Source: PVC group bacterium (GTDB lineage Bacteria > Auribacterota > Erginobacteria > Erginobacterales > Erginobacteraceae). Taken from it: 42,601 nt of DNA. The number at the start of each line of letters is the position of its first letter. The first letter of the stretch is position 1. Location of the stretch: the NCBI GenBank assembly GCA_043804695.1, contig JAZDIV010000027.1, positions 1-42,601 of the forward strand, in the 5' to 3' direction. Shown piece after piece: positions 1 to 42,601 of this stretch. The position numbers and the translations under genes were made by a program. The notes below the pieces were generated by a model that was not told the DNA's origin, made no database searches, and saw only the letters and a list, made by a program, of their open reading frames with translations.

Positions 1-852
1 CCCCGCCCCCAGCAGTTTGCCGCCCAGAGCGCCGTTCTCCAGGGCTCTCTCATAATATATATCAATCCCTCCGCTGCTGATCTTATCCGTGAGGGAGCGC
101 TTGAGGAGCCACCCCTCGTGGAGGGTGCGGGCAAACCCTCTCAGGTCCCCGGCAATTAAATAATCGCGCATCTCGAAAGCAAGCTCGGCCATCCGGCCCA
201 TGTTCTCAAACTTTTTTTCGGAGAGCGAGACCTGTTCCCGCTGATCTCCCAATACTTCCCCCGTCCGGCGCTGCTCGCCGGTGTAAAAGAGCAGGAGGTT
301 TTTTTCCAGCTTGACGATGTTCTCCTTGGGGAGCGAAAGCGGGGTAACGACCACGGACTCATCGGAGTTGAACTCGATAAAGTTCAGGCCCCCGTAGGCG
401 GCGGCGTACTGGTCCTGCTTGCCGATCGGCTCTCCCAGCCGGTCAATCTCGATCTCGCACGCCTTGCCCGCCAGTTTATCCTTGCTGCAGAAGGTCCCGC
501 GATAGGCGTAGACGGCGTGGAGGAGGGCCACCGTAAAGGAACTGGACGATCCAAGACCGGTCCCGGAGGGGATGTCGGCGGTGGAGACGATCTCCACCCC
601 GCCCTGAGGCCATAATTCTTTTAAAACTTCCCGGAAAACGGGATGCTTGATCTCTGCCGGGGCGTCGACCAGCTCATTCTGTGAATACTTGAGCAGGGTC
701 TGCCGGGCATTGAAATACGGATGGACCGAGATGTAGATATACTTGTCGATCGCGGCGGAGAGCACCGCGCCGCGGCGCCGGTGATAGAAAAAAGGGATAT
801 CCGTGCCCCCTCCGGCAAAACTGACCCTGAACGGCGCGCAGGAAATTATCAT
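1..852 (-). CDS. hddA: GHMP-family sugar kinase, D-glycero-D-manno-heptose-7-phosphate kinase-like (3' end runs off the window)
   Basis: Not in the ORF track because there is no stop in the window. Manual translation from the ATG at 852 gives MIISCAPFRVSFAGGGTDIPFFY..., then ADIPSGTGLGSSS, GKQDQYAAAYGG and GALGGKLLGAG, all HddA/GHMP motifs. Confidence 0.85.
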   Translation of the reverse strand, partial: MIISCAPFRVSFAGGGTDIPFFYHRRRGAVLSAAIDKYIYISVHPYFNARQTLLKYSQNELVDAPAEIKHPVFREVLKELWPQGGVEIVSTADIPSGTGLGSSSSFTVALLHAVYAYRGTFCSKDKLAGKACEIEIDRLGEPIGKQDQYAAAYGGLNFIEFNSDESVVVTPLSLPKENIVKLEKNLLLFYTGEQRRTGEVLGDQREQVSLSEKKFENMGRMAELAFEMRDYLIAGDLRGFARTLHEGWLLKRSLTDKISSGGIDIYYERALENGALGGKLLGAG

Positions 853-936
853 ATCGTTTCCGGCCTCCGGTGCGGTTTTTCCGTCACCCGAAAGAAGCTT
901 ATTCTGAAAAAATGAAAATTCCAAGGATATTCCAGG

Positions 937-2259
937 TTACAAGCCCTTTCCGGGTTCCGGTTTTGAAAACCCCGTTATCCGGGCCACCGCTTGCGACAGA
1001 TCGCCGCAGCGCTCATCCGGTTCCACCGGATACCGGCCGTCGCTCCCTCCGTAACCGGTGGCGACGAGGACGCTTTTGATCCCGGTCCGACGGGCGGTCT
1101 CCAGGTCCACCGTGGTGTCCCCGATCATCCAGGACGAAGAGAGGTCAATATTGAACTCCCGGCGGGCCCGCTCGATCAGGAGGGTCCCGGGTTTGCGGCA
1201 TTCGCAGGGAATTTTCAGATCGGGGACTTCCCCCGGGAAACCGCGGTCGGGGTGGTGGGGGCAGAAATAGATCGCGTCCAGCCGGGCGCCTTTTCGTCCC
1301 AGCAAAGTCTCCAATTTGTTGTGGATGACGCCGAGTTCGGCAATGGTGCAGATCCCCCGGGCGATTACCGGCTGGTTGGTGACCATAATGGCCAGGTAGC
1401 CCGCCGCGTTGATGTCTCGCAGGGCTTCCGCCGCGCCCGGCAGCAGTTCAAGGTCCTCCGGCCGGCAAAGATGCCCGACCTCCCGGACCAGGACGCCGTC
1501 CCGATCGAGGAAAACCGCCGGGCGGGGGTTTTCCCGGCGCATCCGGGCGGCCTTCCCCGAGTCCCAGTCTTCGATCACTTCCGGGTAACGGTCCGGGGTC
1601 CCGGCATCCTTGATGTATTCGGCGGTCCGGTAAGCATGAAGGTACAGTCCTCTTTGCAGCGCCTCCGGGAAGATATCCCGCGCGCAGTCGGTCGGGCGCC
1701 CTTCGGGAATGCATCGGAGGAGGGCCGGGCCCAGCACATAGACGCCCGCGTTGGTCAGGTTGGGGAGCCAGGCCCCCTCCGGGTGCGGCTTGGGGAGAAA
1801 CCGAACCACCCGCATCTCTCCGTCAACCTCCAGTAAATCGCTGTCGAAGGGGTGGTCGCTGGAATGGACCGCCAGGGTGGCGGCGGCAGCGGAGCTCCGG
1901 TGGCGGCGGATCATCTCCGCCAGGTCCATCCAGACCATCACGTCGCCATAGAGGACCAGCAAAGCTTGGTCGGCTTTCGGGAAGGCGCGGCGGAGGCAGC
2001 CGGCGGTCCCCAGGGGGACGGCTTCGCCCGAGTAGCTTATCTTCGCCCCCCACCGGCGGCCGTCGCCGAAATAGTCCGCGATGACGGGGGAGAGGTGCCG
2101 GGTGCAGAGGGTGATATCCCTGATCCCGGACTGCCGGAGGAGCTCAATCTGGTGCTCGAGGATCGGCTTGCCCCCGATGGGAAGCATCGGCTTGGGGATG
2201 GTCTCCGATATCTTCCCCATCCTGGTTCCGGTTCCCCCCGCGATAATGGCCGCCTTCAT
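937..2259 (-). CDS. Fused sugar-1-phosphate nucleotidyltransferase (HddC-like) and HAD heptose-bisphosphate phosphatase (GmhB-like)
   Basis: N-terminal AGGTGTRM...PKPML NTP-transferase motif. C-terminal FLDRDGVL, VTNQP, CPHHP..CECRKPG and MIGD motifs of GmhB. Confidence 0.9.
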   Translation of the reverse strand: MKAAIIAGGTGTRMGKISETIPKPMLPIGGKPILEHQIELLRQSGIRDITLCTRHLSPVIADYFGDGRRWGAKISYSGEAVPLGTAGCLRRAFPKADQALLVLYGDVMVWMDLAEMIRRHRSSAAAATLAVHSSDHPFDSDLLEVDGEMRVVRFLPKPHPEGAWLPNLTNAGVYVLGPALLRCIPEGRPTDCARDIFPEALQRGLYLHAYRTAEYIKDAGTPDRYPEVIEDWDSGKAARMRRENPRPAVFLDRDGVLVREVGHLCRPEDLELLPGAAEALRDINAAGYLAIMVTNQPVIARGICTIAELGVIHNKLETLLGRKGARLDAIYFCPHHPDRGFPGEVPDLKIPCECRKPGTLLIERARREFNIDLSSSWMIGDTTVDLETARRTGIKSVLVATGYGGSDGRYPVEPDERCGDLSQAVARITGFSKPEPGKGL

Positions 2260-2260
2260 T

Positions 2261-2292
2261 ATAAATTAGCTCGCTTCGCTCGCAAATTTATA
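2261..2292. repeat. 32-bp palindromic repeat, copy 1 (ATAAATTAGC family)
   Basis: Its reverse complement matches 21154-21185 at 29 of 32 positions. Confidence 0.7.
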
Positions 2293-2515
2293 CTGGACCC
2301 CCGACGCCAGCGTCGGGGGTCTGCTGGTTAAACTGAAATAAATTAATCGAGGCAACAACATAAAAAAGCCTTTTAAACTTTTGCCGGCGTTTGTTTCCCG
2401 GAATACAATTCTTCTGTTTATTTAAAATAAACCATTCTGATTTTTTCGGAGAAAAAATCAGATTATTGTGCGCCAGAGGCGCATCAGCCTCAGGCTGAAA
2501 ATTCCGAAGCAGCAC

Positions 2516-2580
2516 GTTAGCTTCGCAACTGTGGGAGGGCTTTCCAAGCCCAACAATCGGGGTTAATAACCCCCCCCACA
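2516..2580. repeat. REP-like dimer (GTGGGAGGGCTTTCCAAGCCC family)
   Basis: Near-identical to 17583-17660, including the GTTAGCTYCGCAACT leader. The two arms are inverted. Confidence 0.75.
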
Positions 2581-2587
2581 ATACAGT

Positions 2588-2735
2588 TATTAGTCAGTCC
2601 ATAATTGTATGGACATGTCATTGCGAGGAGCGGAGCGACGAAGCAATCTCAACTCCATGCACAGCAAGAGATTGCTTCGCTGCGCTCGCAATGACCGCAA
2701 TCGTTGATGTAAATACTACCACGGTCGGATTAATA
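2588..2735. mobile_element. MITE-like element, copy 1, carrying a GTCATTGCGA REP dimer (2617-2695)
   Basis: Colinear with 16315-16500. Ends TATTAGTCAGTCC / GGTCGGATTAATA are imperfect inverted repeats with terminal TA. Confidence 0.7.
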
Positions 2736-2833
2736 TTGTCATAGATACGGCTTTAGACGTGTCGCAGATGCGGCCTTAGACGCAAAATTCCGGAGCAGGC
2801 ATTAGCCCTCTTCGTTGGCTCATGGAGACTGCA

Positions 2834-3787
2834 TTATGATAGGTTAAGCGTCTCCCGGACGGCGGCCCGGATCGCTTTGTCCGAGGTGACACGGGGGCGC
2901 CAGCCGAGTTTTTTAATCCGGGAAAGATCATACCGGTAGCGGGGGATGTCGCCTTCCCAGCCGCCCGCCCCGCCGGTGAAGTCGAACGGGATCTCCCCCA
3001 GTCCCATCTCCTTGACCACGATTTCGGCGATCCGCCGGACGGTGGTCCTGGTCTCCACGCCGATATTGAGACAGTTTACGGTCCCCGACAACCTTCGGCA
3101 GCCGAGCAGCATGGCGTCGATCAGGTCCCGGACGTGCAGGTAGGGCTTGCACTGTTCCCCATCGCCCAGGATGGCGAGCCGAGTGGGATCGTCCCGGAGT
3201 TTGTCGATGAAGTCGTGGACCACTCCGTGGGTCATCCGGCTGCCCACGACATTGGGAAACCGGTATATCCAGGCGCGCATCGCGAACCGGTGCGCAAAAG
3301 CCGAGGTGTAGGATTCGCCGGCGTTCTTGGCGGCGCCGTAGAAAGAGACCGGCCGGAGCGGGCCGTGGTCCTCGTCGATTTCCCCATCCACCTCCCCGTA
3401 GATGGCCGAGCTGCTGGCAAAGACGAATTCCCTGACGTTGAATTTCTTCATCGCGTCAAGGACCCGGAAGGTGGTCAGAAAGGTCAGGCTGAGGTCGCGG
3501 TCGCTCTCCCGGCTCCCCCGCTGGATGTCCGAGTTGGCGGCCATGTGGAAGACGGTCTTGAAGCCTCCATTTTGAAAAAGGGGATCGAGGGCGCCCGGGT
3601 CGAGGATATCCCCCCGGATAAATGCGAAATCCGGGTTTCCCAGGGCAGGTTTCAGGTTCTCCCGGCGGCCCAGGCTGAGGTCGTCAATCGCGGTCACGGT
3701 GGCCCCCTCCGTCAGGAGGCGGTCGCAGAGATGGGAGCCGATGAACCCGGCGGCCCCGGTCACCAGGATGCGGGCTTTCTCTTTCAT
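2834..3787 (-). CDS. NAD-dependent epimerase/dehydratase (extended SDR, GalE-like)
   Basis: TGAAGFIG, SSSAIYG and YGAAK motifs. ATG 3787 preferred over 3814. Confidence 0.9.
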   Translation of the reverse strand: MKEKARILVTGAAGFIGSHLCDRLLTEGATVTAIDDLSLGRRENLKPALGNPDFAFIRGDILDPGALDPLFQNGGFKTVFHMAANSDIQRGSRESDRDLSLTFLTTFRVLDAMKKFNVREFVFASSSAIYGEVDGEIDEDHGPLRPVSFYGAAKNAGESYTSAFAHRFAMRAWIYRFPNVVGSRMTHGVVHDFIDKLRDDPTRLAILGDGEQCKPYLHVRDLIDAMLLGCRRLSGTVNCLNIGVETRTTVRRIAEIVVKEMGLGEIPFDFTGGAGGWEGDIPRYRYDLSRIKKLGWRPRVTSDKAIRAAVRETLNLS

Positions 3788-3923
3788 TTGAATAAATCGG
3801 ATTGGGCCATCCATTTTCAGTTCTGGATCAAGAGAAAAAGGCCGGCGTACCCGGCCCGTCGTCAGTTTGCGGGGAAGACCGACCGGCCACCGGAAGAAGC
3901 GGGAATACCGGCGGCCATAACCC

Positions 3924-5030
3924 TCAAGACGACTGGTACCGGCTGCTTATGCACGCCGCGACATAATCTATCTGATCCTCCCTGAGGTGCTGGTGAACCG
4001 GGAGGGAGATGATTCGCTTTGCCTGATCTTCCGCCACCGGGAAATCACCTTCATGATAGCCGTACTTTTTCGTCGCTTCCATCAGGTGAATGGGGATGGG
4101 GTAGTGAATCTTGGTCTCCACGCCTTTCTCTGCGAGAAAGGCGATCAGTTCGTCCCGGTTTTCGACCTGAATGACATAGGTATGGAACGCCTGCAGGACC
4201 CTGGCTCTCCGGGCGGGAATTTTCACCCACTCCAGCAAATCCGACAGACCATCGTCATAGCGGAAGGCATGGCGGTTCCGCTTCTCTGTCACTTCCCGGA
4301 TATGGGCTATTTGGAGATCGGCCACCGCCGCCTTGATCGAATCCAGGCGGCAGTTGTACGCGAAGAACCGCGCTTCATCCCGATTCTTTAAACCATGATT
4401 CCTGTAGAGCAGCAATTGCTGATAGTAATCCTCCGAGTCAGTGGTGATCACCCCGCCGTCGCCGCAGGTGTTAAGGTTTTTAAGCGGATGGAGACTGAAG
4501 GCCGAGAGGTCGGCCAGCGACCCGACCTTCCTGCCGTTCAGGGATGCGTCAACAGCCTGGGCGGCGTCCGCGACGACGGAAAGGCCGTGCTTTTCCGCAA
4601 TGACGTTGATCTCGTCCATCCGGGCCGGGTTGCCGGTCAGGTGGACGGGAACGATCGCCCTTGTTCTTCGATTGATGGCCTCCCTGATTCTCTCTGGATC
4701 GATATTATAATCATCCGCCACGTCAACCAGGCGGGGGAAGGCGCCGGTCTGAACGATCGCGCCCACCGTGGCCAAGAAGGTGTTGGGGACGGTGATCACC
4801 TCGTCCCCTTCCCCGATCCCCAACACTTTCAAGGCCAGGAAGAGGGCGTCGGTCCCGGAGCTGACGCCGACGGCATGCTGAACCCCGCACAGCTCGGCGA
4901 AATGGCGCTCGAACCGCTCGACCGCCGGGCCCAAGATAAACTGCCCGGTGTCCAATATCTCATGAACAACCCGCCGGATCTCTTTGTTCTCTTTAAATTG
5001 GGCCGCGAGGTCCAGATAAGGTACTTTCAT
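3924..5030 (-). CDS. DegT/DnrJ/EryC1/StrS PLP-dependent sugar aminotransferase
   Basis: SSGTDAL, PVHLTG, DAAQA and SLHPLKNL..GDGG motifs. Confidence 0.93.
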   Translation of the reverse strand: MKVPYLDLAAQFKENKEIRRVVHEILDTGQFILGPAVERFERHFAELCGVQHAVGVSSGTDALFLALKVLGIGEGDEVITVPNTFLATVGAIVQTGAFPRLVDVADDYNIDPERIREAINRRTRAIVPVHLTGNPARMDEINVIAEKHGLSVVADAAQAVDASLNGRKVGSLADLSAFSLHPLKNLNTCGDGGVITTDSEDYYQQLLLYRNHGLKNRDEARFFAYNCRLDSIKAAVADLQIAHIREVTEKRNRHAFRYDDGLSDLLEWVKIPARRARVLQAFHTYVIQVENRDELIAFLAEKGVETKIHYPIPIHLMEATKKYGYHEGDFPVAEDQAKRIISLPVHQHLREDQIDYVAACISSRYQSS

Positions 5031-5121
5031 CTATTATTTTCCTCCGGGAAATAATTTCCATGAATAATCCGTGGTAATGTACATTAACGTCCATTACAAG
5101 CCCCCTTTTGTCAATACTTCT

Positions 5122-5273
5122 GAGGCTGTCCGATAAGATAAAAATGGTATTTGCAGGCTTTTGGGAGACCCTTGTCGCGTCTCATTAATAAATAGATTAA
5201 GACTCAGACTGGCGTTTCAGGCTACCAGCAAGATGCGTTCTCCGTTCGTTTGTGAGGGTTGCCGGATAGCCTC
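5122..5273. mobile_element. MITE-like element with GAGGCTGTCCGA-type terminal inverted repeats
   Basis: Left end GAGGCTGTCCGATAA. Right end reverse-complements to GAGGCTATCCGGCAA. The same end type bounds 24478-24677. Confidence 0.5.
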
Positions 5274-5327
5274 CTCTTCTCTGGCTTCGCGCTTCGGGAA
5301 GCTTAAATGCGCGGCTGTCACACACAT

Positions 5328-6449
5328 TTAAAAGTTCCGGTAAAAATCCCGGACAGCGGAGATAACATAGCCGATCTGTTCTTTCGAGAGGTGCTGGTGG
5401 ACAGGAAGCGTGATTAGGGACCGGCACTGCGCCTCGGTCCGGGAGAGATCCGTACGGCCGAAGGGCGGATCCTGGTCGAGGGAAGCTTTCTGGAGATGGT
5501 TGGGTATGGGGTAGTGGACCTTGGCCTCGACGCCGGCGGCGATCAGGTGTTTGAGCAGTCCGTCCCGGCGCTCGGCCAGGACCATGTACATATGGAAGAC
5601 ATGGCGGGCGCCGGCCCGCCGCGGCGGGACAGTGATAAACTTTGAAAGCGGCGGAGTGGAGAAGGCCTCGTCATACCGGCGGGCGCTGGCTCTGCGTTGA
5701 TCGGTAATCTCGTCTATCCGCGGGTAAAGGTAATTGCCAACGACCGCCTGGATGGTATCGAGACGGGCATTGTAGCCGTAGATCTCGACCTCGTCCCGGC
5801 CGTGGAGACCGTGGTTGCGCAGGAGCAGGATTTTGCGGCAAACTTCTTCCGAGTTGGTGACAATGAACCCGCCGTCGCCCCAGACATTGAGGTTTTTCAG
5901 AGGATGGACGCTGAAGGCCCCGCCGATGCCGAAGGTGCCGGCGTGCTTGCCATCGATTCCGGCGCTGATGGCGCAGCAGGAATCTTCCACGACCGGCAGG
6001 CCGTGACGGTCCGCGACGGCCAAGATCTCATCCATCCGCGGCGGCGCTCCCGAATACCAGACCGGCATGATCGCCTTGGTCCGCCTGGTGATGGCGGCCT
6101 CCAGCAAAGACGGATCGATCGTAAAGTCATCGAGGACATCCACGTAAAAGGGCCGCGCCCCCACCGCCACAATCGAGCCGATGGTGGCGATAAAGGTCTG
6201 GGAGACCGTGATCACCTCGTCCCCCTCCCCCGCCCCGGCGGCCTTCAGGAGCATCGAGAGGGCCACCGTCCCCGAGGAGGTCCCCAGGCAATAACGCGCG
6301 CCGGTGTAGCGGGCCATCTTCTCCTCGAACTCCTCGAGTTCGGGGCCGAAGGTGTATTGGTGGTGCGTGAGTAAGGTCCCCCGGAGCTTGTCAAATATCG
6401 GCGCCGGATCGGCAAACTGTTCCGCCAGGTATGAATATGGCACTTTCAT
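5328..6449 (-). CDS. DegT/DnrJ/EryC1/StrS aminotransferase (paralog of 3924-5030)
   Basis: SSGTVAL and SVHPLKNLNVWGDGG motifs. Shares the MKVPY start and RNHGL with the neighbouring gene. Confidence 0.93.
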   Translation of the reverse strand: MKVPYSYLAEQFADPAPIFDKLRGTLLTHHQYTFGPELEEFEEKMARYTGARYCLGTSSGTVALSMLLKAAGAGEGDEVITVSQTFIATIGSIVAVGARPFYVDVLDDFTIDPSLLEAAITRRTKAIMPVWYSGAPPRMDEILAVADRHGLPVVEDSCCAISAGIDGKHAGTFGIGGAFSVHPLKNLNVWGDGGFIVTNSEEVCRKILLLRNHGLHGRDEVEIYGYNARLDTIQAVVGNYLYPRIDEITDQRRASARRYDEAFSTPPLSKFITVPPRRAGARHVFHMYMVLAERRDGLLKHLIAAGVEAKVHYPIPNHLQKASLDQDPPFGRTDLSRTEAQCRSLITLPVHQHLSKEQIGYVISAVRDFYRNF

Positions 6450-6468
6450 GGGCTATCCTCTATAAAGG

Positions 6469-6491
6469 CCGTAATCCGTAATCAGTGATTA
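6469..6491. repeat. Solo arm of the ATC(A/C)GTR 7-mer array
   Basis: CCGTA ATCCGTA ATCAGTG ATTA, overlapping the stop codon of 6489-7487. Confidence 0.55.
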
Positions 6492-7487
6492 CCGAAGGTT
6501 AATCTCCTTCATCCGCTTGATATTGAAGTAGAGCGGGTTGTTCAGGGGATCCTTGAGGCGGCCGTCCTCGAGCGCCGCCTTCAGCTCCCTGACCGCTTCC
6601 TCGATGGTCCGGCGGGGCGCGAAACCAAGTTCCTCTTTGATCTTTTTCGAGGAGATGTGATAGGAGCGGGGATCGTTGGTCGGCTCGACGACAATTTCCA
6701 CGTCATCGCCGACAATCCTTTTTACCTGCCCGGCCAACTCGCTGACCGTGAAATTTTCATAGCCGGCGTTGAATATGTGCCGGTTTATCTTCTCGTCCGG
6801 CCATTCCAACGATTTGACATAGAGATCGGTCACGTCGGCGATATGGATGTTGGGCCGCTTCTGCGGGCCGCCGGTAACGATAATGCGCCGGAGGTTGACG
6901 GCGTGGTTTGCCAGGATGTTGACGATCAAATCGAGCCGCTGGCGGGGGGAATAGCCGCAGACGGTGGCCGGGCGCAGGACCAGGCAGACGAAATCATGGT
7001 CGGCGTGTTTGAGCAGCGCCGCTTCGCACATCAGCTTGAATTTTGAATAGTCCGTCAGCGGGTCGCAGGTCATCTCCTCGGAGACATTGTCGCATTCTTT
7101 GACGCCGTAAACGCTGGAGGTGGAGGCGTAGATAAATCTCTTAACCCCTCTGGCCTTGGCCAGTTTGACCAGCGGCTCGAAGCAATCATAGTTGATGGAT
7201 CTGCCCAGTTCCGGATCGAGTTCAAAGCTGGGATCGTTGGAGATGCAGGCTAAATGAATTACCGCGTCGACACCCTTGAGTTCACGGCCCAGCAGATGAA
7301 GATCGCGCACATCCCCTTTCACCATCGTCAGGGCAGGATCATCCTTTACCGCGTCAAAGACGTCTTCACCATAGATGAAAAGATCGTAAACTTTTACCCG
7401 GTAACCCTGTTTCAAAAGTTTCGGGACCAGCACGGCGCCCACGTATCCGCCCCCGCCGATGACCATAACATTGTTGAATCGTTTCAA
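6489..7487 (-). CDS. NAD-dependent epimerase/dehydratase (extended SDR)
   Basis: GGGGYVG, HLACISNDPS, STSSVYG and YSKFK motifs. TTG start at 7487 has an AAGGAG RBS. Confidence 0.9.
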   Translation of the reverse strand: MKRFNNVMVIGGGGYVGAVLVPKLLKQGYRVKVYDLFIYGEDVFDAVKDDPALTMVKGDVRDLHLLGRELKGVDAVIHLACISNDPSFELDPELGRSINYDCFEPLVKLAKARGVKRFIYASTSSVYGVKECDNVSEEMTCDPLTDYSKFKLMCEAALLKHADHDFVCLVLRPATVCGYSPRQRLDLIVNILANHAVNLRRIIVTGGPQKRPNIHIADVTDLYVKSLEWPDEKINRHIFNAGYENFTVSELAGQVKRIVGDDVEIVVEPTNDPRSYHISSKKIKEELGFAPRRTIEEAVRELKAALEDGRLKDPLNNPLYFNIKRMKEINLR

Positions 7488-7541
7488 AGCTGACTCCTTA
7501 CATAGTTGCTTTATCAAACACAATTTTTATACATAAGAGTA

Positions 7542-7569
7542 ATCAGTAAGCAGTTTTCAGTAATCAGTA
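7542..7569. repeat. 7-mer tandem array downstream of the four-helix-bundle gene
   Basis: ATCAGTA AGCAGTT TTCAGTA ATCAGTA, the inverse of 8041-8082. Confidence 0.8.
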
Positions 7570-7586
7570 TTTTCCTGCCCAATAAT

Positions 7587-8018
7587 TCAGGGACTGAATT
7601 GAGCTGTTTCCTCTAATTGACATATTTCCTTCTCTTCTTTCGCGAACTTTCCGCAGAATTGAGATGATTTACGGATCATGCCGTGAAGCATTTTCCCTAT
7701 CTCTTCATGTCTGCCAAGTAATTCCCGGTTTTTTGAAATATCAATATATTCGCAATCTAATGAAGTATCGAGCCAGTGCTGGGTTTCCTGTTGTTCCCCA
7801 TCAGCATCGGTTAGCTTGCTTATAAAATGAGCTTCGTATTTTCTCTTTGCCCACGCCTCGGCGATCTGAGCTCCTACTGACCTGGAGGATTTCCGGATTT
7901 GAGATATCAAAGAATATTTTTCCTCTTTGGGGAAAGTCTTCGTCAGTTCAAAAATTTCCTTAGCCAGTTGTCGGGCCAGTTTATACACCTTGAGATCCCG
8001 ATAACTTTTAACATACAT
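7587..8018 (-). CDS. Four helix bundle protein (23S rRNA intervening-sequence protein / S23 family)
   Basis: YRDLKVYKLA...FPKEEKYSLISQIRKSSRSVGAQIAEAW.KR.Y..HFISKL.DADGE..ET..WL signature. GGGAG RBS before ATG 8018. AT-richer than its neighbours. Confidence 0.92.
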   Translation of the reverse strand: MYVKSYRDLKVYKLARQLAKEIFELTKTFPKEEKYSLISQIRKSSRSVGAQIAEAWAKRKYEAHFISKLTDADGEQQETQHWLDTSLDCEYIDISKNRELLGRHEEIGKMLHGMIRKSSQFCGKFAKEEKEICQLEETAQFSP

Positions 8019-8040
8019 CTTTATTCTCCCGCTCACCGGT

Positions 8041-8082
8041 TACTGATTACTGATAACTGATCACTGATTACTGATCACTGAT
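8041..8082. repeat. 7-mer tandem array (6 x NACTGAT) upstream of the four-helix-bundle gene
   Basis: TACTGAT TACTGAT AACTGAT CACTGAT TACTGAT CACTGAT. Confidence 0.9.
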
Positions 8083-8092
8083 CGCCTGCTTA

Positions 8093-9130
8093 TCACCTCA
8101 GCTGCCTCACCCAGTTCATAATACTGCCCATGTTCAGCGAAAACAACAAATTCGCCTCCACCCCGCAGGCCATCGTGCAGGAGCGGCACTCCGGCAGCGG
8201 CTTGATTATTTTCCAGGCTTCGGCAAAGCCGATATCCCGTACGTCAACTCCTTCCACCCGCCCCACACCCATCCCGCATGAATACAGTTTGCCGTCGGCT
8301 TCAAGGTGGGCGGTGGCCTTCCCCGCCCAGCAGCGGTAAAGCGGAGACGGCGCGGGGCTGGTGACATCGTCGCCCCCAGGCCAACTGAGGGCGTTTTCAA
8401 GATACGGCAACGATCCGCCCACCGGCGCGGCAGCCCGTTTGAGTTCGATCAAACGCTCAAGCGCCGATCGCCGTTCCTCGCCGGTTAAAACCAGGTCGGC
8501 GATCTCCTTGCGGGCGGGATGAAAGTGCGCTTGAGGTTCTTCGAAATGGTCGAGCAGAACGAAATTAGCCAGGATCTTTCGAGAACGGGCGTGCTCTATG
8601 ATTTCATCAATGCAGGGGGCGTTAACCGTCGTGAGAACGGTGTTGGTCCAGGTTGCTATCCCTTTTGCCTGCAGGGCGTCCAGCGCCGCCAGCGCTGTTT
8701 GATGACTCCCCTCCCCTCTTAAATAGTCGTGCGCCTTTTGCGGGCCGTCATAGGATACCTGGACAACGTCGGCCGGGACCAATTCATTTACCCGCTCCGG
8801 CACCTGGAAGCCGTTGGTGGAAATACCCGCGAACATGCCCAGCGACTTCGCGCGATCCAAGACGATGCCGACGTCCTTTCTCAGCATCGGCTCGCCGCCG
8901 GTGAACTGCACCCGCCGTGTCCCCGCCGTCCGCATCTCTTGCAAAACCTTTAACAAATCTTCCGTGGTCCAGAAATCCGGACAGGAAAGACGGTCGAAGC
9001 GGCAGTAGCGGCAGCGGCCGGGACAACGGTTGGTCAGGCCGATATGAACGCTCAGCGGAACCCGCCGGGATGGGATAAGGTTCATCAGGATGACTTCCTT
9101 CCCGATCGCGATTGTGTTCCCGAGTTTCAT
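8093..9130 (-). CDS. Radical SAM protein with twitch/SPASM-type C-terminus
   Basis: CPGRCRYC, GGEP and SYDG motifs. C-terminal CWAG...YSC...CRSCTMAC. Confidence 0.88.
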   Translation of the reverse strand: MKLGNTIAIGKEVILMNLIPSRRVPLSVHIGLTNRCPGRCRYCRFDRLSCPDFWTTEDLLKVLQEMRTAGTRRVQFTGGEPMLRKDVGIVLDRAKSLGMFAGISTNGFQVPERVNELVPADVVQVSYDGPQKAHDYLRGEGSHQTALAALDALQAKGIATWTNTVLTTVNAPCIDEIIEHARSRKILANFVLLDHFEEPQAHFHPARKEIADLVLTGEERRSALERLIELKRAAAPVGGSLPYLENALSWPGGDDVTSPAPSPLYRCWAGKATAHLEADGKLYSCGMGVGRVEGVDVRDIGFAEAWKIIKPLPECRSCTMACGVEANLLFSLNMGSIMNWVRQLR

Positions 9131-9147
9131 TGGATTAGTCTGAGGAT

Positions 9148-9228
9148 GTCATCGCGAGCCCCGAAGGGGCGAAGCGATCTCGACTTTCTTTCAAAGGTTT
9201 TAGATTGCTTCGCTCCGCTCGCAATGAC
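9148..9228. repeat. GTCATTGCGA-family REP dimer
   Basis: GTCATCGCGA-GCCCCGAAGGGGC-GAAGCGATCT ... AGATTGCTTCGCTCCGCTCGCAATGAC. Confidence 0.85.
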
Positions 9229-9258
9229 TATGTTTCAATCCATACTCTACTTTCGTTG

Positions 9259-10506
9259 CTAATTATCTTCCAGCGCTTCTGAAACTCTCCCGGCGATATC
9301 CTCGATCTCTTTTCCCGAGTAAAACGGGCTGCAGGGAAGCTCTATGCAGCGGCCGCCCAGCCGCGCCGCCGTCGGGCATTCGCAGCGGCCGGCAAAGATC
9401 TCGAGGCCAGCGCAGTTTCGCATATCGTCGGGCTTGGTGTCCACCCCCCGGTGGAGCAGGGCGCGCCGGACCTTTTTCGGATCTTCCACCCGGGCCCGGA
9501 GGTAGAGGAACGAGGAACGGGTCCCCGGAGGTTCCCTTTGGAGCCGCAGGACGCGGCAGTCCTCCAGGCGGGAGCGGAGAAGGCGGGCGTTGGCCTCCTG
9601 TTTTTCCAGCCAGCGGGGAAACCGCTTTAACTGCCTCAGGCCCACCGCCGCCTGGAAGGGGGAGAAACTTTTTGTCCCGCTTTTCCCGTTCCGGACATCC
9701 CGGGAGACTGAAAGAGGAACCACTTCTTCCAGAAACGGGCGGTCAAACCGGTCGCTGCCGATGATCGCCGCCAGGCGCAGAAACGGGTAGAGGGTCCAGG
9801 GGAATACCAGGGGCTGGGTGAGGAGGATGGCTGCGATGTTGAAGGCCTGCCCCTTGAGGATCGTGAAGCCGCCGGAGGGAGGATCATCCTCGATCGCCGC
9901 CCGCATCCGCTTCGCCAGGTCGGGATCCTTCACCGTCATCGCTCCGCCGCCCCAGCAGGGCAGGTTCTTGCTCATTGCGAAGGTAAAGAGCGCCGCGTCG
10001 CCCAGGGTCCCCGCGGGGCGGCCGTTATACCTTGCCCCCAGGCCGTGGGCGCAGTCCTCGATCACCTTCAACCCGTGTTCCCGGGCAATCTCGTTGATCC
10101 GGTCCATCTCCGCCGGGACCCCGAAGAGGTGCGTGGGTACGATCGCTTTCGTCCGGCGGTTGACCAGGGGGGAGATCTTCTCCGGGTCGATGTTCCAGGT
10201 GCCGGGATCGACATCGGCGAATACCGGCTTGAAACCGCACTCGGCCGCTGCCGCCGGGATCGGGTGGAAGGTATAGGCGGGGAAGATGATCTCCGCCCCC
10301 GTCTCGATATTCAGCGATTCAAGAAGGAGGCGAAAGCCCACCCGCCCCGAGCCGACCAGGACCGTCTCCGGGAATTCTCCGAGTTTCCGGAACCGGTCGA
10401 GAAACTCGGTCTCCGGAGAACCCGGGCGGGGATTTTTGAACTCCTGGAGCAGGGAGAGAAATAACTCTCCCAGCGGCATATTGATCCGAAAACGCGGATA
10501 CGGCAT
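9259..10506 (-). CDS. Divergent DegT-family aminotransferase with a hydrophobic insertion
   Basis: GSGR, PTHLFG, IEDCAH and FAMSKNL..GGG motifs, with the catalytic Lys retained. Confidence 0.85.
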   Translation of the reverse strand: MPYPRFRINMPLGELFLSLLQEFKNPRPGSPETEFLDRFRKLGEFPETVLVGSGRVGFRLLLESLNIETGAEIIFPAYTFHPIPAAAAECGFKPVFADVDPGTWNIDPEKISPLVNRRTKAIVPTHLFGVPAEMDRINEIAREHGLKVIEDCAHGLGARYNGRPAGTLGDAALFTFAMSKNLPCWGGGAMTVKDPDLAKRMRAAIEDDPPSGGFTILKGQAFNIAAILLTQPLVFPWTLYPFLRLAAIIGSDRFDRPFLEEVVPLSVSRDVRNGKSGTKSFSPFQAAVGLRQLKRFPRWLEKQEANARLLRSRLEDCRVLRLQREPPGTRSSFLYLRARVEDPKKVRRALLHRGVDTKPDDMRNCAGLEIFAGRCECPTAARLGGRCIELPCSPFYSGKEIEDIAGRVSEALEDN

Positions 10507-10519
10507 ATATCTACCCGGA

Positions 10520-13021
10520 TTACGTTCTTTCTTCTGTTGAGCGACGGCTCCGGCGGAGTCTGATGATTATACCCCCCAGAACGGTTAGACCGAAGGCGAA
10601 AAGGCCGAAACCCCACCTGACCGCCGGGGGACGGAAGACCCACTCCACGGTCCGGTCCCCCGGCCGAACCGGGACCGCCCGCTGAAGATAGTTCACCTGG
10701 ATCTGCTCCCTTTCCTCCCCGTCCACGCTGACCTCCCAGTCGGGATGGAAAACATCGGTGGTGACCAGAAGGGCGGGCTGGCGGATCTCGGCCTCGATGA
10801 CCATCCGGGTTGGCTGGGGGATGGAGACCCGCTTGATTCGGTTTGCTTGCTGAAGATGGTCGAAGTGCTCTGTCGATTCTTCAGGCGGGCTGAAAGAGGC
10901 GTAATCCGTGATCCGTAATCCGTGATCAGTCGCCTGATCTCTGCCGGCACCGTACTGATTACCGATTACTGATAACTGATTACCATCTTCAACATAGGCC
11001 GCCCGGCGGAGATCGCCGGTTAACAGTTCGTGAAAAGCTTCCCCGGAAGAACTGACGGCGATCACGTCCTGGGTGAAAACCCGGGGGAGAGTACCGGGAA
11101 GGCGGTAAAGCGTCCATATTCCCAGATCGGCAGCGCTGTCTGTCTTCTCTGCCAGTCGGTCGGGCAGAGAACTGCGCCGGCGGATCATCTTGCGGAGGAT
11201 CATCTTGCGCACGCTCATATTCGGGAAGAAAGCGGCGGACGGGTCCTGGATCGCCAGTTGGTAGGGATGACCGAAGGTCAGGGCTACCGCCGCGCGGTGG
11301 AGACGCGGGGCCAGGGGTTTCGAGCAGTGGCCGAAGAGGTACTCCCCCCCGACCGTGGTCGCCATCTGGTCGATCTGGCTCAAGTCGAAGACCGTCCGTT
11401 CCGGCCCGGTGACGGGAGTTTCCTCGGTGTAAACGCTCTCCGCCAGGCGCCAGTATAGGGTCTCGGTCGGAAAGCGGAACCGGACCCAAACCTCCTCTCC
11501 GCCCCAAGAGAGAAAATATATCACCGCGTAAGCCAGAAGAAACACCTCCAGGAAGACGGCCGATATCAATATCTCCCGGCCCCCGCGGCGGAGACCGGCC
11601 AGCAGAAGCGATCCGGCCAGCGCCAGAGCGAGGTATAACAGCGGGCTGGAGAAGAGCCAGCCGCGGTAGATACTCCAGGCCCGGGAGAAGATCGGCCCGC
11701 CGCTGATTACCTCCGGCCGGGACCAGACCAGGACCAGGCCGGCCAGGACGGCCGCCGGCAGGCCCAGCAAAAGCCAGCGGGGAATCCTCCGCCCGCTTTC
11801 AAGCAGCCAGTGGGCGGAGACCCCCGCCAGCAGGGCCAGGCCCAGGTGCTGGAGGATCCGCCAGCGGACGGCGTAAGGGAGGCCGAAGAGGGGAAATACC
11901 CGCGCCAGCCAGAGATAAGTCGGCGAGTAGCGGCCGGTGACCAGGTAAAGGGAGAAGAGAAAAAGAACCAGCCCGGTCCACCACCAGACCCCGGTTTCAT
12001 CCTTCCGGGTATCCCGCCCCTTCCAGCCGGCCACCGATCCGGCCAGGCAGAGGAGGATCAGCCAGAATCCTCCGGTGAGGTTCCCTTCCAGGTAGGAGAA
12101 TTCCCGCAGATAACTCACTCCCAGATCAGCCCCCCGGTAATTGGTCAGGGTCCCGAAGGCGTCCGGGACCACCAGCGTCAGCAGGTAGGGCCAGTCGACG
12201 CTGAACATCTCCGAGGCGGAACGTTTGGGGTCAAGGAGCGGGGAATCACGGTAAATCTTCAGGGTCTCGATCATCGACGTCCAGTAAGGGGCCGAGAGCA
12301 AGAGGCCAAGGAGGGTAACGAGAAGAAAAGCTTTCAGTATCCGCCAGCCGGCGTCGGAATTTTTTCGGAGTAGATAAACGACAAAGATAGTAAGAAACAA
12401 TATGGCGGCGGAGGCCAGGCTGAAGATCCCCCTGACGTCGGAGCCGCAGGGGCCGATAAAGGCGAAAGCGGCCGCGGCCGCCGCCAGCGGCCAGGGGGAG
12501 GGCCTGCGGGCGAAGGCAACCGTCCCCCAGATCAGCAGCGGCAGCCAGGCGGTGGCGTAGGTGGTGGAGGGGTCGAGGATGTTGTAAGTCATCGCCGCCC
12601 CCAGGGAATAGACCCCGGCCAGCACCCCGGCCGCCGCCGGACGAAGTTTCATCGCTCCCCGGCCGAGGGCGTAGGCCCCCAGGGCGCAGATCAGCCAGTG
12701 CAGGAGCAGCGGGACCTTGATCAGCCAGGCGTAGGCGGCGTCAACGTCCGCCACCGGCGCCAGGAGGTAGAAGGGATAGAGCGGCCAGTACCAGATGGTG
12801 GTATTGGGGATGAAGTTTATCCGCCCGCCGGCGAAGGTCTGGTTGTCCCAGAGCGGAAGCGAGCCGGAACTGACGGAACGCGCGTTGAAGAGGAGGCGGG
12901 AGAAGGTCTCGTAAAAGTCGTCGATGAACACCCCCCGCCATCCCAGGAGCATCGGGGCCAGGAGTATGATCACCCCCAGACAAAGTCCCGTTATCCATAA
13001 CCTGTCAGTCGAGAAACGCAT
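10520..13021 (-). CDS. YfhO-like polytopic membrane protein (GT-C-fold glycosyltransferase)
   Basis: IDDFY...LPLWD...GG N-terminal loop and many TM segments. C-terminal DVFHPDWEVSVDG...VNYLQRAVPV.PG..VEW.FRP YfhO signature. Confidence 0.8.
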   Translation of the reverse strand: MRFSTDRLWITGLCLGVIILLAPMLLGWRGVFIDDFYETFSRLLFNARSVSSGSLPLWDNQTFAGGRINFIPNTTIWYWPLYPFYLLAPVADVDAAYAWLIKVPLLLHWLICALGAYALGRGAMKLRPAAAGVLAGVYSLGAAMTYNILDPSTTYATAWLPLLIWGTVAFARRPSPWPLAAAAAAFAFIGPCGSDVRGIFSLASAAILFLTIFVVYLLRKNSDAGWRILKAFLLVTLLGLLLSAPYWTSMIETLKIYRDSPLLDPKRSASEMFSVDWPYLLTLVVPDAFGTLTNYRGADLGVSYLREFSYLEGNLTGGFWLILLCLAGSVAGWKGRDTRKDETGVWWWTGLVLFLFSLYLVTGRYSPTYLWLARVFPLFGLPYAVRWRILQHLGLALLAGVSAHWLLESGRRIPRWLLLGLPAAVLAGLVLVWSRPEVISGGPIFSRAWSIYRGWLFSSPLLYLALALAGSLLLAGLRRGGREILISAVFLEVFLLAYAVIYFLSWGGEEVWVRFRFPTETLYWRLAESVYTEETPVTGPERTVFDLSQIDQMATTVGGEYLFGHCSKPLAPRLHRAAVALTFGHPYQLAIQDPSAAFFPNMSVRKMILRKMIRRRSSLPDRLAEKTDSAADLGIWTLYRLPGTLPRVFTQDVIAVSSSGEAFHELLTGDLRRAAYVEDGNQLSVIGNQYGAGRDQATDHGLRITDYASFSPPEESTEHFDHLQQANRIKRVSIPQPTRMVIEAEIRQPALLVTTDVFHPDWEVSVDGEEREQIQVNYLQRAVPVRPGDRTVEWVFRPPAVRWGFGLFAFGLTVLGGIIIRLRRSRRSTEERT
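10901..10986. repeat. Gene-less inverted 7-mer element inside the YfhO-like CDS
   Basis: (ATCCGTR)3 ATCAGTC, 21-nt spacer, then TACTGAT TACCGAT TACTGAT AACTGAT. Translated as GNQLSVIGNQY...TDHGLRITDY. Confidence 0.8.
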
Positions 13022-13035
13022 ATAATTTTCCTGAT

Positions 13036-14094
13036 TTATCTCCCGGCTGGACGGCGGGCGCGGGGACGCCAGTTCCGGAGCAGGCCGGCCAGGGCGAGGG
13101 GGTGGAAGCGGAGGAGGTCGTTGATCAGGTTGCAGCCCAGGTCGAGACAGGCCTGGCAGTTAACGGGCTTGAGCCGCAACCAGGCCCCCTCGATGTCGCC
13201 GTCGAGACAGTTGCCGAGCGGCTCACTATAAAAGAGCTTGGTGCAGGGGAAAATATCCCCCCGGTTATCGATGGCGGCCAGGTAGCGCCCGGACTGGCAG
13301 GGGATCGGGCGGAAACTCTTCAAATCCTCCCGGTCGGTGATTAAATGACGGCCGAAGCCGTAGGGCCAGCGGCGGACGTAACGGAGGATATGCTTCGGGT
13401 AGGGCAGGACCCGGCGGGGGTGCCGGATCAGGTCGTCGAGGAAGACCCCGATCTCCTCGTCGCTCGCTTCCGCCGCCTCCACCCGGACGCCTTCTATCTT
13501 ATCCTGGGGGCGGAGAAAGTTGATCCCGATGAAGCAGCCATACTCCCGGGCGACGGACTCGACCTGGGCAAAGGCTTGGGCCAGGTCACGGGTCAGGGTA
13601 AACTGGAGCTGGACCCGGATCCCGCGGTGGCGGCCAGCCTCGATAGCCTCGATGACCTTCCGGTAGGTCCCCTCCCCGCGGTAATAATCGTGGATATCGG
13701 GCGGCCCGTCGAGGCTGATACTCAACAGGTCGGTCCCGGCGATCTCCTCGATCCGCTCCGGGACCATCAGACCGTTGGTGTTCAGCGAGCAGTCCATCCC
13801 CGCCGCCTTGACCCGGCCGATAACCGCCCCGATATCTTTCCGCAGCATCGGCTCCCCACCGGCCAGCATCACGAAAGCGCAGCCCAGCCTTCCCAGACCG
13901 TCGATGACCTGGAGCAGGGGCTCCAGCGGAAAGTCCGGGCGGCGACGGCCGCCGAACTCGGCGTAGCAGTAGCGGCAGGAGAGGTTGCACCGCTCGGTGG
14001 TCATCAGCTGCACGAAGAGAGGAATCCGGCGGCCGGCAAGCCGGCTCGCCGCCTGCCGTGCCAAACGCGCTGTTTTCCGGATCCCGTTCTTCAT
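13036..14094 (-). CDS. Radical SAM protein (twitch/SPASM)
   Basis: CNLSCRYC, GGEP, ISLDG and CQSG...FPC...CQAC motifs. Confidence 0.9.
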   Translation of the reverse strand: MKNGIRKTARLARQAASRLAGRRIPLFVQLMTTERCNLSCRYCYAEFGGRRRPDFPLEPLLQVIDGLGRLGCAFVMLAGGEPMLRKDIGAVIGRVKAAGMDCSLNTNGLMVPERIEEIAGTDLLSISLDGPPDIHDYYRGEGTYRKVIEAIEAGRHRGIRVQLQFTLTRDLAQAFAQVESVAREYGCFIGINFLRPQDKIEGVRVEAAEASDEEIGVFLDDLIRHPRRVLPYPKHILRYVRRWPYGFGRHLITDREDLKSFRPIPCQSGRYLAAIDNRGDIFPCTKLFYSEPLGNCLDGDIEGAWLRLKPVNCQACLDLGCNLINDLLRFHPLALAGLLRNWRPRARRPAGR

Positions 14095-15155
14095 AGCATC
14101 TCCCGCAGGGCCTTGCGGGCGTAATGCCAGAGGATGTTGGGTCTCATCCCCAGCACCAGGTTGCGATCAAGGTAGGAGAGGATGTAACAGGCTTCGCACC
14201 CCTCCCGGTTGACCCCTTCCAGGGAGGCTTTCAGGCCATCGCGGCGGATATTGAAGCGCGGCTTGCCCCAGACGTTGCAACAGGGATAGACGCTCCCGTC
14301 GGCGTCGATAAAGAGAACATAATCGCCATGGTAGCATTTGGGATAATGGAAGCCGGCCGGGAGTTCGGCCGGCGCTGCCATCCTTTTCTGGTAGGAGAAG
14401 GGCCAGTTCAGGGCGATCTTATGGGCCAGTTCGGAAAATTGGAGGGGATAACCCTCGCTCCGAAGCCGGAGGATCTGGCGTAAAAATTTTCGGACCTGTT
14501 CATCGCTCACGTCGAGGTGATGGGTGGGCCCGCCCTCCCGCAGCGGCTCATACTGAAAGGAAAGGGAAAAGTTGAGGAGGGCGCCCTTCTGTCGGGAAAG
14601 TTCGGCCAAAAACTGCAGGTCCTCGGGTTGAGTTTCGCTGGTCAGGACCGCGTTGATCCGGGTGGGGACACCGGCGGTACTCGTCAACTCGATCGCCTTC
14701 ACGATCCGGTCGAAGGTGCCCGGGCCGCGGTTGCGGTCGTTGACCTCCCGGCGGCCGTCGAGGCTGATGCAGATCGAGTCAAGCTTCTTCACCACCTCGA
14801 ACTTCTTTTCCACCAGCAGCCCGTTGGTGATCATATCGCAGATCATCCCCAGTCGGTTGACCCGGTCGACCAGTTCCCCGATGTCCTCGCGCAGCAGGGG
14901 CTCGCCGCCCTGGAGCTGGAGCAGGCAGGTCCCCGCCCGGGCCAATTCGTCAATCAGGCGGAGCAATTCCTCGGTTGTAAACTCCGGCCAGTTATCGCGG
15001 TTACAGTAATCGCCGTAGCAGTAGTAACACTTCAGATTGCAGCGGTTGGTAACGGCCAGGTAGATATTGAGCGGTCGGCGGATATACCAAAGGTGGGAGG
15101 TGAAAAGCCCGATCAACATTTTCAGGCGCTTGCGCGCCAGGAGAAGTTTCATCAT
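14091..15155 (-). CDS. Radical SAM protein (twitch/SPASM)
   Basis: CNLKCYYC, GGEP, ISLDG and CYHG...YPCC...CEAC motifs. 4-nt overlap with the next gene. Confidence 0.9.
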   Translation of the reverse strand: MMKLLLARKRLKMLIGLFTSHLWYIRRPLNIYLAVTNRCNLKCYYCYGDYCNRDNWPEFTTEELLRLIDELARAGTCLLQLQGGEPLLREDIGELVDRVNRLGMICDMITNGLLVEKKFEVVKKLDSICISLDGRREVNDRNRGPGTFDRIVKAIELTSTAGVPTRINAVLTSETQPEDLQFLAELSRQKGALLNFSLSFQYEPLREGGPTHHLDVSDEQVRKFLRQILRLRSEGYPLQFSELAHKIALNWPFSYQKRMAAPAELPAGFHYPKCYHGDYVLFIDADGSVYPCCNVWGKPRFNIRRDGLKASLEGVNREGCEACYILSYLDRNLVLGMRPNILWHYARKALREML

Positions 15156-15173
15156 TCCAGCTCAAAAAGGCGT

Positions 15174-16301
15174 TTAAATAAAATTAAGGTGGTCGGGAGA
15201 GGGACCGACGGGTTCGGTGAGCATCGCCTCGCCGTGCTTCAAATCCCAGAGATATTCGTTGATCTTGTGCTGGAGGCAGAGGCAGGCGCAGTCGGTCCGG
15301 GCGTCGAATCTGTCCGACGCCAGGTAATCCATCACCTCCCAGTAACGCTCGTTCTCCCAGATCTCTTTGAAGGATGTGTCGATGATATTCCCGATGTGGA
15401 ACTTCTCCCGGTAGCGGCTGTTGAAGAGCATCCCGCAGGGGGCGACCAGGCCGGAACCGGAGAACTGGGGCATGAAGGGCGCTCCGTAACAGCGGGAGTA
15501 TTTACGCTCCCCGCCGCTCATGATCTTCGACCACTTCGCCTTCACCAGGTAGTCGCCGGTGGAGTACCCCTCGGCTTCCTTCAAGACCCCTTCCAGGACG
15601 AAGTACTTCGAGTAATCCACCCCCAGGGTGTGCAGTTCGTCGTCGCTGCAGTGCTTGATGATGGTGTAATCCACCCCCAGTTCCCTTCCGAGTCTGGCCA
15701 GGGGGATAATCTGATCCCGGTAATCGGGAAGGAGGACCATCTGGAGGCCGAGGGTGACGGGGAGATTTTTCTCCCGTTTGATCCGGACGCATTCCCGGAT
15801 GATTCCCATCACCCTTTCAAAGGCCCCCGCCCGGCAGCCCATCACCCGGGCATAGGCATCGGGCTCGCCGGCCGAGATGTTGAAGCGGAGGTAGGTGAGG
15901 GCCGGGAGTATCTCTTCCAGCCGTTCTAATTTCAGCAGGTAGCCGTTGGTCCCCAGGGCCATATCCAGCCCGTTGGCTTTTCCCCGGATAATGGCGTCTT
16001 CCAGGTGGGGGGAACAGGTGGACTCCCCGTCGCTGACGAAGCTGATCGCCTTCACCCCGATCTCCGCCGCATCGTCGAGAAACCGGAAGACAACGTCCCG
16101 GGTCATCCGCTGCTCGTCGTGAATCTGGAGCTTGCTGTAGCAGTAGACGCAGTTATAGGTGCAGCGGCGGGTCAGGGCGCAGTCGATCGTGATCGGGGCG
16201 ATCCGCTCCCCGGCCAGCCACGCCTCCACCCTCTCCCGATGCCAGGCCAGCTTGTGCCCGTCCAGGATAAGCCTCTGGCTTTCTTTTGGTTGCTTTTCCA
16301 T
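15174..16301 (-). CDS. Radical SAM/SPASM protein (a different subfamily from the other four)
   Basis: CTYNCVYC, SDGES and CYGAP...APC...IGNI....FKEIW...CACLC motifs. Confidence 0.88.
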   Translation of the reverse strand: MEKQPKESQRLILDGHKLAWHRERVEAWLAGERIAPITIDCALTRRCTYNCVYCYSKLQIHDEQRMTRDVVFRFLDDAAEIGVKAISFVSDGESTCSPHLEDAIIRGKANGLDMALGTNGYLLKLERLEEILPALTYLRFNISAGEPDAYARVMGCRAGAFERVMGIIRECVRIKREKNLPVTLGLQMVLLPDYRDQIIPLARLGRELGVDYTIIKHCSDDELHTLGVDYSKYFVLEGVLKEAEGYSTGDYLVKAKWSKIMSGGERKYSRCYGAPFMPQFSGSGLVAPCGMLFNSRYREKFHIGNIIDTSFKEIWENERYWEVMDYLASDRFDARTDCACLCLQHKINEYLWDLKHGEAMLTEPVGPSPDHLNFI

Positions 16302-16314
16302 ATTTCGAAAGGCT

Positions 16315-16500
16315 TATTAGTCAGTCCATAATTGTATGGACATGTCATTGCGAGGACCCTGAGCGAAGCGAAGGGGACGAAGCAATCTCAACTCTATGTA
16401 CAGCAAGAGATTGCTTCCCGCCACGCTTTGCTCGCGGCTTCGGCTAACGCTCGCAATGACCGCGATCCTTGATGTAAATCCTATAACGGTCGGATTAATA
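16315..16500. mobile_element. MITE-like element, copy 2, carrying a GTCATTGCGA REP dimer (16344-16460)
   Basis: Same ends and backbone as 2588-2735. The length difference lies inside the REP hairpins. Confidence 0.7.
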
Positions 16501-16570
16501 ACAATCTTTTTCTATATTTTTTAAATTTGTCTATAATAAGAAATAAGAATAGCCTCTCTCATTTGAAACC

Positions 16571-16713
16571 CCTGCCGGTTTATCCCGGCAGGTGAATCAG
16601 TTCATAAGCTATCCTAATTCGTTACCACCCTTAAAGGCCCCCGTCACTTTATGTGACGGGTGAATAAGTTCATTAGTTGATGAACTTACATTCCGGTGAG
16701 GCAAGCTCACCGG
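16571..16713. repeat. Cluster of three hairpins sharing an AGTTCAT tail
   Basis: CCTGCCGG/CCGGCAGG+TGAATCAGTTCAT, then CCCGTCAC/GTGACGGG+TGAATAAGTTCAT, then an inverted ATGAACTTA+CCGGTGAG/CTCACCGG. Confidence 0.6.
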
Positions 16714-16752
16714 GGATGTTTCTCGCTGCAACAAATTAATCCTGTCCGATCT

Positions 16753-17577
16753 TCATTCCCTACTATATTTCCCCGGTTTCCCGAGGCCGATTTCAATCGT
16801 CTCACGACGCCGGCGGTCTGATACCGTTCCCGGGGCCGGCTTCCTCCCTGCCTTCTTGGCGGGAGAGAAATAGATCTCTTTGACGAGGGCAAGGTAATCG
16901 CCCATAACCTGTCTCAGTGAACGCAGGGATATCGCCTTCGATTCACCCCCGGACCGAACCGCCAGGCGGTAGGGGACCTCGGCGAATAGATACCCGCTCC
17001 AGACCGCTCGGACCACGTTCTCGGTCTGGAAGAAGAAACCGCTGCTCCGATTGGGGGAAGACGCCAGGATCGCCCGGCGATAGAGGACGGTGCCATTGGT
17101 ATAGTTGAAGTTGACACCGAAGGTTATATTGACGATCATTCGGAAGACGGTGGAGATCAGGTTGCGGAGCTTCGGTCGTACGTCCTTGTTGTACACAAAG
17201 GGGACAACCATGTCCACCTGCCCGAGCAGCCCGTAATACCGCACGATTTCCCCCGGGTCGTTCTCATCGTCGCCCGGCATGAAGGCGACCGCCTCCCCCT
17301 CCGCCTCCGCCAGTCCGTCGCGAAAGGCCGCTCCCAGGCCCTGCGGGGTCCGGTGATGGATCATCCTGATCCGGCTTCCTCCTTCCCGGGCGGCGATCTC
17401 TTCCGCGATCCGGGCCGTCTCGTCCGTGGACCCGTCATTAACCACGATGATCTCGCCGTTCAGTCCGTATCTGAAAAACGCCTCCAGCGTATGCTCGATC
17501 GCGCCGGCAATGTTTGCCTCCTCGTTCAGCGCCGGCATGACGATGGAGAGATCAAGTGTATTATTTTCAGACTTCAA
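16753..17577 (-). CDS. GT2 glycosyltransferase, polyprenyl-phosphate sugar synthase (DPM1-like)
   Basis: LSIVMPALNEE, VNDGSTD, GLGAA, PGDDE and EVPY...R..GESK motifs. Confidence 0.88.
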   Translation of the reverse strand: MKSENNTLDLSIVMPALNEEANIAGAIEHTLEAFFRYGLNGEIIVVNDGSTDETARIAEEIAAREGGSRIRMIHHRTPQGLGAAFRDGLAEAEGEAVAFMPGDDENDPGEIVRYYGLLGQVDMVVPFVYNKDVRPKLRNLISTVFRMIVNITFGVNFNYTNGTVLYRRAILASSPNRSSGFFFQTENVVRAVWSGYLFAEVPYRLAVRSGGESKAISLRSLRQVMGDYLALVKEIYFSPAKKAGRKPAPGTVSDRRRRETIEIGLGKPGKYSRE

Positions 17578-17582
17578 TAAAA

Positions 17583-17660
17583 GTTAGCTCCGCAACTGTG
17601 GGAGGGCTTTCCAAGCCCGATTCTCTGCTCGCCGGATCGGGGTTGGAAACCCCTCCCACA
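17583..17660. repeat. REP-like dimer (GTGGGAGGG family), copy 2
   Basis: TGTGGGAGGGCTTTCCAAGCCCGAT...ATCGGGGTTGGAAACCCCTCCCACA. Confidence 0.8.
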
Positions 17661-17690
17661 GACACTTTTTTAAAATTCCAAAGCAGCAAA

Positions 17691-18806
17691 TCAGCGGGCA
17701 CGGCGGGCTGATTTATTCAATAACCGGCTCCGGAAAGTACCCTTGACCGTCTCTCCGATCACGTCCAAATCCCAGTTGATCATGGCCGAGGTATTGATCA
17801 GGGAGACCAGGTAACAGGTATAGCACGGCTTTGTCTCCAGGTGCTTGAACGCCTCGTCAAAGCCGACCTCCTTCAGGTTCTTCCCGTCGAACATCCCCTG
17901 CATCCCCTGGCAGGGGTAAAGCCGGCCGTCCTCGTCGATTACGATCTCGTAGTTGCCGTACTGACACTCGATCGCCTTCCTCCCCAGGAGCTTGAGAGAC
18001 TCGTCTTTCCCCAGGAACTTTCTGGTGTACGGCACCGGCCAGTTCAGCGTGTAGCGCAGTATCTTGGTGGTGGAGAAGATCGGGTACCCTCGTTTAATGT
18101 ATTCGATGAACTTTTTCTGATACCTGATGATATCTTCGTCTTCCGGGGCCAGATCCTCTTCCCCCAGTCTCTCATCTCCTTTAAAGAGGAAGTTAATTCC
18201 CCATTCGATATTGTTCTCTTTTACGAACTCGGCCATAAAATCAACATCGTGAACCGTGTACTTGGTGATGGTCGAATTGATCCGGATCGGGGTCTTGTGC
18301 ACTTCCTGGACCGCGTGAATTGACTCCACCACCTTATCAAAGGTCCCCTTCCCGCGAATCCGGTCATTTCCCTCCCGGTTGCCGTCGAGGGAGAAACAGA
18401 TGTTATCGAGCAGCGCGATCTCCGGGATCTCCCGGATCCGGTCGGGGAACTGGCCGTTGGTCACCAGCGCGGCCACGATCCCCTTGCTGTCGATATAGCG
18501 GAAGATGCGTCCTAGATCCTTATGCAGGAGCGGCTCGCCGCCCTGAACCAGAATATACCGTGTCCCCCGGTTATAGAGATCGTCGATCAGTCTGACCAGG
18601 TCTTCGTATGCCCAATCCGGGGTCCGGCGGTGGGAATAGCTCCCGAAACAGTAGGCGCACTTGAGGTTGCAGCGGCTGTTGATCACCAGGTTAACGTAGA
18701 AGGGATAGTGGGGCTTGTTGAACGCCTTGATGGCCAGCATGTGCCCCAGGGTTCGGACCCGGTTCCAGTACCGGCGGAGGGCCAGTCGTTTTTGGTTATA
18801 TTTCAT
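17691..18806 (-). CDS. Radical SAM protein (twitch/SPASM)
   Basis: CNLKCAYC, GGEP, FSLDG and CQYG...YPC...CYTC motifs. Confidence 0.9.
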   Translation of the reverse strand: MKYNQKRLALRRYWNRVRTLGHMLAIKAFNKPHYPFYVNLVINSRCNLKCAYCFGSYSHRRTPDWAYEDLVRLIDDLYNRGTRYILVQGGEPLLHKDLGRIFRYIDSKGIVAALVTNGQFPDRIREIPEIALLDNICFSLDGNREGNDRIRGKGTFDKVVESIHAVQEVHKTPIRINSTITKYTVHDVDFMAEFVKENNIEWGINFLFKGDERLGEEDLAPEDEDIIRYQKKFIEYIKRGYPIFSTTKILRYTLNWPVPYTRKFLGKDESLKLLGRKAIECQYGNYEIVIDEDGRLYPCQGMQGMFDGKNLKEVGFDEAFKHLETKPCYTCYLVSLINTSAMINWDLDVIGETVKGTFRSRLLNKSARRAR

Positions 18807-18861
18807 GGGCAACTAATAATAAGGAATGTTCTGGAATTCAATTGATTAGAGAAACTAATAT

Positions 18862-19012
18862 AAATGAAGAAATCCGAATGACGAATGACGAATGAATGCC
18901 AAAGTCCGAATGACAAGTTTGAAAGCAACCCGGCCAAGTATAACGGAGATCATTTTGACATTTGATCATTGGACATTCTTTCGGATTTCGGGTTTCGGTT
19001 TTCGTCATTCGT
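18862..19012. repeat. Inverted arrays of degenerate 7-mers (CGAATGA / CGAAAYC type)
   Basis: Left arm GAAATCCGAATGACGAATGACGAATGAATG. Right arm ...TTTCGGATTTCGGGTTTCGGTTTTCGTCATTCG. The right arm supplies the C-terminal tail of the transketolase subunit. Confidence 0.7.
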
Positions 19013-19942
19013 TGCGTTGGAGGCGCTCAGTACTTTTTGTATACGAGAAACTATCTGCTCCGGTGTTAATCCGAAAAGGTCCCGCAGATACTCCTGGCTG
19101 CCGGCGACCGGGGCGTACATATCCGGGATGCCGAAGGTGATCAGCCTGACCGGCAGATTTTCTTCCAGGATAATCTCCCCGACCGCGCTCCCCAGGCCGC
19201 CGATCACGGTATGCTCCTCAATAGTGGCAAAGAGGGAACAGCGTCCGGACAGATCGACAAGAAGTTCCCGGTCAATCGGCTTGACTGTGTGCATGCTGAT
19301 CACTTCCGGATCGAGATTTTCTTTCTTCAGCAGGTCAGCGACTTCTACCGCCGGCGGGACCATGTTGCTGGTGGCGATCAGGGCGACGGTGTCCCCCTTC
19401 CTCACCCGGATGCCCTTGCCGATAACAAAGGGGATATCGTCAGTTGCGTGGACCGTCGGCTCGCCGGACTTTCCCAGCCGGATATAGCAGGGGCCGGCTA
19501 ATTTTAAAGACTCCTCGACCGCCTTTTTCGTCTCGATCGGCCCCCCCGGGCAGATCACCGTCATATTGGGAAGGGCCCGCATGACGGAGATATCCTCGAT
19601 CGCATGGTGGGTGGCGCCGGCGGAGCCGTAGGTGATCCCCTGCCCCACCCCGACCAGCTTTACCGGCAGGTTCTGGTAGCAGAGGTCGATCCGGATCTGC
19701 TCGAAACAGCGCATCGTCGCGAAGGGGGCGATCGTGTATACGAAGACCGTCTTCCCGCTCATGGCTAACCCGGCGGCCACGCCGATCATCGCCGCCTCGG
19801 CGATCCCGATATTGTAGTAGCGCCCGGGGAAGCGCTCCCGGAACTCTTCCAGGATCGTGAATCCCGCGTCGCCGGTCAGGAGGTAGATGGACTCGTCCCG
19901 CTCGGCCAGTTTCATCAAAGTGTTTATAAATGCCTGGCGCAT
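18950..19942 (-). CDS. Transketolase, C-terminal (pyrimidine-binding) subunit
   Basis: MRQAF start, NIGIAE, FEQIR.D, GATHH..ED, YIRLG and EEH...GGLG motifs. The ORF-track extension to 20020 is repeat-derived. Confidence 0.92.
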   Translation of the reverse strand: MRQAFINTLMKLAERDESIYLLTGDAGFTILEEFRERFPGRYYNIGIAEAAMIGVAAGLAMSGKTVFVYTIAPFATMRCFEQIRIDLCYQNLPVKLVGVGQGITYGSAGATHHAIEDISVMRALPNMTVICPGGPIETKKAVEESLKLAGPCYIRLGKSGEPTVHATDDIPFVIGKGIRVRKGDTVALIATSNMVPPAVEVADLLKKENLDPEVISMHTVKPIDRELLVDLSGRCSLFATIEEHTVIGGLGSAVGEIILEENLPVRLITFGIPDMYAPVAGSQEYLRDLFGLTPEQIVSRIQKVLSASNATNDENRNPKSERMSNDQMSK

Positions 19943-19980
19943 TAAAGGTGTCTCTTGTTCACTTAATCCTATCTTGCTCC

Positions 19981-20052
19981 AGTAAGCGGTTAGCGGTGAG
20001 CAGTAAGCGGTAGCCATCAAACTTCCGCTTACCGCTTACTGCTTACCGCTTA
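19981..20052. repeat. Gene-less inverted 7-mer element (AGCRGTN / TACYGCT) between the transketolase subunits
   Basis: AGCGGTT AGCGGTG AGCAGTA AGCGGTA, 10 nt, then TTCCGCT TACCGCT TACTGCT TACCGCT. Confidence 0.85.
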
Positions 20053-20847
20053 CAATCCTTCCTCTATTTCCCGGCAATAACACTCAACCTTGTCCCTGGG
20101 CACCGAAAGGTAATGTGATTCAAAACAACCCTCCATCTCCCGGATCCCCTTGCATTTGGTCGTATGCGCTATTACAACTGAAGGACACCCCGGCCGGAAG
20201 GGAACCGACCGGAACGCGGTCTCCAGTTCTCCGTGATCGTGTCCGTCCACCTCCCGCACCCCCCAGCCGAAAGCCTCCCATTTCCTTCTGAAGGTGCCGA
20301 TCGGTTGGATGTTCTCGACCCGGTCGAAACCCTGCAGGTTGTTGGCGTCAATGATCGCCACCAGGTTGTCGAGCTTCAGCCGCGCGGCCAGCATGGCGCC
20401 TTCCCAGACGCTCCCCTCCTGAATCTCGCCGTCTCCCATCAGTACATAGACCCGGTAGGGTTTTCCGTCATTTTTTGCGGCCAGTGCCATCCCCGCCCCG
20501 ATATTGATCCCGTGGCCGAGTGACCCGGTCGAGGCTTCCACCCCGGGGACACCCCCCCGGACCGGGTGGCCGTAGAGCTGTCCGCCGTTATTGAGATAGG
20601 TATCCAGGACCTCCTCGGGGAAGAAGCCTTTTCGGGCCAGGGTAACGTACCAGGCGGAGGCGGCGTGCCCCTTGCTGAGGATAAACCGGTCCCGGTCGGG
20701 ATCGTCCGGCGAGGATATATTCATGATCCGGAAATAGAGGATAGTGAGGATATCGGCGATCGACATCGCCGAACCGAAATGGGACCCCTTCTGGTGCATC
20801 CGCACCAGTCGTTTCCGAATCTCCCGGCTGATTTCCACGGTGTCCAT
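20050..20847 (-). CDS. Transketolase, N-terminal (TPP-binding) subunit
   Basis: RDRFILSKGHA, STGSLGHG and GDGEIQEG..WE...N motifs. Confidence 0.93.
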   Translation of the reverse strand: MDTVEISREIRKRLVRMHQKGSHFGSAMSIADILTILYFRIMNISSPDDPDRDRFILSKGHAASAWYVTLARKGFFPEEVLDTYLNNGGQLYGHPVRGGVPGVEASTGSLGHGINIGAGMALAAKNDGKPYRVYVLMGDGEIQEGSVWEGAMLAARLKLDNLVAIIDANNLQGFDRVENIQPIGTFRRKWEAFGWGVREVDGHDHGELETAFRSVPFRPGCPSVVIAHTTKCKGIREMEGCFESHYLSVPRDKVECYCREIEEGL

Positions 20848-20907
20848 TACAACGCAACGCAGCTCCGCGACTCCATGATTCTCTTTTTATCAAATGCTTA
20901 AGGCAGC

Positions 20908-20936
20908 AAGCTACACGACTTCTCTCCTATTTTCAA
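20908..20936 (-). promoter_or_regulatory. Putative sigma70 promoter for the leftward operon
   Basis: TTGAAA-N17-TAGCTT on the minus strand, about 60 nt upstream of the transketolase ATG. Confidence 0.4.
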
Positions 20937-21153
20937 ACCTTTTCAAACCAAAATCGCCTTAATTTACTGTTTCGGCATTTTCCCGACATCCGTCGGGATC
21001 CCGATAACAATATTTTTGAATAAATGAATCGGGACAATAATCTTATTTTTCTGCCCCGATTAATACTTCGGGGCGGGGCGAAAAAATAATCTTTGATTAA
21101 AAGTTTTTACCGGCATTGCCTCAATGGAATTATACATATGTCTTTGTTCAAAA

Positions 21154-21185
21154 TATAAATTAGCGACCGAAGGGAGCTAATTTAT
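21154..21185. repeat. 32-bp palindromic repeat, copy 2 (ATAAATTAGC family)
   Basis: TATAAATTAGCGACCGAAGGGAGCTAATTTAT. Confidence 0.7.
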
Positions 21186-21225
21186 TTGCCGTCGACTTTT
21201 TGTCTTGTTATTATATCCAGTAACC

Positions 21226-22875
21226 ATGAGTGAATCAATGCCGGAAAATCGGCCCAGAAAATGTTCCTTCGGATCCAATTTGGGGGGGCGGAGGACGGTT
21301 GTCTCTCTTATGTCCAATGTCAAGACGCGACACCTTTTTCTGGCAGTTCTTCTCTGCCTTCTGGTCCTCTTCTATCTTCCATCTTTCAGCAACGCGCCCC
21401 GCAGCGATTACTGGGTCGCCCTCTATTATTTTCAATTAGCGGATGCCTCACCCTCCCCCCTGAGCTGGCTTTCCCTCTGTAATTATGATCCCTGGGAACA
21501 CGGGACATACCGTCCGGTCTCCCATCTCCTTCTCTACCTGGAGCACAAGCTGTTCGGAGTCCATTTCATCGGCAACCACCTGGTTAATTTCTTTATGTAC
21601 TTTCTCAGCATTGTGCTTCTCTTCTTCCTGGCGCGCGCATTTTTTCTGGATACCTTTCTCACTGCAGCATTCCTGACGGTGTACGCGTTCCTCTTTTCCC
21701 ACTTCGACATTATCACCTGGACCTTCCAGGTTTTTACCACCATGAGTTTTTCCGCTTTCCTGCTCGGGTTCCTACTTTTCATCAGGTACCAGCAATCCGG
21801 CAAAAAAGGATTGCTGTTTGTCATCGGCGCTCTTTTCCTTTTCGGGATGTTCTGCTTCGAGCTGTATGCGCTCTGGCCGCTGGCCGTCATCCTCATCTGG
21901 CGGGGCCGGCGTTTCCTGTTCCCCTCCCCTCCGGCGCCGGGAGAGAAAAACCTGTTCCGGCCCACGTGCTTCATGCTGGGTATCGTCTATGCCCTTTACC
22001 TGGCCGCCTTCATCCTCACCCGGATGGCCGAGCAGACAACCGGAGATCTCCCGAAACTGACCCCGGCACTGGTGGTCCTGGGGGTCTGCTCCGTCTTTTT
22101 CAACCTTCTTTATAACGGATTCCTGGTCAATCTCTTCCCCTTTGTGACCGAACCCCTGGTCATCAGGGACAACCTCGACATGGCCGGGTTGCTGGTCGGC
22201 TGGTACACGTCTCTGCCGGCAATCATCTGCTGGACCGGCGGGATAACCGTTCTCCTTCTCTGTGTCGGTGCGATTGTCCTCTACCGCCGGGGAAAAAAGC
22301 AGACTCTCCTTATCCTGTCCTTCTTCATGTTCCTGCTCTTCACCTACTACTTTATCGTCAGCCTGTCGAGACTGACCACCAACGATGTCTGGTATCCATT
22401 CACCCAGTTCCGCTACCAGTACGTCGCCAACGCCCTTCTCGTCCTGATGGCGGTTACGGTTCTGACCGGCGTAATTCGTCCGAAGCGACTGGGAAAAATC
22501 GTCACCGGCTGCCTTCTGCTTCCGGTGCTCGCCATCAACATGCAGCTCAGCCATAAATACATGACCCGTATTAACACGGAACTGGAGCCGCTGGGCTTAC
22601 TCCTGTCCACCATTCGTTCCGGTATCGAAAGAGGGGAGATTACCCCCCGGGCAAAATTATTCATCGAGGACGGGATTACCACGCATCTTCCCCCGCTTTG
22701 CTGGAACGAGGACATGGCCCTGTTCATGAAGGGCAGCTACCAATGGTTTTTCCCGGCGGACCGGCAGAACTGCTTCACCTTCTCCCCCCCCGAAGCGTCC
22801 TGGATACTCAGGGAAAACGACTACCGCACCATCTATGGCATCCATTCCGGGAAACACCTCCGGCTTACCGAATGA
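21226..22875 (+). CDS. Polytopic membrane protein, probable GT-C glycosyltransferase (start uncertain: 21226, 21238 or 21310)
   Basis: RSDYW...YRP..HLLLYLEH.LFG...HLVN N-terminal loop typical of GT-C. Many TM helices and a QFRYQY motif. Confidence 0.65.
   Translation: MSESMPENRPRKCSFGSNLGGRRTVVSLMSNVKTRHLFLAVLLCLLVLFYLPSFSNAPRSDYWVALYYFQLADASPSPLSWLSLCNYDPWEHGTYRPVSHLLLYLEHKLFGVHFIGNHLVNFFMYFLSIVLLFFLARAFFLDTFLTAAFLTVYAFLFSHFDIITWTFQVFTTMSFSAFLLGFLLFIRYQQSGKKGLLFVIGALFLFGMFCFELYALWPLAVILIWRGRRFLFPSPPAPGEKNLFRPTCFMLGIVYALYLAAFILTRMAEQTTGDLPKLTPALVVLGVCSVFFNLLYNGFLVNLFPFVTEPLVIRDNLDMAGLLVGWYTSLPAIICWTGGITVLLLCVGAIVLYRRGKKQTLLILSFFMFLLFTYYFIVSLSRLTTNDVWYPFTQFRYQYVANALLVLMAVTVLTGVIRPKRLGKIVTGCLLLPVLAINMQLSHKYMTRINTELEPLGLLLSTIRSGIERGEITPRAKLFIEDGITTHLPPLCWNEDMALFMKGSYQWFFPADRQNCFTFSPPEASWILRENDYRTIYGIHSGKHLRLTE
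21307..21335 (+). repeat. 29-bp exact dispersed repeat, copy 1
   Basis: CTTATGTCCAATGTCAAGACGCGACACCT, identical at 23520-23548. Confidence 0.85.
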
Positions 22876-22876
22876 A

Positions 22877-24448
22877 ATGAAACTTATGTCCGGGCAGAAA
22901 GGGATCGGCCGGGAACGGTACGGCGCGCCTATCTACTTCGCCGTTCTGCTTCTGGCATTGCTGGTTTTCTTTCTCCCCTCCTTCGACAACCCTCCCCGGA
23001 GCGATTACTGGTCGGCCTTTTATGTCTTTCAGCAGGTTGAAGCCTCTCCCCTCCCCCCCAACTGGCCCTCCATTCTGACCTTCGATCTCTGGCAGCATGG
23101 GACCTATCGCCCTTTTTCCCATCTGATTCTTTACCTTGAGCATCTGCTCTTCAGTCCGCACTTTGTCTGGAATCACATTCTCAATTTTTCCGCCTACTTC
23201 CTGGCCGTTATCCTTCTCTACCTGCTGGCGGGACGGCTGGCCCTGGACAGGGTCTTAACGGCCGCTCTGCTGGCCGTCTTTGCCTTTCTCTTCTCCCATT
23301 TCGACATCCTGACCTGGACCTTCCAGATCTTCAGCGTCCTCGCCTTCTGCGCCTTTCTTCTCGGATTTATCCTCTTTATTGACCACCTCCGCTCCCGGCG
23401 GCCTATCCTTCTGGTCGCGGTCGGAATTCTCTTTCTTTTCGGGATGCTCTGCTCCGAGGTCTACGCCCTCTGGCCTCTGGCGATTTTCATTCTCCCCTTC
23501 GCGCTCTCTTCATCGCGGCCTTATGTCCAATGTCAAGACGCGACACCTGTTTTAGTTTATCTTTTTTACCTCGGAGGATTTATCCTTCACCGGGCGGGGA
23601 CGGTGACAACCGGGCCTCTCCCTGCCATCACCCCCGGGCTGCTCGTCTCTTCATTCCTGATGGTCTTCTTCAACCTGCTCTATAACGGGATCGTGGTGAA
23701 CATCTGTCCCTTTCTGGCCGTCCCGCTTTTTTACAATGACAACATTAACCTGGGAGGGATCCTCTGGAGATGGGAGGCGTACCTGGACACCCTCGTTCCC
23801 TGGCTGGGGCTGGCGGCAGCGCTCCTCCTGGGAGCGGGAGGCTTCCTGCTCTGGCGGATAAGAAAGCGCCGGACCCTTGCCCTGCTGTCATTCTTCTTCT
23901 ACCTCTACTTCACCAATCTCTTCACCGTCGCGGCGGCCCGCCTGACCACCGACCCGATCTTCTATCCCCTCTCCCAGTTCCGTTATCAATATGTGCCCAA
24001 TGCGCTCCTGGCGCTGATGGCGGCCGCCGTGCTCGGAGGCTTGCTCAGGACGGGGCGGCGGGGAAAGCTGTTTATCTGCTTGATCCTTCTGCCGGTATTG
24101 GTCTTTAATATAACCCTGATCCATAAGCAGATGCTCGTCCTGGAGAATCGCCTCCGGCCCCTCCGGGTGATCCTGGACAATATCAGCCGGGGGATCGACG
24201 GGGGGCTGATCACGGAAGATGACCGGCTTTTCATCGAAAAAGGCGTGGCGGAAAAACTTCCCGCCCCGGCCTGGAACAATAACATGGAGCGTTTCATGGA
24301 GGGCTCTTTGCAATGGTTTTATCCCGCCTCCGAGATGAAAAAATTTACCTTCTTCCCGGAGGACGCGGCCTGGATAATCCGCCAGGATGACTATCTGACA
24401 ATACAAATGACCAGGGAGCATCAGGACCAAACGACACCGAAAGAATGA
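22877..24448 (+). CDS. Tandem paralog of 21226-22875, probable GT-C glycosyltransferase
   Basis: Shared PRSDYW, HGTYRP, FLFSHFDI.TWTFQ, FNLLYNG, QFRYQYV and QWF.PA motifs. Confidence 0.65.
   Translation: MKLMSGQKGIGRERYGAPIYFAVLLLALLVFFLPSFDNPPRSDYWSAFYVFQQVEASPLPPNWPSILTFDLWQHGTYRPFSHLILYLEHLLFSPHFVWNHILNFSAYFLAVILLYLLAGRLALDRVLTAALLAVFAFLFSHFDILTWTFQIFSVLAFCAFLLGFILFIDHLRSRRPILLVAVGILFLFGMLCSEVYALWPLAIFILPFALSSSRPYVQCQDATPVLVYLFYLGGFILHRAGTVTTGPLPAITPGLLVSSFLMVFFNLLYNGIVVNICPFLAVPLFYNDNINLGGILWRWEAYLDTLVPWLGLAAALLLGAGGFLLWRIRKRRTLALLSFFFYLYFTNLFTVAAARLTTDPIFYPLSQFRYQYVPNALLALMAAAVLGGLLRTGRRGKLFICLILLPVLVFNITLIHKQMLVLENRLRPLRVILDNISRGIDGGLITEDDRLFIEKGVAEKLPAPAWNNNMERFMEGSLQWFYPASEMKKFTFFPEDAAWIIRQDDYLTIQMTREHQDQTTPKE
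23520..23548 (+). repeat. 29-bp exact dispersed repeat, copy 2 (inside the CDS, different frame)
   Basis: Read here as PYVQCQDATP. Confidence 0.85.
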
Positions 24449-24477
24449 ACATCGAACGTCCAACATCGAAACCTGAA

Positions 24478-24677
24478 GAGGTTGTCCGATCAATCCGATT
24501 TTAACCATTTTCACGGTCATTGCGAGGAGCGCAGCGACGAAGCAATCTCATCGTTTTAGATATGAATGGGTTTGGTTTAAGATGATAGATTGCTTCGCCC
24601 CTTCGGGGCTCGCGATGACATTTTGGTGGTTGCGACACAGTCTGAATGACGTAAAAAGTGGTTTGTCGGACAGCCTT
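24478..24677. mobile_element. MITE-like element with GAGGYTGTCCGA ends carrying a GTCATTGCGA REP dimer (24516-24619)
   Basis: Left end GAGGTTGTCCGA. Right end reverse-complements to AAGGCTGTCCGA. TGAAGAGG occurs at both 24474 and 24679. Confidence 0.55.
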
Positions 24678-24693
24678 TTGAAGAGGAAGTTGC

Positions 24694-24767
24694 GTGGTGG
24701 AGGAGTTGAGTAATGGAGAACCGAGGCCTGCAATACATCATTTCACCACTCCATCACTCCCTACTCC
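24694..24767. repeat. Degenerate inverted array of about 8-mer units (GGAGTRAT / ATYACTCC type)
   Basis: GGAGGAGTTGAGTAATGGAG ... CACCACTCCATCACTCCCTACTCC. Confidence 0.5.
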
Positions 24768-24815
24768 TTTTCAGCCTATCTCATTAACAGGGCAATAACT
24801 TCGGGGCATGTTAAT

Positions 24816-25799
24816 ATGAAATCACTGGTTACCGGCGGCGCCGGTTTCATCGGCAGTCACCTGGTGGAAGCCCTCCTGAAGCAGGGGGATGACGTGACCG
24901 TTCTCGACAATTGCTCCACCGGGAGAAGGGAGAACCTCGACCAGCTGGAGGGGAGAGAGTTGATCAGGTTCCATGAAGTGGACATCGCCGATCAGTCTTC
25001 GATCAGAGATCTCTTCCGGGGGGTTGACCGTGTCTTCCACCTCGCCGCCCTGGCCGACATCGTCCCCTCGATCCAGAAACCGATCGCCTATCACCGCTCC
25101 AACGTGGACGGGACGATCAGCGTTTTAGAAGCCTCCCGCGCCGCCGGGGTGAAGCGTTTTGTCTACGCCGCCTCCTCCTCCTGCTACGGCATCCCGGATA
25201 AATATCCGACCCCGGAGACCGCTCCCGCCCGCCCGCAGTATCCCTACGCGCTGACCAAGTATGTCGGCGAACAGTATGTCCTCCACTGGGGAGAAGTTTA
25301 CAATCTTCCCGTCGTCTCGCTCCGGTTCTTCAATGTTTACGGGCCGCGGTCCCGCACCTCCGGCACCTACGGAGCGGTCTTCGGCATCTTTTTAGCCCAG
25401 AAACTGGCCGAAAAACCCTTCACCGTGGTAGGTGACGGCACCCAGACCCGGGACTTCACCTTTGTCACCGACGTGGTTGAAGCCTGCCTGGCCGCCGCGG
25501 AATCCGGCCTCGAAGGAGAGATCCTCAATGTGGCCGGCGGACGCCCGGTCAGCGTCAACCGGCTGGTCGAGCTCCTGGGCGGCGATGTTCTCCATATCCC
25601 GAAACGGCCGGGAGAACCGGACTGCACCCACGCCGACATCTCCAAGATTCGACGCCTGCTCGGATGGGAACCGAAAGTCGCCATCGAAGAAGGAGTCGCC
25701 ATTCTGCTCGACCACATCGACTACTGGCGGCAGGCGCCGGTCTGGACGCCGGAGACAATAGCCGATGCCACCAGGGATTGGTTCAAGTACCTGGGTTAA
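24816..25799 (+). CDS. NAD-dependent epimerase/dehydratase (UDP-hexose 4-epimerase-like)
   Basis: TGGAGFIG, HLAALADIVPS, ASSSCYG, YALTK and RFFNVYGPR motifs. Confidence 0.92.
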   Translation: MKSLVTGGAGFIGSHLVEALLKQGDDVTVLDNCSTGRRENLDQLEGRELIRFHEVDIADQSSIRDLFRGVDRVFHLAALADIVPSIQKPIAYHRSNVDGTISVLEASRAAGVKRFVYAASSSCYGIPDKYPTPETAPARPQYPYALTKYVGEQYVLHWGEVYNLPVVSLRFFNVYGPRSRTSGTYGAVFGIFLAQKLAEKPFTVVGDGTQTRDFTFVTDVVEACLAAAESGLEGEILNVAGGRPVSVNRLVELLGGDVLHIPKRPGEPDCTHADISKIRRLLGWEPKVAIEEGVAILLDHIDYWRQAPVWTPETIADATRDWFKYLG

Positions 25800-25804
25800 A
25801 CAGT

Positions 25805-25935
25805 GTCATTGCGATCCGCCTCAGGCGGAGAAGCAATCTCAAATCTGGGGTAGCGTCATTGCGAGGCCGGAGGCCAAAGCAATCTCAAATCTGGGGTAGC
25901 GTCATTGCGATCCGCCTCAGGCGGAGAAGCAATCT
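25805..25935 (+). repeat. Three direct REP units upstream of the GIY-YIG gene
   Basis: Units at 25805-25839, 25855-25885 and 25901-25935, separated by the identical 15-nt linker CAAATCTGGGGTAGC. Confidence 0.92.
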
Positions 25936-25967
25936 TAAATAGAAAAAAGCAATCTCCAATAAATGAG

Positions 25968-26255
25968 ATGAGCAAGCTCTACTGCGTTTACATAATGACA
26001 AATAAAAATAACACCGTTCTCTATACGGGTGTGACCGGTGATTTAAAGAAAAGGGTTTATCAGCATAGAAATAAATTGGTCGAGGGATTTACGAAAAAGT
26101 ATAATGTTCAGAAGTTAGTTTATTACCAGGCCTTCGGCAACCCTGAAAGAGCCATTTTGAGAGAGAAACAAATCAAGGGTGGGCCGAGGAAAAAGAAGAT
26201 AGCGCTGGTTCAAGAAAATAATCCGACCTGGAGGGATTTGTACCCCCTGTTGTAA
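25968..26255 (+). CDS. Stand-alone GIY-YIG nuclease family protein (95 aa)
   Basis: YCVYIMTN....LYTGVT.DL..RV.QH......FT.KY...KLVYY.......AI.REKQIK......K..L....NP.W.DL. AT-rich. ATG at 25968. Confidence 0.92.
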   Translation: MSKLYCVYIMTNKNNTVLYTGVTGDLKKRVYQHRNKLVEGFTKKYNVQKLVYYQAFGNPERAILREKQIKGGPRKKKIALVQENNPTWRDLYPLL

Positions 26256-26259
26256 AATG

Positions 26260-26497
26260 AGATTGCTTCTCCGCCTGAGGCGGATCGCAATGACTCGGAG
26301 GCCTCAGGAGATTGCTTCGGCCGGCGGCCTCGCAATGACCGGGAGGGCTTCGAAATAATTTTTGTCATTGCGAGGCCCGATTTATCGGGGCGAAGCAATC
26401 TCCTCTGAAGAGTACTGACCCGGAGAACTGATGAGATTGCTTCGGCCTCCGGCCTCGCAATGACCTGGAAAATGACGGCCTCCGGCCTCGCAATAAC
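26260..26497 (-). repeat. REP units downstream of the GIY-YIG gene
   Basis: Reverse units at 26260-26294 and 26309-26339, a forward unit at 26364-26401, a reverse unit at 26434-26464 and a partial unit at 26476-26497. Confidence 0.92.
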
Positions 26498-26509
26498 CGG
26501 GAGAACTAT

Positions 26510-28045
26510 ATGAGCGCGAATAAAACATCCGACAAGATCAAAACGCTCGACGAACTGGAAAAGATCATCGCCGGGCTGAAGAAAAAGGGCAAAAAGGTCG
26601 TCCTCTCCCACGGGGTCTTCGATCTCCTCCATCCCGGCCATATCAAGCATTTTGAAGCCGCCCGGCGGCTGGGGGATGTCCTGGTGGTAACCCTGACGGA
26701 AGACCGCTATGTCGGGAAAGGCCCCGGCCGCCCGGTCTTCAACCAGCGCCTCCGGGCGGAGACCCTGGCCGCGATCGAATCCGTCGATTACGTCGCCATC
26801 AATCAGTGGCCGACCGCGATCGAGACGCTGAAAAAGCTCAAGCCGGACGTCTATGCCAAGGGAAGCGACTACGCCGACCGGAGCCAGGACCTGACCGGGG
26901 AGATCTCCAACGAAGAAAAGGCGGTCCAGGAAGCCGGGGGGAGGATTCACTTCACCGACGAGATCTCCTTCAGCTCCACCGAGCTTCTCAATGTCCATTT
27001 CAGCGTCTATCACGAGGAAGCCGACCAGTTCCTCCGGGAGTTCCGGAAGAAGTACCGGGCCGACCGGATTATCAAGATGATGAAGGACCTGAAAAAGCTG
27101 AAAGTCCTGGTGGTCGGCGACCCGATCATCGACGAATACCATTACTGCCAGCCGATGGGGAAGGCCTGGAAGGAGACGGTCATCACCGCCCGCTACCTGG
27201 ACCGGGAGTCTTTCGCCGGAGGCGTCCTCGCCACCGCCAACCACATCGCGGGCTTCTGCGGGAAAGTCGATCTGGCGACCTGCCTGGGCCGGGAAAATAC
27301 CCAGGAAGAGTTCATCCGGAAGCGCCTGAAACCCAACATCACGCCGACTTTTTTCTATCGGGATGACGCCCCCACCGTCACCAAGCGCCGCTATGTCGAT
27401 CCCGCCTTTCTCTCCAAGATGTTCGAGGTCTGCTTTCTCAATACCCGGACACCGCCCCCTGAGGTCACCGAACAGGTATGCGATCACCTCGCTCGCGTCT
27501 GCCCCGGATACGACCTGGTCATCGCCTCCGACTTCGGCAACGGCTTCATCGACGAGGAGATCGTGAAGACGCTCTGCGGGAAATCCCGCTTCCTGGCCGT
27601 CAACACCCAGACCAACAGCGCCAACACCGGCTTCAACCTGATCACCAAGTACCCGAAGGCCGACTACGTCTGCATCGACGAGCCGGAGATTCGCCTGGCC
27701 CTGAGCGACAAATACGGGAGCCTGGAGGACATGATCCTCCGGATCGCCGACCGTCTGCGCTGCCGGCGGGTCACGGTCACCCGGGGTCACAACGGCTCGA
27801 TGGGATACGCCCCGGAGAGCGGGTTCGCCGAGGTCCCCGTTCTCTCCAAGGAGATCGTGGACCGGATCGGCGCCGGCGACGCCTACCTGGCGGTCACCTC
27901 CGCCTGCGGGGCGGCCGGTTACCCGATGGACATGGTCGGGTTCGTGGGCAACGCCGTCGGCGCCCTCGCCGTCCGGATCGTCTGCAACCGGGAGTCGGTG
28001 GAGCCGATCCCGCTCTACAAGTTCGTCACCGCTCTTTTAAGATAG
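26510..28045 (+). CDS. Bifunctional cytidylyltransferase-like nucleotidyltransferase and PfkB kinase (HldE/RfaE-like, reversed domain order)
   Basis: N-terminal HGVFDLLHPGH...KGPGRP. C-terminal VVGD.IIDEY and DRIGAGD. Confidence 0.88.
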   Translation: MSANKTSDKIKTLDELEKIIAGLKKKGKKVVLSHGVFDLLHPGHIKHFEAARRLGDVLVVTLTEDRYVGKGPGRPVFNQRLRAETLAAIESVDYVAINQWPTAIETLKKLKPDVYAKGSDYADRSQDLTGEISNEEKAVQEAGGRIHFTDEISFSSTELLNVHFSVYHEEADQFLREFRKKYRADRIIKMMKDLKKLKVLVVGDPIIDEYHYCQPMGKAWKETVITARYLDRESFAGGVLATANHIAGFCGKVDLATCLGRENTQEEFIRKRLKPNITPTFFYRDDAPTVTKRRYVDPAFLSKMFEVCFLNTRTPPPEVTEQVCDHLARVCPGYDLVIASDFGNGFIDEEIVKTLCGKSRFLAVNTQTNSANTGFNLITKYPKADYVCIDEPEIRLALSDKYGSLEDMILRIADRLRCRRVTVTRGHNGSMGYAPESGFAEVPVLSKEIVDRIGAGDAYLAVTSACGAAGYPMDMVGFVGNAVGALAVRIVCNRESVEPIPLYKFVTALLR

Positions 28046-28080
28046 TCTCTCCCCTTTCGGGGAGAGACTATTTTAAAAGA
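28033..28080. terminator. Long hairpin, probable intrinsic terminator, overlapping the stop codon
   Basis: TCTTTTAAGATAGTCTCTCCCC-TTTC-GGGGAGAGACTATTTTAAAAGA. Confidence 0.65.
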
Positions 28081-28088
28081 TTTGTACC

Positions 28089-29681
28089 GTGTCCGATGAT
28101 CAGGGAAGAATCTCCACTGTAGGGTACTGTATTATAAAAACCACCTTCAAACAAAAGATAGCCCTGATCGTGTTTGGTCTCTTTTTGGGGATTGTCCTCC
28201 TTGAGATCGGGCTCAGGATTGGAGGATTTATTTTTCTCTACCTCCAGGAAAGAGCCAATCTGGCGTCACTTACTCAAAGAGGGGAGTTTGTGATTATGTG
28301 CCTGGGAGAATCCACCACCGCATTAGGAGGAGATAATGCCTACCCCAGGCAACTGGAAAAAATCCTGAACGAGCGTAATACCGGAATCAAATTTTCCGTT
28401 ATTAATAAAGGAATTGTCGCCACCGACACCACTATCATAGCATCTCTCCTTGAAGAGAATCTCGATCACTATAAACCAGACATTGTCTTAACCATGATCG
28501 GGATCAATGATCGACAGAACAAACTGATTTTTGAAGATACTCTCTCGGCGAAGTTCAGCCGCTTCCTTAAAAATTTCCGTGTTTACAAACTGGCCCGATT
28601 GCTTCAGAAACACATCTCCCTGACACTTCAAAATTTCTTTTCAGAACCATCTGAGGCCAAAGAGTCGGAACTGAGCGAAGATAAGCCTGTTTGCGAATCT
28701 CCTGACGTCTCCGGTGAGACAGAGAAGCGCCTGCGGGGTTTAATCAGAGGGCATCCTGAAGATCCGATGCCGTATCTCGAACTTGGCGATCTGCTCATGA
28801 CAAGCAACCGGTTGGAGGAAGCTGAAGCCCTGTTCTTGAAAGTCGAAGCCATCGCGCCCGAGTTGATTGAGAACCGGTACGATGATCTGACATGCATCCA
28901 TTTTGATCAGGGCAATTTCCAACAATGTATGAGAATCGGTGAAAAAGCAATCACTTATAAAGAGGGAAAAATAAGTTCGATTGTTGGTGACCGATTAGCC
29001 AGAGCTTACCTGGACCATAATCCGGGAGAAGCCGAGAGAATCTGCCGGATGGTTCTGGCAAGTGATCCGCACAACGCCCCGGCCTGGTGTCACCTGGGGC
29101 ATTATTATTACGCCAGAGGAAACTGGGAAACCGCAGAACAGGCGTATCGGAAAGCGGTGGAAATAGAGCCGTCAAACATCGCGTTCACCCATTTGATGTT
29201 TGAATATTTTCGAAGGAGAGAGTTTGAGAAAGCGGAAGAACTGGGCCTTCATATTCTTTCAACGCAGCCGGATAACCTCCGAATGATCGGAGCGCTGGCA
29301 ACCTGTTATCAGCTCTGGGGCAAACATGATCTGGCAAATAAATATTATGACAAAATCGCTTTTCTGGAGAATCGTGCATATAATGCTCAGACCATTGATA
29401 ATTACCGCCAGATAAAAAAGATTCTCGATGAACGGGGAATTCCATTAGTTTGTGTCCAGTATCCGATGAGAAGCGTAGAACCATTAAAAAAAATTTTTAA
29501 CGATCAACAAGGTCCCATCTTTGTAGACAACGAGATAGCCTTTAAAAAAGCCATCCGAGGTGGAAGATATACTTATTATTTTACGGACAACTTCGGAGGA
29601 GACTTCGGCCACTGTACCCGAGCCGGGAACCGGCTCCTGGCAGAAAATATTGCCGATACTATTTTAAAAGATTATTTTTAA
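28089..29681 (+). CDS. Membrane-anchored SGNH/GDSL-like protein with inserted TPR repeats (start uncertain)
   Basis: N-terminal TM segment. CLGESTT, NKG, GIND and DFGHCT..GN..LA blocks flank a TPR-like helical region. Confidence 0.7.
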   Translation: MSDDQGRISTVGYCIIKTTFKQKIALIVFGLFLGIVLLEIGLRIGGFIFLYLQERANLASLTQRGEFVIMCLGESTTALGGDNAYPRQLEKILNERNTGIKFSVINKGIVATDTTIIASLLEENLDHYKPDIVLTMIGINDRQNKLIFEDTLSAKFSRFLKNFRVYKLARLLQKHISLTLQNFFSEPSEAKESELSEDKPVCESPDVSGETEKRLRGLIRGHPEDPMPYLELGDLLMTSNRLEEAEALFLKVEAIAPELIENRYDDLTCIHFDQGNFQQCMRIGEKAITYKEGKISSIVGDRLARAYLDHNPGEAERICRMVLASDPHNAPAWCHLGHYYYARGNWETAEQAYRKAVEIEPSNIAFTHLMFEYFRRREFEKAEELGLHILSTQPDNLRMIGALATCYQLWGKHDLANKYYDKIAFLENRAYNAQTIDNYRQIKKILDERGIPLVCVQYPMRSVEPLKKIFNDQQGPIFVDNEIAFKKAIRGGRYTYYFTDNFGGDFGHCTRAGNRLLAENIADTILKDYF

Positions 29682-29777
29682 TTTTAAACTGAAGAGTAAT
29701 CCACGCGATCTTATAGGGGAAGGAAAGACCCTTAAATAAAAATTGCAGGTAATTATCTGGTACTATCGGAAGGAGAA

Positions 29778-30371
29778 ATGATTATGGAAAAGTTCAGCGG
29801 AAAGGAAAAAATAGCGCTGGTGATCTTCGGGTTGATCCTGCTGGCCATCGTCATCCAGGTGGCGGTGAGGATCAATATCTTCAATCCGCCGGCGCCGCCG
29901 TGGAGAGTAGTCGAGGACGCGGAACTGGACCTGAGCGGCAATCTTCTTACTGAACCCGGGATCGTCCTCGACGCCTCGTCCCGCAACGAAGACAGCCAGG
30001 TGGTCGAGAAGCTGAAGGACGGGAAACCCAACACGTTCTGGCACGTGGCCCTCGACCGGCTCGGCGAACCGGCCTGGGTCACCATCGATTTCGGGGAAGG
30101 CAACAAAAAAACGGTCCGCGCGCTGATGGCCCAACCGCGGAATAATATCCCCCGTCAGTTCTTCCGCACCGCCGAGCTGCTCGGGAGCGACAACGGGGAG
30201 GATTGGGAACCGGTCGCCGGGATCGTCCAGTGGGGGACCCCGGACAATTCAAAATGGCGCCGGTGGGATTTCGCCAATGACCGCGCCTTCCGTTATTACA
30301 AATTATCCATCTCCGACGGCCATGAGGGCGGCAACTTCTATTCGATGGCGGAACTGGCGCTTTTCGAGTAG
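29778..30371 (+). CDS. Membrane-anchored F5/8 type C (discoidin/CBM32-like) domain protein
   Basis: N-terminal TM segment. L.DG.PNTFWH...WVTIDFG...GSDNGEDW...FRYYKL.I....MAEL.LF. Confidence 0.8.
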   Translation: MIMEKFSGKEKIALVIFGLILLAIVIQVAVRINIFNPPAPPWRVVEDAELDLSGNLLTEPGIVLDASSRNEDSQVVEKLKDGKPNTFWHVALDRLGEPAWVTIDFGEGNKKTVRALMAQPRNNIPRQFFRTAELLGSDNGEDWEPVAGIVQWGTPDNSKWRRWDFANDRAFRYYKLSISDGHEGGNFYSMAELALFE

Positions 30372-30476
30372 TCTTATTTTTTCTGCGAAAAAATAAGTAT
30401 GAGCAAGCATTGAAACAACATCAAATGTGTACTTTTATTAAATTTGTGGTAACACTTTAGTTTTTTGAAATTTTTT

Positions 30477-30536
30477 CTATTCACCATCGGGTATGAACAG
30501 CCGCGGTAAAGCCGAAGTATCTACGACAACAATCAT
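30477..30536 (-). pseudogene. Truncated VapC/PIN toxin remnant (19 codons)
   Basis: ATGA-coupled to the antitoxin stop. Reads MIVVVDTSALPRLFIPDGE*, a PIN-type N-terminus. Confidence 0.6.
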
Positions 30537-30766
30537 CGATTACGCTCCCGGCGGATATCACCCGTAATATCGCCCCAATCCCGATCTTGTAACCGGTCTC
30601 TCCAGTCCCGGGTCTTGAGCGCCGGCTTTTTCCAGACTAATTCCACTTCTCGTTCGAGAATGCATTTCACCTGCTCCTGCATACTTCGGTGATTCATTTT
30701 CGCCCACTTTTTAAGGGCAAAATAGAGATCGACAGGCACGCGGCGGATAGTTACTACGGGGAGCAT
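30533..30766 (-). CDS. FitA/Arc-like ribbon-helix-helix antitoxin
   Basis: VTIRRVPVDLYFALKKWAKMNHRSMQEQVKCILE resembles FitA/StbC RHH proteins. The upstream ORF extension is REP-derived. Confidence 0.7.
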   Translation of the reverse strand: MLPVVTIRRVPVDLYFALKKWAKMNHRSMQEQVKCILEREVELVWKKPALKTRDWRDRLQDRDWGDITGDIRRERNR

Positions 30767-30793
30767 AAAATAAAGCAACATTACGTGCAAACA

Positions 30794-30924
30794 GTCATTG
30801 CGAGGAGCCATTGCCCCGAAAGCCTTCGGGGCAATGAGCGACGAAGCAATCTCATTTGGAAGGAGTTGTATACTACGTTGAGAAAGGAGATTGCTTCTCC
30901 CGCTTCCAGCGGGATCGCAATGAC
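30794..30924. repeat. GTCATTGCGA-family REP dimer with a nested hairpin
   Basis: Forward unit 30794-30852 contains CATTGCCCCGAA/TTCGGGGCAATG. Reverse unit at 30888-30924. Confidence 0.85.
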
Positions 30925-31051
30925 ACTTCCAGAAATTATTTTGCAACTCGCACAAAATTGAAGAGAACCTGCAAACTAAAATATAGCCAGATTAGCATCT
31001 CCCGGTGTCAGCATTGATCACTGCCTCCGACATCGCGGAACCAGGCTCCTA

Positions 31052-31121
31052 TTGACAATCGGAAGGATTATGCTATAACCATTCTGTAAATAAAGTTAGG
31101 TTTAGTTATTTAGGAAATAAC
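31052..31121 (+). promoter_or_regulatory. sigma70 promoter plus an inverted repeat over the RBS of the abiE operon
   Basis: TTGACA-N16-TATAAC with a TGn extension. GTTATTT-AGG-AAATAAC palindrome at 31105-31121. Confidence 0.6.
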
Positions 31122-31123
31122 CT

Positions 31124-31924
31124 ATGGTATCTAAATATACATCGTTGATTTTAGGGCCTATCGAGACCGCTATGGTGGCTCGTTTAACGTACGAGAAAAA
31201 GACTATCGTAACGGTTGCGGATCTTGATCGCTTATTCAACCTCGCTCCTGAAAATAGAAAACAGGTTGTTTTTCGCCTTAAAAAGAAAAAGATTCTTTCG
31301 CCGATAAAGCGAGGCATCTACGCGTTTTCGCCTCTTGAAGCCGGTCCTGAAGGCACCGGGATTGATGAATTGCTCATCCCGCCGATTTTCTTCCCTGAGA
31401 AAATGTATTATATCGGTTATTCGACTATGTATAATTATTACGGTTTTACCGAACAGCTTTTCCAGACCGTATATGTCCTTAATACCACGATGCGGATGGA
31501 AAGGGTGATCTGTGGTTTGTCATACAAGTTCATGAAAATATCCGAAAAGCGGATCTACGGATTGGAAACCATCACAGTCAAAGACACGGCTGTGAAGGTC
31601 AGCTCGAAAGAGCGGACGCTGATAGATCTTCTCTATTTCAATAATCCTGTCGGCGGAATTGCCGGCGCTGTTGAGATATTCATCAAAATCGTAAAAAACC
31701 AGGAATGCGATGTAAAAAAGCTTACTGAATACGCGTCCCTTTTTCCGAATATTTCAGTCAGAAAGCGCATCGGTCTGCTTCTGGAAAGAATCGGTATTTC
31801 TGATGCTATTTTAAAACCGCTGGAAAAAAGCGTAGAAAAAACAGCGATCAGCTCGCTTGCCGGATCGCGCCGGGGGACATTAAATCGAAAATGGAGAGTC
31901 ATCGTTAATGATTCACGAGAATAA
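31124..31924 (+). CDS. abiEi: Type IV TA antitoxin, AbiEi-like transcriptional regulator
   Basis: N-terminal wHTH (L.KKK.L..IKRGIY). YIGY.....YYGFTEQ and SSKERTLIDL motifs. Overlaps the toxin gene. Confidence 0.8.
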   Translation: MVSKYTSLILGPIETAMVARLTYEKKTIVTVADLDRLFNLAPENRKQVVFRLKKKKILSPIKRGIYAFSPLEAGPEGTGIDELLIPPIFFPEKMYYIGYSTMYNYYGFTEQLFQTVYVLNTTMRMERVICGLSYKFMKISEKRIYGLETITVKDTAVKVSSKERTLIDLLYFNNPVGGIAGAVEIFIKIVKNQECDVKKLTEYASLFPNISVRKRIGLLLERIGISDAILKPLEKSVEKTAISSLAGSRRGTLNRKWRVIVNDSRE

Positions 31925-32789
31925 AGACCAATTCATCAAAACCCTGGAAAGAGCGTCAAAGAAAAAGGGGTTTATATTACCGGTAATAGAAAAAGACTAT
32001 TATTTGACGATGATTCTATCCCGGGTACATGAACTTTCCGAAGATATCATTTTCAAAGGGGGGTCATGTCTGAATAAAGTGTACTACTCATATTATCGTT
32101 TAAGTGAAGATCTTGATTTTAACATGATGCTTCCTCAATATGAAGCAACGCGTGGTCAACGACGTAAGTGCATCCAGCCGGTCAAGGATGGGATTGAGGA
32201 GTTCGTTAAGACATTTGGCATGAGGATCGACGACTCCAGTAATCCCGGACGGAATGAATCTAAACAGTATGTCTATTATTTTATCTATCAATCAGCATTG
32301 CGATCAGTTGAAACAAAAATCAAATTTGAAATTAGTTTAAGATTTAATCCGCTTGATCCAATAGAGAAGCGGCAGATTCAGCACGTCTTCCTGCATCCTT
32401 TTACTAATGAACCGCTTTTTGATGGCGGCAGAATCAATTGCCTGTCTTTAAATGAATTAATAGCTGAAAAATTGCGTGCCGGCGCCATCCGGAGAATGGT
32501 TGCACCGCGTGATTTCTATGACCTTGATTTTGTTCTTCGGAATGATTTTGATCTGGCAAACAAAGAAGTTATAAATCTGTTTAAAAAGAAGCTTAAAGAA
32601 GCCGGCGCGGATATGGATGCAGTCAACTATAAAGTGAATCTTGGTCGGTCGGATGAGGAAATTAAGGATATGCGTTCACGGATTGAGGCCGAATTAATTG
32701 ATGTCTTGAGCCCGGATGAACGGAAAAACTTTGATCTTGACGCGGCGCTTGATAGAATTAATAGAGTTATGACTACGGCAACACTTTAG
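31908..32789 (+). CDS. abiEii: Type IV TA toxin, AbiEii-like nucleotidyltransferase
   Basis: IEKDY, FKGGSCL.K.Y..YYRLSEDLDF, EKLRA and RDFYDL motifs. Confidence 0.9.
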   Translation: MIHENKDQFIKTLERASKKKGFILPVIEKDYYLTMILSRVHELSEDIIFKGGSCLNKVYYSYYRLSEDLDFNMMLPQYEATRGQRRKCIQPVKDGIEEFVKTFGMRIDDSSNPGRNESKQYVYYFIYQSALRSVETKIKFEISLRFNPLDPIEKRQIQHVFLHPFTNEPLFDGGRINCLSLNELIAEKLRAGAIRRMVAPRDFYDLDFVLRNDFDLANKEVINLFKKKLKEAGADMDAVNYKVNLGRSDEEIKDMRSRIEAELIDVLSPDERKNFDLDAALDRINRVMTTATL

Positions 32790-32834
32790 CCCTTTAGCCG
32801 GAATAATGCCTCCGGCATACCTAATCGAATTGCC

Positions 32835-35258
32835 TTGACTTCACGATTCACTACATTCGACCGGGTCGCGGCGCTCCTGATCGCGATTTTGGGGATTGTC
32901 CTCTTCCTGGTCTGGGCGCGCTTCCCCGAATACAAGTCATTTGCCCAGGGAGACCCTTATCTCGATGCCAACCAGTACATCCCCGGGAAGAACTTCGCCG
33001 CCCGGGGCTTTCTCCGGGAGTACCTTCTGGCCGATTACGCCAGCGGCCCGGAAGAGTGCTACCCGCTCTGGTACACTCACAACCCCCCCCTGTCGGAAAT
33101 TCTGAGCGGTCTTTACCACCGGTTCGGTCTTCGGGAGATATCACAGCAGCGGATCATCGCCATTTTCTGGAACCTGATCGGCGCCGGATTCTTCTATCTC
33201 CTTCTCAAACAGCTGGCCTCCCCCCGCACCGCCCTCTTCAGCCTGGCGATCTTCATCTCCAACCCCCTCTACATCGCCTGGGGCGACAACCTCTTCACCA
33301 ATCACCAGTGGGCGTTCGCCTTCGCGAGCATGTACTTTTTTCTCCGGTCTATCGACGCGGCAAAATCTCCAGAAAACGGCAATATCTGTGATGATCGCAC
33401 TGAACCGGGGAATGGTGCGCAGTGTCCTTCTTTTACCAATCGATTATCGGGGTTAAAAACCCCTCCCACAGATACTAATCCGGGATTCCCAAATCCCGAC
33501 ATTTTTCTGGGATTGGCCGCCCTCTTTTTCTTCCTCCTCTGTTATTCCAACTATGAGTACGTCCCCTTCGCCGCCATCTTCTTCATCGGGGTCAGGCTCT
33601 TGAAAATCCGGAGAACCCCCTGGTCCCGGATTATCCTCCTGATGGGGGCCGGGCTGGCAGCCGTCATCATCCACCAGCTTTGCGTCATCCGGGCGGTGGG
33701 GGTGAGTTACTGGCTGATGGACAAAACCGAATCGCTTCTCCACCGGACCGGTATGGGTGTAACCTCGCTCATGGACCTTTACCGGACGGCGCCCCTGTTG
33801 ATGTGGGAGGAGCAGGCACGGCTCCACGGCAGTTACACTCTTTCCTCATACTGGCAAGGTTTTTTCGTACATCTGGAAAATCTGTTCGGGCTCGGGTGGT
33901 CGGCGGTATTTATCGCCGCCTGCGTCTTCGCCCGCTATCTTCTCCCGGGTGACGCGGCCGATCGAAAGAAACTGTTGCGGGCCGTTATCCTCTTCTTCGC
34001 GATAAGCGTCTTCTGGTTCATCGCCTTCGTCCAGCACACCGCCGATCACCAGTGGGGGTCAACCGTCCTCCTTTTCGGCCCTTTTGCCGCTTTCCTTTAC
34101 GGGGCGGTCCTGGACGGCCTCTATGTCAATTTCGTCCGGCAAAATAACCGGGTCTGGAAAGTGATCGGCCTGATCGTGACTGCGGCCCTGCTGGCCGGCC
34201 TGATCCGGGGCAGAGTGAGGAATTATCGTCCCTTCCAGGCGTATCCCGGCATCGCCGCCCTGAAAAAATACCCGGGAAAAATTTTTATAACCAGCTCCAT
34301 TCCGACACTCGTCTCCACCTATACCGGCATGCCGGCCGGATGGCTGGGGAGCAACCATTCCGCGCTCATGTTCAGCCGTTCTCGGTACCTGGTCAATCCC
34401 CGATGTCCGCTTCCCCTGGAACCCGAATTTTTTTTCTCCCCCCGGCATCCCGAAGACCCCGCTTTCGCGCAGCGGATTGACGCCTGGCTGGGCGATCGTT
34501 TCGAGATCGAGGAAAAAGGTGTGGATTTCACGATCTACAACCTGAAAAGGCCGCTCGGGGAGCCGGACCTTGATGCCGTGGATCGTCAGCGGTATCAGGA
34601 AATCCGGTATGAGCTGCCCCGGGCAGTTGCAGCACGCTTGCAAGCACGCGGGCAATCCCTCCACCGGGGCCGGCCTCCACGGTCTCTCAGAAGCGAACCG
34701 GGGATCGCGGAACGGATTGCCCGGAGGCTGTCCGGGGGTGCGGGGAAACCGGATGATGCGGCAAAGAGGAAAAAGACCGCTCCCGTTCCGGTTGAGCCGG
34801 TGAGCGGGAACATCTTCGCTCTTCCCTTACGGATTGAGGCCAGCTCATTTAACAGCCCGAACGAGCCGGTATGGAATCTCTGCAGGCCCAACCCCGGCTC
34901 CTACTGGCATGTCTCACTGGAGAAGGTCGGCCAGGCGGCCTGGGTCACGGTTGACCTCGGCGAGGACCGGGCCGCGGCCGTCAACTTCATCAGGACCCGG
35001 CCCCGGCCCGATATCCGGAAGCAGTATTTCAAAACTGCGGTCATCCAGGGAAGCCGGGACGGTGAAAGCTGGGAAGATATCGCCGCGGTTATTGAGGATG
35101 AGGTCCCGTCATCGGCCGACTGGAGGGGATGGGCCTTTGAGAATGCCACCCCGTATCGTTTCTACCGGTTTTTTATCATCGACGGCCATGAGGAAAACGG
35201 CGCCTTTTATTCCCTGGGGGCGCTGGAGATGTACCGGGTTGAAGAAGCCGGAAAATGA
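32835..35258 (+). CDS. GT-C (ArnT/PMT-like) membrane glycosyltransferase with a C-terminal F5/8 type C domain
   Basis: Y.D.......NF...G...WYTHNPPL loop and multiple TM segments. The C-terminal domain is similar to the 29778-30371 protein. Confidence 0.7.
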   Translation: MTSRFTTFDRVAALLIAILGIVLFLVWARFPEYKSFAQGDPYLDANQYIPGKNFAARGFLREYLLADYASGPEECYPLWYTHNPPLSEILSGLYHRFGLREISQQRIIAIFWNLIGAGFFYLLLKQLASPRTALFSLAIFISNPLYIAWGDNLFTNHQWAFAFASMYFFLRSIDAAKSPENGNICDDRTEPGNGAQCPSFTNRLSGLKTPPTDTNPGFPNPDIFLGLAALFFFLLCYSNYEYVPFAAIFFIGVRLLKIRRTPWSRIILLMGAGLAAVIIHQLCVIRAVGVSYWLMDKTESLLHRTGMGVTSLMDLYRTAPLLMWEEQARLHGSYTLSSYWQGFFVHLENLFGLGWSAVFIAACVFARYLLPGDAADRKKLLRAVILFFAISVFWFIAFVQHTADHQWGSTVLLFGPFAAFLYGAVLDGLYVNFVRQNNRVWKVIGLIVTAALLAGLIRGRVRNYRPFQAYPGIAALKKYPGKIFITSSIPTLVSTYTGMPAGWLGSNHSALMFSRSRYLVNPRCPLPLEPEFFFSPRHPEDPAFAQRIDAWLGDRFEIEEKGVDFTIYNLKRPLGEPDLDAVDRQRYQEIRYELPRAVAARLQARGQSLHRGRPPRSLRSEPGIAERIARRLSGGAGKPDDAAKRKKTAPVPVEPVSGNIFALPLRIEASSFNSPNEPVWNLCRPNPGSYWHVSLEKVGQAAWVTVDLGEDRAAAVNFIRTRPRPDIRKQYFKTAVIQGSRDGESWEDIAAVIEDEVPSSADWRGWAFENATPYRFYRFFIIDGHEENGAFYSLGALEMYRVEEAGK
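33446..33470. repeat. Single GTGGGAGGG-family REP arm inside the CDS
   Basis: ATCGGGGTTAAAAACCCCTCCCACA, matching 17636-17660. Translated as LSGLKTPPT. Confidence 0.75.
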
Positions 35259-35270
35259 TCCAAAGCGTTG

Positions 35271-35310
35271 GATCGGACTGATCGGTCAGATCCGACCGAT
35301 CCGACCGATT
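35271..35310. repeat. 9-mer array with an internal inversion
   Basis: GATCGGACT GATCGGTCA GATCCGACC GATCCGACC GATT. Confidence 0.75.
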
Positions 35311-35380
35311 AAACAAGCCCGAAACACGATCAAGGAAAAGCCGGCATGAATTCTCGAGCAGAGCGAGTTCATTTACTGCC

Positions 35381-38300
35381 ATGAGCTTAATTAAAAAACT
35401 ATCTCTCCTCGCCCCCCTCATCCTGATCGTGCTTTTGATCGTTCTGGCCTACAGCAATATCGTCATCCTCGGCCGCTCCCTCAACCCTATTCTTTTGATC
35501 CCGCCGGATGACATCAAGCTCTCCACCGGCTACGCCGACATCTTCGGCACTCCTGACCGCACCCACGGCTGGCACGTCGACCTGGCCAACCCGGCCTACC
35601 TTGAATGGCCGGTCAATATTTTTATCGGGCGTTCTCTCAAGGCCGGGCACATACCTCTGGTCCTGCCGTATCAGAATCTGGGGGTCCCCCTGATCGGCCA
35701 GTACTGCCACCGGGTCCTCTCTCCCTACCAGATGGTCGAGAACCTCCTTTTCCCCCGGGGGTATGATTTCTTCATTGTTCTCCGTCTGATCCTGGCCGGC
35801 TGGTTTACCTTTCTTTTTGTCCGCTCGCTCTGCGTGAAGACCGTTTCCGCGCTGCTGGCCGCGGTCGGTTACGGCCTGGGGAGCGTCATGGTCATCTACT
35901 CCAACCACGAAGAGGTCTCCAACGTGGCGATGACGCTGCCCCTCCTGATGTGGGCGGTCCGGGCTTTCTTCGATCGTCCCGGCCTCCGGCGGGGATGCTG
36001 GCTGGCCCTGGCCCTGGCCCTGGTCCACACCGCCGGCCAGCCCGAGGTCCAGCTCTATCTCCTTTTTCTGGCCTTTCTCTACGGACTGATGCGGCTGATT
36101 TGCCTTCCTCCCGGGGTTCGAAAATCCGCCCTCATTTACTGCCTGGCCGCGATTCTTTTCAGCGCGGTGATCGCGGCGCCCCAGATCCTGCTCTTTCTCC
36201 TTTTCCACCAGGAAGCGTGGACCTTTCATCCCCCGGGCGGCAACCTGGGGCTCCAGTCGCCGATGAGGATCGACAACTTTCTCTTCACCCTCTTCCCCAA
36301 GCTCCGCCAGACCCCTTATCCGTGGTCCTACCGGACCATCAACCTCCTCTGGGACTGGGTCGGGGGCTACTTCGGTTTCGGCCTGCTCTTCCTCGCCGCC
36401 GCCTCCGCCCGGAGACCGCGCCGGAACCGGCGCGAAATCGCCCTTTTCGGTTTTTATTTCCTCTTTATTCTGGCCAAAAATCTCGGCTGGAGCCCGGCCC
36501 AGATGCTCGGGCTGCTGCCTTCCTTCGACCAGACCTGGAGCCCGCGCTGGGCGGCCGCGACCTGGAGTTTCGCGCTGGCGGTCCTGGCCGGTCTCGGCTT
36601 GGACAATCTCCTCAATCAATGTTCGTCAGATGAGGTTACAAAACCGCGACGGCAACCCCGGGGGGAGGGAAGATTCACTTCCTGTCTTGCCAATCCCCTC
36701 GTGTCATCGGCTTTCCTCTTTGCCGCCATCATCCTGGCGATCGTCTTCTGGCGGCAGGGGCGGATCCAGTGGGAGGCGGAGCGCCTCCGGGAGTATGTCT
36801 TATTCAACGGTCTTCTCTTCTTTTACCTTTCGGCGGCCGCGGTCCTGACGTACTGCATCCTCCCCCGGCCGGTAAAGAATCATCTCCGCGAGACCGTCGG
36901 GGCGGTCCGGCGCGCGCTCGTCTACGACCAGATCGGCATGATCGCCCTCCTTTCCGCCGTCGCCTTTGCCGCGGCGCGGTGGTTTCCCCCTCAGCACTAC
37001 TTCTTCGCGGGGCCGGAGCCCGTCACCGCCTATCTTTTTGCCGCGCCGGTCCTCATTGCCTCCTTATTCGGCCTTTTTTACATGGCCGCCGCCCCCTCTC
37101 ATCCCGGAACGGCCGTCTTATCCGCCGTCGCCATCCCCTCGGTCTTCCTCGGCGGCTGGGCCGAACTGCCGACGGGAGCCGTCCCGGTCATCTACGGGGT
37201 TCTCCTCGGGCTGGCGGTTCTCTCTTTTCCCGTCCTCAGCGGAAAACCAAAGATTTTACGGGTCATCCTGCCCGTCTTCTCGCTCCCCCTTCTTGGCGGG
37301 CTGGTCGCTCTGAACCAGACCGCCGCCCATTTCCCTACTCCCGAGGCCGAGTGGATACTCCGCCTCCATTGCTATTTCGCGGCAGTCCTGCTGGCGGCGC
37401 TCTCGTTTTTAAGATTGCGGCCTCTCCGGGAGAACGCCGGATCCGGGTGGTTCTTTCTCATCCTGATCTGGATGGAATTGACGATTTACATACCGAAGAA
37501 TCACGGCGATCGATATCTTCTGGTTGATGCCATCCCTTTCCTGATTACCGCGGCGGCGATCCTCGGTTGTGCCGTCTGGTTCCGGCTGTCGCCGCCCTCC
37601 GCCCGGAGACTGCCGATCTGCCTTTCGGCAATCTTCCTGCTCGGCGGCGCCTCCCTGCTGGTGATTGAGAGCGCTGCCTTTAGGCATCTGCCGGAGAGAT
37701 GCACTCCCGGAAAACCCCTGCCGTTTATCACCTATCTTCAAGATGAAAACCCGGGCGCCCTGACCGGCATCGGGAAAATTCTCTTCCCCAATTTTGCCTC
37801 CGCTTACGGCCTTTCCGACCTGCGGGGTTGTGTCTCCATGAACACGAAAGCCTACCAGTTCTTTCTCGAGAATATTCTCCAGGCGGTTCCCCGGGGCAAC
37901 AGCTACTCCCTCTGGTTCACCGGGGACAACCCCATCCTGAGGAACCTGGGGAACACCTACGGCAGTTCCCGGGATGAGCACGTCCAGGCCTTCACGAGGG
38001 CGTACCCCTTTTACATCCTGGCCGGGGCGAGATACGTCCTCTCTCCCCCGGGCGGGCTGGACGGGATCAGGAGCAGGCCGAACCAGCCCCTGATGAAGAT
38101 CTACGGGGGTGAGGCGGACATCTGGGAGATACCGTCCCTTCCCCCCGCCTACATCGCCCATACGGCGGACGTCATCTCGATGCTCTCCAATACCCGGCGC
38201 TGGGGGACAACCATCGCCAACAGCGAAGAGATCTTGAGGGGGGAACGCGTTGTCCTGGAGGAAGAGCCGGATTCCCCCCTTCCCGGGAGCGGCCCCTCCT

Positions 38301-38746
38301 CCTCCGATCGGGCCCGGTTAATGCTCGGAGAGAATCCCAACCGCTTCCAGATCCGTTTCTACACGGAGCAACCCGGTTATCTGGCCGTCAACCGCGCCTA
38401 TACCAACCTCTTGCGGGCCTACCTCAACGGCGAAGATATCCCTGTCCTCAAAGCCAACGGGCCCTTCATCGCCGTCCCCGTCCCCGGCGGCCGGGAAGAA
38501 CGGGTCATTGAATTCACCTATCTCTCTCCCCCGGTCCGGTGGTCGTTTCTGCTCGGCATGGCGGGATTGCTGGCAGTGGCGGCGGGGCTGGCGGCGGGTG
38601 GGGCCGGGGAAAGGAAAAGGCGGCAGGCAAGCGGTGCGCGACGCTCGGCAGATCGGACTGATCGGTCGGATCGGCCGGATCGGATTGCCCGGGGGAAATC
38701 ACACCATGCACAAAACGCCCGGGACCCCGGCAGGGTCAGAAAATGA
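35381..38746 (+). CDS. Large YfhO-like polytopic GT-C membrane protein
   Basis: GHIPLVLPYQNLGVPL, AGQPE and FPN....YGL.D.RG motifs. C-terminal AYLNGE......ANG.F.AVPVPG....IEFTY followed by a TM segment. Confidence 0.72.
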   Translation: MSLIKKLSLLAPLILIVLLIVLAYSNIVILGRSLNPILLIPPDDIKLSTGYADIFGTPDRTHGWHVDLANPAYLEWPVNIFIGRSLKAGHIPLVLPYQNLGVPLIGQYCHRVLSPYQMVENLLFPRGYDFFIVLRLILAGWFTFLFVRSLCVKTVSALLAAVGYGLGSVMVIYSNHEEVSNVAMTLPLLMWAVRAFFDRPGLRRGCWLALALALVHTAGQPEVQLYLLFLAFLYGLMRLICLPPGVRKSALIYCLAAILFSAVIAAPQILLFLLFHQEAWTFHPPGGNLGLQSPMRIDNFLFTLFPKLRQTPYPWSYRTINLLWDWVGGYFGFGLLFLAAASARRPRRNRREIALFGFYFLFILAKNLGWSPAQMLGLLPSFDQTWSPRWAAATWSFALAVLAGLGLDNLLNQCSSDEVTKPRRQPRGEGRFTSCLANPLVSSAFLFAAIILAIVFWRQGRIQWEAERLREYVLFNGLLFFYLSAAAVLTYCILPRPVKNHLRETVGAVRRALVYDQIGMIALLSAVAFAAARWFPPQHYFFAGPEPVTAYLFAAPVLIASLFGLFYMAAAPSHPGTAVLSAVAIPSVFLGGWAELPTGAVPVIYGVLLGLAVLSFPVLSGKPKILRVILPVFSLPLLGGLVALNQTAAHFPTPEAEWILRLHCYFAAVLLAALSFLRLRPLRENAGSGWFFLILIWMELTIYIPKNHGDRYLLVDAIPFLITAAAILGCAVWFRLSPPSARRLPICLSAIFLLGGASLLVIESAAFRHLPERCTPGKPLPFITYLQDENPGALTGIGKILFPNFASAYGLSDLRGCVSMNTKAYQFFLENILQAVPRGNSYSLWFTGDNPILRNLGNTYGSSRDEHVQAFTRAYPFYILAGARYVLSPPGGLDGIRSRPNQPLMKIYGGEADIWEIPSLPPAYIAHTADVISMLSNTRRWGTTIANSEEILRGERVVLEEEPDSPLPGSGPSSSDRARLMLGENPNRFQIRFYTEQPGYLAVNRAYTNLLRAYLNGEDIPVLKANGPFIAVPVPGGREERVIEFTYLSPPVRWSFLLGMAGLLAVAAGLAAGGAGERKRRQASGARRSADRTDRSDRPDRIARGKSHHAQNARDPGRVRK
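38651..38686 (+). repeat. 9-mer array in the C-terminal tail of the 1121-aa CDS
   Basis: GATCGGACT GATCGGTCG GATCGGCCG GATCGGATT, translated as DRTDRSDRPDRI. Confidence 0.75.
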
Positions 38747-40422
38747 CGGGACCCGATCAAAAACCGGCGGTTCTCCTCTCGGCGGCCGTCCTGATCGCCG
38801 CCGGGGTGCTGGTCTACTGGAACAGCTTCCAGGGGGCTTTTGTCTTTGACGACATCAGGGCGATCGTCAATAACCCCCACATCCGCCAGGTCTTCCCTCT
38901 CGGGCAATCGTTAACCGGGCCCTGGGACAGCACCGTCCGGGACCGGCCGGTGGCAAGTTTCACCCTGGCGTTGAATTACGCCCTGGACGGACTTCGCCCC
39001 CGGGGGTATCACGCCTTCAACCTGGCGGTCCATATCCTGGCCGGATTGGCGCTCTTCGGCATCCTGCGGCGCACCTTCTCTAATCAGATCCTGCCCCCTC
39101 CGGTCAACCGCTCGGCTGATGGGCTGGCCCTGGCGGCATCTCTCCTGTGGCTTGTCCACCCCCTCCAGACCGAGAGCGTCACTTACATCATCCAGCGGAG
39201 CGAATCCCTGGCCGGTCTCTTTTACCTTCTTACGCTGTATTGCTTTATCCGCGGCACTTCCTCGCCGGTCCGCCGGTGCTGGTTAGGAGCCTCCATCCTG
39301 TTCTGCGCGCTCGGTATGGGAACCAAGTCCATGATGATTACCGCGCCGCTGATCGTCCTGGCTTATGACGCGGTTTTTACCTCCCGGTCTCTGAAAAATG
39401 CCCTCAAAAAGCATTGGGCAGTCTTCCTGGCTCTCGGATCCACCTGGACCATCCAGCTCCTGATCATCTCCCGCACCAGTTATGCTGACCTGAAAGGACT
39501 GAGTCCGACAGCCTATTTTATCACCGAACCCGGCGTGATCACCCACCTGATCAGGCTCGCTTTCTGGCCCTACCCGCTCTGCCTCGATTACGGCTGGCCA
39601 TTGTCTCAGAGCATCGGCAGAATTCTTCCTCCGGCACTCTTTATCGGCGGATTACTCTGGGCCACGGTCTGGGCGCTGATAAAACAGCCGACTCTGGGAT
39701 TCGCGGGGGTCTGGTTCTTCCTGACCCTTGCCCCCACTTCAAGTATTCTACCCCTGGAAGATCCGGTCTTTGAACATAGAATCTACCTTCCCCTGGCGGC
39801 AATCGCCACTCTCGTGGTTGTCGGCACATGCAATCTTATCCGCAGGATTCAGAGCAAGAAAAATCGGCGGATGATTTCCCTCTCTTTTGCTCTGGGCGCC
39901 GTTCTTATTCTGGGTTTTCTGACCATGAAGAGGAACGAGCTATACCGGGATCCCCTCGCGCTCTGGCGCGAGATAGCGGCCCTCAGGCCGGAACACGCCC
40001 GTGGCCACTACAACTACGGGCTGGAATTGAGTAAGGCCGGACTGAGCGCCGAAGCCATAGAAGAATACCGGGAAGCAGTACGGCTGAAACCGGATTACGC
40101 GGATGCGTATAATAACCTGGGCGCCGCATTGGCGGATCAGGGCGATTTTATCCAGGCCATCAATTATTACGGACGGGCCGTCCGGGCCCGACCTGACTTC
40201 TGGGTGGCACGCTTCAATATGGGGATGGCCTTTAACAGGCTCGGCAAACACAGAGAAGCCGAGATCTGTTTCCGGGAAGTGACCAGGATCCGCCCTGGTT
40301 ACGCCCCTGCTTTCTACCAGACGGCTGAGTCCCTACGGGAACAGGGTAAAGCTGAAGAGGCGAAAGCATATTACCACCAGGCTCTCCAGCTTAATCCCGA
40401 GCCGGCCCCGGATGCTTTTTAA
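38743..40422 (+). CDS. TMTC-like membrane glycosyltransferase with C-terminal TPRs
   Basis: FVFDD..AI..NP, RPV...T.ALNY, HPLQTESVTYI.QR and EHR.YLP motifs, followed by about four TPRs. Confidence 0.85.
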   Translation: MTGPDQKPAVLLSAAVLIAAGVLVYWNSFQGAFVFDDIRAIVNNPHIRQVFPLGQSLTGPWDSTVRDRPVASFTLALNYALDGLRPRGYHAFNLAVHILAGLALFGILRRTFSNQILPPPVNRSADGLALAASLLWLVHPLQTESVTYIIQRSESLAGLFYLLTLYCFIRGTSSPVRRCWLGASILFCALGMGTKSMMITAPLIVLAYDAVFTSRSLKNALKKHWAVFLALGSTWTIQLLIISRTSYADLKGLSPTAYFITEPGVITHLIRLAFWPYPLCLDYGWPLSQSIGRILPPALFIGGLLWATVWALIKQPTLGFAGVWFFLTLAPTSSILPLEDPVFEHRIYLPLAAIATLVVVGTCNLIRRIQSKKNRRMISLSFALGAVLILGFLTMKRNELYRDPLALWREIAALRPEHARGHYNYGLELSKAGLSAEAIEEYREAVRLKPDYADAYNNLGAALADQGDFIQAINYYGRAVRARPDFWVARFNMGMAFNRLGKHREAEICFREVTRIRPGYAPAFYQTAESLREQGKAEEAKAYYHQALQLNPEPAPDAF

Positions 40423-40562
40423 GATTAATCGGGCAAATTTTGCCTGTCACTTCCCGGGTAAAGGAATTTAATTCTCTGAAAAATCCCCTCTTATTTTATT
40501 ATTGTCGGCAAATACCATTTAATCATGAATAATCGGTATAAAATTCCTTAAAATTAAGATGT

Positions 40563-40578
40563 TGGCACGATTAATGCT
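40563..40578 (+). promoter_or_regulatory. sigma54 (-24/-12) promoter
   Basis: TGGCACG-ATTA-ATGCT with exact GG-N10-GC spacing, in an AT-rich intergenic region. Confidence 0.65.
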
Positions 40579-40614
40579 GTTATTAGTTATATTATAAATA
40601 ATTACTTGGCATTA

Positions 40615-40642
40615 TTGACATTCTTCAGAGTTGTGTTATCTT
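40615..40642 (+). promoter_or_regulatory. Putative sigma70 promoter
   Basis: TTGACA-N16-TATCTT with a TGn extension. Confidence 0.5.
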
Positions 40643-40744
40643 TAAAATATAGCATGCAAACACTTTTTAGGAAGTATTATGTCTAAACATTACAAACAAA
40701 TATTTATTTAAACAGGTTTTAAATCTCCATCGAGGAGGAGAAAA

Positions 40745-42601
40745 ATGAAATTTTTATACCTGACCGCACTAACAACAGTATCACTTTTTCTTATCGCTAT
40801 CCCCACCTTCGGCCAGTCCTTCCATCCCCTGGACGCCCCGGCCATCAACTTCCAGGGCCGGATCGAGGTGGGCGATATCGGCTACAGCGGGTGGTCAAAG
40901 TTTACATTCACGATCGGCAATGAGAACATGTCGGAAGTTTACTGGGGTTCCTGGGCGGCAACGACCTGCGTGGAGGGGATCTACAATATCATCCTGGGCC
41001 GGGATACCGAGGAAGACCTCACCGACGCCGTCTTCAATCACCAGGACTCCTACTATCTCCGGGTCGGCTTTTCCACCGACGGGACGAACTTCGAGACACT
41101 TCAGCCCGATCAGGAGATCGTCACCGTCCCCTTCGCCGTCAACGCCGACCGCCTGGACGGCCTGGACAGTCCCGGCAGCGCCTTCGTAGGACTGACCGAC
41201 ACCCAGACACTGACCAACAAAACTCTGGGAACGGGGACCACCACCTCTTACTTCATCGTCGCGCCTTCCACCGCCCCCGCCACCGGCAACAGCACGGGCG
41301 CTTTCTGGTACGACTTGAGCGAAGACGTGATGAAGTATTACAATGGAACCTCCTGGGTCGAAATCAGTTCGGGCGCGTCAATCCCGGCCGGACTGGTAGA
41401 AGGTCAGGTGCTGCGTTGGGACTCTCTCACCACCGAGTGGATAGCCACCACCGATCTGGTGATCGACGATAACGGAAACGTGGGGATCGGCACGGCCGAC
41501 CCCTCCGCCACGCTCGACATCGTGGGCCAGACCGACCTGGTCGAGATTACCGGGGCCGGGGGGGTGGTCGGCAGGTGGTCGGGAGACACCAGCGGGGGTG
41601 GAGGGATCTTCGTCTTCCGAAACGGCGCACCCGTTGCCATGATCGGGTCGAATGAGGTCGGCGGGGGATTATCCGGCGGCGGCCTTTACGTGAACACCAC
41701 CGCGGTGGACTACCCCGGCATCGTACTGGGAAACATGGACACTTGGCCCCAGACCGTTTACTTCGGGATATCCCCTGATTCGGTAAAGATCGGCAATTCG
41801 GGCGGCGGGGGACAGTCCGGTCCGATCCGGGCTCCCAACCTGTCCATTTACTCCGCGGAGTACGACGGCAGTCAGCAGAAAAGGGCCTGGTGGATTGGCC
41901 AGGGCGACAACTACACCCTGGGCGGAAACGACAACGCCAACATGACCGACGCGCCGGACCTTGTCCTGACCGCCGGGTCCGGCAGCGGAGGGGACATCGT
42001 GACCAGGGACCCGGGCGATGACCACACCACCTTCAAGGTGGACGGCTCCGACGGCATCATGTACGTCTACGGCTCGGCCGGGATCGGGGACGAGACACCC
42101 GACCACACGCTCGACGTGGCCGGCAATATCGGCCTTGACACCGGCTACTATATCAACTGGGGGAACACCGACGGCATCAACGGCTACGGCTTCCGGGACA
42201 ACGCCGGCGTCATTAATTATAAAAACCAAGCCGGGGTCTGGACCTCTTTTACCTCCCTGGCGGGGGGAAGCGGCACCGTGATCGGGACCGGGGCGTCACC
42301 TCAGGTAGCCTACTGGACCCAGAGTTCGGAGATCGACGGTGATGCCGGGATGACCTACGATGCCGCCGGTGATCGACTGACCGCCGTCAACGCGACCTTC
42401 ACCACCCTGAGCGCGGCCGTTGTTGATATCGATGACGGGACCATCTATGGCGTGGTCATCAACGACTCGACAATCGGGCTGGGCACCGCCGCCGCGGGGG
42501 CCTTCACCAACCTGAGCGCGGCCGTTGTTGATATCGATGACGGGACCATCTGGAACGTGGAAATCGACGACTCGCCCATCGGGCTGCACACCGCCGCCGC
42601 G
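40745..42601 (+). CDS. Large secreted fibre/adhesin-like surface protein (5' part, runs off the window)
   Basis: Not in the ORF track because there is no stop. GAGGAGG RBS and a signal peptide MKFLYLTALTTVSLFLIAIPTFG. INFQGR...VPFAVNADRLDG, TQTLTNKT, YYNGTSW and GNVGIGTADPSATLDI motifs are typical of tail-fibre-like trimeric surface proteins. Confidence 0.8.
   Translation, partial: MKFLYLTALTTVSLFLIAIPTFGQSFHPLDAPAINFQGRIEVGDIGYSGWSKFTFTIGNENMSEVYWGSWAATTCVEGIYNIILGRDTEEDLTDAVFNHQDSYYLRVGFSTDGTNFETLQPDQEIVTVPFAVNADRLDGLDSPGSAFVGLTDTQTLTNKTLGTGTTTSYFIVAPSTAPATGNSTGAFWYDLSEDVMKYYNGTSWVEISSGASIPAGLVEGQVLRWDSLTTEWIATTDLVIDDNGNVGIGTADPSATLDIVGQTDLVEITGAGGVVGRWSGDTSGGGGIFVFRNGAPVAMIGSNEVGGGLSGGGLYVNTTAVDYPGIVLGNMDTWPQTVYFGISPDSVKIGNSGGGGQSGPIRAPNLSIYSAEYDGSQQKRAWWIGQGDNYTLGGNDNANMTDAPDLVLTAGSGSGGDIVTRDPGDDHTTFKVDGSDGIMYVYGSAGIGDETPDHTLDVAGNIGLDTGYYINWGNTDGINGYGFRDNAGVINYKNQAGVWTSFTSLAGGSGTVIGTGASPQVAYWTQSSEIDGDAGMTYDAAGDRLTAVNATFTTLSAAVVDIDDGTIYGVVINDSTIGLGTAAAGAFTNLSAAVVDIDDGTIWNVEIDDSPIGLHTAAA
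42396..42601 (+). repeat. 105-bp (35-aa) tandem coding repeat
   Basis: FT(T/N)LSAAVVDIDDGTI..V.I.DS.IGL.TAAA repeats at 42396 and 42501. Confidence 0.85.

Follow-up and report, generated by a model that had tools for sequence, protein, structure and literature searches.

The 95-aa gene studied here is, with a probability of roughly 0.8, a member of the Ssn family of GIY-YIG nucleases (SsnA type); the hairpin units around it are its probable cognate Ssn-related repeats, and its product is predicted from the sequence to be a single-stranded DNA endonuclease. The pairing of gene and repeats is real but already known as the Ssn family. What is added here is a two-tier ATTGC/GCAAT repeat subtype that is missed by the published search pattern for Ssn-related motifs (SRM). 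The gene lies on a stretch of 42,601 nucleotides from a PVC group bacterium, called the window below; the assembly totals 2.97 Mb over 155 contigs, with a completeness of 88%.

SsnA of N. meningitidis is a 94-aa single-domain GIY-YIG protein that binds and cuts single-stranded DNA only, beside an oriented hairpin repeat, the NTS (Chenal et al., Nat Commun 2025, PMC11893778; here and below as given in the part of its text available to us). Members of the Ssn family are described there as nucleases of ~94 aa whose genes are flanked by GTC-tagged hairpins and which cleave single-stranded DNA immediately 5' of these, and four homologues were reported to cut single-stranded DNA beside their own repeats. 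SRM flank 71% of homologue genes, on both sides in 42%. A likeness to insertion sequences and REP-associated transposases is raised in the discussion, with mobility not shown. This paper largely settles the meaning of the feature; among the papers listed beyond it, none pairs a GIY-YIG enzyme with REP, REPIN or RAYT repeats, and none mentions cd10448, the SRM or the NTS. The original prediction had presented the locus as a candidate new REPtron-like system. It is not one, since the pairing is already published as Ssn (PMC11893778) and since dispersal of the repeats, which the same prediction attributed to the enzyme, is unproven both here and in that paper, where it comes up only in the discussion.

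The features of the locus are as follows (coordinates are those of the window):

24816-25799, forward strand: NAD-dependent epimerase/dehydratase gene, left border of the insertion site (Pfam PF01370, E 1.6e-65)
25805-25839, forward strand: hairpin unit A1, with GTC tag, 5-bp outer stem, GA/GAA internal loop and 6-bp inner stem (pattern and repeat search)
25855-25885, forward strand: hairpin unit B1, inner stem GGCC/GGCC (pattern and fold)
25901-25935, forward strand: hairpin unit A2, left arm of a perfect 35-nt inverted pair (inverted-repeat comparison)
25943-25956, forward strand: remnant of a unit 3' end (AAGCAATCTC-like), just 5' of the start codon (79% to the reference copy)
25968-26255, forward strand: probable ssn-type gene for a 95-aa single-domain GIY-YIG nuclease (Pfam PF01541, E 3.9e-16)
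26260-26294, reverse strand: hairpin unit A', right arm of the perfect inverted pair, beginning 4 nt past the stop codon (pattern, inverted repeat and fold)
26309-26339, reverse strand: hairpin unit B' (pattern and fold)
26364-26401, forward strand: hairpin unit C, inner hairpin CCCGATTTATCGGG (pattern; fold -9.8 kcal/mol, z -3.10)
26434-26464, reverse strand: hairpin unit B'', forming a head-to-head dimer with unit C (pattern)
26477-26497, reverse strand: partial unit of 21 nt, tag half only, with GTT in place of GTC (inverted-repeat pairs and sequence reading)
26510-28045, forward strand: HldE-like bifunctional gene (cytidylyltransferase-like and PfkB kinase), right border of the insertion site (Pfam)

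The original prediction had described a 95-aa GIY-YIG gene between three direct units on its 5' side and inverted units on its 3' side, and pattern search and Pfam confirmed all of this. The complete bracket consists of three direct units before the gene and four and a half after it, and the hairpin tags on both sides of the gene point outward. The nearest arms (25901-25935 and 26260-26294), predicted to be perfect reverse complements, were found to be 100% complementary over their 35 nt, as was an outer pair (25805-25841 and 26258-26294) over 37 nt. A stretch of 34 nt that recurs exactly at a spacing of 46 nt joins A1, B1 and A2, and this upstream array arose via tandem duplication. On the downstream side, the B'' region duplicates the B' region in tandem over 125 nt, with 85% identity between the two, and the terminal partial unit abuts the ribosome-binding site of the next gene. 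The predicted position between the epimerase and HldE-like genes was borne out by Pfam, with both neighbours in the same orientation (forward) as the 95-aa gene. Scanning 25600-26700 for promoters and terminators found none.

The Pfam GIY-YIG match spans residues 5-76 of the protein, with no second domain in the Pfam search, and the gene is present as a single copy in the genome (tblastn). Residues Y8, Y19, G21, R29, H33, E66 and N85 are kept, each being at least 98% conserved among 88 homologues; with catalytic roles for the two Tyr, Arg, Glu and Asn presumed from general knowledge of GIY-YIG enzymes, the catalytic residues appear intact. Homologues measured 86-143 aa, mostly 95-97. The gene is AT-rich, as had been noted, with 40.7% G+C against 58.9% in its flanks. 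Only one sub-threshold match was returned by the PADLOC defence models (UzuA, E 0.006) and only sub-cut-off fragments by the NCBIfam profiles, and the protein had no match in phage records at E 1e-10. UPF0213/YhbQ proteins resemble it in being small stand-alone GIY-YIG domains of ~100 aa; we know of no repeat association for them. This identity was rejected: the match to PDB 1zg2 (BH0048) was marginal (E 3.9e-4), and the 95-aa protein therefore belongs to a different subfamily. Two further Pfam GIY-YIG matches occur in the genome, both without any unit within 1.5 kb.

The pattern GTCATTGCGA-N8-30-AAGCAATCT found 13 exact copies in the window, and 100 dinucleotide shuffles yielded none. In each unit, a GTC tag that stays unpaired precedes an outer stem of 5 bp (ATTGC/GCAAT), an internal loop (GA/GAA) separates this stem from an apical hairpin that varies in sequence and in length (7 to ~40 nt), and an unpaired C follows. 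The prediction of constant ends around a swappable hairpin thus held, with one trivial departure, a unit that ends in AAAGCAATCT and not GAAGCAATCT. When the paired part (ATTGCGA...AAGCAAT) was used as the anchor, GTC lay directly 5' in 235 of 242 matches and C directly 3' in 242/242. The base preceding GTC was G in 104, T in 90, A in 27 and C in 17 of 238 units. The two ends of the unit also covary. Across loci, units starting with TTGC had the matching complement at their other end in 213/259 cases, those with TCGC in 16/31 and those with TTCT in 15/22, with cross-matches rare, and this covariation supports a hairpin that is kept by selection. Units adjoining the gene fold as single-stranded DNA into two-tier hairpins (unit A1: -9.4 kcal/mol, z -3.47). 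Their cores are minority types genome-wide. The commonest units of the genome, with GCG-N-AGC cores, fold no better than shuffles (z +1.47, -0.29 and +0.05 with nearest-neighbour DNA parameters); such cores resemble the very stable G-N-A mini-hairpins of DNA chemistry. No Rfam family covers the units, and two weak chance matches fell elsewhere.

Genome-wide, 244 units matched exactly and 303 when one mismatch was allowed per end, and the exact units contain 88 distinct cores. They form 173 clusters, of which 118 are dimers, and 115 of these 118 are head-to-head with tags outward. The dimer spacers measure 21 nt in 53 cases and 40 nt in 33. Clusters of three or more units number five in the genome, and two of the five flank the gene. 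All five gene-less head-to-head dimers that had been reported in the window are present; for four of them the orthologous spacer was examined in the same-genus genome G001:

2617-2695, no strand assigned: head-to-head dimer of 32-nt and 26-nt units, 21-nt spacer; absent at the orthologous spacer of G001
9148-9228, no strand assigned: head-to-head dimer, left unit with a compensated outer stem ATCGC/GCGAT; shared with G001 at the orthologous site
16344-16460, no strand assigned: head-to-head dimer of 44-nt and 52-nt units; absent at the orthologous spacer of G001
24516-24619, no strand assigned: head-to-head dimer, 40-nt spacer; absent at the orthologous spacer of G001
30794-30924, no strand assigned: head-to-head dimer of a 59-nt unit with a long inner hairpin and a 37-nt unit (pattern search)

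In the shared dimer at 9148-9228, the right unit of G001 has a core that is 45 nt longer between unchanged ends, and the apical part is therefore replaceable in place.

Membership in the Ssn family was assessed with both the protein and the repeats. The published homology criterion for SsnA homologues is a tblastn E value below 1e-10 (PMC11893778). Against PLSDB, tblastn with the 95-aa protein matched two N. gonorrhoeae records of 2.17 Mb at E 1e-22 and ~51% identity. In one of them the match is a gap-free alignment of 87 residues (6-92; 50.6% identity) to a 94-aa ORF, which served as the stand-in for the N. meningitidis SsnA protein. This ORF sits among 9 exact copies of the NTS consensus (16 at three or fewer mismatches) within 1.2 kb. 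At a locus of the same phylum as the window (L017), the gene of a homologue that is 53-54% identical is bracketed by a perfect 28-nt inverted repeat, which equals the NTS consensus at 27/28 positions. The positions that matter for SsnA, GTC 5' of the stem and C 3' of it (PMC11893778), are those found constant in the units of this genome.

The systems are alike in other ways. Both have a single-domain GIY-YIG protein of ~94-95 aa, 51% identical between the 95-aa protein and the N. gonorrhoeae orthologue, whose gene is flanked by oriented hairpin repeats present in hundreds of mainly intergenic copies, and in both GTC precedes the stem and C follows it (PMC11893778). They differ in that the NTS has one continuous stem of 8-9 bp whereas the units here are two-tiered, and in that the hosts of ATTGC-type units are mostly uncultured anaerobes and not symbionts (PMC11893778). 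Furthermore, in the homologue set here the gene usually lies inside an inverted pair with tags outward (51/88 loci), whereas at the N. gonorrhoeae locus the nearest tags face the gene. Membership would place the gene, and the ~300 repeats of an uncultured bacterium, in a family of known biochemical activity.

The published SRM pattern matched 0/303 units, and in the whole genome it gave 37 matches compared with 16 in a reversed-sequence control. The pattern excludes G before GTC, the base found there in 104/238 units. It is a search tool built by hand from 29 genomes (PMC11893778) and no definition of the family, so we read the mismatch as a limit of the pattern and not as bearing on membership. 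In the supplement of that paper, Kuenenia, two Brocadia species, Melioribacter roseus and Deferribacter autotrophicus are listed as SsnA/cd10448-positive with SRM counts of 0.56-2.9 times those of shuffled genomes, i.e. these genera are tabulated as carrying the enzyme without repeat enrichment (PMC11893778). In other species of Brocadia, Melioribacter and Deferribacter (not Kuenenia), we found homologues 63-69% identical to the 95-aa protein together with ATTGC-type units.

The original prediction had proposed that homologues be collected and their 300-bp flanks searched for repeats. In relatives, all 6 other loci at 67% identity or above have units within 60 bp of the gene, and 0 of 13 weaker matches has an ATTGC-type unit. 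A wider sample comprised 80 named loci at 55-71% identity, which record titles and tree labels assign to at least 15 phyla, most of the hosts being uncultured anaerobes. An exact unit lay within 300 bp of the gene in 55/80 loci (64/80 with relaxed matching), and units lay on both sides in 34/80 (49/80 relaxed). Near the gene there were 2.6 units per kb, compared with 0.13 at greater distance, an enrichment of ~20-fold. The remaining 16 loci each carry a variant GTCA-tagged hairpin, with outer stems such as TTCT/AGAA, TCCT/AGGA and TCGC/GCGA. The nearest units have their tags outward on both sides in 51/88 loci and the reverse arrangement in 1/88. The SRM pattern matched only 2 of the 80 loci, and thus under-detects a large branch of the family that spans at least 15 phyla.

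It had also been proposed that the number of repeats in a genome should go with presence of the gene, and this was partly so. Among 79 genomes of the phylum (homologue cut-off E<=1e-20), a homologue was present in 11/14 genomes with at least 37 units versus 6/65 with fewer, counts that overstate the strength of the association since the genomes are related and so do not represent independent cases. Units are present in all 10 genomes that have a homologue at 60% identity or above, 9 of them with at least 37, and 5/7 genomes with homologues at 48-56% identity hold at most one unit. On the other hand, three repeat-rich genomes, G007 (123 units), G011 (111) and G002 (58), yielded no close homologue in assemblies that are 87-97% complete. 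The other small GIY-YIG genes of these three genomes were unflanked at 11 of 12 loci, and at the twelfth a dimer lay nearby. Taken with family membership and the conserved tags, the association across genomes supports the GIY-YIG protein as the probable cognate enzyme of the flanking hairpins, which is the part of the original claim that stands.

A known arrangement of this kind is that of the RAYTs. These are HUH/Y1 transposases, which act through a covalent DNA intermediate and are able to rejoin strands; each is encoded by a single-copy gene bracketed by inverted, GTAG-tagged hairpin repeats, which are also spread over the genome as inverted doublets, and the enzyme probably acts on single-stranded hairpins. 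The present system shares the single-copy enzyme gene, the bracketing by inverted hairpin copies, the genome-wide inverted doublets and the presumed action on single-stranded hairpins. It differs from a REPtron in that the flanked gene encodes a hydrolytic GIY-YIG enzyme and not an HUH/Y1 protein. One reading of the locus is nonetheless that the repeats are spread by another enzyme, of Y1/RAYT type, or are RNA-level elements, and that the GIY-YIG gene merely sits in a repeat-rich hot spot. The genome does contain six Y1_Tnp (PF01797) matches, and in other relatives the epimerase-HldE spacer holds unrelated repeats. However, the 1.5 kb around each of the six Y1 genes is free of units, and a RAYT/Y1 transposase was rejected as the partner. 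The recurrence of the pairing in 64/80 loci (relaxed matching) from many phyla with its local enrichment, and the absence of an Rfam match to the units, also run against a hot spot or RNA-level elements, and we consider this reading very improbable.

The units also resemble the CGTC-tagged REP superfamily (Di Nocera, De Gregorio and Rocco 2013, PMC3733652; as given in the part of its text available to us), for which no dedicated transposase was known. Both consist of palindromic units with an unpaired (C/T)GTC tag, A-T pairs at the first stem positions (here A-T, T-A) and a short unpaired tail, and both occur mainly as head-to-head dimers, so that the units here agree with that superfamily in these four respects. 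The published units differ in having stems of 8-9 bp with loops of 4-5 nt and in falling into four families, mostly from Alphaproteobacteria, and the available text of the survey mentions neither GIY-YIG proteins nor an ATTGCGA motif (PMC3733652). In the units here, by contrast, G is the commonest base preceding GTC, and the stem is broken by an internal loop.

How the enzyme may act on its repeats can be proposed by homology with SsnA. Most likely, the enzyme would bind only hairpins in single-stranded DNA, such as arises in replication, in repair or on uptake of DNA. Recognition would involve the stem base together with the GTC and C tags and be restricted to one orientation, and the strand would then be hydrolysed a few nucleotides 5' of the tag. 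Binding and cutting of these units by the 95-aa protein are inferred from that homology. The apical part of the hairpin would play no role in recognition, and this would account for its being swappable. The constant ends and free apical hairpin in turn suggest which part of the DNA the enzyme reads, and this would be useful for the proposed use of Ssn proteins as single-strand DNA tools. Since the tags on either side of the gene face outward, cutting is predicted just outside the cassette, once on each strand; the ~115 gene-less head-to-head dimers have the same tag geometry.

The insertion site was examined in relatives, as the original prediction had proposed, and empty sites were found. HldE-like orthologues were present in 12 of 14 relatives searched, and the epimerase and HldE-like genes are adjacent in 9, with spacers of ~25 to 440 bp. 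Neither the gene nor a unit is present in these 9 spacers; the cassette is thus an insertion that nine relatives lack at the epimerase-HldE site. The shortest spacer, a bare 25 bp, shares the ribosome-binding region found here after the last partial unit. Seven close homologues (67-100% identity) have flanks without shared similarity and occupy unrelated sites, and yet the five homologues of the same family/order form one clade with an SH-aLRT of 96%, in a quick tree in which 52 of 85 forks are unresolved. One relative carries four copies of the gene. These empty sites and changes of site among close relatives are concrete material on whether such cassettes move.

The data are compatible with an autonomous mobile element, in which the Ssn nuclease would mobilise its cassette and, in trans, the head-to-head dimers as REPIN- or MITE-like non-autonomous copies. 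This would account for the empty spacers (9/9 relatives with both genes on one locus), including the bare 25-bp one, and for the non-syntenic homologues that nevertheless form a clade. The absence of 3/4 examined dimers from orthologous spacers of the same-genus genome, the tags-outward geometry that 115/118 dimers share with the cassette, the location beside the gene of two of the five arrays of at least three units, and the four copies in one relative point the same way. Several observations weigh against it. No target-site duplication is visible at the ends of the cassette, and the intergenic DNA of relatives is too diverged for a precise insertion boundary, excision junction or target duplication to be defined. 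Some genomes retain the repeats although a search for a close gene found none, and in this unrooted comparison absence from relatives fits gain and loss alike, so the two are not separated. GIY-YIG enzymes hydrolyse DNA and form no covalent intermediate, and to our knowledge they have no strand-transfer chemistry (a further reason not to regard the locus as a candidate new system); the joining activity would thus have to be the host's. On balance we regard mobilisation as possible, at somewhat less than even odds, and hold the same tentative view of the claim that the enzyme disperses the repeats, i.e. that cutting leads to spread. Slightly more doubtful is a further proposal, in which the Ssn cassette would represent a mechanistically new class of self-mobilising element: its hydrolytic nuclease would nick single-stranded hairpins at both outer ends, host repair or replication would then copy cassette and dimers to other intergenic locations, and the ATTGC-type repeats found in many uncultured phyla would be its REPIN-like offspring.

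Alternatively, the enzyme may serve a domesticated host function: at sites marked by the repeats, it would limit or adjust how incoming or exposed single-stranded DNA recombines, with the repeats spread by other means. In N. meningitidis, SsnA lowers the integration of NTS-flanked transforming DNA (PMC11893778), and a host role would also suit a gene that is single-copy here and conserved at 55-71% identity over many phyla. We nonetheless consider this reading rather unlikely as an account of the cassette, as the gene changes site among close relatives and its G+C content is below that of its flanks in 88/89 loci, a picture that suits a mobile or foreign gene better than one settled in its host.

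Across the genome, the dimers (head-to-head pairs of the GTC-tagged hairpin units, with no gene between them) form families that are characterised by their spacers and also by conserved flanks outside the units, as at 25073–25176 of contig C11 and 12788–12891 of contig C20. This sharing of spacers and outside flanks indicates that the repeated element, as judged from sequence, is larger than its two units. One 21-nt spacer occurs 10 times genome-wide in one orientation and 9 times in the other; another spacer, of 40 nt, contains a Shine-Dalgarno-like AAGAGGTGG, then ATG.

One orthologous dimer is common to two species of one genus. One of its units, at 9203–9228 in the window and at about 2120–2190 of locus L135 in the same-genus relative G001, keeps both constant ends in G001 but has a core 45 nt longer than that of the window, and within the additional DNA is CCCCGAAGTTTTAATCGGGG, a distinct small hairpin module. 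The retention of both ends around a longer core with its own hairpin module means that the apical part of a unit can be replaced or invaded in place.

The HldE-like gene has its ribosome-binding site and start at window 26493–26515 (GGAGAACT.ATGAG), and this stretch resembles 26416–26437, which directly precedes the inner end of unit B'' (26434–26464, minus strand), downstream of the GIY-YIG nuclease (ssn-type) gene. This likeness suggests a duplication that took unit-adjacent sequence along with the leader of the HldE-like gene.

Four ssn-type genes, arranged as two tandem pairs and 50–67% identical to the window's protein, were found in G037, a relative from the same phylum:

contig C3, 62576–63491: tandem pair, interleaved with the same GTC-tagged units as in the window
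contig C11, 89272–91779: tandem pair

The two Neisseria gonorrhoeae records in PLSDB that match the window's protein, NZ_CP119140.1 and NZ_CP119142.1, are filed as plasmids; because of their size, 2.17 Mb each, they look like chromosomes.

The genome also has six matches to Y1 (IS200/IS605- or RAYT-like) transposases, on contigs C62, C43, C114, C12 and C51, and no GTC-tagged units were found near these six.

Unrelated short tandem or head-to-head repeats fill the same intergenic spacers in the window's genome and in relatives, which makes the spacers hot spots for repeats in general. Examples, which include GGAGTAATGGAG/CACTCCATCACTCC arrays and AGTGATC heptamers, come from:

window 24700–24790
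epimerase–HldE spacers of relatives
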